A program made the translations under genes and the position numbers. From Rebecca billardiae RCC1528 (taxonomy: Eukaryota > Protista > Haptophyta), in contig OZ251223.1 of the NCBI GenBank assembly GCA_965240325.2, positions 2,976,001-3,040,000 of the forward strand: a stretch of 64,000 nt of DNA, read 5' to 3'. Numbering within the stretch: the first letter of the stretch is position 1; every line of letters begins with the position of its first letter. The notes below the pieces were generated by a model that was given only the letters and a program-made list of their open reading frames with translations, had not been told where the DNA came from and ran no database searches. Shown here piece after piece: positions 1-64,000 of the stretch.

Positions 1-656
1 GACCCTGTCGTCTCAGTCGTACTGCATGCCGGTCTCAAGCGCAAGGATCGCTCCCGTCTGTGCCTCGGCCGCCCACGGCGCGTACAGTTTGGTGCGCAGG
101 CAGTCGACCTCCTCCGGTGCGAAGGTGCGCTGGCTGTGGCGGTCGCCCAGGCACATCATGCCCGCGTGGATGAGACGCCTGCGATGGCGTGCGGCACGCT
201 GCCGGGGTGGCTCGAGCTGCCCGCTGGCTCGGCAGCTGCTGTGTCAGCAGTCACGGAAGAGGTCGCGTCAGCGTGCGGGCAGCTGCCTGCCGCGCTAGGC
301 GCGACATCGTGCTGCTCGTGCGTGTCGAGACTCGCGTACACCTCCGTGGCGATCGCGGCGCCGCCATCGTCGCCAGCTGACTAGTTTCGTCGTAACGCAA
401 CGAGCTTCGCGCACATTCATCGTCGTTATTCTCAAATTCCCGCCACATTTACTGCGCGCATCACGACGAAACCCAACCCCGCGTCGTCGGATCCACCGCG
501 TGCCACCAATAATTTGGTGAACGAGGCGCGGCACTGCGCCCACGCATGCGTGCGTGCTGCTCGGCCCGGATGATGCTTGCTGTGCGTGCCCATGCGACGG
601 ACCTGTGTGCCATGCACCGCGCTGGCATTGTTGCCACGTCCCACCGCACCGTCGCC

Positions 657-996
657 GCTCGTGTTGCCACTGCTGGTGCTGCCTCTTCTGTCTCTGCCTC
701 TTCTGTCTTCGTGCCACCGCTCGACCCCTGCCATGCACGTGCGAGGCTGTTGCCCGTGTGAGAGAGGTGCTCGCCCGTGTGTTTGGGGCAGTTTCTGCTG
801 TGCTTGCGAACCTGCTGGTCAGAACGCTCGTGTTGCCATTGCTCGTGCTGCCTCTTCTGTCTTCGTGTGCCGCTCGACCGCTGCCGAGCACATGCGACGC
901 TGTGGCTCGTGTGAGAGAGGTGCTCACCTGTGTGTTTGGGGCAGTCTCTGCTGTGCTTGCCAACCTTTTTTTGCTTGCCAACCTGCTGCTCAGAAC
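657..996. repeat. Two diverged tandem copies of a ~170-bp unit
   Basis: 657..825 and 826..996 both start GCTCGTGTTGCCA, share GTGTGAGAGAGGTGCTC and GTGTGTTTGGGGCAGT, and end TCAGAAC; TG-rich, CpG-poor. Confidence 0.85.
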
Positions 997-1281
997 AGAT
1001 CCGACGATGACGATTGCCTGTGCCGCCGTGTTAGCAAACTCCCAGGCCAGCCCACGACTGGCAGGCCTTGGGTCGGCTCTTCCTCCGCTGCGGGCACATC
1101 TCTTTCTCCATGGATACCGGACTTTTTAAGTCCGGGCTCTATGGGGAGCTGAGCAATCTGCCAAGCGGAGCAAGAGCTGATATAAAAAACAGAATGCGTC
1201 CGCAAAGGTTCTCGAAGCGGCTCAGTTCTTCAGCTCCGGAACGCCCGGATTCCCCAGCGGGATCTCGGATTCTCGCGGGCG

Positions 1282-2280
1282 ATGGCCGCGACGATCATTT
1301 GCGCCGTGGCGCTCCAGCTCCTCGGAGCCGTCCATGCCACGGGGAGCGGCGGCTTTGATGCGCTCAAGTCACTTGTCATCTCTCGAGGAGGCCGTGTGCA
1401 CGAGGCTCTCGCACTGCAGTGCCCAGCGCCATGTGGTGCAGACAGAGGAATTTGCTGCACGCGCGCGCTCTCCATGGCCGACGTGTCTGCTGAGCCGCTC
1501 ATTGTCGTGCCCGAGACGCTGGAGATGAACGGAAGGCGAGCTTTGGCATACCTGACTGCGCGTGTCTCGCCAACCACGCTCGCGCGCGCCCCACTCGACA
1601 CACTCGACGACGGCGCACTCCTTGTGCTGTGGCTGGCTGCCCGTCGCCGCGCAGAGGTGCAGGACGAGTGGACGCCGTACGTTGCGATGCTGCCTCGCAA
1701 GCCGACCTGCGCGTGGCTGATGTCTGACGATGAAGCTGACCAAGCCCTGGCACGTGCCCCAGCAGGGGTGCTCCCGCCTCCGGATGAGGTGCGTGCTGAG
1801 CTCGAGCATGCGCGGTCATACGTGACGCGCGTGAGCCAAGGCCTCGCACGCGACTACGGCGCAGAGCTCGGGTTTGAAGCAGACGACGTGCGCTGGGCCA
1901 TGGCGATTGTCTCGTCACGAGCGATGGGCGGCTCGGCCTCGCCGCGCCTCGTGCCATTGCTCGACCTGCTCAACCATCACGACGACGCGAGTGGGTTTGT
2001 GGGCTATGACGGGGCGGCGGATGCGGTGCGCCGTGCATCCGGCAGCGACAGCCACGATGCTGCGACCAATACGCCGGCAACGTGGGTCTATGACGGCGAC
2101 GACTGGGCGTGGTGGTCCTTTGACAAGCGCAACCAGCCGCGGGCGCTAGCACCCGGAGACGAGTGCTGCGCGAACTACGCCGTCGCGGACTACTCCCCGC
2201 TCGAGTGGTTCATCAACACCGGCTTTGTTGGCGCCGCTGGCGGTGGTCCAGCAGCGCCATCGTTCTCGGGAGACGCATGA
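1282..2280 (+). CDS. SET-domain lysine methyltransferase (Rubisco LSMT/SETD3-like) with N-terminal signal peptide
   Basis: Motifs WTPYVAMLP, WAMAIVSSRA, LVPLLDLLNHH, GDECCANY; hydrophobic N-terminus MAATIICAVALQLLGAVHA. Confidence 0.85.
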   Translation: MAATIICAVALQLLGAVHATGSGGFDALKSLVISRGGRVHEALALQCPAPCGADRGICCTRALSMADVSAEPLIVVPETLEMNGRRALAYLTARVSPTTLARAPLDTLDDGALLVLWLAARRRAEVQDEWTPYVAMLPRKPTCAWLMSDDEADQALARAPAGVLPPPDEVRAELEHARSYVTRVSQGLARDYGAELGFEADDVRWAMAIVSSRAMGGSASPRLVPLLDLLNHHDDASGFVGYDGAADAVRRASGSDSHDAATNTPATWVYDGDDWAWWSFDKRNQPRALAPGDECCANYAVADYSPLEWFINTGFVGAAGGGPAAPSFSGDA

Positions 2281-2377
2281 GACATGCGTACGTCTTTTAG
2301 TAGTACTAGCTACGCACTACGATAGTAGTCATTCGTATATTTGCTGAATTAACTTGCGCATGTCGTCATAGTATATA

Positions 2378-2995
2378 TTGACGTTGCAAGAAAACCTAGA
2401 GCCCCGGCCCAGCGCGGGAAGCGGCGACATCGCCCTGCGGCGTGGTTCGCCCCGCGCTTGTGGGGGCTAGCGGCTTGCGCATCGCCATCGGAGGAAGTTC
2501 TTGGCGCCTGTGGGATGCTCGTGAAGTGCGTTTGCCCGCGCGAGCACGCGAGGGGTGCATTCCTCTCGCTCGCCTCGCGCCGGCGCGCGTGCGTGCGCTC
2601 GTTCGGACAGCATGTTGAACCCCGCGATCACGACCGCGTGAAGCCCACGCACGTGACATTGTGCCGGATGACAGGGCGCCTGGGGCCGGGCAAGTATACT
2701 ACGGATGCATACGTCGGGATGACATCGTATGCCACCCTCGCTAGTGCACCGAATGCCCCTGATGTGCTGTCCCGCGTGCATCACGACCGTCCGCGTGCCG
2801 TCGTCGAGAGTGACCCACCCAACTTCAGACTGCAATATTAGCTCTTGGCGTGTGAACCAGGCCAAGCGGGTTGTCTGGGCTTCTGAGCGTGGTCGAGGAG
2901 ACCCAGAATGACTTATTGGCCGCACGGCCACCATGCCGCTGGGAGCTAATATTCGCGTCACACCGCCGGGGCTCTAGGTTTCTTTGCACCATCAA
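2378..2995. mobile_element. MITE-like TIR element in TA-rich site
   Basis: Left TTGACGTTGCAAGAAAACCTAGAGCCCCGGC vs reverse complement of right end TTGATGGTGCAAAGAAACCTAGAGCCCCGGC; TATA runs flank both ends. Confidence 0.75.
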
Positions 2996-3870
2996 TATAT
3001 ATATATATATATATTATTATTATTATTTGTCGTATATATATACTACAGTAGATGTCACGTCGATGGATTCCACGATGTTAAATTGATCGAATCGGTGCCA
3101 ACTGCCAATCGTCTGGATTTACTGTTCCGGCGGCGCTAGCCTAGTGCGAGCTCATAGTATAGCGTTCAGTCGTGACTACTGGAATCCCAGCTAGTCGAGC
3201 TACATATGCCAGGCTGTGCTGATGACTGACATCAGTCGGGTGCCTGAGGCTGAGCGCCTGTGTGCGTAGCCTCTTGATGACTCTTACTAGTACGTAACTA
3301 CTGCGCAGTTCGGCAGTACAATTTAGTTAGTTGGTCGCGTACTGCATAGTGCATGACTAAGAGTAAGTAGGCGTAACTACTACTATACTAGCTTACGATT
3401 CCGAATTACAGCGCGTCTCCGTATTTATGAATGTAATCAACATCGTCATCAGCGCGCGTAGCTACTAGCTACGTGTACTACGTATTATGAAGTAGCCGTT
3501 TGTCTTTCTGATGTTTGATCTAGGAAACGTCGTCGTACATGATACCGTAGTTCAGCCGTCGCCGATTGTCTAGTGCCGTCGGAAGACTATGCTGTATGCT
3601 GAGTGTATGCATTCGGCCGTCCGCCTGCGACTATGCGAGGCCTCGGGATGAAGGCTTGTGGCCGCCTCGCGCCTCGCGGCGCACCAGCACCCGTCGTCCT
3701 CGCCCCACCCGCCACCGTTGTCCACAAAACGTCGTCGACCGAACTCTCGAATTGGGCGCCGATGCGACAGCGCGCCGACTGAGGAGAGGATGTAGCAACC
3801 CTTGGATCATGGATGTAGTACTGTACAGCGGGTGGACGGCACCAATGTGGAGCCCCACGCTCGCTTACTG

Positions 3871-4018
3871 TCAATCTCGCCTGCCTAAGCTGTGTGCGTC
3901 TCGTCTTATTCTTAGTAAACTGTATGGTAGGCAGGCTGAGGGACGCGCGCTGGGGGCTGGCCAGGGTTCAATCTCGCCTGCCTGAGCTGTGTGCGTCTCT
4001 TATTCTTAGTAAACTGTA
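3871..4018. repeat. Local duplication of ~50-bp motif
   Basis: TCAATCTCGCCTGCCT(A/G)AGCTGTGTGCGTCTC..TTATTCTTAGTAAACTGTA at 3871 and 3968. Confidence 0.85.
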
Positions 4019-4314
4019 GGGCTGGAGGCTTCGGCCGCCGGCGCCAGTCTGATCACCCGGACAAGGCCCTTGACCCATTCTATGATTTAACGACACAGGT
4101 AGGACGGCGCAGGTCTCCTGATTCGTCGTCGGCAGTGCCCGATCGTCGACACGAAGTCGGCGCTGGTGGCAGAGCATAGCCTGAACCGCGATCGAATGGC
4201 TTGAGCGCGGCCTTGAGCTGCTGGAGCGCGATCCACCTGCGCTGCGCGGCTCGCATGGACCTGCTGTGCCCCGAGCGAGGGCGAGGGTGCAGGTCCGGAT
4301 GTCAGACGGCCGTC

Positions 4315-5100
4315 TCAGCCGCTGGGCCCTGGCGGGTGATCCGGCGGTGATGTAGTCGTCCCCGTGTGCCCTGCGCGGCCGCGTGCGCGCTTGCCGCTCT
4401 GCTCAGCTGGCTTGCTGGCGGCGGCTGGCGCTGCTGCGGCGTGCAGGGTACGCTTTGCCCCCGACTGCTGCGCATCCTCGTCGTCCGAGTCGTCGTCCAT
4501 GGACGAGTCTCGGTCCGCGTGGGGGACAGCAGCTGGAGCAGGCGCAGGTGCTGCGGGCAGAGAGGCCGCCAGCCGCGCCGCCTTGCGCTCCTGGCGTTTC
4601 TCGACGGCGCGCCGCGACGAGGTGCGGCGGCTCGATGGAGATCGAATCCGCCTGCCTTGCGCGTCACGCCGAGGCCCGCGCTTCCCGCGCCGAGGCTTCT
4701 TCTTCCGCTTCTGAGAGTGCTGCTGCTCGCCGTTTGCAGCCTGCACTCCAGTACCCGAGCCCTGCGCGGCGAGCGCGCGCGCCGGCGGAGCCGACTTGCG
4801 CGCTCGGCGCGGGGCGGGATGCAGGGGAGCTTTAGAAGGCGCGCCACCACCTCCCTCGCGCCGCTGGCTGCCACCAGCGGGGGTTCCCTGTGGAGAAGCA
4901 TCAGGCCCTTGTGCATCAGGCGGACGCACAGACACCGTCAGACGGACACTCCCATCTGGCAGGAGGGAGATGTGCACCGCGCGCGGGAGGCCGTCGGCGG
5001 CGGTGAGCCTTGCTGCGTCACGCCAAAGGCGGACGTAGAGGCGCACCCAACGATCCGACAGCCCCTCGGGCAGCAGCGCAGTCACGTCGAGGTCGTCCAT
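4315..5100 (-). CDS. Hypothetical basic/disordered protein (261 aa), probably inside a dispersed repeat element
   Basis: ATG-initiated ORF with folded-looking N-terminus, K/R-rich NLS-like segment and acidic DDDSDDED; flanked by motifs repeated at 7860 and 38907. Confidence 0.45.
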   Translation of the reverse strand: MDDLDVTALLPEGLSDRWVRLYVRLWRDAARLTAADGLPRAVHISLLPDGSVRLTVSVRPPDAQGPDASPQGTPAGGSQRREGGGGAPSKAPLHPAPRRARKSAPPARALAAQGSGTGVQAANGEQQHSQKRKKKPRRGKRGPRRDAQGRRIRSPSSRRTSSRRAVEKRQERKAARLAASLPAAPAPAPAAVPHADRDSSMDDDSDDEDAQQSGAKRTLHAAAAPAAASKPAEQSGKRARGRAGHTGTTTSPPDHPPGPSG

Positions 5101-5303
5101 GCGAGCGTCGCCATGTACACGTGGACAGGAGCGGAGCCCGTTATAAAAAGGGGGAATTTAATAAAAACAGCTCAGCTAGGCAGGCGAGATTTCGTTTTTG
5201 TTGGGGCCACGCTCACAGTCGCGAAGGCACGAACCGTCCACCTTACGTCCACCAACCTCCCAAGCCGTCCACGGCCGCGGTCTTCATCAAGACGCCGGGT
5301 GCG

Positions 5304-6422
5304 ATGAAGCACGTCTCGCGTGACGACGAGCGGATGTGGGAGGCAATGTACGAGGACCGCATTGTCCGCATCGTGAGCCCAAGGCGCGTGGGCGAGGCCA
5401 CTCAGGTCCTGGCGCGCGCGCTCAGTGGCACGCGTACGGCACCGCCCGACCCTGCCATGCACTGTGAGTGGCGGCTCTGCGCATGCGCGCAAGATAACCC
5501 CGCCCGCTTGGTGCTGGCGTGAGCTCACTTGCGCCCGGCGCGCATCGCCCATCATTGATGGTCTGTGCTTCCTCTCCTTGCAGGGTGTCTCGGCAAAGAT
5601 TTCGCCGACTTCAACGATCCTCGCCGCGTCGAGCTGTGCGAAGGCGTCGCCGCAAAGGCCGTCGCGCAAGCAACGTCGGCCAGCGGCGGACTACTCGTCG
5701 GAACGATCGACAGCAAGGGCGTGCTCCAGGGCGTGGCATGTGTGCGCCGCATTGGCCAGGCGCCCTCCCGCCTGCAGAGCGTAGTCGAGCCCCTCGCCAA
5801 CGTTGCCGGCGCCGTCGCGCGCAGCCGCTCAGGCTCAAGCTCGTCACAAGGCGGCCGGAGCCGCTCCGGCTCCCAGGAGCTCAAGGAGGCAGGGGTCGGG
5901 TTCTGGCGGCGCGTCGACGAGGTGCTCGAGCCAGCGGCGCGTCGGATGCACGCGACGCACGGGGTCGGGCCGCACCTGCACGTCGTCATGCTCGGCGTCG
6001 ATCCCGGCGCCCAGGGTCGTGGCCACTGCAGTCGTCTGCTCCGCGCCATCTCGCGCGCAGCGGACGTGCTCGGCATGCCGTGCTACCTGCCGTGCGCGGG
6101 CGCCCGGGGCGCGGCTATCTGCGAAAAGTTGGGGTATGTTCGCGCTGGTGTGTACGACGGAGGCACGCAGCGCGGCGAGGCGGGCGCGCTGAGCGGCCTA
6201 TCCGCAATGCTCCGCACGCCGGACGCTGCAGCCATCAAGGAGCACGTCTACTCGAAGCAATCGCGCGCAAGCTTGGCGGCCGCTACGCTGAAGGGTGCGC
6301 CGACAGTGCCCACGGCGGAAGCCTCGAAGAGAACGCCTGCTCGTGGTCCCTCGACAGGCTTCTTCCGCGTGTTTGGCCCGACCCACGTACCGCGCATGGT
6401 CAAGGCGGGCGGCAACATGTAG
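5304..6422 (+). CDS. GNAT-family acetyltransferase, 2 exons (5304..5463, 5584..6422)
   Basis: GTGAGT..TTGCAG intron 5464..5583 joins the frames (MHWCLGKDF); motif A LGVDPGAQGRGHCSRLL and C-terminal CEKLGY. Confidence 0.85.
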
Positions 6423-6614
6423 CTGAATTCGGCTCATCATCCGCGGTGAGGATCAGGTCGTCGGACGGCTGAAGACACGACGTTGATGTAAACACGACCA
6501 CCTTACACGTACAGTACTTCATGCTGAGTGTAAGTAGTGAGTGAGTGATGAGTGACCTCGGACTCACAGTCGCGGAGCGCGCGGCGGCTCGGCTCAGACC
6601 GCGGCGTCACGGGC

Positions 6615-6772
6615 GGGACTAGGGTGAATCCGCGACTAAAAAGGTGCAAACAGTCGCGTGTTTACCCCCTCGTCGAACGTAGTCGCGGATTCGCCCCTTT
6701 GGGCGCCTTTAGTCGCACGTTTGCGCTAGTCGCGGGTTTGCACCTTTTTAGTCGCGGATTCACCCTAGTCCC
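6615..6772. mobile_element. 158-bp MITE, Mutator/MuDR-like signature
   Basis: 37-bp perfect TIR GGGACTAGGGTGAATCCGCGACTAAAAAGGTGCAAAC; 9-bp TSD GTCACGGGC at 6606..6614 and 6773..6781. Confidence 0.92.
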
Positions 6773-8345
6773 GTCACGGGCACTGAGAGTCCGATATCAG
6801 TAGCGCATAGTATCATCAGTAATCAGCTTCAGCACCAAAATAATTCGGTCGTCGTCCGGCGGTATATCCAGTATAGTCGCGTACAGCAATACTCATCATA
6901 GTATTTTATAACTCATACTACGGTCATAATTGTGAACATAAGGCTGCTCGTGACTGACGCTGACTGATGATATGATGCGCGCGATTTGACGGTAAAGAAT
7001 CTTCGACAGTGACGACGACGCGACTAGCTACTGTGTCTGTCTGTGTGAATGTGTTGACACATGGGGGCCCTGAGATTGAGGCAGACCCAGCTGCAGGCAG
7101 TCACACCGTTGGTAACGGAACCCACAGCGGCCTTGCACAGTCGGACACTGGCCAGCAGGCCACACAGCCACCTGCTGGCTCTGCCAGGCCCCTGGCAGCC
7201 CCCATGACAGGTGCAGGCTGCCTCCTCCGAGTCAAGCTCAGCAAGACAGCCCCCTGCCCGAACGACACTGCCCACCCCCCCAGGCAAATGTGCCTATCCT
7301 AGCACCAACTGGCAGGCCGGCTCAGCCTGCGCAGCAGAGCACGCTACCCCCTGAGGCAAAGAGCAGCAGAAAGAGGAGCGCAAACGACACCTCCCCAGAC
7401 CCCAGGCGTATTAGCCATCGCCACCACTCTGCTTGCGTCCTACAGCGGCCCACGCCCGGACTTGATGCCCGATGTCGCACACATGACCCCCTCTGCCTCC
7501 AAGCCACACGAGTGAAATATAGGCGCCTCACAGACACAGCCAGCAGGGATCGGCTAGTGGCTGGCCCTCTGCCCACACTGGGGCACCCTAGGGGGGGGGG
7601 GGCTTCTGCCGACGACTCGGCTCACACTCGATGATCTCGAATTGCAATCTCTTGACAGTGCACTGCTTGTACCCGCCACCCGGGACCACCCCACAGTGAC
7701 AGTGTTGGGCTTGTATGCTGTTGGCAATGGCATACCCCCGCCCCCTCTGGTGAGTGAGTCTGGAGACTGGAGGCGGGCTGTCCACAGTGGAGTGGTGTCA
7801 GGGCACTAGGTGTCTCGGTCAGTGGTTGGAGGTCAGTGGGTGGGTGGTGCCGCCAGCCCCGGAGCCCGTTATAAAGGGGAATTAATTCATCATCTTATTT
7901 AGCTCAGAGTTATTAGGCGGCAATACGCATCGCTACTCAGGGCGGCTACGGCAGTACGGCTAGATGACGCGATATATATATATATATACTTCTGAGTGCT
8001 CTGAGTCTGATATGACCGTAAACTGAATAATATTATAATGGTTCATCCGATATAATCGTACTAGTCTGAGTAAATCTCGTCCGAGTCTCACAACTGCTAG
8101 TCGTCATCACTCATCAGCTATCAATCGTCATGATGATGATTCAAGGTCACGTAGCTACGGCGCGTAGTCAGACGACGACACTAGTCGATCTGTGTCGCGC
8201 GTCCTTCAAAGCCTCAGTGCTGGCCCTGCTCGTCGGAGACGGAGTGCTCCGGCCGGTGAGATCGCGCAGCTTCACTTCGGACAGTGATCTTCGGACCGAC
8301 ATCACCATGCCCACCCTTGTCCAGGCAGGAGGTGATGTGCGATTG

Positions 8346-11270
8346 CTACCAAGACTTGCTGGCCTTCGTCGGAGTGCTGGCGAGGTCGCGCAGCTTCTCA
8401 ATGATCTCCGCGACACCGTGCCCATCCTTGTCCAGGCAGTCGTCCAACCCAGCCGCCTCGAACTCCAAGCGCTCCACGCAGCCGGCAGGATCGCCTGCGC
8501 TCGCACGACGAGGTGCAGGTGCGCCAGGCGGTGCGCGCGCGGCGTCACAGTCAGCTCGGCGGCGCAGGGCAGGTGAGTGCGCGTACGCACGAGGGTGCAC
8601 GGGGGCATGTGGCCCGCAGCGCGCACCTGTCATGCCGATGATCATGCCGCGATAGCCCAGGGCTCGGATCTCGCGCGCGGCCTGCGCGCCGCCCATGCGT
8701 GGCATCTGATTGTCGAGCACGATCACGGCCGGTGGCGTGCCCGCGGCGAGCGCCGTGCGCACCGCCTGCACCGCCTCGATGCCGTCGTGCGCCTCGTCGT
8801 ACGGGATGCCGAGCGCGTCGAAGGTGCGCACTGGGAACTGAATGAAGGCCGCGCGCGGCGCGGTGCGCGGCGTGGTGTGGTGTGCGCGAGGGTGAGTACG
8901 CTGCGAGGTGCGCACGCGGACAGCACGCGCCGCCTGCCACGCGCAGGCCGCGCGCCGCGCACGCGCGTGCACACCGTCATTCTGAGGAAGGCATCGTCCT
9001 CAACAAACAGAGCGCGCACGTCCGAGCGGACGCGCGGCGGGCTGCCGACGTCGTCCGCAGGCGGCAGATCGGCGGTCGAGCGGCGTGAGGCGGAGGCGGT
9101 CGAGCGCCGAGCCGCCGCCTCGGCCGCCTGCTTCTCCGCTTCGACCGACGCCTCCACGGTCGATGCGCGCAGCGTGCCCACGCGCCGTGACTGCGCCAGC
9201 GTGTCCGCGTCTACTCTCGCCGCGCTCAGCGCCACGCGCAGCAGCCGGAGGACCATCTCGAAGCGGCTGCCCGTGTGCGGCCCGTCGGAGGCGAGGCTCA
9301 GTGAGGAGCCGTTGTGCAGCCGCAGCAGCTCGCGCGTGATGTTGAGGCCCAGGCCGGAGCCGCCGTTGCCCTGCAGCTGCCCGCGCCCGACCTGCGCGAA
9401 CGGAGTGCCCTCGTTCAGCACGCGCAGCTCGTCCGCCGTCAGCCCGACGCCGCTGTCCTCGACCAGGATGTGCACCTCTGCGAGCGGGCGCTTGTCGGCG
9501 GGCGCCGACTCCGCGGCGGCGCTGGCAGCGGGCGCGGCGCTCTGCAGCGCGCCCACAGAGCCCGCGCGGGTCGGCGACTCCTGCGACAGCACGCGCGCGA
9601 CGGACGCGTGCGAGCGCAAGCGCTGCGCACTGCCACCGCCCGGGGGGCCGAGCCACGCGCGCACCTCGACGTGCCCGCCGCGCTCGGTGAACTTGATCGC
9701 GTTCGAGACGCCGTTGTTGAGCGCCTGCAGCAGCCGGCGCGCGTCGCCCTCAAAGCACGGCTCGTCCGCGCGCTCGGTCTTGCACAGCTCGGGCGGGAGC
9801 GGCGGGAAGCGCAAGTCGATGCCACGCTGGGCGGCGAGCCCGTCGAACGTGGCGCGCACGTCAGCGAGCAGCCGCTTGAGCGTGAACGGCTGCGGGACCA
9901 GCACCAGCCTGCCGGAGTCGATGCGCTCGACTGCTCCGAGGGCGAGCGCGGGGCACGCGCGCGCGCAGGGGTGAGCGCGCGCGAGCGCGCGGGGGCGTGC
10001 GCGTGCGCGGCGCCGCGCGGCGCGCACAGTCGAGCATGTCGCTCACGATGCCCTCCATGAGCGCGCTGCACACGCCGAGCGCATCCACATTCGGCCGGAC
10101 TGCCTCGATCATCGCAGCGACGTTCACCGGCGGGGGGCGCTGCGCGGCTGCGTTGGTGGGCGCGCCCTCCCGCCCGCCGTCTGGCTTGCCGAGCATCTGG
10201 CTCAGCGTGGCCGCGATGTTGGACACGGAGAGCAGCGGGCTGCGCAGGTCGTGCATCACCATCCGGATCAGGCGCGAGCGCGCCGCCTTGGCCGCCTCCG
10301 CCGTCAGGTTGCGCTCGCGCTCCGCCGCCGTCTCTGCCTCTGCGGCGCGCCGCTCCTCCGCCTCCTCCTCGGCGCGCGCGAGGGCCTGGCGCACGGTCTC
10401 CCTGAAGTGGTACATCACTCGGAACGAGCGGTGCATGTGGATGCGGCAGAGGAACAGCGTGCCGAGCACGAGCACGAGCGTGGCCGTGCGCGCGAAGCTG
10501 CCGCCCGACACACAGCTGGCGTCCTCGCACGCGGCCGAGGTGACCTGGTCAAGCGTGACGTTCAGCGCGATGATGAGCGCGGCGACCAGGCCGAAGGAGG
10601 CCGGAAAGAGCGGGAGGAAGATGCCCGCGATGCACGGCATCAGCAGCTGGAGCAGCATCGCCTCCTCGCTCGTCGTCCGGCCAGCGGACGGCATGACGTG
10701 CTGCCGGCCAAAGACTGCGGCCACGCGCGCGGGCTTGAAGGCTACGGAGGAGATGAAGGCCTCCACGCAGAGCAGCACCGTGCACAGCACGTTCAGCTCG
10801 AGAACGCGCGCGTTGTGCCCGCTTTTGCGCAGCCACAGACCGAGCAACGCCATCGGGGCCCACAGAGAGGCGCCCACGAGTGCTGCGATGTGCCCGGCTC
10901 CGCCCTGCTCGACGTTGTGGTCGAGCGCGAGCACGAGCGAGCCGGTGGCGACGAAGAGTGAGGAGCCGACGATGATCATGCGTTTGGCGAGTAGCGGACC
11001 CATCTCCACGCGGAAGTACGCCCGCTCCTCCTTGGGATCAGCGAACTGCGTGCACCACGTCAGGTTGGGGGGTGGCACGTCGTCGACGCGCAGGCTGTCC
11101 GAGCCTCGGACAGGCCGCAGGGGGCTTGGGACGGTCGAAGCGCTGCGGTCGCGCGAAGAGATGTCCACGCGCGCTTGGTGGGAGGCACTGACGGTGTCCG
11201 GGCCACTGGCGCCCCCCTCCTCTGCGGGAGACATGGGGATCACCACGGCGTGGCTTGGGAGCTTGCCCAT
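8346..11270 (-). CDS. Multi-TM hybrid sensor histidine kinase (HisKA-HATPase-REC), 4 exons
   Basis: H-box MHDLRSPL, N-box NNGVSNAIKFT, G1 DSGVG, G2 GGSGLGLNI, receiver EDD..VLDNQMP..MTG..DK; inferred GT-AG introns 9931..10027, 8838..8974 and 8495..8626 restore the frame. Confidence 0.9.
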
Positions 11271-12579
11271 CGCACCAAAGACCCGACGACCCGCCGCGAG
11301 CGGCAAGGGCGAGCGACTCACTACTTATAGTACCCCTATCATATTCTACCGAGATTCAGATTGCCGAACTATCTCGGGTAACCGTATCTTCCTTGGGAAG
11401 CCGGATAGAAGCCTCTCGCCGGTCCAGGAACGATGCAACGGAAGCAGCCCGGAGCTGGGTCCGGAGCTCCGGGCGCGGTGCACCGGGGCCCTCCCCGCGT
11501 CGCTCCGCCGCGCGCGAACGCGACGTAGGCCGCGAAGACGTTGAGGCGCGCGTGGCGCGTGGTGCGCCGAGCGAGAGCACACGTGCTCCCGCCCTCGACC
11601 GCCGCTCGCCACCCCATCCCACCCGCTTTCCTCAGCGCGGGCACCGTGCGACACCGGCGACGTGACTGAGCTCGCACGCGCCGGATGAGAAGCTGCACCC
11701 AGAGGCCGAGCTGCTCTCTAGCCCCTGGTGTGCTCGGTGGAAGGCGTCCGCATGCGTGCTCTGCGTCTTCCCGCGTTTGGTGGCCTGTCTCGAGGCGTCT
11801 TTCGACTGAGTCTCTGCAACACGGTTGCGTATGAATGACCGTGCGCGGCCGAGCGTATACTACCCAACGCAGCCTACGATGTTGGCTCCGGCATGACGCC
11901 CGCAACTTGTGCACAATCCTCGCCCCGGCCACGCGCCCGACTCGCGCCGCCAGTATCGCGCATCGCGCTCGTGGGGGCGGCTGACGCGTGGCCACAGCTG
12001 GCCATTGGCGCCGCGCACAGGTGCATGCTGGCCCGAGGCCCAGCGAAGGCGCCGGCGGTCACGGCGCGCGGCGTCAGAGGGTACTACATGCTGTCCAGCA
12101 GGCGCCTAAGCACGCGCGCTGTGTCCGCGGCCGCTGCCGCGGGCACAGGAGCACGCGGCGAGCGCACCCAGCGTGCCCTCCAGGCGGCTGCGGCCCTGGA
12201 GACTTGGCCGCCGCGACGCAAGGGCGCACGCGTTGATCGATCCCCAACCTGCGCTGACTCGCGGCAGTGGGAGTGCGTAGCCCTCGCCGCCCTTACCGCC
12301 CCTCCCCCCTCCTCTCCACACTGCGCTTCACGATTCCACACACCTCATTCGTCCAAGTTGATCGGTGGCCAGCCCTGGCGCCTAAACTGAGACCCGGATG
12401 GCGCGGTCATTGGAACTCGGTACAAGGTCGTCACCGGCTTGGCTCGCACGCAGCTCGCAGCATCTGCTACGCACTGGCACCTCGGTGGCACGCGCTGGTC
12501 ACCAACCTGATCGTCGCGCGATCCCATTCTGATTTCTCCAGGCGGGGCGGGGCGGGCCGGCGGCGGTCAATCCCCAGTT

Positions 12580-13267
12580 GTGGCTGAGTCAGTTTAAAAT
12601 CCCCTTTTTAGTGCAGGGGTCGCGATCCGAGTTAGCTAGCCTACCCGAAGCGCCTCGTCGAGAGGAGCACGTAGAGCCCAAGAACGTCGACGAAGGACGA
12701 AAAATGGGCGAGGAAATCCATTTTTTTGAATTTCTGAGAAGTTTGAGTCAGATTGGATCTGAGACGGCCGAGTCCAGCCTGAGCCGCGCAGCGCGCGGCA
12801 GCGCGCGCGCGCTGGGCCGGGGCGCCGGGGCGGCCAGCGCGTCAAGAGGTCACGGCGCAGCTAGAGACGCATGTCGCTGCCGCACCCACTGGCGCAGCTT
12901 GCTCAGTGCATCCTGTCAGGCCTGTAGGCAGCATGTCTGGCGCTTGTCGAGGCCGGCATCACTCGACGCCGATCACGTGAGCCGCTCCGTGCCGCGAGCC
13001 GAGCTGCTGCATGACTCACCTCGTCCAACATGCCGCATGTCGGCGGTGCTGCTCGCTACGATCACCTCCCTGCTGACTCGGCTGCGACCGAGCCCATCCA
13101 GTTGGCTCCGATCACCGCAGCTCGCCCACCGGGACGGCCGACCGCAGGCATGCTGGCAACCGCACGGGCGGCCCACTCTGAGTCAGCGGGTTTCGACTTT
13201 CTTTGGCCGGGCTTTGCGCGGAAAAAGTTTCCCTTCGCCGAAGGGGAATTTAAACTGACTCAGCCAC
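12580..13267. mobile_element. 688-bp non-autonomous TIR element with 4-bp TSD
   Basis: 27-bp TIR GTGGCTGAGTCAGTTTAAA(A/T)TCCCCTT, 1 mismatch; AGTT at 12576..12579 and 13268..13271. Confidence 0.85.
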
Positions 13268-13370
13268 AGTTCTTGACGACCACGTCGTCGTCGTCGTCGT
13301 CTCGGAGAATATCCGTTCGCGCTGGCGACTCTGCAAAGATATTCTCATATTCATTGGCCGACGGCAGCGA

Positions 13371-15587
13371 ATGTCGGCCACCGTCCTCGCGGGCTCGAGC
13401 AGCAGCGGCGCATCCGGGATCGCTGCGGCCTCTGCCACCCGTCAGGAGAGGGCACTGAGCGACGGCGAGATGCAGCCGATCGCCGCGCAGACCGAGGGCG
13501 CGCTGCGCCGCGCGCACGGCGGCGGCGGCGATGTGCAGCCGCTCTCCCACCCGCACCCGCTGCCTGAGGAGCCGCTGCGCCGGGCGCTGGCGCTGACCGC
13601 GCGGCGGGTGCCCATCGCGCAGTGGCTGCCCAAATACTCGCGGGTCGACGCGTACGGCGATGTGCTGGGCGGCCTCACCGTCTCGGTCGTCCTCATCCCG
13701 CAGGCCATCGCCTACGCGCTGCTCGTCGAGATCTCGCCCGTGCATGGGCTGTACACGTCGTTCATGCCGCTGATCGTGCACGCGGTGTTCACGACGTCGC
13801 GGCAGATGTGCATCGGCCCGTTCGCTCTCGTGTCACTCGTCGTGGCCTCCATCGTCTCCGACATCGTCCCGCGGCCGGAGGGCGAGCTCAGCCCGGACGC
13901 GCTCGCCGCGTACAAGCGCGCGTACCTCGACGCAGTCCTCTTCCTCAGCGTGATCTCGGGGCTGATCCAGGTGGCGATGGGCTCGGCGGGGCTCGGGATC
14001 ATCTCGTCGTTCCTCGCCGATCCGTGCATCAAGGGCTTCACCACGGCCGTCGCCCTCATCATCATGGCGTCGCAGCTCAAGTACCTCCTCGGCGTCAACA
14101 TCCCGCGCGCAAGCCTGCCCGAGACGCTCTATCTGGCCGCCGAGATTCTCGTCACGGGCAAGACGAGGTGGTGGGCGGTGCTGGTGACGGTGGCGAGCTT
14201 CGCGCTGATGTACGCGATGAAGAACGGCGGCCGCCGCTTCTGCCCCAAGGTGCCGCTCTTCGAGCAGCTCGTCGCCGTCATCGCGTTCACGCTGCTGATG
14301 TACCTGGTGCCGTGGCTCGAGGAGCAGGGCGTGCGCGTGATCGGCGAGCTCCCGGCCGGCCCGCCTCCGGTGCGGGTGCCGCCGTTCCCAGCGACGATGC
14401 AGATGCTGGGCAGGTTCGTGCAGGGCGGCGCGGTGTGCGCTTTCACCTCCTTCCTCGTCTCCATGTCCATGGCGCGCGTCTTCGCCACGAAGCACGGGTA
14501 CGCGGTCGACGCGAACCAGGAGCTGGTCGCGCTCGGCATGGCCAACATTGTGGGCGGCATGTTCGGCGCGTACCCCGTGTCGGGCTCGTTCTCACGCACG
14601 GCGGTGCTGTCCTCGCTGGGCGGTCGCACGCCGATCCACGGGTGGGTGCAGGCCGGCATCATCCTGCTCGTACTCATCGCGCTCACCCCGCTCTTCCGCA
14701 CGCTGCCATTCGCTGTGCTGGCGGCCATCATCTTCACCGCGCTGCAGTCGCTTGTCGAGTTCTCGTCCGCGCGCGCGCTCTGGCGCTCGAGCCGCCCGGA
14801 CTTTGTGCTGTGGGTGGTCGCATTCGTCGCGACCGCGGTCTTCGACGTGCAGATCGGGCTGCTCCTCAGCATCGCCGCATCGCTCGGCACCCTCGTCTGG
14901 CGCACCTCGCGCCCGCGCTGGCTCGTCCTCGGCCGGCTGCCCGGCACGGACGTGTTCCGCGACGTGACGCGCTACCCGAGCGCGCGCCGCATCGAGGGCG
15001 TGCTCATCTTCCGCTTCGACGCGCCGCTGCACTTCGCCAACGCGGAGTACTTCGACACGAGCCTGCGCACGCGCGTCGAGGCGATGGATGTCGCCGAGGA
15101 GGCTCTCACGCACGTCGTGCTCGACTGCTCGTCCATCCACACGCTCGACTCGAGCGCGCACACCGTGCTGCGCAAGCTGATCACCGACATGCACAAGCGC
15201 AACGTCGCCTTCCTCATCGCCAACTCGCGCGCCCCGTTTCGCGAGGCACTCGTCAAGTACGGCACGTACGACGAGCTCATCGGCGAGGACAACATGTTCC
15301 TCTCCGTGCTCGCCGCTGTCGAGACCGGCTGCGCGCGGCCGCTGCAGCTGCCCGAGCCCGCCGCAGACGGCGGCGGAGGAGGGAGCTCGCACGCGCGCCG
15401 CAGCGGCGCGAGCGCCGCCACCGCCGGCACGGCGGGGATCGAGGAGGGAGACGAGCTCGAGACGCACGACGTTGGCGTCGCACCGGGCCAGTACGCTGGC
15501 GGCGCACCCGTGCCGCTCAGCAGGATCTACGTCGATCCTAGTGGGCAGCAGCGCCCCGTCGCCGAGATGCGGTCGGCACGGGAGTGA
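13371..15587 (+). CDS. SLC26/SulP anion (sulfate/bicarbonate) transporter with STAS domain
   Basis: DVLGGLTVSVVLIPQAIAYA, GLYTSF, GPFA, NQELVALGMAN, GSFSRTAV; STAS FRFDAPLHFAN..VVLDCSSI. Confidence 0.95.
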   Translation: MSATVLAGSSSSGASGIAAASATRQERALSDGEMQPIAAQTEGALRRAHGGGGDVQPLSHPHPLPEEPLRRALALTARRVPIAQWLPKYSRVDAYGDVLGGLTVSVVLIPQAIAYALLVEISPVHGLYTSFMPLIVHAVFTTSRQMCIGPFALVSLVVASIVSDIVPRPEGELSPDALAAYKRAYLDAVLFLSVISGLIQVAMGSAGLGIISSFLADPCIKGFTTAVALIIMASQLKYLLGVNIPRASLPETLYLAAEILVTGKTRWWAVLVTVASFALMYAMKNGGRRFCPKVPLFEQLVAVIAFTLLMYLVPWLEEQGVRVIGELPAGPPPVRVPPFPATMQMLGRFVQGGAVCAFTSFLVSMSMARVFATKHGYAVDANQELVALGMANIVGGMFGAYPVSGSFSRTAVLSSLGGRTPIHGWVQAGIILLVLIALTPLFRTLPFAVLAAIIFTALQSLVEFSSARALWRSSRPDFVLWVVAFVATAVFDVQIGLLLSIAASLGTLVWRTSRPRWLVLGRLPGTDVFRDVTRYPSARRIEGVLIFRFDAPLHFANAEYFDTSLRTRVEAMDVAEEALTHVVLDCSSIHTLDSSAHTVLRKLITDMHKRNVAFLIANSRAPFREALVKYGTYDELIGEDNMFLSVLAAVETGCARPLQLPEPAADGGGGGSSHARRSGASAATAGTAGIEEGDELETHDVGVAPGQYAGGAPVPLSRIYVDPSGQQRPVAEMRSARE

Positions 15588-16543
15588 ATTCGCGCGCCTG
15601 CTCGAATCTCTGATCTGACAGTGAATCGACTAATTAAGTACTACTATTGTAGCAGTAATACTACAGCGCCTCACTACCGCAGCAAATACTACTGCGCGCC
15701 TCGGCCAGTGAATGATCCCGGATGGTGAGAGTACTTCATTTCCGCCGACTCAGATGACTGAACTATAACACGACGCACACGCTGCGGCCTCCGAGTTATT
15801 ATGGCGCACGGCCCCCCCCGAAAGGTCTGAGCGTGAGCGAAAGCCGGCGGGGGGGGCGGGGCGGCGCACGTGCTCCGCAAAATCAAAAAGAGGATGCGCG
15901 CAGGATTTTGGGGATTTTTGTAGGTTGATTCAGATGTGACCGAACCCCTGTTGGACGCATTTCGCTGCCAATGATTGCGTTTGTAGTGGATGCTAATTTT
16001 AACGATAGTAACACTTAGGGGAATGCAGGGTGGATTAGCACATAACACCAGCCGTGTGTTCGAACATTCAAATACATTCCGTCATAGTAAGATGCCTGAA
16101 TTGTAAGAGCCTGAAACAGCTCGCCAACCATAGAAACGATAGGTTGGGTCGGCTTTGATTCACGCGCTTCTGAAAAACAGCGTTTTAGATTAGACGCATC
16201 CCTCTCCTCTTAAGAGAACTGCGCTTCAAAAACACCGTTTCAACGAAAGACGATCGCCCGCCATTCAACTGAAACGAGATTCTGCATAAAGCGAACCAAA
16301 CATTTGGTTCGGTGGCAATCCAATTATTCTTGTATTTCAGATGAACGACACAGCCTGAAGGCGAACATTCTCGCTCTCGACCCATATGATCATTTGTTGA
16401 TGAGGCCTGAATTCGCTCATCAACAATGATGGCCGGGCCTGAAAACCTCATGAGCTGAGAATTTCTACCGCTTCACGTACGACCCTTCTGGATTCTCCTC
16501 TATTGACTAATAAGTCATAAGAGTTCTCTACTTCTCTTCGAAA

Positions 16544-17932
16544 ATGGGTGTACGCGGGCAGAGGCCGCTCGAGCGACTTCGTGTCAGTCAGTCAGGCGAG
16601 GCAGATCGCGCCAGTCAGCGAGGCGAGGCAGACGCTCGCCTGCCTCGCGCGCCCGCCTCGCGGCGCCCAGGGCGCCCCCGGTACGCGCGGACATCGGCTT
16701 GCCGAGGCGGCCCGTGGACGCTCACCGCGCGTCCCTTCTCTCCCGGCCCGGCACCGTCTCCGCCCGCCTCGCCGCGCTCGCGCGCGCAAGCGCTAGGCAT
16801 GGACGACGCCAGCGGGCGACGGCGACGCCTCGCTGCCGCCCGATCCGCCGCGGTCGCGACCGCCGCCCGAGCCGAGAGAAGGCGCTGGCGGGTTCGATGA
16901 CGCACTCGCATCCGTCGCGCTCGACGCGGACGTCGACTTTGCCGCGATGGGCGCCGTCCTGGACGCGCCGCTGGCGGCGCGCGGCATCGGCGGCGCGATG
17001 GCGGCGCCGATGCGAGACGGCGGCTGTGCGGCCGGAGGACGACGTGGCGGCGACATTCGAATTTGATCATGGACTGTACATCATGGACTGTACGCTATGC
17101 CGAACGGGCGCGCACGAGCGGCGACAAGAAGCTGCACCTGCGCACAGACGAGGGCGGGAGCGCGCGCGCACACGCGCGCGTGCCGATGGAGTACGACGAC
17201 CCGTCCTTCACGAAGCCGGCGACGCGGCGGAGGGCGTGGTTCGCGGCGGTCGCGCCGCTCGTGTCCGAGACGCAACAGTTGTGCGTCACCGCGAAGCTCA
17301 AGCTGCTGCGGCTTTCCAAGCACGCCTACTGGTGGGGCGGCGCCGGCCAGCAGGCGCTTGTCGACGAGCTCGAGCTGCGATCGGCGTGGCATCTCGGCAC
17401 GCGGCGCGTCGAACTGGACGCGGGCGCGCTGGCGACGTTTGAAGTGCTGCCGCTTCCGCTGTGCGCGCCATGTGGCGCAGATCAAGGTGACGGGCGCAGC
17501 CGACGCGGCCGCGGCCGTGAGGACGCTGACCGCGCAGGACGTCGCGGTGACCGACTTCATGGGCGTGCACGCGGCCGACTTCCACATGCCGTGCGACGCC
17601 TTCGTGAGCCGCGTGCTGCCGGTGTCGGTGAGCCGGGCGGCGGAGATACGGCGGCGCATCGCCGTTTCGCCCACCATCAGCAAGGCGGGCCCCCGCATCC
17701 ACAAGCGCGTGGCCAAGCATCGAGCACCGACGCCGCGCGCAGGCGCGCGCAGCTGAAGCGCGCGCTCGCTCACCTCACGAGCCCGAGCCCGTCGGGCAGC
17801 CACCTCCTCACCGTATCGGACCGTAAAGCTCGGCATCAACACGGTGCCGAACCAGCTCGTCAAGCACCTGCGCGCGATGCCCAGGGCCGTGCGCCCTCAA
17901 CTTCGTTGTTTACTACCCGAAGATCGGCGTAG
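16544..17932 (+). pseudogene. Frameshifted gene remnant of unknown family
   Basis: Coding-like segments in changing frames (FDDALASVALDAD; EYDDPSFTKPATRRRAWF..HAYWWGG; QIKVTG..DFMGVH); exact 14-bp duplication ATCATGGACTGTAC at 17066..17093. Confidence 0.5.
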
Positions 17933-18320
17933 CCGATCATTATATTAGTGAGTTTTTCATTAGGAACTGAAAACAATAATACATCACCGCACTGGAGGCG
18001 GCGGTAAGCTACTATTTATCCGATTCAGGCATTTCAGCTGATGATATCACTTGATGACCGTCGGCGTCGACTGGTTTGTGGCATCTGATGAGTTACGGGT
18101 CGTTAATTAGTCAGCAGATTACTCAATTTGTTTAATGGCGGCTTACGGGTTAATGCGCTCTACTAGTGGAGTCTCTAGTCTCTGTGAGTGTGTTACTGTG
18201 ACTGTGACGTCTGTGTACACCGGTGCATACATATATCTATCTAGCTGGGGCCGCGTACGCTGATCCGACGGCCGACCGCTGGCGACCGCCGTGCCCGTGT
18301 AAATTAGTACGTCTGAATAG

Positions 18321-18729
18321 TGCTAACCGCGTTTTCGCCGAGTACTTAACCACTCGGACACGCAAAAGTGCCTCCCAAGACGCGCTTCCTTCCGGCGGGT
18401 TTATTGTTTCTTTAGCCAGTGGTGTTCTTCGTTCACCAGGGTTCCGACGGGCCGCGGGCCATCCGCCGTCCCGCGCTCTCACTCATGAGCCTTTCAGGGA
18501 CGGATCTTCACCCCGTTCATCAGCGGGAGTGAAGAAGAAGCGCACTTTCGAAAGGCGAAAGAGCGTTGCGCAACCGGAGTGAACCGCGCTCCGACTGTAT
18601 GCTAACTTTTGCTCCGAGCTAGTACTTAACCACTCGGACACGCAAAAGTTCCCACGACGCGTCGTAGGGCCAACTTTTTTTTGCGTGCTGTCCGAGTGGT
18701 TAAGTAGCTACTCGGCGCAAACGTTAGCA
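18321..18729. mobile_element. Degraded TIR element with two left-end copies and one inverted right end
   Basis: TGCTAAC..AGTACTTAACCACTCGGACACGCAAAAG at 18321 and 18600; inverted copy at ~18676..18729. Confidence 0.7.
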
Positions 18730-19760
18730 GAATACCGTAGTAGTTACTGAAGCTAACGTGGCTCTGGTTTCGGTTGACTCCTGCCAGAGACGGGCACTGT
18801 GAGCTCCTTCATGAAGTCACTCGTGAAAATCAACTGCACAGGAGGACATCAATGCCAATGGAGGCCTAGATCAGTAGATGATGACTTCAGAGCGATATAT
18901 TGGGCCAACAAGCACTTCCTCTATAGTTCAGACTCTATTTTTACTATGCATATTTACCCATTTCAGACCCTGGCCAGAACACGGTCCGGGAGCGATCCAG
19001 ATGCACCTGTAGCAATTGGAAATGTGTCACCGGACTGGGTAAATAGCAGCCATGAAAATAGACGGTCTGAAGTAGCAGTCACAAAGTGATTTTCACACCC
19101 TGGGCACTTATTGGCCGTCCATAGCAACCCCACTTGGGGCCCTGTGGGACACTTCGGGCGTTCATTCGGCCGCACGCAGGAATGCGATATCGATATGATG
19201 ATCATTTTCGGTACGCCCGGTTTTTATGACCGGACTGGCCGCAGGGCGGTCCCGGATGACGTAACTGCTAGTGACCGGGCGGAGCCAGAGTCCTAGTATT
19301 ATATATAATAAATAATAATAATCAATTGATTGATCGATATGGTATATATATCATCGTCTGATGAGTACCGTGGACGGGTGCGACGCCACTTGATCAGTCA
19401 AACGGCTCACATGCTGCTCGCAGTGCCCGCCCTCCGCGCCCGCGGGCCTCGCCGGGACCCTGTCCGGCTGTCCGACTCGCGGACGGCGGAGCCACTCCGT
19501 ACAGTAGTCGGGTCGAATTTCGTAGGGCAGAGTCACCGGCAAGCAACACTGTTCAAAGGCACACAGTGCTAGACCGGCGCCGTGCGCGCTGAGCCTGACT
19601 GCATCACTGCTCAGCAGAGCTGATTCAGGCCAACCGCCGGGCCCGGCGTCGGCGCGGCTCAGTGGGCGGCGAGCCAGCCACTCAGCCAGCCACTGCGGGC
19701 GTAGTAGAGGGGGCGCAGAATGTGCACGTTGCCCGCGGATGAGCTACGGGCACATCGGGA

Positions 19761-20438
19761 TCACAGAAGAAAGTAGGGAAGGTTGAATGCACCCAAGTCT
19801 TTCTCCATGACCACGAGTGGTGCCGGCATCCAGCGCACACCTGCGCCAAAGGGCCCAGCAGTGGCGATCGGGATCTCTGACTCCTGCTCAACGAGTGTAA
19901 CGCGGTATCCCAAGCGCTTGTATAGCCGGATTGCAGGCTCGTTCGCCTCCTCGACCTTCAAGTACAGCCGCTTCTCGCCCCAGCCACGCACGATGTCCTC
20001 AACCTTGGCGACGAGGCTCCTGCCCACCCCACGGCCGCGCAATGATGGGTCCACGACAAGGTTTGCCAGCACTGGGACGTCGCCCACTGTGACGAGCGGC
20101 TGCTTCTCGAGCGTTACGCCACAGGTGCCCAGCACGACTCCATCCTCATCACACGCGACGACTAGAGCGTTTTTCTTGGCGTTAGCGCGGCTGTAGCGCG
20201 AGACCAGGTTGTCGTAAAGAGTCGAGCTCAGCGCCTGCTCTGCAGCCGGTGTCGCGGGCTTCTGGACAAAGAGGTGCTGGGCACAGAGGCGAGAGACTGG
20301 GGCGAGCACGGACTCGCCGCGAGCCGGCTGAAGCATCCGCCCCTGCGCCACCTGGATGCGGACCCTCGACGCCACGCTCGCACCAGCCACGCCCAAAAGG
20401 GCCAGCGCGCAGAGCTGTAGTCGGAGTCGTGTCGCCAT
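19761..20438 (-). CDS. GNAT acetyltransferase (RimI-like) with signal peptide
   Basis: LANLVVDPSLRGRGVGRSLV, LYLKVEEANEPAIRLYKRLGY; ATG 20438 followed by MATRLRLQLCALALLGVAGA. Confidence 0.9.
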   Translation of the reverse strand: MATRLRLQLCALALLGVAGASVASRVRIQVAQGRMLQPARGESVLAPVSRLCAQHLFVQKPATPAAEQALSSTLYDNLVSRYSRANAKKNALVVACDEDGVVLGTCGVTLEKQPLVTVGDVPVLANLVVDPSLRGRGVGRSLVAKVEDIVRGWGEKRLYLKVEEANEPAIRLYKRLGYRVTLVEQESEIPIATAGPFGAGVRWMPAPLVVMEKDLGAFNLPYFLL

Positions 20439-20527
20439 TACTACTCGTATCACGAGTCCGCATCTCCTTGGTGAGTCCTTGCAAGAGCCCTTGGTCCTTT
20501 GCTGCTGCGGGCTTGGAGCGGCCGGAA

Positions 20528-22976
20528 GAGTCCACTCCACCGAAATCCGTCGCGTACCGGCCTTCGCCCGCACTGGGCGTACCGGCCTCTGCCCGGTACG
20601 CTCCAGGGCGTACCGGGCAGCGCGCCTGCCCGGGAGATCATAGCGATTTGGCGCGAGATCATAGCAAACGCCGCCTGCCGCCCTCGCGCGCTGTCTCGCG
20701 CCCGGCGCGGTCCGCGGCGCCGATCACGGGCCGTCGCGAGCGCTCGCGCAGCGGCGCTTGGGTGGACCGAACCCGCGCGCGCCGCGGAACCGCGCGTGTG
20801 CGCCCTCCTCCGCCGCCGCGGGCCGCCGGACTGCCGGCGACGCCCTGTTTGGCTGCAGCATCGCAAGCGCGGTCGCGTGGCGAGCCGATACCGATGCTTT
20901 CAGCGCGGCGCGTGCTCGTGCGAGGTAGTTCATGGCATATGCCCGGCCACCGACAAGCGCCGCGCTCGGCTCGCGACCCGGACCGGCCACGCGCTGCGCG
21001 CGCAAAGCTGACCGCTGCTCAGATGCTGCGGCTGGTGCCTCATCACTCGCCGCCGCGTCGCGCCACGCGCGCGTGGCGCAGACGAGGGCGCGCGTGCGCT
21101 CCGCAGCTGCAGCGCATGTGTTGCTTCGCCCTCTCCGCCCGCGGTGCTGCCGCCGCGGCAGCTCAGCCTTCGCGGCCGCGCCGTGCCCGACTGGGCGGGT
21201 CGGATAGCCATCTGCCACGCCTACGCCGGGCAGTCCGCCGCGCGTGAGCGCGGACCGATGAGCGCAAGCGCTTGGCCAGCCCAGAGCGCGCACGCGGCTG
21301 GGCATGCGAGCGGTGCTCGTCTCCGACCCAGGCACGCGTGTCTGCCTTACCGCGTCCTACCGCGTACTCAACACGTATGGAGCGCTCGGTGGAACTTCAG
21401 CCAGGAGCAGCGCGAAGCATCACCGGTCGACACCGGCACTCGGCACGGGGGACCAGCAGCCATCGCAGCGTTCACGGGCCCGACGAGGGGCCCTTGGAGC
21501 CAGCTCTGAGGGACCATGCGGTGGCCGGGCACACACGTGCCCACGTCCGCAGCTGGCGCGCAGCTCCAGCGCTCATTCACCGCCTGTAGAACTCTACCCG
21601 GTCGGCAGCAAACCACCGACGTTGGCAGCATGCGAGGAGGAGGTGCGGTGCGTGTCCGCGGCTGGCGGGAAGCGTCCGGGCCGTGACATTCTCGGCCAGG
21701 CCACGCGCTTCCCGCCGCTGCGGGCCCCGTGTACGCCCATCGTCGCCCTCGTCGCGTGGGCGCAACATCGGGCTGACGTTTCACCGTGTGCTCCATGCGT
21801 GCGCATCAGCTGCGGCATCGAGCACCGTCCCGCGCACGCCTGCTGAGCACCGCCTGACTGAGCCATGCATGCAGCTCTCCAGTGGGGTGTTGTCATACCG
21901 AGCTAGGTTGAGCATGCACAGTGCATGCTATGGGTTTCCCGAGAGTCGCCTCGATGTTCATAAGTGCCGATCAAACGATCAGGCCAGTGAGGTACAGATC
22001 ACACGCCGTGTAGCCACGCCCGACGATAGCACGCGGACAGAGTACACTCTCCCAGTCGGAACAAGCGGCCCAGTGGCACTGATGTCGTTCCTCACATTGC
22101 GCGGGACGGTGCTCGGTGCCGCAGCCGATGCGCGCTTACGTGTTGAGTACGCGGTAAGGCAGACACGCGTGCCTGGGTCGGAGACGAGCACCGCTCGCAT
22201 GCCCAGCCGCGTGCGCGCTCTGGGCTGGCCAAGCGCTTGCGCTCATCGGTCCGCGCTCACGCGCGGCGGACTGCCCGGCGTAGGCGTGGCAGATGGCTAT
22301 CCGACCCGCCCAGTCGGGCACGGCGCGGCCGCGAAGGCTGAGCTGCCGCGGCGGCAGCACCGCGGGCGGAGAGGGCGAAGCAACACATGCGCTGCAGCTG
22401 CGGAGCGCACGCGCGCCCTCGTCTGCGCCACGCGCGCGTGGCGCGACGCGGCGGCGAGTGATGAGGCACCAGCCGCAGCATCTGAGCAGCGGTCAGCTTT
22501 GCGCGCGCAGCGCGTGGCCGGTCCGGGTCGCGAGCCGAGCGCGGCGCTTGTCGGTGGCCGGGCATATGCCATGAACTACCTCGCACGAGCACGCGCCGCG
22601 CTGAAAGCATCGGTATCGGCTCGCCACGCGACCGCGCTTGCGATGCTGCAGCCAAACAGGGCGTCGCCGGCAGTCCGGCGGCCCGCGGCGGCGGAGGAGG
22701 GCGCACACGCGCGGTTCCGCGGCGCGCGCGGGTTCGGTCCACCCAAGCGCCGCTGCGCGAGCGCTCGCGACGGCCCGTGATCGGCGCCGCGGACCGCGCC
22801 GGGCGCGAGACAGCGCGCGAGGGCGGCAGGCGGCGTTTGCTATGATCTCGCGCCAAATCGCTATGATCTCCCGGGCAGGCGCGCTGCCCGGTACGCCCTG
22901 GAGCGTACCGGGCAGAGGCCGGTACGCCCAGTGCGGGCGAAGGCCGGTACGCGACGGATTTCGGTGGAGTGGACTC
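20528..22976. mobile_element. Long-TIR foldback element 1 (2449 bp)
   Basis: Arms 20528..21377 and 22137..22976 are reverse complements except a 10-bp duplication; termini GAGTCCACTCCACCGAAATC; 5-bp TSD CGGAA at 20523..20527 and 22977..22981. Confidence 0.93.
21378..21795. mobile_element. MITE nested in foldback element 1
   Basis: TGGAGCGCTCGGTGGAACTTCAGCC vs reverse complement of the right end TGGAGCACACGGTGAAACGTCAGCC; host arm homology resumes after it (21799..21836 vs 22098..22135). Confidence 0.75.
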
Positions 22977-24341
22977 CGGAAGGCCGGGCGCGTGTGGTCC
23001 GGGCATTCGATTATCAATGAACGAACAATCCGTTGCCGCACGGTTGGCCACCCGCTCGCGCATGCGGAGGACGAGGCAGGGTGACCACCCTCGGACGAGG
23101 GGCGGAAGTTTCACGTTTTGCAACTCTTCATGACTCAATCGCATAGTGCGGACGTCGTCCAACCACGTTCGACCATGATAAACCTCGGTTTCGTAAATTA
23201 CTACGTAGTATGCGCGGCTAAACCACTCCGATTACTGGCACCACCCATAATTTGGCCGCTTCGGGTTGCCTTTGTGGCTTGAGTGCTTGACGATGATGGT
23301 TTATTGGCGCGTTTTCCGTCCAATCGCGCCTTGGCTCTCGGCCGCTCGGCCCGGCCGACCGCGTCAAACCGGTAGCTACCTTGCCGCAACCGCGTCAATG
23401 CCATCGTTCTCGTTCTTCGCAAACCATCCTCCCACGGAGCCCGTGGGTTTTGGGGGCATGTACCGCGCCGACGAGGTGCAGACACCACAACTCCTCGGCG
23501 CGGACCTCCTCCCCGAGTCACATGACTTCTTCGGGGACCCGGCGCTCGTCTCGTTCAAGGATCACTCTAGAGATGAGCATTACGAGCACTTCCACGCGTG
23601 GGTGCACCGTGCTTGGAGCCAATGAGGCGCTCATCGTGTCCGGCGTGCGCGTGTTGTGTGACACGCCATTGCGCATTACTTAGGCATCAAACATTCCGCC
23701 CATGAAGGGAAGCCTCACTCTGTCGCACCGCCCGCGGGCGCGCGGCCCGCGATCTCGGCCCGCGGGTCGGACCGGACCGTCCGGTACTGATGGGCTGTGG
23801 CACCGCGACGGGTCGAGGCGTAAGCTCTAGAGCTCCGGTGGCGACGCTGTTGACCAGCGCCACCGCCTGCTAAGCATACGTACACTCGGACGTATTTTAG
23901 TCACTTTATTTACTCGTTTAGTATATTTTCAAAATGGCGCGGCGCAAATACTGAATAACGACTATTAACTGTTTTAAAATAAGTCAGTTACTGGTGTGAG
24001 TCGGAGTGCCTGAGTGGTGACCCCGGGCTGGTCGGCGCAGAGTGCCGGCCCGCGGCGTGCACCGCATACACGGGCCCGCGTGGCCGCCGATCATAGATAG
24101 TCAGACTGCGCGGCGCAGCCGAAGACTCGAGGTGAATGAATGAGACCGTGCGCCGCGACGCCTCTCTGAGCGAGGTGAGCTTCGAGGCCGCGGTATCGCC
24201 GATTTGATCGCCTCGACGGGCATGCGTCCGGTGACTCGCGGGCCCAACGTCCAACGCTGGGCTCCACGATCGCCTGCCATGCCATACGCGCTGCGCCATG
24301 CAACTTGGAAGCACGCCGGCGGGCGCAGCGATGAGCGAGAC

Positions 24342-26303
24342 CTACGCCTCGTCAAACGCGGCGATGAGCCGCTCGCGCATGCGCCCCGAGGCGCGGGGCG
24401 CGGGGAAGTCGGCGGCGCCCGCCGTGCGCGGCGGGCGGCGCTGCTGCGCGCGCAGCCGCGCTTCGAACGCCTGGAGCTCGGAGCGGACCTCAACCGCCCC
24501 CTCGGCGGGGTGGGGCGGCAAGGGTGCCAGGCGGGCCTTGCGCGAGCCCCGCACCGAGCGGGGCTGCGGCGGCGCGGGGTACTGCGGCACGAGATGGGCG
24601 ACGTCCACAGTCGCCCACTCGCCCACGCCCATGCGCATCTCGTCTGTCGCGCTCGCGCGCCGGTGCAGGCTGGCGGGGAGGCCGCCGCTGCCGCGGCCGA
24701 GCGCGGCTGGTGCCGAGCGCGGCGGGGCCTCAGCCCTGTCGCGCGCGCGCGAGGCGTCTTCGTGCGAGCTGGGCGAGACCGCGCGCGCGATCGCGAGCAC
24801 CGCCGCCGCGCGCACCGCCGCCGGCGCGTCTGCCGGGTAGGCGGCATGCCGGCGCACGGGGCTCGAGCCAAAGGGCAACGGCGAGCCAGACCGTGGCCGA
24901 GACCGGCCGGAGCTGGATGACGAGACGTGGTCGAGATCGCCGGGGGAGTCCACGTTGGGCGGCGCCTTCGGTCGCGCGCCCAGCGCCTGGGGCGCCCACG
25001 CCATGTCCCACAGGCTGGACGAGGTGTGAGCGTCGTCGCGCACGGACGGTGTGCGCGGCAGCTTGGGCGGCGGGCGGTGGCCGAGGCGCGCGTGCACGCC
25101 CGAGGCGGAGCGGCCGCTCAGGCCGGACGCGGACGGGAACACGGCGCTGGCGGATGTGGACGGCGGCGTGGACGAGAGGCGGGAGAGCTCGCCCTCCGCC
25201 AGCCCGCGCTCCTGCTCGAGCTCGCTGATCGCCTCGCTGATCTCCTGCGCGTCCCACGACACGGCGCCCGGCCGCGTCGGCAGGAAGTTGGCGGGCATCA
25301 GCCGCGCGCGCGTGGGCGAGGAGCCGTCGACCTCGCGCGGCGGCGAGCGCACGCCGGCGTGCTCGGCCGAGGGTACGTGCGGCGCAGCCTTCGGCACGAC
25401 GGGACGCTCGAAGCGCGTGCGCTCGAAGTCGACGCTGCCGCCAAACTGGCCGCGCACGCCCGCGGCGCCGTCAAACGCGGGGTGGTCCTTCAGCTCGGCT
25501 GGCGGGGTAGGCGCTCCGCCGGGCAGGACGGAGGGGTGGGTCGAGATGGCGTTGGGGTCCCAGCGCAGTGAGCCGCGCAGCTGGCGCCCCTCCTCGGCCG
25601 CTTCGCGCGCCTCGACCATCATCTTGACGTGGTCGCGCCGCTTGGTCGGGGCCGGCCCTCCGCCCGCACCCGCGCTCAGCTCCGCGATGTACTCAAAGTC
25701 GATCGGCGTGGGCTCGTACCGGGCGACGCGCCCGGCCGCGCCGTCGAAGGCGGCGAGCTCGTCCAGCGGCTTTGTCACCGACGAGCCGTCCATGTCGTGC
25801 CCGAAGACCACCTCGTCCACGTTGCCCACGTTCGCCGCGCGCCGCACGATGTGGTCGTGCATCTGCGCACGGCGCGTCTGCCGCAGCCCGAGCGTCCACC
25901 AGCGCATATTCTCGCGGCCGTACTCGACCTGGTTCGGGGTACGAAAGCCCGGCGGCCCACCCAGGAAGATGGAGGTCGGGTCGTACCCGTCCAGCCCGGG
26001 GAGACCCGCAACGACTGCGGCCGCGTCGTCCGCCGCCAGAGGCTTGTCGAGCAACCCCGCCTCCTGCTGGCGGCGGAGCTCGAGGATCTTGTCAATGATC
26101 GGATTTGGCTGCGTCTGCGCCGACCATGGCGACTTATCGGGCACGCGGTACACGTCCGACGGCGAGTGGAGCCGGTGGCCGGCCCCAGCCGTGCGTCGGA
26201 GCGCCTCCTCGTCGCGCCTCGCGGGCATGTCGTTCCAAGGGCCCGAGCGAACGTGGCGGCCCCGACCGGGACCGGGCTTCTTCGGTTCTTCCCGCTCGCC
26301 CAT
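24342..26303 (-). CDS. Hypothetical protein (653 aa)
   Basis: Long ATG-initiated ORF with host-like GC3 codon pattern; internal repeat AFDGAAG x2. Confidence 0.75.
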   Translation of the reverse strand: MGEREEPKKPGPGRGRHVRSGPWNDMPARRDEEALRRTAGAGHRLHSPSDVYRVPDKSPWSAQTQPNPIIDKILELRRQQEAGLLDKPLAADDAAAVVAGLPGLDGYDPTSIFLGGPPGFRTPNQVEYGRENMRWWTLGLRQTRRAQMHDHIVRRAANVGNVDEVVFGHDMDGSSVTKPLDELAAFDGAAGRVARYEPTPIDFEYIAELSAGAGGGPAPTKRRDHVKMMVEAREAAEEGRQLRGSLRWDPNAISTHPSVLPGGAPTPPAELKDHPAFDGAAGVRGQFGGSVDFERTRFERPVVPKAAPHVPSAEHAGVRSPPREVDGSSPTRARLMPANFLPTRPGAVSWDAQEISEAISELEQERGLAEGELSRLSSTPPSTSASAVFPSASGLSGRSASGVHARLGHRPPPKLPRTPSVRDDAHTSSSLWDMAWAPQALGARPKAPPNVDSPGDLDHVSSSSSGRSRPRSGSPLPFGSSPVRRHAAYPADAPAAVRAAAVLAIARAVSPSSHEDASRARDRAEAPPRSAPAALGRGSGGLPASLHRRASATDEMRMGVGEWATVDVAHLVPQYPAPPQPRSVRGSRKARLAPLPPHPAEGAVEVRSELQAFEARLRAQQRRPPRTAGAADFPAPRASGRMRERLIAAFDEA

Positions 26304-27198
26304 CAGGGCAAAACATTTCGTCGCGGGTAGCGCGGGTGTCGTGCATCGGCAAGTAAATTGCTTGCGCAGTGCGTCCTGACATTATTCTCTTCGAGGAGTG
26401 CGCGCCATTCTGCTCGTCTATCAGCAGCCCCACTCACGCGATGAGCGGGTGCCAAGGCCCCGCATAGTGATTCGTGCTGTACTGCTGTGCGCAAACGCAG
26501 CACTGTAACTGGCCAGGGACGCCGTGGCTGCTGCGCTGCCACGGGCAACTCTGACCACGTCAGGGGCCTGATTCTCGGAAACGGCCGTTCGCGGCGTGCG
26601 TCATGCGGCACTCATGCCATCCGTTCCGCTTGGCTTCCGCATAACCTACTGTACGGAAAGTGACTCGTCTTCTTGAAGCAGCTACCAGCCTGTGCCGAAG
26701 CACGCTGCCATCGCGACCACCCCGAGTCCATGAGTCCATAACCAGGCCGTAGAACATTGTAGATCGGGCTTGATCGCGGCAGTTCCAGAGACCGGTCTAT
26801 CAGAGCGCTCGGTGGAGCGCTTCGTGGAACTTGAGCCGGGATGCGGAACTTGAGCCCGCATGTCTCAGCGAAGGACCCCATCTCAGCGTGGCTGGCACGC
26901 TCGGCACACGCTCCTCAGCGCTCGTTTCGCGATGCGGCAGGCCTTGGGCAGACCAGGGCACCAGGCAGACATGCCGCGACCGACTTACCGGGCCATGCGC
27001 GCACCATAAACATCCGCGCTAAGTGGCCTGCGCGCTGGACGACTGAGAGTCAATGCCGACCCAATGCATTCCACTGCCCCGCATGCACCCCGAGTCACCT
27101 TCAGAGGGCGTCGACAAGCGCAGAGCGGGTGCGTGGGAGTGCGACCAAAAGCGGCGGGCAAGCCTTTGGCCGGCAGGCTGGGATGCACAGCCGCGGCG

Positions 27199-29879
27199 GA
27201 GTCCACTCCACCGAAATCGCGGGTCTGCCCGGCCTCCTCGCTCTCCAAATGCCCGGGGGGGGGCCGGGCAGATTGCGCGCGTGCCCGGCCTCCGTGCATG
27301 CACGCGGCGTGCGCGGAGATCATACGGCGATCGCCCGAGATCATAAGTCGCGTGCGCGGGCCGCCCTACCGCGGGGTGCGCGCGCGTGTTCGCACCCTGG
27401 CCGCCCGCATCGCCCGCGGCAGGCCGTCGCGCGCGCTCGCGGGCGGGCGCTAGGGTGCCCGGAACCCGATCGCGCTGTCGGTTCGCGCCCGCGCGCCTTC
27501 CGCCGCCGCCGCGGCCCGCCGGAACGCCCGCAACGCACTGCCTGTATGGCCCGGTGAAAGCGCGGCCGCGTGGCGAGGCGAGGACGGCGATGTCAGGGCG
27601 GCGCACGTGCGTGTGACGTGTCTCGTGCGGTACTCTCGTCGACGGACCAGCGTCACGTGCGCCGCGGCTCCCGTTCCGACCACGCGCCGCGCGCGTGCCG
27701 CTCGGCGCGGCTGAGCCACTGCTCTGACGGCTCGTCGGTCAGCGCGGCCAAGTCGCACCCGCGACGGGCAGACGAGGCCGCGCGCCGGCTCCACGGGCGC
27801 AGGACTACGCGCGCTATCCTCCCTCCGCGAGGCGTAGGCGGCTGCGCCTCGAGACTGCCGCCGCGGCCGTGCCGCGCCCGAGCGTGTGATCGGACGGCAC
27901 TGCGGGCACGTGCCAGCGGTGGGACGCGGCGCGCGGCGCGGCGCGTCGAGCGGAGTCACGCGGACGGCACGGCGACGACCCGTGACGGGCAGACGAGGCC
28001 GTGTTCTTCGGGCGCATGCCTGCACGCGCTAGCCTCCTTCCGTGAGGGGTAGGCGGCTGCGCCTCGAGACTGCCGCCGCGGCCATGCCGCGCCCGCGCGT
28101 GTGATCGGACGGCACCGCGGGCTACACTTAGCACTACGGCCACCTCATGGCGATGGCTGGCCAGGTAGTGCGGCACGTCCATGCCTCCGGATGGGCATCG
28201 AGCGGTGGCGTGGTCGCCGAACCGCGTGGCGTAGTCCCAGAGCAGGTTGCTGTCAGCCCTGATCAGCCCAGCGCTAGCCAGCATGTCCGTCGATGATGGC
28301 CGCGCTGTTGTCAAATGTCAGTCGCGACACACGTATTCGCAGCATCGCTCAGCGGCAGCTGTCTGACGCAGTCGCGCGACTACTGCGCAGCCAACCTTGC
28401 TCGTCAGACGCACGGCGTGCGGAGTGAGACGGAACAGTGACAGTTCGGCATCCTCGCACGACATGCCCGAGAGTTCAGCGTTCAGAAGGGTGACCCTGGC
28501 CCCTACTTACCCATCCTTCCCATACTACTCAGCTTCACGCGCGCCGGTCGCACGAGCCCAAGGACGTGGACGTGGACGTGAGAGTGGTCGAAAAGTTTGA
28601 AGGGAAGTTGTCACTCATGACCACGCGCTCGTACGGCCACGCCGACCTGCCTACGCCTCGCCCCGGTGACCCGGCCGTGGCGCGCGGTGGGACGGGCATT
28701 CATGCCCACCATGGCTTCCCTTCAAACTTCATCTGGACCCACGTACTGTACAGTAGATGCCAGCGCAGTGCCAGTGGGCCGCGGCGCGTGGCGCTGCTCG
28801 TCGAGTGGAGTCATGCGGACGGCACAGCGACTAACAACATGCGTCGTCTCTCGAGTGTTGGTAGCTCTACAGATGAGCACGTGATTCCACACATCGCTAG
28901 GCTGAAAGTCGTGTTGGCCCGTGAGCTGGTTGGCTGCCAGTCTGTGTCACAGCAAGCCCGCGCGCCTGACAGGTGCTGGGCTGCTGGAGTCAAGAGTGTA
29001 AGTCATTTGCGACGCGTGCGTGACTGACTTCGTGCTGCAGGGACACGCAACGCGGAGCAAGCGCTACGGGCCGGACTCTTGCCCGAGGAGTGCGACAGAT
29101 CGTCGCCGTGCCGTCCGCGTGACTCCGCTCGACGCGCCGCGCCGCGCGCCGCGTCCCACCGCTGGCACGTGCCCGCAGTGCCGTCCGATCACACGCTCGG
29201 GCGCGGCACGGCCGCGGCGGCAGTCTCGAGGCGCAGCCGCCTACGCCTCGCGGAGGGAGGATAGCGCGCGTAGTCCTGCGCCCGTGGAGCCGGCGCGCGG
29301 CCTCGTCTGCCCGTCGCGGGTGCGACTTGGCCGCGCTGACCGACGAGCCGTCAGAGCAGTGGCTCAGCCGCGCCGAGCGGCACGCGCGCGGCGCGTGGTC
29401 GGAACGGGAGCCGCGGCGCACGTGACGCTGGTCCGTCGACGAGAGTACCGCACGAGACACGTCACACGCACGTGCGCCGCCCTGACATCGCCGTCCTCGC
29501 CTCGCCACGCGGCCGCGCTTTCACCGGGCCATACAGGCAGTGCGTTGCGGGCGTTCCGGCGGGCCGCGGCGGCGGCGGAAGGCGCGCGGGCGCGAACCGA
29601 CAGCGCGATCGGGTTCCGGGCACCCTAGCGCCCGCCCGCGAGCGCGCGCGACGGCCTGCCGCGGGCGATGCGGGCGGCCAGGGTGCGAACACGCGCGCGC
29701 ACCCCGCGGTAGGGCGGCCCGCGCACGCGACTTATGATCTCGGGCGATCGCCGTATGATCTCCGCGCACGCCGCGTGCATGCACGGAGGCCGGGCACGCG
29801 CGCAATCTGCCCGGCCCCCCCCCGGGCATTTGGAGAGCGAGGAGGCCGGGCAGACCCGCGATTTCGGTGGAGTGGACTC
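27199..29879. mobile_element. Long-TIR foldback element 2 (2681 bp)
   Basis: 780-bp arms 27199..27978 and 29100..29879, no mismatch noticed; same 20-nt termini as element 1; 5-bp TSD CGGCG at 27194..27198 and 29880..29884. Confidence 0.93.
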
Positions 29880-30187
29880 CGGCGGCAGGTGTGCGTGAAA
29901 AGTAGAGCGATTCGGAGATTGATGGAGATATTGACGATCCACACACAAGCATCTGACCAACACATAAACGTGGGTAACAACGAATACAAGCCTGTCGGCT
30001 TGATATGGGTTTAGGTAAAACCGCGCTCTAATCAATTCTGACTCATTATCAACCGCGCGTTCCGAAATCTCGGGATCTCGCGGGCAGAAGAAGGCCCAAG
30101 CTTGGCAAGGCGGGTGCGTGCGTTGCGAGCGGGCACGGAAGCTCGGTATCATTCTAGCCGCCTCGTCGGGGAGGCGCTTGCCCACCA

Positions 30188-33100
30188 ATGCGCCTGCCCG
30201 CGTCGTTCCGCCGCTCTCGCGTCGGGGCGCTGTCGGCCACGCCGGCTGCCGAGCGCGACGCTGGGGCGCCGGCACCGGCAGAGATGGAGGAGGGCCGACC
30301 GGCCAAGCGTGTCACGTCCGGCAGGCGTGTCGCTGCCGGCTGGGTGCGAGACAAGCGCACGTGGCTGGCGCTGTTCGCGCTCCTCGTGCTTCTCGGCATC
30401 GCCGCATGGCAGCTCGCCGTGCAGGAGCTCGGCCGCCAGGCTTCCCTGAGGGAAAGCGTGCTCGCGCTCGCCGAGCTGCACGCCGCCGAGCTCGGCCGAC
30501 AGGTGCGCACATCGGTTGCCTCGTCGCTCGCGCTCGGCGCGCTCGCGCGCGCACTCGGAGATAACATCACCCTGCCCATATTCGACACGGTGGCCGCCTC
30601 GCTGATCGAGACGCACCGTGGCGTGACGAACCTGCAGCTCGCGCCGCGCGGCACCGTCCGCATGATCTACCCGCTCCGGGACGAAGACCGCCTCGCGATC
30701 GGGCACGCGCTCCTGATTGACCCCGCGCGACGTGACGGCGCCGTCGGCACGATCGAGGCCTATCCCGAGCAGCAGGCGACGGTGGCGGGCCCGCTTCGGC
30801 TGGTGCAAGGCGACATGGCGATCATCGCGCGGCACCCCGTCTTCGCGAGCCATGCCGACCCGATCCTGCAGCTCGACCCGTACTTTGTCCACCCGAAGAC
30901 GGGCGAGAATCACACGGCCGACTGCGAATCGCTCGGCGGCTGCGAGTTCGAGGGGCCGCGCGATTCGGAGGAGCGGCGCACGTACTTCTGGGGGTTCACG
31001 ACGATGCTCGCCACCGTGGACACGCTCCTCGACCCCGTCCACATCGGCCGCCTCGAGCTGCCGCACAGCTCGCTGCCCGGAGAGCTCAGCCTCGCGTGGT
31101 CGCTGCGCGCTGCCACCCCGCACCCGTCTCTCAACAGCTCGGGCGGCGTGTTCGCCTCCTCGCCGATAGACGTGGGCGCGGACGCGGTGGAGGCGCCCAT
31201 CTCGCTGCCGGACGTGGGGATTGAGTGGGTGCTCGCCGTCGCGCCTACGACCGGCTGGCCGACCACCTCAGACTCCTTCATTGTCGACCTTGCGCTCATC
31301 GGCGCGTTCACGGTCGCCGGGGCAGGCTTGCTCGCTGCGCTGCTGCTCCGTGCCGTGCGCACGGCGCACGCGCGCCGCGCCGAGGAGTTGGCGGCTCAGG
31401 CGAGCCGACACACGGAGGAGGAGCGGGTGGCGGCTGCCACGCAGGCGCGCGCGCGCCTCATCCGCACCGTGATGCACGACCTGCGCTCGCCGCTGCTCGC
31501 GTGCACCTCGATCTCGCGCTCGCTGCGCGGCCACACGCGCGAGGGCGACGCCCAGGGCACCTCGCTGCTCGACGCGCTCGCCAAGTGCATCGAGCTGATG
31601 GAGAAGATCATGTCCGACATGCTCGACTTCCAGCGCATCGAGTCGGGCCACCTCAATCTCCAGCTCGCCCCCTTCACGCCCATCGAGCTTCTCGACGGCG
31701 TGCGCGCCACCTTCGGCGAGCGCGCGGCTGAGATGGGCGTGGAGCTCGACGTCTGCGACGCGCCGCTGCCGCCCAGCGCGTGGGCCGACGCGGGCACCGT
31801 GCCGGCGCTGGTGCTGCTGCGCGGCGACAGCCGGCGGCTGCAGCAGTGCCTGAACAACGGCGTCTCCAACGCGCTCAAGTTCACCAAGGCCGGCGGCCAC
31901 GTGCGCGTGACGATGAAGCTCACGACGGCCGACGACAGGCAGCCGTCGCCCGCTGCAACGCCAGCGAGTCGTGCGGCCGCGGCCTCATCCGCGACGCACC
32001 ACGACCTCGTCTCGGACGCCGAGAGGGGTGACGGCGCCCATGCCTCGCGCACGACCGCTGCCAAGGGCAGTGCGGGTTCCTTTTTACGGACAGTGCGCCG
32101 CATGAGCGCGACGGCGGCGAGGCGCTCCCTGCCGCCGCAAGCCAACGGCGCGAGCAGCAAATCCGACGGCAGCTTTGTCCACGCGGCTGAGCCTGCTGAG
32201 TTGGTTGAGCTCGAGATCGGCGTGGTGGACGACGGCATCGGGCTAGACGCCGCCGAGCTCGCGGCGCTGAACGCGGACGAGGCCTTCACGCAGGTGCGCC
32301 TCGCGCGTGCCTCGCCACCCGCTCGGTGCTGCGCGCGGGCGCCGGCGATGGCCCCAGCACCGCGTGCGTTGACACCAAACGTCCGCGCGCCTCGCGCTCC
32401 CACGCGCGCGCTTGGCAGGTTGGTCGCGGACAACTCCAGGGCAATGGTGGCACGGGGCTTGGGCTCAATATCGTGCGACACATCCTTCGCCGCCATATGG
32501 GCTCGGAGCTGTGCCTCCACTCCGGCGGGAGGGGATGCGGCACGTCGTTTGTGATGCGCGTGCGCTGCGAAATGGTCGACAGCAGCGAGGCTGACACTCC
32601 GCCGCCCTCGCCAGCGCCTAGGACGTCGAGGGGATCGGCATCCGGGGTGACGCCAGCGCGGCGCTCGGTCAAGCTGCGTAAGCGGCAGATCTCGAGCGGC
32701 GAGGCACCGATCCGTCAGGTGTACCCCGGCTACCGCGTGCTGCACGTCGAGGACGACGCCTTCCTTCGCATGTGCGCGCACACTGCCCTGCGGCCGCTGC
32801 GCGCGCGTGTGCGAGCCCTCCGGTGGCAGTTGAGGGGCACTCGCGGGCACTCACGGGCGCCCGCCGCTGCGTGGCCCCATCCCACCTATGTCACAGGACC
32901 CTTCCATCGTCGACGTTGGACGTGATCGGCGCGAGCTACGAGCAGGCCGAGGACGGGCGGCAGGCGTGCGACCTTGTGCGCTCCGGGCAGCACTTCGACT
33001 GTGTCCTCATCGACAACCAGATGCCTGAGATGGACGGCACCGAGGCCACGGCCCAGCTGCGTGCCATGGGCTTTGCCGGCCTCATCATCGGGATGACGGG

Positions 33101-33281
33101 CGACCCCGTAGGCTGCGACGAGCGCGAGCTCTTCGAGAAGTCTGGGCTCGACGCGTGCGTCGACAAAGACACGGACGGCGTGCGCCGCGCGGTCGTGATG
33201 ATGCTCGAGCACTCCGACGATGTGGGCCGCCCGCGCACCGCTGCTGCTTTTGCCGCGGGCGAAGTTGTATCAGTGTCCTGA
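30188..33281 (+). CDS. CHASE-domain hybrid histidine kinase (TM-CHASE-TM-HisKA-HATPase-REC), 3 exons
   Basis: CHASE motifs AIGHALL, AGPLRLVQG..IIARHPVF, FWGF; MHDLRSPL, NNGVSNALKFT, DDGIG, GTGLGLNI, LIDNQMP; introns 32294..32418 and 32772..32896; start could be the downstream Met of MEEGRP. Confidence 0.9.
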
Positions 33282-33932
33282 ATGCGAGCGGCACCAGCCC
33301 CCAGAATTCGGCGACGCCAGGGGCGACGCCGACCACCTCGACGCGGAAGTACGCCGCTGATTCTTGGCGTCCGGTTTCCAACTCCCTTGGGGCCTCTGCC
33401 CGTCTGCCGGTCGGCCCGGAGCCGTGACGCCGCCCTCAAAAGGGCGGACTGCTAGTAGTGAGGGAGAGAGAGAGAGAGATTAATAGGATATAGAGAGACG
33501 GATATACAGTATCTCGAATCATCATCATCATCTCTCTCTCTCTCTAGCTCTCTAGTCTCTCTCTCTCTCTAGCTCTCTGCTCTCATCCGTCCGTCTCACT
33601 CTCACTGGCTCGTCTAGAGACTAGATCAGTGTCTGATCCGACGCCGCCCTCGGTCGTAGTTTAATAACTATATAGTTGGGCGGACTCCGGACTGACGTCG
33701 TACTACTGCTGACACGGACTGTCTGACAGTCGTCAGCAGACTCAGAGTAGCAGCACTGCTAGCAGTAGTCCCACGGCGGCCACTCGCCCTCGGCTGCGGA
33801 GTGTACGGAGGGCCGTGCCGCCTGCCCGGGCTGCGAGGAACGCCGCTGCCGGCTCCGGAGCTCCGAGCTGTTCGAGAAGTCTGCTGGGCTCGACGCGTGC
33901 GTCGACATCACACTGCATGATACTGCGCGCTA

Positions 33933-36362
33933 CTACTGCTTAGTAGTATCATTGGTCGTGATGTGATGATGATGTCGCCGGACGTGTTGCTCTAGTAAGG
34001 CACTCACCTTGGCCTCCTTCTCCGGCGTCAGCCCGTGTCGGCGCGCGAAGCGGCGCGCCTCCTCGTGCACGTCCATCCCGACGCAGAAGGTGATGGCGTC
34101 GCTGTGCCCGCCGGTCTCGACAAAGAGCTGAAAGAGGACGGGCAAGGGGGCGGCGTCGATGGGCAGCAGCGGCGGCCCAGTAGGGGCGGAGCGGCCACAG
34201 GCCAGCACCGCCGCGCGTCCAGCGGCGTGTGCGAGCTCTGGCGGCGAGAGGCCGGCTCCTTCCGCGGCGAGGACGGCGGGAAGCGTCGGCGGCGCGCCTC
34301 TCGCATCCCTCGGCCGTGCACACGCGCTCAGCTCGGCCTCGCTGCGCGGAGGGGACGAGCCGCGCGATGCAATCGAGTCGCGTGCAGCTGCCCAGTCGGC
34401 GCACGCTCGTGAGAGCGACTCGGGCAGCCCTCGCGTCGGCCGCGGCCCGGCCGCACGGTCAGGGGGAGGCGGGCGCACGCGCCTCGGCGGGGACGGAGCG
34501 AAGGCGTAGCGGCCTTGTTGGCCTGTGGCGGGCTGTCGTCGGCGCGCGCCGCTCGCAGCCACGCTGCTCTCCCGCGAGCACGCTCTCCCGTGAGCGCGAG
34601 CGCCTACTCGCGCGTCATCGGGGGAGAGGGAGTGCCGTGCCCTTGGAGCGGCGGCTGCATGGGCAGTGCGAACGTACGCGTCCGCATCCAGCACGTCCGC
34701 CTCGCCGATGCTGCCAACCGCGCGTGCGCCCGGCAAGCTGGCCAGCAGGCGCGCGGACACGTCGGCTGCACACGGCGCCGCCAACGCGGGCCCGTTGGCA
34801 GCGCGCGGGCACGCAGGTGCCGTTTGCGCGAGCTCGTGCAGCGGTGCACAGGCCGCGCTCCTCGACAGGCTCGCGGGCGAGCACAAGCCGCTGCCGCCAC
34901 TGCCGCCGCCGCCGCCGAGGCCCGGGCGCGGGGCGGCCGGCACGCCTTCGCTCTCCTGTGTGCACGCGTGGAGCCATTGGCGCGGCGGCGGGCACGGTGC
35001 GTTGGCACTGCGCGGCGGAGGGTGCGTAGCCATGGCTGGCCCGCGCACATGGGCGGGCGGCAGGCTGACGCCGCCGCCATGCGCGTTCGCGGAGCGTGCG
35101 TATGCCTCAAGCGCGAGGTCGTGCGCGTCATCGGCACACGCCAGGCTCCCATGCGCGCCGCTCCACTGCCCCACGTCAGGCGCAGCCGCTGAGACCTCCG
35201 GCTGAGTGGTGTGCTCTGGCTGCTGTGCGCCGAGCGGCCCGCCCGTGGCGGGAGTCGAGCCTGGCCCCGGAACGACAGCGCCTGCCACCGGCGAGGGCGA
35301 CAGAGCGCCGCGCCGCGCGACGCCGAGCGCGGCCTCGATCACGGCAGATGCGTTCGCACGCATCCGCGCGTCCACTGCGCCCGGCACACCGCCGGACTCG
35401 GCCGAGCCGCTGTGTGGCTGCGGCTCGCCAGCTGCAGTTGTGAGCTCGTCGCGTGCGCTGCCGATCGCGGCTGCGATCGACCCGGGCGGCCACGACGACG
35501 ACGCGTAGGCGTCGGGCGTTGCGTGCGCGGCGATGCCGGACGAGTCGCTCACCGCGAGCGCGGCTGTCGTCGCGTGCACTGCCGCCGACGACCCCGCATG
35601 TGCGCACGGCGATGTGCCATCGGTGCACTCGCCGCGCGCGCCGTCCTCGGCCCACCGCACCTCGACAGCCGTGCTAGAGCTGGCCTGCACGCCACAGTCG
35701 CTGGTCTTCGAGCGGCTGACGCGCGCGCGGCCATGCGCGTCTGGCGGACTCGATTCGGCTCCGAGCTTCTCGTACGGCGTGCACCCGTTCAACGCACCGC
35801 CCTCCGCACCGCCAGCCCGGCCGGAGCGCAGCCGCTGTTGCGGCTGCGCCGGCTGGGTGAGCACGATGGTGAGCAGCCTGTGCAGCAGCTCGATGTTCGT
35901 GCGCTCGAGCGCGGAGAGCTCCAGGAATGGGGCGAGTCGGCTGTGCGCGAGCGCCGCGAGCTGCGCCACCTCAACCATGCGCCGGTCCACGAGATCCGCC
36001 TTGAGCCCAACGATGAGCAGCGGGCACCGGGCGTGCGTGCGCTCGGCAGCGAGTTGCGGCAGCCAAGATTGCTCCATGGCCGCGAAGGAGTCGGCCCTGG
36101 TCACATCATACGCGACAACGAGGACATCGCAATCGATGAAATACGCGCGCTTACTCACGAAGTCGTCCCGCCCCACCGCCCAGCAGGAGACTCGTTCGGC
36201 GAGTGGTCCAACGGTGAGCGCGCCCACGTACTCGCCTGCGCCCGGGCGCGCGCCATGCCCACGCGATGCGCCGTCGGCCGGTGAGGGTACGCCGCGATCG
36301 CAAAGCACCTGGAGCAGCGTGCGTTTGCCCACGCCGCTCTCGCCGATGCACACGAGCTTCAT
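33933..36362 (-). CDS. Atypical Ras-superfamily GTPase domain, long disordered linker and small C-terminal domain
   Basis: MKLVCIGESGVGKRT, VAYDVTRADSF, IVGLKADL, FLELSA; canonical DTAGQ missing. Confidence 0.8.
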   Translation of the reverse strand: MKLVCIGESGVGKRTLLQVLCDRGVPSPADGASRGHGARPGAGEYVGALTVGPLAERVSCWAVGRDDFVSKRAYFIDCDVLVVAYDVTRADSFAAMEQSWLPQLAAERTHARCPLLIVGLKADLVDRRMVEVAQLAALAHSRLAPFLELSALERTNIELLHRLLTIVLTQPAQPQQRLRSGRAGGAEGGALNGCTPYEKLGAESSPPDAHGRARVSRSKTSDCGVQASSSTAVEVRWAEDGARGECTDGTSPCAHAGSSAAVHATTAALAVSDSSGIAAHATPDAYASSSWPPGSIAAAIGSARDELTTAAGEPQPHSGSAESGGVPGAVDARMRANASAVIEAALGVARRGALSPSPVAGAVVPGPGSTPATGGPLGAQQPEHTTQPEVSAAAPDVGQWSGAHGSLACADDAHDLALEAYARSANAHGGGVSLPPAHVRGPAMATHPPPRSANAPCPPPRQWLHACTQESEGVPAAPRPGLGGGGGSGGSGLCSPASLSRSAACAPLHELAQTAPACPRAANGPALAAPCAADVSARLLASLPGARAVGSIGEADVLDADAYVRTAHAAAAPRARHSLSPDDARVGARAHGRACSRESSVAASGARRRQPATGQQGRYAFAPSPPRRVRPPPPDRAAGPRPTRGLPESLSRACADWAAARDSIASRGSSPPRSEAELSACARPRDARGAPPTLPAVLAAEGAGLSPPELAHAAGRAAVLACGRSAPTGPPLLPIDAAPLPVLFQLFVETGGHSDAITFCVGMDVHEEARRFARRHGLTPEKEAKVSALLEQHVRRHHHHITTNDTTKQ

Positions 36363-36434
36363 CCACGCCTGAGCGCCAGGGCCGTCGCCGCCATCGATCG
36401 GCCTGAACCGTCCTCCCGCCGACGACGCCGCGGC

Positions 36435-38787
36435 GGCTTCATCCGGTTGCCACATTAAGCTTTGACCACCTGCCACATTAAGGGCCCCGCGACCGGCTGC
36501 CACATTAAGGCGACCGGCTGCCACATTAAGGATCCGCGCCAACGCGCGCACGGCCGCCGACCACGCCACGCACGGAGCGATGCGCCGATGGTCTTCGGCT
36601 CGGTCGCAAACGTCCTGAACCGCGCTGGCCTGTTCAGTCGCCCTTTGCTCGACGCAGTAGTGCACTAGCCGGTGGAGGCAGTGGCGCCGGGCGTCGGGAA
36701 GCACTTCGAGTTCCTCGGTGAGGCTGGCGAGCCCGCGCCCGACAAGAAGTAGCGCGGCGGCGCGTGCGCGCCGTGCTCGCGGTGAAGTACGTGCTGCTCG
36801 CGAAGGGAAAGCAGTTCAAGCAGGGACACCTCGAGCACTCGGCAGATGATCTGGCCTTGCTCGCCGCTGACGGCCAGCGTGCGAAGCGCGCTGCTGGCAT
36901 ACACGGCGTTGAGCAGGCCACCGTGCGAGAGTGCTCCGTCAGACCCGTGGCCAAGGCCCTTGTCGATGCGTTGAAGGGCGCGCGCAAGAGTGCGTGATGG
37001 AGGTCAGTTCCAGGCAGGCTTCATGTTGGCTGCAGCGCTGCGTCTGCGCAGCATGCCCCCGCACGCGCGTCTGCACGCGCACGCCTGCGCTCAGCTGCAA
37101 CTTGCGCTCGAGCTCAGCCTTGAGCGCGCTCAGCGTGCCCTTCAGCAGCTCGAGCGGTTCCTCCTTGCGCCACGCGTCCGCGTGCGCCGCGAGTAGTTGC
37201 TTGTTCAGCGGCTGCACCTGCACCGCCGCGCGCTCGACGCTCGCCTCGACCACCTCCGCGCGCACGCGCTCGCCCACGCGCTCCAGGGACTGCTGCGTCA
37301 GCTCGTGCGCACAGTGGAGCGCAGGAGCGACACCTCCGCGCCATCCACCGCGCTTATCGCCTGGCTGGGCGCTATGGAGAGCTACACGTGCGCCGGGGGT
37401 GCGAGCCCGACGACGCATTCGCAGTTCACCTCGCTGTACGACGAACGCCACCTCGAGCGCACGAGCGCATGCGTCTGCAGCGGGAGCACCGACGGCCGCT
37501 CTGGCGGGCTCGCCGCCGACTTTCCCCAGTAGTAACCAGCATACCAAAGTCGTCTTCGGTAGCGCGCGAGGCTCGCTACAATACGGTGATGCTACACCAC
37601 ATGGGTTGCGTCACGCGCAGCACCACATGGGCGGCCGGCAGCGGCATACCATCGGCTGAGCTGTTCCTAAGTCACTGTTCCTCTGCAGAGAAACGTGCGG
37701 GCGTCGACGAGCACTTGCGCGCTCCGCGGCCTTCGGCACCTTGACATCATTGCGCGTGCGTATGACAGGCGCGGATGGTTGCGCACTTGCGTGTCCGTCG
37801 GCGGCGCGCACGATCCGCGAGCACCGTCCGCCGGGGCCTTGCCATTGTATTGTCGACCTTGGACGGCGCACGGCGCACCGCGGCGCGCTCGCGGCCTTCG
37901 GTCAGGTAGCCCTCGCTGGACATGTGCTGGCCTCTGTTGCTCCGCTGCTCATCGGACCGGGTGCCAATCAGTGGCCCGCAATTGACGACCCGTGCGACTG
38001 CCCCGCATGCTCGCACACGGGATGACTCAGCCTGGAGCCACCCCGGTCGAGATTTTGGGATGTCAAAGCAGTGGCCGAGCATGCGCTCAAGCGCTCTCGT
38101 CCTCATGCAGCGTGACCTCTACCGTTCTACCGTCTGAGCGTCTGCCGTCACAGGAGTCGGACAAGTCCCCAAAGCTGGGTGCAACCAGTCCCTCGGGAGT
38201 AGCCGCCAGGCCTCCCGCCACCACCGCAGCCGCGCCGCCCAGGGTTGTGAGTCCTGGGAGTACCCGGGGTGGTCAGGCTGGCGCGCACGCTCGCGGAACC
38301 TTGGAACCCGCGCTCCCGCGCTGCGTCGCGTGTCACCCGTCGATCGTCGCCCCACCGCCACCTCTTCCCTCCCACCACCACCTCTTCCTCGACATCCTCG
38401 GCCTTCGCCGCAGCACCGACGCCCCCGCGCGCGGCCGCTGTGGCAGCGGGCGATCAGCGTGCGCTGCGCCGCCGCGCCGCCGCGCCGCCCAGAGTTGTGC
38501 AGCGCGGCCTGTGAGTCCTGCGAGCTGCCCTGTGTGGTCAGGCTGGTACGCACGCTCGCTAACGCTTCGAACACGCGCTGCATAGCGTGTCGCCCCTCGA
38601 TCGCCGCCCCACCGCCGCGTTTTCCTCCACGCACGGCGGCCGTCGCCGCGGCACGAGCGCCCCGCGCGCGGGCAGCGCGCCTTAATGTGGTGGCGGGATC
38701 CTTAATGTGGCAGTGGTCAACCGGCTGCCACATTAAGGCTTAATGTGGTGGCGGGATTCGGCTTAATGTGGTAACCGGCTGAAGTCC
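36435..38787. mobile_element. 2.35-kb TIR transposon with subterminal repeats and 8-bp TSD (Merlin-like signature), decayed interior
   Basis: Ends GGCTTCATCCGGTTGCCACATTAAGC / GGACTTCAGCCGGTTACCACATTAAGC (reverse complement); CCACATTAAG repeated 4x left and 5x right; GCCGCGGC at 36427..36434 and 38788..38795. Confidence 0.8.
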
Positions 38788-39216
38788 GCCGCGGCCCCGG
38801 TCACCGGACAAACAGCACGGCGGAACTTGATGAGAATTTCAAGGATCCGCGCACGAAATCCGCCCAGTCGTCACTCGTCACCGGTCGTTTTTGATGCGCG
38901 TGACTAATTCTATGATTTAAAGACACAGGCACGAGGGCGCAGCTCTCCTGATTCGTCTGTCGAAGTACTGAATGGAGTTAATGGAGGATGTCGGAGCGCG
39001 TTGGCCGCGGGTGAGGGAGTCGTCGTAACCGATGCTGATCACACGGTCACTGAGGTAGTAGGCGCCCGGGGATGCCGCTGTTTTGCAGTCGTCGTCGGCC
39101 TTGGTCATCATGTAGTTGCCCGTGTCGTCGTCGTCCGAGGCTGTTCAAGTTGATGCCGTAGTGCAGGTAGTGGATGTGGTCGCCCGGGCCGGTGTGCGCG
39201 GCCTAGTGGCCTTGCC

Positions 39217-39345
39217 GAGTTGAGGGAGTAGTCGCCCTTGCCGTTGAGGAAGTCGTCGTCCTTGCCGTTGAGGAAGTCGTCGCCCTGGCCGCAGAGGAAG
39301 TCGTCGCCCTTGCCGTTGAGGAAGTCGTCGTCCTGGCCGCTGAGG
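39217..39345 (-). repeat. 21-bp minisatellite, ~5-6 copies
   Basis: Unit ~GACGACTTCCTCAACGGCAAG; one frame reads GQDDDFLNGKGDDFLCGQGDDFLNGKDDDFLNGKGD. Confidence 0.85.
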
Positions 39346-40111
39346 GTGCCTGCGCTGCCCAACCGGGCGCGTCTGGCGCGCCAGCGCCGCGCGCGGCTCT
39401 ACGCCAGCGACTGCGGCGCGGCGGCAGCCAGGTCACGGGGGGGGTCGCCGAGGGACGCGGTGCGAGCCTGCTTGGCCGGCTTGGCGTCGCTCCCGCTGCT
39501 GATGACGCGAGCAGTCGTCGACGTCATCATTTTTTTTAGCTCCTGCTACATCAGTTTATTAAGGGGCGCGCTGCTGCACCTCGATCATCGAGGCGAGTTA
39601 CGTCACTGACTGGTTCGTCAGTGACTCACTCAGTGATGACCAGCTGACTCTCCGATTCGTTCGGTCGTTCTGAGGGCTGAACGAAGTGTCGGTCCCGGAC
39701 AGCGGACAGTCCCGACGGTCCCGGGTCCGTGCCAGGCCCAGTGCCAGTGGGCAGTGCCTGCACCGACGAATCATTATTGGTCACAGAGTCGGACCGAGTG
39801 TCCGAGTCAATGAATTAGAGGGCACGATCATTTGTCTCGGTGACTACAGACTAGTCTGATCGCGTGTCCCGGGCGGTGTCGACATCTAGAATACATCTCA
39901 GATCGTGGAGTTCATGCTGACATGCAGAGGATGGCGTGTGGTACAAGTGAGGCTAGCTAGCACGAGCTGCCGCCGAGTTAGACGGAGTGTCGCGCGCGGA
40001 CCGTGCCGCCGCGCGATTAGTCCGATTGCGACTCCGCAGATACGGTAAGACTGCCGAGAACTGGGCCGTCGGCCACCGGCGGCCGCGGTTCAGGGTCGCG
40101 CTGAGACGCGA

Positions 40112-41383
40112 TCACTCGTCGTCGGCGTGGTGGCACAACGGGCCGAAGTGCCAATGCCGCACGTCGAAGGCGTGGTCTCTCACGCCGTGCGCGACCATGA
40201 ACGCCGTGGAGAGCGCGAGCACAAACCCGAGCACGTACACGAGGGCGGACGAGCGGCCTTGCCTCTGCGCGACGATCGACAGGGCGCGGCCGCACAGAGC
40301 GCCGAAGCTGGCGCACGTGGCGAGGATGGACGCGCAGTGCGCGATCGGCTGGAGCGCGCCGGTGCTCATGTAGTGCACGAAGTTCGAGAACTCCGAGAAG
40401 AGGATGATGAAGCACGACGTCGCGGCGGCCACCTGCGTGGGCATGCCAAGCATCACGCACAGCGGCGTGATGATCTCGCCACCGCCCACGCCCAGGAGCC
40501 CCGCGGCGATGCCGATGCACGCCGTGAGCAGCGGCAGCTTGAGCACGCTGCCCGACCACGTGAGCTGCAGCTGGTACCTCGGCGCGCTCGTCTCCGCCTC
40601 CGTCCACTGCGCATCGTCGGACGGCGGCACCAACTCCTCGGCTGACTTCCACCCCAGACGGCGCACGGTGACGACGCCGTACGCGACCGATGCGACGCCG
40701 ATGGGGATGACGGCGAGCAGCGTGGCCCAGTACGCGGGCGAGCAGGAGCGCACGGTCGGGAGGAACGGCACGTGCACATCGCCACCGAGCACGATGAAGT
40801 CCGCGCAGAACAGCACGACAAAGCCGAAGAGGGCCAGCACGTGCTCCCACGGCACGCCGAGCGACACGCGAGGGAGAGACGTGGAGAGCAGCGTGGGGTC
40901 GATGGCGCTCTCGCACGCGACGCTGGCTGCGAGGAGGCTCTGGTGCAGCGTTGGGCGACTCACGCGGCGCGCGTTTTCCTCGCGCCGGAGGTTCTGCGCC
41001 TTCGCCCACATCTGCTTCGACGCCCACAGCAAGAGGACCGTCGAGAGCATGATGAGCACACCCGCCGGGAAGACCGGCGAGAGCGACACGCCGATCGCGC
41101 AGCCCGCGAGCAGCGCGGGCAGCAGAAGGAGCGGCGCGATGAAGTCTATCAGCGGCTGGTCGAGCTCGGGGTGTCGCCTCTGCAGGTTCACAAAGTTCTG
41201 CGCAATCATGGTGCCGAGCACCGCTGTGTGCGAGAGCTTTACGGCGCGCTTGATGGGCACGCCCATCAGCATCATGAGCAGGGGCACGTTGAGACCACCA
41301 CCACCGATGCCAGCAGCGCCACCGAGGGCGCCGACGAGGGCGATGCACGCCCCCGTCAGCCCCATATTAGGCCCGCACGTCAT
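40112..41383 (-). CDS. TauE/SafE (TSUP) sulfite-exporter family membrane protein
   Basis: GGAAGIGGGGLNVPLL, RRHP..PLIDF, AGLLGVGGGEIITP, QVAAATS; multiple TM helices. Confidence 0.92.
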   Translation of the reverse strand: MTCGPNMGLTGACIALVGALGGAAGIGGGGLNVPLLMMLMGVPIKRAVKLSHTAVLGTMIAQNFVNLQRRHPELDQPLIDFIAPLLLLPALLAGCAIGVSLSPVFPAGVLIMLSTVLLLWASKQMWAKAQNLRREENARRVSRPTLHQSLLAASVACESAIDPTLLSTSLPRVSLGVPWEHVLALFGFVVLFCADFIVLGGDVHVPFLPTVRSCSPAYWATLLAVIPIGVASVAYGVVTVRRLGWKSAEELVPPSDDAQWTEAETSAPRYQLQLTWSGSVLKLPLLTACIGIAAGLLGVGGGEIITPLCVMLGMPTQVAAATSCFIILFSEFSNFVHYMSTGALQPIAHCASILATCASFGALCGRALSIVAQRQGRSSALVYVLGFVLALSTAFMVAHGVRDHAFDVRHWHFGPLCHHADDE

Positions 41384-42568
41384 TGTTGGGGCCACAGGAG
41401 CCCGCCGTGCTCGCCCTATGTAGACTCGGGGCCACCGAGCAGGTATTCAGCAGCCCTTGGGATCCGGCTTCGTTAAGACTCCCGCGTCCTCGGGATCCCA
41501 CTTGATGATTGGCCGCCGTGCCGTCCTTCTGAGTTCGTCTGACCACGAGGGCTCGCACAGGCTTGCTCAAAATAGCGCCAATACTTGATGGTAGAGAAGA
41601 CAATAAAATTGAGGGTTACAACCATACCAGTCACCAGCATATAGAGTTCGTCACGGAATATGAGGCGAAAACCTCGAATGTTACCCAGAACGGTTTGAAT
41701 TGCGAGCAGCCGGATCATTTGGGATTTGGCGGCGGCTGCACATGAGTTCGTTAGAAGCAGCGGATGATCATCGGATTCAGGATTTCGGGCATGGCGTCCT
41801 CACGAGGCGACACCCAGTGGAGGGTCTGAGGGGAGAGTGTGTGTGTGTGCGCGCGCGTGTGTGTGTGTCTGTGGACGGGGGATGTGGACGGGGGATTGGG
41901 ACTGTGATGGAAAATCCCGCAGCGTACTTGTGCTCCCAGCACCATCGGCAGCATCGCCGGATCAACCAAATGAGCGCCTCAGAGGCTTTCGGCGGGATAA
42001 AGCCGTACGAGTTTTCAGCGCGTTGGATCTCTTCGACGGGCCTGTTTGGGTCGGACAACTAGCTGAGAGTTCGGAGGTCTTGGTCAACAGTACAGTATCT
42101 GCCAGCAGGACTACGCGCGCCCACACACCCGGTCTGTTCAGTCGGATCTGCAGTACTCCAACTGGTCACTACCTGAATCGGAAGGCGGCGCGCGCCTACA
42201 GGCTACAGGCGAATTACGCAGTGCCTCAGCCTGCGGCCACTCATACAGCTGATTCTGACCGACTCGGCAACGGTCAATACAGCTAGTACTGTCCGCGCGC
42301 TGAGGCGGCCTCAACTGGCAAGCCGCCGAGTCTTAAGGACTCGTTCTGGCACCGCGTTGAGGCGACTCTGCCGAGTGCCGGGGGGCACCGTGGCACTCTG
42401 GCACGAGTCCGAGGGCAGGGCCGCGCACGGCCTGAGGCCTGACTCTGAGTCCGGGCGACTGGCCGGGCTGGTGTGCCCTGTGATTGGCGGGCCTCGAGTG
42501 ACGGCGGGCACGTAGACACGCGGGATTTCCGAGTGCTACTGCGCAGTCTTAGGCTTAGCTCTCTCTAG

Positions 42569-42572
<4 letters not shown>

Positions 42573-42620
<48 letters not shown>
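42573..42620. repeat. (CT)n microsatellite
   Basis: Uninterrupted CT run. Confidence 0.95.
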
Positions 42621-42624
<4 letters not shown>

Positions 42625-43136
42625 CCGGCTGTTTTGGCGTTTATAATACGACTTTCCGTTTCCGTGAGTTTGCCGCGTGTCACGGCCACTCACGGCGGGC
42701 GCGACTCCGGACCGAGTATGGAATGACGTCGGGATTATCAGCACTGCTAGTAGCAGCCTCGTCGGGCGCTCGCGCCAGCCCGTGCCCATTCACTCGTAAC
42801 ATTCATCAGGCTCAATCCAGGCACCGCGGCGCTGCATTCTGAGCATTGCGAGCCGTGGCGGTATTGCCCGGGCCCGGCGCGGGCCGTGAACACCGCCGCG
42901 GCGGCGCCGCGGCAGGACCCGCAGTCGCGGCAGTTTTAACAAACTTTCACTTTCACTAATAACCGAGTTTCAGTTTCACTGAGACGCTGCACCACGGTTC
43001 GTTCGGAGTCGGACCCAACGGCCGGACTCCGCCGCGGGCACCGCGGTCGGCTCCGCGCGGGCCCTGCCCGCGCCAGCCGGCGCGGGACGGTCCGCGCGCC
43101 AGACCGGGTGGCGGTGCGGCCTAATGACAGTAGTAA

Positions 43137-43139
<3 letters not shown>

Positions 43140-43187
<48 letters not shown>
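43140..43187. repeat. (TA)n microsatellite
   Basis: Uninterrupted TA run. Confidence 0.95.
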
Positions 43188-43189
<2 letters not shown>

Positions 43190-43387
43190 CGTATACCGAC
43201 GATAGGTGAGTCAGCGCGCGCGAAGTTGCATGGCACCAACAGCGTCGGCATCTAACTAATTCACCCGACACCCCCGGGCCCGCGCGGCGTGACGGACCTC
43301 ACTCCTCAGAGTGGCCCGCGGACAATGACTAGTCCGGGGAGCGGCGGCCAGCGGGCGGCCCGAGTCTGGGTCACGCGAGTCGAGGAG

Positions 43388-44101
43388 TCAGCCAGGACGT
43401 CCGCTTGTTGGAAACGCGCGCGCACTCCCACTCGCCAGAAACACGGCGCCGTGGTCACTCCCGCCCGACTTGGCCTCCGACCAGCCGCTGTTGATCGCAC
43501 CGCGGTCGCGCGAGCCCGAGAGCCCCGAGAGGTCCTCAACCATGGCGCGCTGCTGCTTTCGATGCAGCAACCGCTCGCGGCATAGCGTGCGGTGCTCAGT
43601 CAGTCGCATGCGCCGCACCTCGTGTAGCACCTCCTCCTCCCGAAGTCGCCGAGCGATCAGGGAGGCGCCGGGCCCGTCCTCCGGTAGCGGGTAGCCCCAC
43701 CACTGTGCTGGCAGGTGCGACACTCGTGCCGATGCGGAGGGCGATGTGAGATGTGCTCGCTCATACGGCATGGGCCCGGGCCAGCGCGAGTACGAGCGGT
43801 TGACCACAGATGAGAAGCTACCCTGCGGCCGATACCAGTAATACAGGAAGTCCTTCTTCGTCGCTGCCGGGTCGACAGGCCGCGCGGGTGGTGCCTTGGG
43901 GAGCAATTGCGACGGCGAGTGGTTGATCACAGGCTGCGACCATGGCGGGAACTCGACCTGGCCCGCGTGCTGCGCGTCCTGCACGGCGTACCAGAACGAC
44001 TTCACGTGCGCCTGCTCCATCCGCCCTTCTTGCGGCGTGTTGGAGAACTCGAGCACGGCACGACGGCCACGCTTGCCCGCCCCACCAGCCTCGGACGCCA
44101 T
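43388..44101 (-). CDS. Hypothetical protein (237 aa)
   Basis: ATG-initiated ORF rich in W/Y/F, unlike GC shadow ORFs; divergent from the next gene. Confidence 0.7.
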   Translation of the reverse strand: MASEAGGAGKRGRRAVLEFSNTPQEGRMEQAHVKSFWYAVQDAQHAGQVEFPPWSQPVINHSPSQLLPKAPPARPVDPAATKKDFLYYWYRPQGSFSSVVNRSYSRWPGPMPYERAHLTSPSASARVSHLPAQWWGYPLPEDGPGASLIARRLREEEVLHEVRRMRLTEHRTLCRERLLHRKQQRAMVEDLSGLSGSRDRGAINSGWSEAKSGGSDHGAVFLASGSARAFPTSGRPG

Positions 44102-44304
44102 CAGTGCAACGCGAGTGGCGCCGCCGGGGGCCCGCGTCAGGCTTCACCGCGTGGGCGCCACGCCCGGCGAAACGTGTAACGGATGTGTGGACGGATGAGA
44201 GCTGTTTGGGGCTTTGGACGCGCCCGCTTTCTTGTTAGTCAGAACCCTGCCACGTCCTCCACGACGTGACGACGCTCATCAAGGGCGAGCGCCGTCCGCA
44301 AGGA

Positions 44305-45228
44305 ATGCCACGACTCGTGCACCTCATCCACGTGCTCGCGGCATGCGCCGGCCTGCCAGGAGTCAGCGCCTTCTGGGGCTACGGCCCATTCGGCTGGAAC
44401 GGCGACACCAAGCCGCCGCCGGGTATGCCGCCAGTGCCTGGCGCTCCGCAGCCTGGCGCTCCGAATCAGGCCCCGGCTGCCGTGCAGCCCATCAGGCCGA
44501 ACCCGCCGGCAGGCGTTACGCCGCCGGCCATGTCGCCGTCGCGTGCGCAGCCCACACCCGCCCAGCCGGCCGTTCCATCGGCAGCAGCGACCCGCGCGGC
44601 AGAGGCAGCCCAAAACCAGGCGGTCGTCCACCACATCCAGCTGGGTCTGGCGTCGGCGGTGAACGAGGGGCGCTCGCGGGGCATCCCCGAGATGAGACTG
44701 GAGCAGGCCGCACAGCGCGTGTACAACCAGCGAGCAGACGTGGTGCTCACGGCCAACAAGGTGGAGGCGAGGGTGCTCAAGGCTCGCAAAGAGCAGGCGG
44801 CGCGCGAGGAGCGGCCGCCGACGCCTCTGACGCCGGTGGCGGAGCAGGCGATTCGGAATGCCGCCCTGGAGCTGGTGAGCAGCACAATGACTCTGCACGC
44901 CGTGAGTTCGCCCACTGTCGACCCACACGCCGTTCCCATCACGCAGGTGGCTGCCGTGGTCAGCGCACGCACCGGCCAGCGCACGACGCCGGAGCTGCAG
45001 CGCCTGGCGACGCAGGGAGAGGCCGGAGCGGGCAGCCCCATGCCGCTCTTCTTCGTGCTGGGCGGCCTGCTGCTCGCCGCTGCCGTCGGCACGCTCACCG
45101 TCTCGCAGGTACGCGCGCACCTCCGGCGGAAGCTCGTGGCCAAGTGGGCGAGCAGCGTCGAGGTGAGCGAGCGCGGCTCGGACAACGGGCTCGGCGAGCC
45201 ACTGGCCCGCTCGTCACTCCGCGTGTGA
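44305..45228 (+). CDS. Hypothetical type-I membrane protein
   Basis: Signal peptide MPRLVHLIHVLAACAGLPGVSA, Pro-rich segment, C-terminal TM LFFVLGGLLLAAAVGTLTV followed by basic residues. Confidence 0.75.
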   Translation: MPRLVHLIHVLAACAGLPGVSAFWGYGPFGWNGDTKPPPGMPPVPGAPQPGAPNQAPAAVQPIRPNPPAGVTPPAMSPSRAQPTPAQPAVPSAAATRAAEAAQNQAVVHHIQLGLASAVNEGRSRGIPEMRLEQAAQRVYNQRADVVLTANKVEARVLKARKEQAAREERPPTPLTPVAEQAIRNAALELVSSTMTLHAVSSPTVDPHAVPITQVAAVVSARTGQRTTPELQRLATQGEAGAGSPMPLFFVLGGLLLAAAVGTLTVSQVRAHLRRKLVAKWASSVEVSERGSDNGLGEPLARSSLRV

Positions 45229-45705
45229 GTGCCCCAAGTCTGCGTGGCCCAAGGGAGCCTCTTCTGACGCGCGTGTCGTGCGCGCGGGGTCGTGTTCTGG
45301 CTGAAGCCCCCAGCGGATCCTATTCCCAAATCTCAACCCTCTCTCGGACTGGCCGAGCCCGCAACGAGACCCGAGTGAGTGGCTGCCCGGTGCGACGAGC
45401 AATGCCGAATGCGATGGCACTGTGACTGAGTTCAGTGCGGCCCGGCACGCGGCCCGTAGTGCACGGGCTGCGCCTGCGGCTGCCCCAGGCCAGCGCTACG
45501 GGCAGCCGCAGGCTTTTGGCGTACGCAGTCGAGATCGTCACTCTGTCGCCAGTAGTAGATTCAGATTCTGAATAGAACTCTGCTCGACGGGCTCGACCGC
45601 GAAATAATCGCGAAAGTATTCAATAATATATATATATAAATATTGATCAGTGATGACTGTGGCATCTTATAATATTGCTGATGCTGCATGACCGATATTA
45701 CGGAT

Positions 45706-47940
45706 TTACGCACCCGCCGACGGTCGGAGCCCTGCGCGCAGAATAGCCGCAGCCTGTCTCGCGCCCTCCTCGGGCGAGGTCGAAGACATGGAGATTCCGG
45801 AGACAACGCGACAAACGTCGTGGTTGGCACCCACCGTCCAGCGCGCGCGCGTACATATCGCAATGTACGCGGAGAAGGTGTTCTGCCCGTTGCCTGGCCG
45901 CTCGCCAATCACGTGCACGGTTGCGCGCACGGACGAATCCGCGCTGCCCTCGCCCTCGCCCGACGCACTTGTGCCGAGCTTGTAGAGCTCGTGGCCCACC
46001 TGGTACCCGGCGCGCACGCGGCCGCGGTCGATCACGATGGTCGTGCCGTGCACGTCAACGTCGCACCTGCTGAGGCTGTCGCGCATTGTGCGCAGGAACG
46101 CGGTGCGCTGCGCGTCGTGTGCGACCGCGCGCGCATTGAGTCCGTCCGAGATGAGCACGGTCACGGCAGGGGGGCGGCCCAAGGCGGCGTACTCGAGCGC
46201 GTGCGCCCGGAGCGCCTTGAGCGAGTCCTCGTCCAGAGCCTCGCCGCGAGGGGGTGAGCGCAAGTACACCTCCCTGTCGGCTGCCTGCGAGCGCAGCACG
46301 AGCGCGCCGTCGGCCGCCAGCGCGGAGAGGAGCGGCTGCCCCAGCTCGGCGACCAGCGCTGCCTTGGCATCGTCGTAGTTGCGCAGCAGATCTGCGTGCA
46401 CGTGCGGAGGGGCGCTGAACGTGCCGTCGTGCCCGTGCCCAAGGTCCAGGCCGCGTGCCTGCAGCTTGGCGAGGATCGTCCGCGCCTCTGCGCGCAGCTC
46501 GGCGTCGGCACGCGCGTCACCCTTGGCGCGCCGGTACTGAGCGTACACATGCGCCGTGTCGCCAGCGTGCGCGCTCATGGTGCGGCCCGAGCCGTCGGCC
46601 GCCATCGCGCCCAGCCGCTCAAAGAAGGGGGACATCTCGTCGGAGACGCGCACGCCGTGCGCGTTGCGCAGCCGGGCGTGGTCACGGAAGCTCGTGGTGA
46701 TGTAGCTGAGCATGGGGTCCGACTTGCCCGCGACGGCCATCAGGTAGGCTGGCCCAGCCGGCATGACGGCGTCCATCACGGCGTCGAGCTCTGCGATCGA
46801 GACGCCCATGTGGTACGTGGAGCAGATGTCGAGGCCCATGGGCAGGCCGTGCAGCTTGCCCATCACCAGGTCCTCCAGGCACGCGCGGCGCAGCTGCTCC
46901 GCGTTGCAGAACACCTCCGGGCCGATGAACCCCGCGACATCGTTGACGATCGTCCAGTTGCCCGTGCGAACACGCAGCGCGCGCGCGAGGCCATACGAGC
47001 GTGCCTCGAGCGTGACCATGTCGACGCCCTCGGCGCACTTGTTGGTGAACTCGGAGCCCTGCCCGGTCTCAAAGTACTGGCGCCGGACGCGCGCGAGATG
47101 CTCGTGCAGCTTGCGCACGTCGACGGCGAAGGTGGCGTTGCACGACGCGGTGCCGCCGATCGATTGGAACGCGCACTCGACAGGGGCGGGCGGCTCGCCA
47201 TCTGTCGAGGCCGCGAGATCCTGCGCGCCAAGCTGGTCGTCGATGTGGCCGAGCACGCAGTACGTCGTCTTGTCCGTGAGCTCAAACGTGCGCACGACGT
47301 CCAGAAGCGTCCGCTCGAGCGCTGCGATATTGCGCCAGTCCGAGTCGACCGGGTTGACGCCGAGGACGACGTCGCCGCAGCCGTACGACAGCCCCTCGAG
47401 GACGGAGAACAGGATCTCCTCCGGGTCGTCCGTCGGCGAGTTGGGCTGGATGCGCGAGCCAAAGTAGCCGCGCGCGCCGAAGCTCGAGCCGGGCGGCGGG
47501 TTGTACACCTTCCCGCCGATGCGCACGAGCTCGGCGTCGTCGCACAGCTTGACGACGGCCGCTATCGCTTCGGAAGCGAGGCCGCCCATCATCGTGCGGA
47601 TCTCCTCGTCGGCCGCGCGAAGCAGGTGTGCCTTGAGCTCGTGCACTGTCCACGCGGCCGTCAGCTCTGCCGCACGCGGATCGATTGCAGCATCGAGCGC
47701 GTCGCTCACCTCGTCTTGGACAAAGACCCGCGAGCGCAGGTCGCCGACACGCAGCCGCTCCAGGCGCTCGCGCGCAGCACCAGCGGCCAGCTCCGATTCG
47801 GCAGCAAGGCCGATGGCCGCGTCGCCCTCCTTGAAGCGGTTGGCATTGCCAAACATGCGAAGAAGCTCATCTCGAGGCGGGAGCGCCATACCAATTGGAC
47901 CCTCTGCTCCGTCGCCGGGCGGCTGCGCGGCCATCGACAT
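45706..47940 (-). CDS. eutBC: Fused ethanolamine ammonia-lyase large+small subunit (AdoCbl-dependent)
   Basis: EutB: RIQPNSPTDDP, GCGDVVLGVNP, FQSIGG, YFETGQGS, TLEARSYG, GFIGPE, LEDLVMGKLHG, DPMLSY.TTSF.DH; EutC: DREVYLR.P..G, ISDGL, GRVRAG, IGERPG, SAYI. Confidence 0.93.
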   Translation of the reverse strand: MSMAAQPPGDGAEGPIGMALPPRDELLRMFGNANRFKEGDAAIGLAAESELAAGAARERLERLRVGDLRSRVFVQDEVSDALDAAIDPRAAELTAAWTVHELKAHLLRAADEEIRTMMGGLASEAIAAVVKLCDDAELVRIGGKVYNPPPGSSFGARGYFGSRIQPNSPTDDPEEILFSVLEGLSYGCGDVVLGVNPVDSDWRNIAALERTLLDVVRTFELTDKTTYCVLGHIDDQLGAQDLAASTDGEPPAPVECAFQSIGGTASCNATFAVDVRKLHEHLARVRRQYFETGQGSEFTNKCAEGVDMVTLEARSYGLARALRVRTGNWTIVNDVAGFIGPEVFCNAEQLRRACLEDLVMGKLHGLPMGLDICSTYHMGVSIAELDAVMDAVMPAGPAYLMAVAGKSDPMLSYITTSFRDHARLRNAHGVRVSDEMSPFFERLGAMAADGSGRTMSAHAGDTAHVYAQYRRAKGDARADAELRAEARTILAKLQARGLDLGHGHDGTFSAPPHVHADLLRNYDDAKAALVAELGQPLLSALAADGALVLRSQAADREVYLRSPPRGEALDEDSLKALRAHALEYAALGRPPAVTVLISDGLNARAVAHDAQRTAFLRTMRDSLSRCDVDVHGTTIVIDRGRVRAGYQVGHELYKLGTSASGEGEGSADSSVRATVHVIGERPGNGQNTFSAYIAICTRARWTVGANHDVCRVVSGISMSSTSPEEGARQAAAILRAGLRPSAGA

Positions 47941-48060
47941 CCCCGACCACCGCCTCGCCCGCGACGCCGCGCGCGCCACCTACTACTCCTCACGGTGAGG
48001 CTCGCTCGGACGGGGAAGGAAAATCACGATGGAGCCTCGAGCGTGAACCGAGTGCTCGCA

Positions 48061-49488
48061 ATGATGCTGCTCACGACAGCGGTCTTCTACGCGCTCGGCG
48101 TGACTTTGATGCAATGGCACACGCGTGATGTGGTGTCTGCTGAGCCGCGCTCGTTCAGCCGAGTCGTCCGCGCCATTTGCAAGCGTGGCGAGTACTGCGC
48201 AAACGGCGCGCTCTGCGAGCGACGGCTTGCAGAGATCCGTTCGGCATCCGTTGCCGCTGGGCTCACCGAAAGGCAGGCGCTGTCGATGCGCAAGCTCCTT
48301 CTGACCGAGCGTGCGTGCATGGCCACCGGTCGCGTGCGGACGCAGCCCCATCGCGCACTCGAGCTGTGTGCAGCATACGAGCGCGGCGAGTCGCTCGTTG
48401 ACCTGGCGCGCACAGCGGACATGCCACCAATCGCGCTCTTTCGCGTCGTGCTGCGCGAGCGGCATGCGAGCGACCTGAGCGTCAAGCAGTTCAAGCGTTT
48501 TGTCCAGCACGCACTGCGCCAGCCCGCGCAGGTCCTTCCCGAGCGCGACCAGCTCGAGCTCGCGCGTGCGTTCCCGGTCGACTGCGCCGCCTTCACGTCG
48601 GAGGACGACCTTTACGGCCAGCGCCGAGGGGCGTACCGGCTCGAGCGCGCCCTGCAGCATCACCTGACGGAGCACGGCGTGCGGTTTGTGACCGAGGACG
48701 AGCAGCGTGTCGCGCACGAGGCGTCGGGGGCCCCGGGCCCGCTTCTCTCCACGCCGGACATCCTGGCGAGCAGGCCGGTGCGCATCAACGGCCGGCGCGT
48801 GCACTGGCTGGACGCCAAGGCCTACTTTGGCCCAGCTGCCTTCACGAGGCAGGGGAAGCAGACCTTCCGCATGTGGCTGAAGAAGACGCGCGAGCAGGCG
48901 AAGCGGTACGACGAGCGCTTCGGTCCGGGCGCGATGGTCTTCGCCCTCGGCTACTGCACGCAGCTCGCCTCCCTTCTGCCGCAGACGCTGCTGCTCGACG
49001 CAGCGCCGGTCGGCGGCGCTGACGTCCTGGACCGGCCTGCCGACGTTGTTGTCGTGCAGCGGCCGGTGCAGCGGGCGCGACGGCGGGCGCCGCCCCGGAA
49101 AGGCGCCCCCACGCGCGAAAGCACAGCCGCCACTGGAGCATCGGCTGCTGCCTCCACGGAGAGCCCTCGGCCATCAGCAACAAGTGCCCGAGCCCATTTG
49201 CCCAACCACGTCCACGTGCCTGCGGTCACCCTCTCCCACTCCAGGAGAGCGGCCAATGCGAAAACGTCAACGGTCCCGGACATCCCTCCAACTGACCATG
49301 CTGATCCTCGTCGAGCAGGTGCGGCGGAGCGTGCTCAACGCTCTGACCTTCGTGTTGGGGGCACTCGTGACGACGACTCCTACGATGTCGTCGACGATGA
49401 TGCCGCGGGCCGCCGGGCCGCCGGGGCGGATGATGGGCATGCCAGCGGCAGCAGCCAGGCGTCAGACATTGACTACCGCCATCAATGA
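48061..49488 (+). CDS. CDIN1: CDAN1-interacting nuclease 1 (C15orf41)-like TPD-motif PD-(D/E)xK protein
   Basis: STPDIL..PVRINGRRVHWLDAKAYFG..QAKRYDERFGPGAMVFALGY; start may be Met 48109. Confidence 0.8.
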   Translation: MMLLTTAVFYALGVTLMQWHTRDVVSAEPRSFSRVVRAICKRGEYCANGALCERRLAEIRSASVAAGLTERQALSMRKLLLTERACMATGRVRTQPHRALELCAAYERGESLVDLARTADMPPIALFRVVLRERHASDLSVKQFKRFVQHALRQPAQVLPERDQLELARAFPVDCAAFTSEDDLYGQRRGAYRLERALQHHLTEHGVRFVTEDEQRVAHEASGAPGPLLSTPDILASRPVRINGRRVHWLDAKAYFGPAAFTRQGKQTFRMWLKKTREQAKRYDERFGPGAMVFALGYCTQLASLLPQTLLLDAAPVGGADVLDRPADVVVVQRPVQRARRRAPPRKGAPTRESTAATGASAAASTESPRPSATSARAHLPNHVHVPAVTLSHSRRAANAKTSTVPDIPPTDHADPRRAGAAERAQRSDLRVGGTRDDDSYDVVDDDAAGRRAAGADDGHASGSSQASDIDYRHQ

Positions 49489-50736
49489 TGACGATGACAA
49501 TAATATTAATAAATAAGGCGGCTGCGCAAGGCCTGCAGATCGACTGACGATGCCACCGACTCTTCGGAAATGTGGCGGATGATAATGTCGATAATAATGC
49601 GCTGCTGATGATGATTAAATTCGTCGAGACGATGACTCTGGATGATGACAATTACAATAATAATAATATAATTGGGAAGAATGACGCGTAGTCATTGTGA
49701 TGATGATATGACGTGTGATATGGCATTGACGTGGCAAATAACTGGCATCACGTTGGCGCCCCCCAATTCAGACGGGCGACGCGGCGGGGGAATATTGGGA
49801 ATAAATAATCATCAATAATGCGTATACATAAATGTCGGGATTTGAGCAACGAACGACAGCGGGCGCTGGCAGCGGCGTGGCGGTTGAGCTGCTGCCCGAG
49901 GTCGAGAGGGCGCCCGCGAGTCGTCAGTCACTGAGCAAGGTCGATTAAGGCTGATGGCTCGCTGACACTGCAGTGCTTCCATATCCGCCAAGAGGTCGAG
50001 GGTGGGCGGGCGGGCAAACGATGAAGCGTGCGGGTTGACGCGACAGCGGCGAGAGCAAGAGACCATTGCATGAGGGGCGACGCGGCGAAGACAGATGATG
50101 ACGTCGCGCCGCCGAACGATCAGGCGGGGAGCCGGGCCACACAGACAGCCAGCGACCTTACCGAGCAGAGGGGCTGCGGCGACTGCGGTGCACCTCCTGC
50201 AGCGGAGCGTGCACCCGGCAGTGCCCGATGCAGGCGATTCCCTTGCCCAGCTCGGCGCCTTCGTCGTGAGCAGCCCCATGGCGCCCCCGAGAGCGAAGCC
50301 TGATCGATCCGATGTGAGCGGTAACCAACCGAGTCCTGCAGGTGCGCCGCTGTGGGCCAGATTGGCAGCGCACCAGGACTCCTGCGCGCGGCGGTGCGCA
50401 CAGGACAACGCAGGAATGCCGTGCGAGCCGGATTCTTGGCGTCGCTCATAGACATTCAGTTATAGGTTCCCTATAACGCCACATATAGTGCCGCGGGATA
50501 TAACATGAATTAAATATATTATAACTACCGCTGCTGCTGATGCTGCAGCGGACTAGACCTAGTACTATGTATACCACTTCCACTGACGCCGATGATGGCC
50601 ATCAGCCGAGTCGTAGTGAGTCGTAGTATAAGTAGCTAGAGCAACTTGACAACGCCAAGAGCCGGCCTTCGGAGTCATCGTCTCCGTCGGCGCGGCGGCG
50701 GCGTTGATTGACAATCACAGACGATTGAGACGAAGA

Positions 50737-50769
<33 letters not shown>

Positions 50770-50827
50770 TGGGCCTTGATGGCGGGGTAGTCGCGCCGTC
50801 ATCGCCAGCCGATGAGCGCAGTGAGAG

Positions 50828-51907
50828 TCACATGCTGCCGCCGGTATTGCCGTGCAGCACAGCTACGGCAGGCCCCGCTGGGCGCCTGACGTTGGTGCCA
50901 TCCGCCGCATAGATTCCCCCCTTGACCGCAGTCGGCAGCTCGGGGACGCGCAGCTCGGCGAGCACCGCCTTGAGCCGGCCTACGTTTGCCTTGAGCTCGT
51001 CGAACCAGCTCGCCCAGCGCTCGATATCCACGGCAACTTCTGGCTCCTCGAGCACGAGTGATGGGTCGTCCTCCTCCTCCAGGCCGCGCAGCTCGAAGCC
51101 GAGCGCGCGAAGTAGCTGCAGCCCGCCCGTGCGCGACGCAACGTGCGCCTGCATTGTCGCGTTGCGGCACTTGATCGAGCGGAAAGCACTCTCCTCCGGG
51201 AAGCTGTGGATGTTGGACAGTAGCATGGTGACGTGCTGGCAGGCGTCGGCGTACTCGTCGCGCGAGCAGCTCGCGCGCAGCATCTCGAGAGCCGCCTCGA
51301 CGCTGATCGGAGCCTCGTCGTACACGGCGAGCACCTCGGTCGCCGCTGTGCTCGCAAGGGACGGCGCCACGACTGGGGCGATCTCGGCGCCAGCGTGCGC
51401 CACAATGCGCGACGCAGCGGCACTCGCTGCCGCCGCTTGCTCCTGCGCTCGGCGCGCGGCTTCGAGCTCGTCCGCCTGCTGCTGGGTCGCGCGCGCGCGC
51501 ATCGCCTCCGCCTCGGCCTGCTCGCGCTGCCGCTGCGCCTCTGCTTCGCGAGCTGCCTGAGCGGCTGCCTCTGCGCGCTTCGCCTCCTGATCGCTTACCC
51601 GCGCGCCATCGAGCGCGGGCTGCAGCGCCTCCCAGCGCTCGACGAGCGCGTCTAGATCTGCACACACCGTGAGGACGCGCTTGCGCATATTCTCGCCATA
51701 GATCGCGCGATCCGGATGCGTCTCGAGCGCGCGTGGCCGAAAAGTGCCATGCAGCCGCTCGACGAGTGTTGCGATGTCTGCTGCCGTGGGCTGCGCGAGC
51801 TCGAGCGCCCGCGAGTCGATCGGCGTCGATCGAAAGGCCGCTTCAAGGGCGTCGACAGCCTCGGTCGCGCGCGCGAGCGTGGCCGTCAGCTGCTTGAACT
51901 CACTCAT
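50828..51907 (-). CDS. Coiled-coil plus PUB-domain protein (p97/VCP cofactor-like)
   Basis: LLSNIHSFPEESAFRSIKCRNATMQAHV..GGLQLLRALGF is PUB-like. Confidence 0.8.
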   Translation of the reverse strand: MSEFKQLTATLARATEAVDALEAAFRSTPIDSRALELAQPTAADIATLVERLHGTFRPRALETHPDRAIYGENMRKRVLTVCADLDALVERWEALQPALDGARVSDQEAKRAEAAAQAAREAEAQRQREQAEAEAMRARATQQQADELEAARRAQEQAAAASAAASRIVAHAGAEIAPVVAPSLASTAATEVLAVYDEAPISVEAALEMLRASCSRDEYADACQHVTMLLSNIHSFPEESAFRSIKCRNATMQAHVASRTGGLQLLRALGFELRGLEEEDDPSLVLEEPEVAVDIERWASWFDELKANVGRLKAVLAELRVPELPTAVKGGIYAADGTNVRRPAGPAVAVLHGNTGGSM

Positions 51908-52392
51908 CACTCACTCACTCGCGACTTGTGCTCGCGAAGGCAGCCATCGTGGTGCTGCGTGCTACGACAATAAGTTCGCGACTGTCCACTATGGATCCGC
52001 ATCGTGCGTAAGAATTATAATGTCGTGAATGTAGTGTCCCTCAGCAGATGTTGTCTCGGTACTTACTACCATCGTGCCGTCGGACCGGTGCCCGCCCGCA
52101 ATCCTGTCCCTTGAGTCTGACTCGGTCACCCTGAACTCGGTCCGACATCATTGCCATCTCAGACTGACAGACATCAATAGACATCTTCGTCACGATCAGC
52201 CATTGGCGGTCGGACGCAGATGAGGCTGCTGCCTAATGACAACCGTTACACTTTACAGTACCGAGTGAGTGTTACAGACTACTACGACATAGCTGTAACG
52301 GCGTAAGTGACAACGTTATTATTTATCAACGTACTCGAGGCAGATCTCTGGCTCTGCCCGCAGCACTGGCGCCGACAGCGGCGACAGCCTGC

Positions 52393-55300
52393 TCACTTCC
52401 GCTTCTTTGTGGGCTTGGTGGTGAGCGCCATGTGCAAGCCCCGCCGCAGCATCGCGTGCTCGCGCAGGTCCTCTGCGACGCGCTCCTTGGTCGATTGCCA
52501 CTCGGCCGCAAACGCCGCTTGCTGCGCACGACGCGGGGCCAGCGGCGCGCGCGTGGGTTTGGGGCGAGCGTGAGCGCCGATTGTGGCGGGGATGGGGCGA
52601 GGCGCCACCGCCGGCGCGGCGCGGCCGCGTGGTGCGTTGCGCGGCGCACCTCCTGCCATGCGGTGGGCACGACGGGGACCATCTCGGTGCTCAGGGGGTT
52701 GAGCTCCGGGCCCTGCGCGGCGGCGGAGGTGCGCGCAGGGCAAAGGGGCGGTGCGCGCCACGCTTGAGCCAGCCGAGCCTCCATCGACCCGCCGGCGCAC
52801 GCAGCGCTGGCCGCGGCGGCCGCGCGGCGCACACCTGCAGCGTGATCTTGTCCGCGAGCGCGAGCAGCAGCCCCCTCACGGTCTCGTGCACCTCCTTGCG
52901 GTACGCCTCCTCGTTGGCCGAGAGGAAGCCGCCCGCGTCGGCGGCGCCCGGGCGCAGGACCGGCTCCCAGGGGCTGCTGTGCGCGAGCGCGTCCGGCCGC
53001 GGCGAGGGCGGCGGCGAGAAGGGCGTCGGGATGATGTACGCCATCGGCTGCTCGGCCTGCCCCGAGTGGTGCGACGACGCCATCGAGCGCACGGACGCGG
53101 CCGAGGTGATCGAGCGGCGCGACTTGTGCGGCGCGCGGCTCTCCTCGGGCTCGGGCTGGCTGCGCGCCCAGCTGAGCGCGGCTGCGGGCAGGTCGAGTGC
53201 GCGCGTGCCCACCCAGTCCACGTCGACGCGCGGGCCCGAGGGCGCGGCGCTCGAGCCGTCGGCCTCAGCGGCCTGCTCGCCCTCGTCCGCCGCCGCGGGC
53301 GCGTCCGCCGCGCGCTCGTGCGCCGCGCCGTCCGCGGCCGCGTCGTGGGCGGGCGGAGGCGGCGACTCGGCCGCCGCGTCCGCGTCGGCGCCCTCCGGCG
53401 GCGCGTCCGCTGCGTCCTCGTGCTCGTCGACCACGTGGATCGCCGTGCCGCCGCGCCCGCTCGGAGAGGCGTCCTGCTGCAGCACCGGCGGCGGCGAGGC
53501 GGAGCGCGAGCCGCGGCGCCCGCTGCCACTCCGCCACCGCCTGTGCGCCGCGTCTATCCCGACCGCCACCTCCTCGACCAGCTCGCACACGAGCGCGTGC
53601 ACGGCGGTATGGAAGGGCTCGGCCGCCTCGAGCGGCGCCGGCATGATCGCGCGCTCGTACACGGCGTCGAGCCGCTCGTTCAGCGAGATCTTCGTCGGGC
53701 CGAAGCCCGAGTCCGACGCCGGCTCCACGTGCGCGGCCACCGCGGCGTGCACAGCCAGCACGTCGCACTGCTCCGCCTCGGCCGCGCCGACCGCCTGTGC
53801 GACGTCCGCGAGCTCCACCGCCGCGTCGCGCGAGTAGGCGAGGCAGTGCGGCTGGTTGGCGCGGCCCCAGCGCTCGGAGCGCTCGCGCTCGGCGACGCCC
53901 ATCACGCCGCCGGCGTACGCGGGCGGCGGCGGCGGCGGCGGCGGGATCTGCGAGAGCACCGCACTCGAGATCAGGTCGACCACCATCTGTGACACCGCCG
54001 AGCGCTGCAGCGCCGAGTTGAGCGCGCGCCGCCGCTCGCCCAGCGCGTGCGTCGGCTCGGCGATCGCCGCGGTGAGCGTGAGCACCGGCCGGAGCGCGTC
54101 CGGCGTGACGAGGAGCTCGAACGCGGAGACGTACCGCCCGGGCGCGTCCGAGCGGAACGAGAATGCAAAGCGCACGCTCGCGCCCGGCTCGACGGAGCCC
54201 TGCGGCTGCGAGACGGCAAACAGAGAGCTCGCCTCGTGCGAGGGCAGACGCTCCGCGAGCTGCAGCAGCTCGGCGCGGCCGAGCCGGCGCCAGGTGAAGT
54301 GCACCGCGCTCTGCCCGCCGTTGGTCAGCGTGACGATCTCTGTGCATGTGCGCCCGACCGGCGCCTCGAGTGCCACACGCTCGTGCGACAGCTGCAGGCT
54401 CACCGTGCCGAAGCCCATCGAGTCAACGCTTGCGCCGCCCCAGCTGCCCGAGCGCGAGTAGCTCGCGTCCGCATCCACCGCGCCACCCGGCGCGCCCGTG
54501 GCGACGGGCTCGGCGCCGGCGAGGTGGGGCTGCGAGAAGGCAGGGCCAGATGTTGTCGGTCGCTCGGGCGAGCCGCCCACGTCCTCCATCACCGACTCGA
54601 GCGTGCCGCTCCGCGCCGCCGCGGCCGTGACAGGCGCGCGCAGCCCGCCGGGCGCGCTCACCGCTCGCGCCGCATCCGCGTCAGCCTCGCCCGCCGCCGC
54701 CCAATCGAGCGAGCCCCTGCTCTCCCCGCGCTCGCTCGACTTGGGCGGGCTCGCCTTCCGGATCGACGCGCTCGAGCCCAGCGGCCGCTTGTGCACGTAC
54801 AGCCCGTTCATCACGTTGCCGATCATGATGAGCTGCTCGCCGGCGCCGCGCAGTGCCATCTGCCACGAGTTCATCCCGGCCGCGTCCTCCTCGGAGATGC
54901 CCTGCCCGGCCTCGCGCTCGAGCATCTTCTCGCGGTGCTCGGCGACGCGGTCCATGAGCGACGTGTCGCCCGACTTGCCCGTCACGCGCATCAGGTGCTC
55001 CTTCTGCCGCTCCTGCTCGCGCTGCAGCAGGGCGGCGCGGTCGGTCGCGCGCTGCCGCTGCTCGACTGCGCGCTCCTCGGTCGTCAGCCACGCGCTGATT
55101 GTCACGGCGCGCCGGACGCCCTTCTTGCGCCACGCGCTCGGGACGGCGGAGGAGGGCGCGGCGTCGCTGAGCGCCCCGCCCATCTGGCTCGGGTCGAAGC
55201 TCGCGCCGAAGCCGTCGCCCAGCAGGCCGCCACCCGGCAGCGCCGCGGCATCCCCGGCCGCCTGCCGCCGCGCGCTCTCCTCCATGAACTCGCGCGTCGA

Positions 55301-55817
55301 GCCGAGGAGGGTGTGCGGCACGAGGGCCCCGTGCGCGTCGAAGCGTGGGCGTGTGGGGGCGCCGCTCACCAGGCCCTCGGGCAGCGGCTCGTCGGGCTCG
55401 GGATCGCCGCGATACGCCTGAGCGGCGCGGCGAGCGTGCGCGCAGACCGATGCGCGTGTGTTCGTCACGGACGGCGCACGGCGCGCGCGAGCGGGACGCG
55501 CGGCAGCGCGCGCACGCGAGGGCGAAGCGAAGAAAAGCCGCATGCGCGCGGCACGGGCCGCCACGCACCTGCTTGAGGTGCAGCTGCACGTTCGGCGCCG
55601 CCTCCGATTTGATCGTCTCACCAGGCTTGATGCGCCTCGCGACACGAATCGTGCGCGCCGAGCCCGTGGTTGTGGGCCGTTGCGCGCTCGGGTCGGCCCG
55701 CACGGCGATGGCAGGGAGTGCCGTGCCTGCATTGAACCGCACCTCCTGCGGCGGCCTGTGAGGCAAATGGCTCGTGCCCGGCCGCGGGACGAACCCTGGG
55801 CTCGGCACGGCAGACAT
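52393..55817 (-). CDS. MYCBPAP: MYCBP-associated protein-like (ciliary), 4 exons
   Basis: PHTLLGS, WQMALR..IGNVMNGLY, Ig-like LTNGGQSAVHFTW..GSVEPG..FSFRSDAPG; inferred introns 55418..55568, 52713..52834, 52522..52649. Confidence 0.7.
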
Positions 55818-56011
55818 GGCGCTTGCTGCCCGAATATGTCGGCGTAACGCCGTAACAGCCCAAACTTTTATCCCGGAAAACAATTTTCCTAGGTCTTCCG
55901 AGTTGTTGAGCACTGAGTTTTTCAGGATGATTAGATGATGCCGATATTTTGAAGAATTCAAACATCGATCGATGGCCGACGGCCCTGCGTGATACTCGCG
56001 CCACGCGAGCG

Positions 56012-58987
56012 ATGAACTCGGGCTCGCAGCCGCCCGATGAGGCAGCGTACCTTGCCTCGCAGGTGGAGCGGCTGTACACGCTGCTACGCAAGGACATGTC
56101 GCGCGACCCGTCGGAGCGCCTCACCCTTGGTGAGCTCGAGGAGCTGCGGTTCTGGCGAGAGCGCGTGAGCGACGCGGAGTGGCAGCAGCTGCAGCTCGCA
56201 GCCAAGGCGCAGTCGGGCGAGCCGCCGGCGCCGGCGCCGATGCAAGGCGCGAGCGAGCCGCGACGGAGTGAGGATCCGGCCTGGCGCTCGCCGCAACCAC
56301 CGCGGCCTGCGCAGCCAGCCGCGAGCGCAGCGGCGGGCGCGGCAGCAGGGCTGAGCGACGATGTCGCCAAGGCGCTGGCCGAGGCGGCACGAGAGCACCA
56401 GCGGCTGGTGGAGGAGCTACAGCGTGAGCACGCCCGGCATGTCGAGCGGCTCGAGAGTGCGCACTCGCGCGAGCTCGAGCAGGCGCAGCGCGACGAGGAC
56501 GCGCTGCGCGACGAGCTCGAGCGCGTGCGTCAGGTGTCGCGCGATGAGTTGGCGGCGGCGCGCGGCCGGGTCGCGCACGCGCAGCTGCTGCTCACGCAGC
56601 GCGAGCGCGAGCTGGCGGAGTCTCGCGCGGAGGCGGATGCGCTGCGCCGGCGTTGCGAGGAGCTCACCGCCGCGCGCGCCTCCATCGAGCGCGAGCTGCT
56701 CGAGGGGCGCGCCAGTGCAGCGAGCGCAGCAGATGCGCAGGCGCGGCTGGCCGCGGCCGCCATGGCAGCCTCCGTGTCCGCGCCGCCCGCGCTGCCACCG
56801 ACGAGCGTTGCCTTGCCGCCGGCGTCCTCCGGCGGCGAGCCGGCGCGGCTGGCAACACTCCGCGCCGAGATCGACGCGCTCATCGGCCAGCAAGGCGGGC
56901 AGGTGCAGCTCGCAGAGTCGCAGGTGGGCAGCCTGCTGCAGGCGAAGGCGCGCGCCGTGTCGCAGGCGGCGCATTCGGCTGCCGGCGCGGGCGGGAGCGG
57001 CGCGGCGGCGGTGGCGCTGGGGCTAGTGGACGGCCCGAGCGGCGAGCCCGAGAGCTTACGCCCGAGCCACCACCGCGTCACCTCGGGGTACGACCCGCTC
57101 GGCAGGGCGAGGGGCATCGGCACGGCCGCGCTCGTGCAGCAGAGCGACAGCGCCCGCAGCCGCGCGCTCGCGTCGGGCGTGCTCGCGCTGCGCGCGCGCA
57201 CGCGCCGCACGCGCGAGGCCGCGCAGCAGATGGCGGTGGCGGTGGTGGGCGAGCTGCGCGAGACGGAGGCGGAGTGGAACTCGTTCGTCTCGCTCTTCGG
57301 CCGGCTGTGGGAGGCGTGCGTCAGCGGCACCGCCGCCCTCGCCGCGGACGCGGACGCAGCTCGCGGGCTGATCCGCTCAGCAGACGAGCGCAGTGCGAGG
57401 CTGGACCAGGCGCTGCGCGAGCGCGCGCGCGTGCCGACGCGCGTGCTGTGCGTGCCGACGCTGCCCGCGGCGGGCGAGGCGCTGCGCTCGGCGCTCGAGC
57501 TGCGCGCGCAGTCCATCGAGCTCGCCGAGGGCCCCGAGCGCCGCACCTTCCACTTCGACCGCGTGGCGCCGCTGCAGCACGGCGCCGCGTCGCTGCCGCC
57601 GCTCGCGCCCGAGCTGACGCAGATGCTCGAGGCGGTGCTCAGCGGCGGCTCTGCGACGGTGGTGGTGGACGGGCCGTCGGGCTGCGGCAAGTCGTGGCTG
57701 CTTGACGGGCTCGCGCGCACCGACGGCGCCGACGGCCTCCTCGGCGGCGCGGTGAGCGCGCTGCTCGCTCGCGCAGCGCAGCTCGAGGCGGCCGCGACGC
57801 CGCAGCTGTGCGCTCTCTGGCTGAGCGCTGTCGATGTGCTGGGCGAGCAGGTGACGGACGTGCTGGCGCGGGGCGGCGGCGGGCGGCGCGAGGAGGGCGC
57901 GCTGCCGCCGTCCGTGCCGCTGCGCCCGCTCAGCTCGGCCGTGCCCTCGTACGAGGCCTTCCTCCACCTCGCGCGCCACCTGCGCGCGCACGGCGGCGCT
58001 GAGCTGTCTGCGCGACAGCCAGAGGCAGCGCAGTGGGTGCGCGCGCGCGCGGCCCGAGCGCGCGCGCCGACGGAGCGGGTAAGAGGCGAGACAGTCGAGA
58101 CAGCAAAGAGGGAGCGAGGGGGGAGGCGTGGGGCAGGTGGGGCGGGGCGTCCCGCGCGACGTGCGCTCACGCGGGCCCACCGCTGCGCCCGCGCCGCGTG
58201 CGCAGCACGGCCCGTTCAGCGCAAAGCCGAGGCGCGCGCACCGCATCATCTCGTTGCATCTCGAGCGCACGCTCTCGACCGCTCAGCTCGGCTCATCGAC
58301 GCTCACCTTTGTCGAGCTGGCGAGCGGCGCGCACGCGGCGGCGACGGCGGCGGGGCTGGCGTCGACGGCGATGGCGCAGGCGACGGCGGCGGGCAGGGGC
58401 GTGGCCGCGATGCACGACGTGCTGCTCGCGCTCGCCGGCGGGTGCGCGCGCGCGCGCCTGCGCTCGCCCTCCGCGCGGGCGCCGCCATCGCCGTCGAATG
58501 GCCTCGCGCTCACGCGCCCGCGCGCGGGCGTGCGCGTGTGCGTGTGTGCGTGTGCGCACGGCTGCGACGCGCGCGCGCGCCCGCCTCGCCGCGCAGGCAG
58601 CAGCACGTGCCGTACAGGCACTCGCGACTCACGCACCAGCTGCAGGCGGTGCTGAGCGCGAGCGGGCTCGTGCTGCACCTGCTGCCAGTGCAGTGCGCCG
58701 CGCTCGCCGTCGGCGACGACAGCGCGCGCTCGCTGGCCGTGGCCTCGCAGGTGAAGGCGCTCGAGCTGAGCGCGGCACGGCACGGCGCGCGCGGGCTGCG
58801 GCAGTACGGGCTCGGCGCGGGTGGAGGCGCGGCGTCGTCGGCGGCGAGCGCCGCGGGCATGCGCTCCTTCGGCCTGCCGCTCAGCGCAGCCGCCTCGCCC
58901 CTCCGGCCCCGCAGCGGGGCGAGCACGCCGAGCGCAGCGGGCGGTGCGGGCGTTGGCATCTCGCCCGCGTCGTTTGTCTGGCGCTGA
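56012..58987 (+). CDS. C-terminal kinesin-like protein with degenerate switch motifs, 3 exons
   Basis: N-terminal coiled coil; FHFDRV, GPSGCGKS, HVPYRHSRLTHQLQ; introns 58037..58205 and 58442..58596. Confidence 0.8.
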   Translation: MNSGSQPPDEAAYLASQVERLYTLLRKDMSRDPSERLTLGELEELRFWRERVSDAEWQQLQLAAKAQSGEPPAPAPMQGASEPRRSEDPAWRSPQPPRPAQPAASAAAGAAAGLSDDVAKALAEAAREHQRLVEELQREHARHVERLESAHSRELEQAQRDEDALRDELERVRQVSRDELAAARGRVAHAQLLLTQRERELAESRAEADALRRRCEELTAARASIERELLEGRASAASAADAQARLAAAAMAASVSAPPALPPTSVALPPASSGGEPARLATLRAEIDALIGQQGGQVQLAESQVGSLLQAKARAVSQAAHSAAGAGGSGAAAVALGLVDGPSGEPESLRPSHHRVTSGYDPLGRARGIGTAALVQQSDSARSRALASGVLALRARTRRTREAAQQMAVAVVGELRETEAEWNSFVSLFGRLWEACVSGTAALAADADAARGLIRSADERSARLDQALRERARVPTRVLCVPTLPAAGEALRSALELRAQSIELAEGPERRTFHFDRVAPLQHGAASLPPLAPELTQMLEAVLSGGSATVVVDGPSGCGKSWLLDGLARTDGADGLLGGAVSALLARAAQLEAAATPQLCALWLSAVDVLGEQVTDVLARGGGGRREEGALPPSVPLRPLSSAVPSYEAFLHLARHLRAHGGAELSARQPEAAQWVRARAARARAPTERVRGETVETAKRERGGRRGAGGAGRPARRALTRAHRCARAACAARPVQRKAEARAPHHLVASRAHALDRSARLIDAHLCRAGERRARGGDGGGAGVDGDGAGDGGGQGRGRDARRAARARRRVRARAPALALRAGAAIAVEWPRAHAPARGRARVRVCVCARLRRARAPASPRRQQHVPYRHSRLTHQLQAVLSASGLVLHLLPVQCAALAVGDDSARSLAVASQVKALELSAARHGARGLRQYGLGAGGGAASSAASAAGMRSFGLPLSAAASPLRPRSGASTPSAAGGAGVGISPASFVWR

Positions 58988-59417
58988 GTGGACCGTGCCG
59001 GGCGGATGATGCTCGCTGGCTGTGACGGGCTCGTCGAGTCGTAGCAGGGCGCTGCGCTCTCGCACGCTGCGCGAGTTGCCCGACTGAGTTGGCGCACGCG
59101 CATGCCGTCAGTGATGTCGTCATTCTCCGGCATGCGCCAGGCGGTCTGACCGAACCGTGCGGTCGTGCCCGTGCCTGTGCCCGTGTTCGTGTGGCCGCCT
59201 GAAGTGGCATATCCGAGACGTACATCACGACGTGTCGTATATCGATCATAACTACTCGATCTGATGATGAGCATAGTAATTTAGTATAGTCCGGTCTGCT
59301 GTATTGATTCAAATAAGCTGCTGCGCTATTCGTCTGCTAATACTTCAGTCCGTGACTCGGTGACTCTGGTCAGACATATCAGCATCATCGTCATGACGAC
59401 TCATGTCATCACTTGCT

Positions 59418-59865
59418 GCTCAGCATGTCATGACGAGCAGCTGTCTCATCACATAGTATATCACGCGTACGACGACAGCCAAACAGACGACATGATGATG
59501 ATGCAATGTTATGTCACATTGTAGTAGCCGCCGTAATCCCGTATCATGCGGCACTCGTCATCCGATCACCGATGAGGCTGCGCATCATCGTGAGTGCACG
59601 CCACTCGGCGGGCTCACCAGGCCTACGCCTGCAGGTGGCTGGCTCAGCATGTCATGACGAGCAGCTGTCTCATCACATAGTATATCACGCGTACGACGAC
59701 AGCCAAACAGACGACATGATGATGATGCAATGTTATGTCACATTGTAGTAGCCGCCGTAATCCCGTATCATGCGGCACTCGTCATCCGATCACCGATGAG
59801 GCTGCGCATCATCGTGAGTGCACGCCACTCGGCGGGCTCACCAGGCCTACGCCTGCAGGTGGCTG
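59418..59865. repeat. Exact 224-bp tandem duplication covering the UTP21 stop and 3' UTR
   Basis: 59418..59641 equals 59642..59865. Confidence 0.92.
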
Positions 59866-62800
59866 AGGAAGGTGAGCAGGCACAGGTTCTCGTGGAAGAG
59901 AGACTCGAGGGCCGCCCAGCCCTCGCGCTGCGCCGTGCGCAGGGGCTCGCACCGCGCGCGGAGCACATCGTCCTCAGCGATCGCGGCCGCGTGCACTTTG
60001 AGGAAGGCGGCGAGGTACGCCTGCGTGAGCTCGTAGTCCACGCGCGTCTCGATCTGGGCCACGAAGAAATCAATCGCGTCGCGAAGGCCCTGCGCAGTGA
60101 CGGCCGCGCCGCGCCGACAGGTGAGGCAGCGCGCACCGATCCATCGCGGGCGCGGGCGCGCTGGGCAACGGGCGGCGCTCCCGTGCGCACGCGCGCGCAC
60201 CGATCCGTCGCCCACGCCGAGCTGTCGGATCTCCACGTCCGCTGCGGACGGGTTGAGCGACTTGATGTACTCCGCCGCGACCGCTGCAGACCACGGCGCG
60301 TGCGCAGCGCGGGTGTCAGCGCAGCGCGCGGCTCGGGCGCGCACCCCGCACTTGCTCGGCGTGCGGTACGCGCGCGCGAGGGGCAGTGCGCCGGATGCGC
60401 ACGCGCGAGCGCTCACCATATGAGCCTTGCTTGGTGCCGCGGCGGATGTGGCGCAGCAAGGGCGAGTCCTCCAGCCCCGATGCCCCGCCAAACGCCGCTC
60501 GCACCCGCGACGTCTTCCCCCCGCGTCCGTCGCGCCCCGCGTCGGCGGCTCCGTCCGCGCCCTCCGCCTCGGCCTCCGCCTCGGCCTCTGCTCCGCCCTC
60601 GTCGCCCTCAGCCGCACGCTTGCGCTTCGGCTCGGGGGGCGGGATGAACTCGGGCTCGAGGCCGGCGCGCGTGGCGAGGAAGAAGGGGGTCTCGGGCGGC
60701 GCCTCGGGCGGCTTCTCCGGCTTGTTCCGCTCCTGGATCTGCTCGAGCGCGTGCAGCGATCGCCACTGCACCGCGGGCACTCCGGAGAGCGTCGGCAGAG
60801 CGTCTGCCAGCTGCGCGGGGCGCGCTAGCCTGCGCAGCGCGTCGCGCGAGGCGGCCTCCTCGGCGGCGCGCGCGGCGGCGGCGGCGAGCGAGCGCTCCTC
60901 CGCGCCTCCGAGCGCCCGGCCCTCGCGCCCCGCGCCGTCCGCCCCGCCGTCCGCGCCGTCCTCCTCCGCGCCCTCGTCGTCGTCGTCGCCGAGCGCGCCC
61001 GCCGGCAGCGGCAGCTGCGTGGGACGGTCCACCGCCGCGTCGAGCGCCAGGTTTGAGAAGAGCGCGCGGTTGGCCCAGACGCAGACGGCGACGCAGCCCG
61101 CGTGCGTGGTGGCGAGGAACTCGCCGCGCGGGGACCACGCGAGCGACGTGACCGGCCGCGAGACCGAGTGCCACGCCACCAGCCGCGCGGTCGGGATGTC
61201 GACGAGCCGCAGGCTGCCGTCGAGGCCGGCCGAGAGTAGGCAGCGGCCGTCCGGCGTGAACGCGAGGTCGGTGATGGCGCGCGTGTGCCCGTCGAGCTGG
61301 CGGACGAGGGTGCGCGCGCGGACGTCGAAGACGCGGATGCGCGCGTCGTCGCACGCCGCGGCGACCAGCGCCGAGTCCGTCGCCGCGCACAGCCGCGCCA
61401 CCGCCGACTCGGCGAGCAGAGTCGCCACGTGCGCGCGCGAGTGCAGCTCCCACAGCCGCACGGTGCCGTCGTGCCCCGCTGAGATGAGGTACCGCTGCGA
61501 GCCGTCGATGGCGAGGCCGCGGACGGCGCCGCGGTGGCCCGCCGCGTCGACGGCGCGCGCATCGCCCGCCTCGGCCTCGCCGCCGAACCGCCCGCGGTGC
61601 ATCCCCGACTGCAGGTTGAACTTGTCGATGCGGCCGCTCGCCGTGCCGACGATGGCGTAGTTGCCGCAGCGCGAGGCGCACACGGCCGTCGCGGCGCCCG
61701 CGCGCTCGCCGGCGGGGCTGGAGAGGACGAGCTTGCCCAGGGCGCGGCGGGAGGTGTGCCACGTCGAGACGAGCGCGCTCCCCGCGTGGCAGCTCACCAG
61801 GTTCGCCCACTCGCGCTCGCGCAGCGCCGCCGCGTCGAAGTCCACGATGGAGGGCAGCTTGAGCGCAGACGGGCGCGTGTTGCGGCCCAGCTTGCGCGCC
61901 TTGGCGAGCACGTGCCCCTGCGAGAGCTCGGAGTCCTGCTGCTGCAGCCAGAGCGAGGTGCGGCGGAGCGAGCGGTCCGCGCCCGCCGAGAGCAGGTCCG
62001 TCGCGCCCGCCGCGCCCGCCGCCGCGCCCGTCACGCCGTCCGAGTAGAAGCGCACGCGCGTGGGAGGCGCGGAGTGACCCGAGCGCGCGCGCAGCAGCCG
62101 CGCGCCGCCCGACGGCTGGTCGAAGAGCCACATGCGCAGCGCGTTGTCCGCGCCGGAGGTGAGCAGGACGGGCTCGCCGTGCAGGAAGTGCGCGGCGCGC
62201 ACGTCCGAGTCGTGCGCGAACTCGATCTGCGCCGCGAGCTTGCGCTCGTCCAGCTGCCACAGCGCGACGTGGCCGGTGTCGCTCGCAGACGCCAGGATGG
62301 GCACGCCGTCCGTGCGGAAGGCGAGGGCGCACGCCGCGCCCGAGTGCATCTCGAACGAGGCGAGGGTCGCGTCCTCGCGCAGGTGGTGCAGCAGCACGCG
62401 CCCCGACTCCAGACCCACCGCCACCACGTCCACCGCCGTCGCCTGCGCGAGCGCGCGCACGGCCGAGCCCCAGCCGACAAATCGGTACACGCGCCGCCCC
62501 GAGCGCACGTTCCACAGCTCGAGCGCGCCCGAGCGGCCGCCGACGAGCAGCTTGTTGAGGTAGGTCGCCGGGTGCAGGATCGCCGTCGGGGCCATGTCGG
62601 GCGACAGGGACACGCTCGCGGCAGGCGCGTCGAAGTCGGCGGCGGTGCCGACCACGTGCCACGCATTCAGCTGCCGCCCCGCGCACACCGACACGAGCAG
62701 CTCACCGAGGCGGGTGAGGAGGCGCACCGGGTGCGCGTGCCCGCGCAGCACGCCAAGCTCGTCGACACGGTGCACGACGTGCACGTCCGCGCCGACCGCG

Positions 62801-63024
62801 GCGAACGTGTAGTCGCCGTGCACCTCGAGCGCCGTGATGCGCCCTGGCAGCTGTGGGCCGACAAAGCGCACGCGCAGGTTGGCGCAATTATACACCTGGA
62901 AGGCGCGCCCGACGCTCGTGGTGACGAAGGTCTCTGTTCCACGCCGCTGCACCACCGCGGGGGTGCTGTCGCTCACGAACCCCGCCGCGCGGTACGGCGT
63001 CAGAAGCGCGCCGCTCGCGGCCAT
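59847..63024 (-). CDS. WDR36: WD40 protein WDR36/Utp21 (SSU processome), 3 exons
   Basis: HPATYLNKLL, GADNALRMWLFD, RSGHSAPP, FNLQSG.HRG, RNKP..PP..PFFL, DYELTQAYLAAFLK; introns 60284..60416 and 60090..60200. Confidence 0.95.
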
Positions 63025-63207
63025 GGCTTCACGCGGACCGTCCGCGATACGTGGGCGGTGGGAGGAGATCCGGTACAGTACAGGTGAGTCCGGGTCGCTG
63101 CTACCTGTATTATACCGAGTACCTCGGCCGACGAGCTGGAGTGCTTTCGCCTCGGCAAGGGCTGCCGAGCGACAAGGGCCCCACCACCGTCGTCAGGCGT
63201 CGGCGAC

Positions 63208-63675
63208 ATGCTCGCTCGGGCGCTGCTCGGCGCCCGCGCCGGCCCCGTGCGGCCACTGGTGCACGCGGCACGTGCCGCGTCGTCGACGCCACCCGCCTCC
63301 CTTCGCGAGGCGAAGAAGTACGAGCCGCCCCCGCTCGTCGACCTTTCAATCGAGGCTGATCCCAAGCTGACCGAGAAGGACATTCACGCGAACCCAAACA
63401 AGCTGCTTCCCGAGAGGCAGGAGTTGATCTGGGACGATGGCACCGCCCGTACAGAGTGGTACATCGACCGTGAGTGCTGGACCGTCACCAACGGCCAGGC
63501 CGCCAGCCGGCTTCTGGGCGCCATCTTCCTCGGCCTGGGCGGATTTGCCTACTTCATGAAGTACAACTACACGAATATTGGCTATGGCGCGGCGTGGGTG
63601 CCGCGTGAGATGCCGTTCGACAATGCTGCCATTGCTTACGGCCGGGCGTCGGCGAGTGACGACGACGACGAGTGA
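63208..63675 (+). CDS. NDUFB8: Mitochondrial complex I subunit NDUFB8 (plant/algal ASHI type)
   Basis: Mitochondrial presequence-like N-terminus; LPERQELIWDDGT..E..ID, one TM, PREMPFDN, recalling plant ELIWDNGT..PYDN. Confidence 0.8.
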   Translation: MLARALLGARAGPVRPLVHAARAASSTPPASLREAKKYEPPPLVDLSIEADPKLTEKDIHANPNKLLPERQELIWDDGTARTEWYIDRECWTVTNGQAASRLLGAIFLGLGGFAYFMKYNYTNIGYGAAWVPREMPFDNAAIAYGRASASDDDDE

Positions 63676-64000
63676 GCAGCTTGGCCACCGCGGAGCCACG
63701 GCGTGACCGGTGATCTGGCGGACCGGCAGCGGCACGGTCCTGCCTCTGGGACGTCTGCGGCAACCGCTCTGCTGGGATCTCCCCGCTGCGCGACTGATGG
63801 TCGTATCCGCCTGCACAGTGCACCGTCATTCACAACTATCCAGCAGCGACAATGCCACTCGCACAGCGTCGCCCAGGACACTGTCAGCGGTCAGCAGTCC
63901 GCAGCACGTGCGCTGGCCGGCTGGCCAGCTGCCTGCCCTCTCCAATATTAGGCACAAAAGTAATGTTTTAACAAATAAAAGGGAGTTCGCGCAGCGTCCG

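Follow-up and report, generated by a model that had tools for sequence, protein, structure and literature searches.

A fused EutB–EutC gene of the GC-rich marine haptophyte Rebecca billardiae RCC1528 is probably a genuine, functional pavlovophyte nuclear gene for a single-chain, adenosylcobalamin (AdoCbl)-dependent ethanolamine ammonia-lyase (EAL; EC 4.3.1.7). It was found in a 64-kb stretch of DNA that was analysed as a whole and is referred to here as the window. Direct support comes from the integrity of the gene, the order of its domains, its fold, the conservation of its substrate site, its eukaryotic context and its clade membership, on the basis of which catalysis, cofactor, location, physiological role and time of acquisition may be predicted.

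Gene structure, domains and substrate site

The gene and its immediate surroundings comprise the following features (window coordinates):

45706..47940, minus strand: EutB–EutC coding sequence; first ATG at 47938–47940, stop codon TAA at 45706–45708
47854..47940, minus strand: start-codon region, with candidate ATGs M1 (47938–47940), M3, M18 (47887–47889) and M29 (47854–47856)
45555..45705, minus strand: AT-rich 3' flank beyond the stop codon, contrasting with the GC-rich coding sequence
47941..48060, no strand assigned: divergent intergenic region between the EAL and TPD genes; TPD open reading frame (ORF) called from 48043, first ATG at about 48061
48043..49488, plus strand: TPD/PF14811-family gene (Pfam TPD, E 4e-18), head-to-head with the EAL gene

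The ORF list and its translation give 744 codons with zero internal stops, in DNA of 69% GC, and the ORF is collinear with bacterial homologues across 95–100% of its length. Because this single ORF is collinear with those homologues and its structural model aligns with E. coli EutB residues 1–453, the gene is taken to be intronless. The earlier note had described an intact, intronless 744-aa ORF carrying EutB and then EutC, and both the reading of the ORF and the order of the Pfam domains (PF06751, PF05985) agree with it. Extension to a GTG codon takes the ORF up to 47979 (757 aa), with two in-frame stops directly upstream, and a database protein, P0001 (716 aa), begins at M29 and matches at 100% from there onward. 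M18 is most likely the start codon, since residue 18 of the model aligns with residue 1 of E. coli EutB, model residues 1–13 have a pLDDT below 50, and the two closest eukaryote-context relatives, P0002 and P0006, begin 12–16 residues before the FKEGD motif, compared with 17 for M18.

Within the protein, the following parts were distinguished:

46540..47889, minus strand: EutB part (large catalytic TIM-barrel subunit), residues 18–467, from Pfam, the 3abo_A overlay and invariant residues
47452–47454 (R163), 47446–47448 (Q165), 47353–47355 (N196), 47068–47070 (E291) and 46828–46830 (D371), minus strand: substrate-site codons in the EutB part
46495..46539, minus strand: connector, residues 468–482, lying between the last residue aligned with EutB (467) and the first aligned with EutC (7xrm_B; 483)
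45721..46494, minus strand: EutC core (small cobalamin-covering subunit), residues 483–740, from Pfam EutC, 7xrm_B and 3abo_B/D

Pfam EutB matches residues 25–451 at 397.2 bits (cut-off 25; E 1e-118; profile positions 5–431 of 435), and Pfam EutC matches residues 515–739 at 96.6 bits (cut-off 25.8; E 2e-27). Scores against the NCBIfam equivalogs fall below cut-off (466.7 bits versus 554 for NF011649, EutB; 65.1 bits versus 230 for NF003971, EutC), marking the algal protein as a divergent member, these cut-offs being annotation thresholds tuned to free-standing subunits and no biochemical criterion. A PDB sequence search returned EAL chains only. The AlphaFold model of the fused protein has a pLDDT of 93 and a pTM of 0.91; as the latter covers the whole single chain, it implies a confident relative placement of the two predicted folds. 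The model overlays E. coli EutB (3abo_A, chain residues 1–453) with a Z of 47.5 and an rmsd of 1.9 Å over 430 aligned residues, and the EutC chain 7xrm_B (residues 62–286) with a Z of 22.8 and an rmsd of 2.5 Å over 223; across EutC chains, Z is 22–23, with TM 0.74–0.75 for 3abo_B/D. The connector, of about 15 residues, is modelled confidently (pLDDT > 90), and in the model it takes the place of some 60 residues at the N terminus of free EutC, the region within which the microcompartment-targeting peptide of enteric bacteria sits.

The same two folds, and the same order as in the eutB–eutC operon, characterize the two-subunit enzymes of E. coli, Salmonella and Listeria (3ABO, 5YSR, 7XRM, 2QEZ). 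The algal protein differs in being one polypeptide with the connector in place of the EutC N terminus, in its sequence (31–36% identity to EutB, 22–24% to EutC), and in residing in a eukaryotic host, with no EutA, shell or regulator gene in the window. Diol and glycerol dehydratases (1DIO, 1IWP, 1MMF), which are related TIM-barrel radical eliminases, are the next-best structural matches (Z ~19–20), but they share only 13–16% identity, superpose at 3.5–4.4 Å, have a different subunit set and give no Pfam match.

R163, Q165, N196, E291 and D371 are invariant in 60/60 fused homologues, and every column invariant across these 60 is kept in the algal protein. The five residues coincide with Arg160, Gln162, Asn193, Glu287 and Asp362 of E. 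coli EutB, which we take to be its substrate-binding residues; Shibata et al. reportedly described the roles of the latter four in the E. coli site in 2010. Arg160 is called critical in the title of a 2008 paper by Sun et al., cited in PMC10440813. Loss of active-site residues, which the earlier note had named as a possible refutation, is thus not what was found.

A change of function, whereby the EAL fold is retained for another amino alcohol (e.g., 2-amino-1-propanol or a headgroup-derived amine) or mainly for cobalamin binding or storage, would be consistent with the sub-threshold NCBIfam scores, with the distance of the subfamily from named bacterial fused EALs (41–47% identity) and solved EutB chains, and with a literature search that found no characterised member of the subfamily. 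It is nonetheless unlikely in view of the invariant ethanolamine-contacting positions and the close overlay of the barrel on E. coli EutB. Moreover, E. coli EAL itself accepts 2-amino-1-propanol (title of PDB 5ysr), such that a modest shift in substrate would not amount to a different kind of enzyme.

Relatives and ancestry

Bacterial EutB–EutC fusions, to which the earlier note had alluded, were found in large numbers, in Myxococcota, Rhizobiaceae, Planctomycetota, Acidobacteriota, Bacteroidota and others. They share the architecture of the algal protein at ~720–800 aa and, like it, are encoded by stand-alone genes without eut operon partners: no conserved neighbours were seen in 39 loci, flanks were unrelated in five loci, and EutA and shell neighbours were missing. 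A search of a protein atlas returned bacterial fused-EAL clusters only, and in a scan of GTDB species genomes all of the matches listed were at or below 45% identity. A twin-arginine-type leader is present in 46/104 bacterial fusions, and the nearest bacterial branch carries hydrophobic leaders, whereas the algal protein has no leader.

Fused EALs from zoosporic fungi have already been deposited, namely from Allomyces macrogynus (AMAG_03000), A. arbusculus, A. javanicus, Blastocladiella emersonii, B. britannica, Catenaria anguillulae, Sorochytrium, Paraphysoderma and Gonapodya prolifera. These share the eukaryotic setting, the fusion and the subfamily of the algal protein, at 46–51% identity, but bear Ser/Thr/Pro-rich N-terminal extensions of 35–70 residues and C-terminal extensions of 50–70 residues, both of which the algal protein lacks. 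Closer still are P0002 and P0006, at 58–64% identity, which form an algal trio with the window protein. The gene for P0006 (58%) has a P4-ATPase flippase as its neighbour, and the run in which it was found, SRR30664515, contains a Utp21 as well, 56% identical to that of the window; for P0002 (61–64%) the run is SRR30872636, in which the closest TPD relative (51%) was found too. The gene is therefore not unique to R. billardiae. The nearest bacterial sequences are 56–60% identical to the window protein, and their contexts, with Ser/Thr kinases, PEGA, CarboxypepD_reg, Peptidase_M23 and GmhA-like SIS_2 at ~67–70% GC, suggest Myxococcota-like organisms.

In the maximum-likelihood (ML) tree, one clade with 100/100 support unites the algal trio, the uncultured bacterial branch and the fungal fused EALs (Blastocladiomycota and Gonapodya). 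This clade of 20–21 sequences (SH-aLRT 100 and 100/100) lies apart from the other bacterial fusions in both trees, of which there were 16 in the careful tree and 48 in the quick tree. The phylogeny against bacterial fused EutBC that the earlier note had called for thus supports membership of the clade. At its base is a trichotomy of the three groups: a grouping of the algal trio with the uncultured bacteria is only weakly favoured in the free ML tree (79/50), and algae plus fungi as a single clade are not rejected by the AU test (p 0.337). The tree is compatible with a common eukaryotic origin shared with the fungal genes (p-AU 0.34) as well as with separate acquisitions by algae and fungi. 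Judged by its sequence relationships, the gene is of bacterial ancestry, within a distinct subfamily common to zoosporic fungi and the uncultured bacterial branch.

The earlier note had proposed horizontal transfer, which holds in this broad sense of bacterial ancestry but not as a lone, recent import. A recent, species-specific transfer that merely looks settled would fit the weak pairing of the algal trio with uncultured bacteria, the intronless gene, and the fact that the adjacency of TPD and EutBC is absent in relatives. It is nevertheless quite unlikely, because P0002 and P0006 have diverged from the window protein by 36–42%, a distance similar to that seen for housekeeping genes of those runs; because even the nearest bacterial sequences remain at some distance; and because Utp21 and SulP in the window are likewise single ORFs, so that a lack of introns is not distinctive. 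Since its divergence matches that of housekeeping genes, the EAL gene looks old in the algal lineage and has apparently been passed on vertically among pavlovophyte-like algae rather than acquired recently.

A conserved pairing of TPD with EutBC was considered and rejected: in two loci of relatives (L090 and L091), what lies divergently next to TPD is another gene, "gene X", whose two copies are 69% identical. No counterpart of gene X was found in the window; hence, there is no evidence of insertion either way.

Genomic setting and authenticity

Twelve classical eut operons supplied 309 ORFs as queries against the window; matches fell only inside the EutBC ORF, and no other eut gene was detected. 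The query set contained an annotated operon (L083) encoding EutA, three microcompartment shell proteins, an EutE-type aldehyde dehydrogenase, an EutG-type alcohol dehydrogenase and EutV/W, although EutT was not clearly included. The statement in the earlier note that eutA, eutT and microcompartment genes are missing from the window therefore stands for eutA and the shell genes, and less clearly for eutT. This lack of accessory genes would speak for an unexpressed or decaying relic that remains intact by chance, but it is no argument against function, as bacterial fused EALs do without such genes as well. A relic is very unlikely given the full-length ORF in GC-rich DNA, the retention of all columns invariant in the homologues, and the "LRPSxGA" C-terminal end conserved in the algal trio. 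The dN/dS ratios within the trio, at 0.28–0.36 (i.e., below 0.4), point the same way, as weak evidence, with dS (~0.9–1.35) near saturation and constrained by GC3 bias.

The earlier note had placed the gene in clearly eukaryotic surroundings, and Utp21/WDR36, MYCBPAP/CFAP65, kinesin, Ras, TPD and SulP were identified across both sides of it. The window's Utp21 is 65% identical to that of Diacronema lutheri and 40% to that of Prymnesium, which indicates that the host is a pavlovophyte haptophyte. The Utp21–MYCBPAP region is collinear with D. lutheri, the compared locus of which ends ~1 kb past MYCBPAP. A D. lutheri TPD orthologue was searched for and not found, and no annotated EutBC from this species, the annotated relative nearest to the host, occurred among the database matches; the gene is thus either not universal in the group or unannotated there. 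The AT-rich 3' flank is probably a eukaryote-type untranslated or intergenic stretch. A 6.7-kb Logan contig (L001), assembled independently, is 100% identical to window positions 43163–49866, including the EAL–TPD pair.

Codon usage, described earlier as host-like, is indeed compatible with the host: relative synonymous codon usage (RSCU) of the EAL gene correlates with that of six host genes at r 0.973, within the leave-one-out values of the host genes themselves (0.94–0.98). However, GC-rich bacterial relatives also reach r 0.91–0.96, and this measure therefore does not discriminate. A contaminating bacterium or a chimeric assembly, for which one could cite the overwhelmingly bacterial family and a GC content similar to that of the Myxococcota-like relatives, can practically be dismissed: the gene lies mid-window between eukaryotic genes, head-to-head with and only ~120 bp from a eukaryote-only TPD gene, L001 shows the same junctions, GC3 is 0.86 against 0.92–0.96 in the bacterial relatives, no Shine–Dalgarno motif was found at the gene, and a region a few kb from it is collinear with D. 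lutheri. The chimeric contig that the earlier note had raised as a possible refutation is accordingly not supported.

Proposed function and significance

In the enzyme that the gene most plausibly encodes, the EutB TIM barrel in the N-terminal two thirds of the chain would hold ethanolamine, and the lower face of the cofactor would be covered by the EutC core in the C-terminal third. On the model of the E. coli and Salmonella enzymes, homolysis of the Co–C bond would generate a 5'-deoxyadenosyl radical that takes a hydrogen from C1 of ethanolamine, whereupon the amino group would migrate and acetaldehyde and ammonia would leave. Eukaryotes usually derive the same net products from ethanolamine by way of ethanolamine-phosphate phospho-lyase (ETNPPL), a pyridoxal phosphate-dependent enzyme of unrelated fold that acts on phosphoethanolamine and needs no B12. 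EAL is prone to mechanism-based inactivation, and with no EutA reactivase in the window, sustained turnover is uncertain.

The algal enzyme is most probably cytosolic, as no signal, transit or presequence-like extension precedes the protein and the EAL–TPD intergenic region is too short to accommodate a targeting exon upstream. A cytosolic EAL could supply nitrogen in usable form, along with a C2 unit, from ethanolamine released by phosphatidylethanolamine turnover or taken up from seawater; nitrogen scavenging from ethanolamine is a reasonable inference. Eukaryotes normally make AdoCbl in mitochondria, and a cytosolic EAL would therefore need a route for its cofactor.

In surveys, the B12 enzymes attributed to eukaryotes are only MetH, methylmalonyl-CoA mutase and class II ribonucleotide reductase (PMC2667541, PMC7435645), in agreement with the earlier note's list of those commonly cited. 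EAL goes unmentioned in a 2021 survey of how early fungi use cobalamin (PMC8085122). The early fungi of that survey encode fused EAL. Our literature search found no paper describing EAL in any eukaryote, and the fungal copies were undiscussed in the B12 literature searched. Set against this silence of the literature are the unremarked fungal copies already in databases, together with P0002 and P0006.

More broadly, and more tentatively, single-chain EAL may represent an overlooked fourth kind of eukaryotic B12 enzyme, kept in pavlovophytes and zoosporic fungi and derived from an often periplasm-exported bacterial form that lost its export leader and became cytosolic, without a reactivase or microcompartment; we hold this with somewhat less than even confidence. 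If true, it would imply a supply of AdoCbl outside mitochondria and would couple both membrane-lipid turnover and the scavenging of nitrogen to the availability of B12 in B12-dependent phytoplankton.

To our knowledge, haptophytes are B12 auxotrophs, and Droop's classic studies of B12 limitation were reportedly conducted on the pavlovophyte Diacronema (Monochrysis) lutheri. In an alga of such a B12-requiring group, an AdoCbl-dependent EAL would add a second vitamin demand, for the adenosyl form, while opening a nitrogen route from ethanolamine and phosphatidylethanolamine; it would also prompt one to ask how AdoCbl is delivered to an enzyme in the cytosol. The finding would thus be an addition to algal B12 physiology within a known enzyme family rather than a new kind of system.

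The fused gene and its predicted fold

The intact ORF that the earlier note had described proved real, uninterrupted and encoded on the minus strand, and it lies head-to-head with a TPD-family gene:

45706-47940, minus: ethanolamine ammonia-lyase (EAL) ORF, ATG at 47938-47940 to TAA at 45706-45708, 744 codons, stop-free
about 48043 or 48061 to 49488, plus: TPD-family gene, the only real part of a 1030-aa ORF

That 1030-aa ORF (46396-49488, plus) is not a single gene, its first ~550 codons being the GC-rich EAL gene read through in antisense. A GTG upstream of the first EAL ATG would give 757 aa; because two stops lie 5' of this GTG and the divergent neighbour starts ~120 bp from the EAL gene, there is no space for an upstream EAL exon. 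Residue 18 of the structural model overlays residue 1 of E. coli EutB, and the N-termini of the closest relatives, P0002 and P0006, begin 12-16 residues ahead of the FKEGD motif; the most likely true start is therefore M18. The database model of the protein, P0001, begins at M29.

Pfam assigns residues 25-451 to EutB (397 bits) and residues 515-739 to EutC (97 bits), the order previously claimed. NCBIfam matched the same two families, with scores under curated cut-offs set for free-standing subunits, and the solved structures matching the protein by sequence were EAL heavy and light chains only. An AlphaFold model built from a 60-sequence alignment was confident throughout (mean pLDDT 93, pTM 0.91) except at residues 1-13 and 742-744. 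Residues 18-467 superposed on the entire E. coli EutB (chain 1-453; Z 47.5, rmsd 1.9 Å, 430 aligned) and residues 483-740 on EutC residues 62-286 (Z 22.8, rmsd 2.5 Å), the runners-up being the related diol and glycerol dehydratases (Z about 20). Judging by the extents of these overlays, the predicted chain comprises a complete EutB, a connector of ~15 residues and an EutC core lacking its first ~60 residues. In enteric bacteria, these ~60 residues hold the microcompartment-targeting peptide.

Loss of active-site residues, raised in the earlier note, was not found: E. coli Arg160, Gln162, Asn193, Glu287 and Asp362 correspond to R163, Q165, N196, E291 and D371, all invariant in the fused homologues (60/60). 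Roles for Gln162, Asn193, Glu287 and Asp362 of E. coli EutB as site residues were reportedly described by Shibata and co-workers in 2010. The critical role of Arg160 is stated in the title of a paper cited by PMC10440813.

Genomic surroundings and host

GC content is 55-77% across the whole window, and no tRNA or Rfam matches were detected in it. As had been supposed, the surroundings are plainly eukaryotic: the long ORFs encode Utp21/WDR36, MYCBPAP/CFAP65, a kinesin, a Ras-domain protein, the TPD-family protein, a SulP/STAS transporter and a CHASE histidine kinase. An independent Logan assembly (run ERR14847151) contains a 6.7-kb contig that matches window 43163-49866 at 100% identity and bears the same EAL-TPD gene pair. 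The anticipated host-like codon style was also recovered (r 0.973 against six host genes, whose own range is 0.94-0.98), but constitutes weak evidence, since correlations of 0.91-0.96 are also seen for GC-rich relatives from bacteria. A comparison of sequence features says more: the algal gene has a GC3 of 0.86, an AT-rich 3' flank and no Shine-Dalgarno-like motif, whereas the genes of its nearest bacterial relatives show a GC3 of 0.92-0.96 and GGAGG-like motifs.

Utp21 shares 65% identity with Diacronema lutheri KFE25_006295 and 40% with its Prymnesium counterpart, and the Utp21-MYCBPAP region (window 52.6-63.0 kb) is collinear with D. lutheri JAGTXO010000002.1, 1233021-1256297; the host thus belongs to the pavlovophyte haptophytes, as an alga other than D. 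lutheri. The kinesin-like gene between Utp21 and MYCBPAP had no match in the listed results of a translated comparison with this locus, and has thus strongly diverged from D. lutheri. An annotated EutBC of D. lutheri was not found among the database matches.

Elsewhere in the window, a 788-aa ORF (30188-32554, plus) carries HisKA and HATPase_c domains plus a weak CHASE sensor match, a predicted haptophyte histidine kinase laid out like cytokinin receptors. In two relatives, the divergent partner of the TPD gene (L090:1-1311; L091:196-1290, minus) is a conserved unnamed protein with 69% mutual identity and no Pfam match on record; a counterpart was sought in the window, and none was found.

Relatives and ancestry

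Bacterial fusions, whose existence the earlier note had mentioned, are abundant: nearly all of the best 120 of 4616 database matches are fused EutB-EutC proteins. In trees, the window protein falls inside a subfamily of about 20 sequences (support 100/100), apart from other bacterial fusions, including those of named Myxococcota, Rhizobiaceae and Planctomycetota. The first of its three branches unites the window protein with P0002 and P0006 (58-64% identity; dN/dS 0.28-0.36, with dS near-saturated). The P0006 gene adjoins a gene for a P4-type phospholipid flippase, a eukaryotic family, 522 bp away on contig L084:

L084:2-1099, minus: flippase gene (PhoLip_ATPase_N, E1-E2 ATPase)
L084:1621-3771: P0006 EAL gene

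This adjacency may be coincidence; both genes concern aminophospholipids. The run yielding P0006 (SRR30664515) also contains a Utp21 56% identical to that of the window, and the run yielding P0002 (SRR30872636) the closest TPD relative (51%); EAL divergence thus resembles that of ordinary host genes in apparently related algae. This fit to vertical descent in algae is circumstantial, because each run may hold several organisms.

The second branch comprises six sequences (56-60% identity to the window protein) in bacterial contexts of dense same-strand genes, with Ser/Thr kinases, PEGA, CarboxypepD_reg, GmhA-like SIS_2, Cdd1 and Peptidase_M23. GTDB species genomes gave no EAL match above 45% identity among the matches listed. 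One 7.5-kb contig with a bacterial, Myxococcota-like gene layout (JADMIO011197793.1) comes from an NCBI assembly, GCA_016307145.1, with contig numbers above one million, and may be bacterial sequence within a non-bacterial or metagenomic assembly. The third branch holds zoosporic fungi, namely Allomyces (three species), Blastocladiella (two), Catenaria, Sorochytrium, Paraphysoderma and Gonapodya, and three unnamed sequences.

The proposed comparison with bacterial fusions yields a firm subfamily with a bacterial branch, but a weak branch order: the best tree joins algae and the bacterial branch with support of 79/50, and the AU test does not reject a clade of algae plus fungi (p-AU 0.337). As for the suggested horizontal transfer, the gene clearly has bacterial ancestry; that it reached this alga recently or uniquely is unsupported, as eukaryote-context P0002 and P0006 and the fungal fusions share the subfamily.

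A stand-alone enzyme and its possible role

Twelve classical eut operons supplied 309 ORFs as queries against the window; the one annotated operon holds EutA (the reactivase), three BMC shell proteins, EutE, EutG and EutV/W. No accessory eut gene was detected in the window, all 16 matches lying inside the EutBC ORF, in agreement with the reported absence of eutA and shell genes. The fused gene lacks a conserved neighbour in 39 bacterial loci and is flanked by unrelated genes in five loci from different phyla; in every one of these loci, the fused enzyme stands alone. Missing accessory genes are thus no argument against function.

By start codons from gene callers and a reading of motif and hydrophobicity, 46 of 104 bacterial fused EALs (for example P0051, P0046, P0036 and P0052) open with a twin-arginine-type motif and then a hydrophobic stretch, in some cases including a lipobox-like Cys. 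In the six bacterial sequences closest to the alga, the N-terminus contains a hydrophobic stretch (Kyte-Doolittle 1.81-3.27), accompanied in one of them by an RR motif. Such leaders suggest an exported, periplasmic adenosylcobalamin (AdoCbl) enzyme. Should these leaders truly direct export, a periplasmic location would follow for many fused EALs, and having one chain would fit an enzyme that is exported already folded and loaded with its cofactor; putative export is a possible reason for the stand-alone fusion. Literature connecting EAL to Tat export was sought and not found. The three algal proteins share a C-terminal LRPSxGA end and have no leader, long N-terminal extension or PTS1-like C-terminus, so a cytosolic location is the default reading from their termini. 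Unlike algal and bacterial proteins, most of the fungal ones compared (P0011-P0016, P0019, P0021, P0023 and P0124) bear Ser/Thr/Pro-rich N-terminal extensions of 35-70 residues and C-terminal extensions of 50-70; the B. britannica N-terminus and the Gonapodya C-terminus are short.

The usual list of eukaryotic B12 enzymes given in the earlier note agrees with comparative surveys, which recognize only MetH, MCM and RNR II and treat EAL as prokaryotic (PMC2667541; PMC7435645). Database searching showed that Blastocladiomycota encode the fusion, despite its absence from a 2021 paper on cobalamin in early-diverging fungi, which mentions neither ethanolamine nor EutB (PMC8085122). Searches of EAL literature and bioRxiv preprints for eukaryotes, fungi, protists, algae, haptophytes and microalgae returned bacterial work only. 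The algal enzyme therefore lacks a prior report in that literature, but fungal fusions have existed for years as automated database entries, and the EAL family itself is thoroughly known.

By analogy with characterized EALs, AdoCbl would be held between the EutB barrel and the EutC core, and radical chemistry would turn ethanolamine into acetaldehyde and ammonia. The alga would probably gain a C2 unit as well as nitrogen, the latter drawn from ethanolamine or phosphatidylethanolamine.
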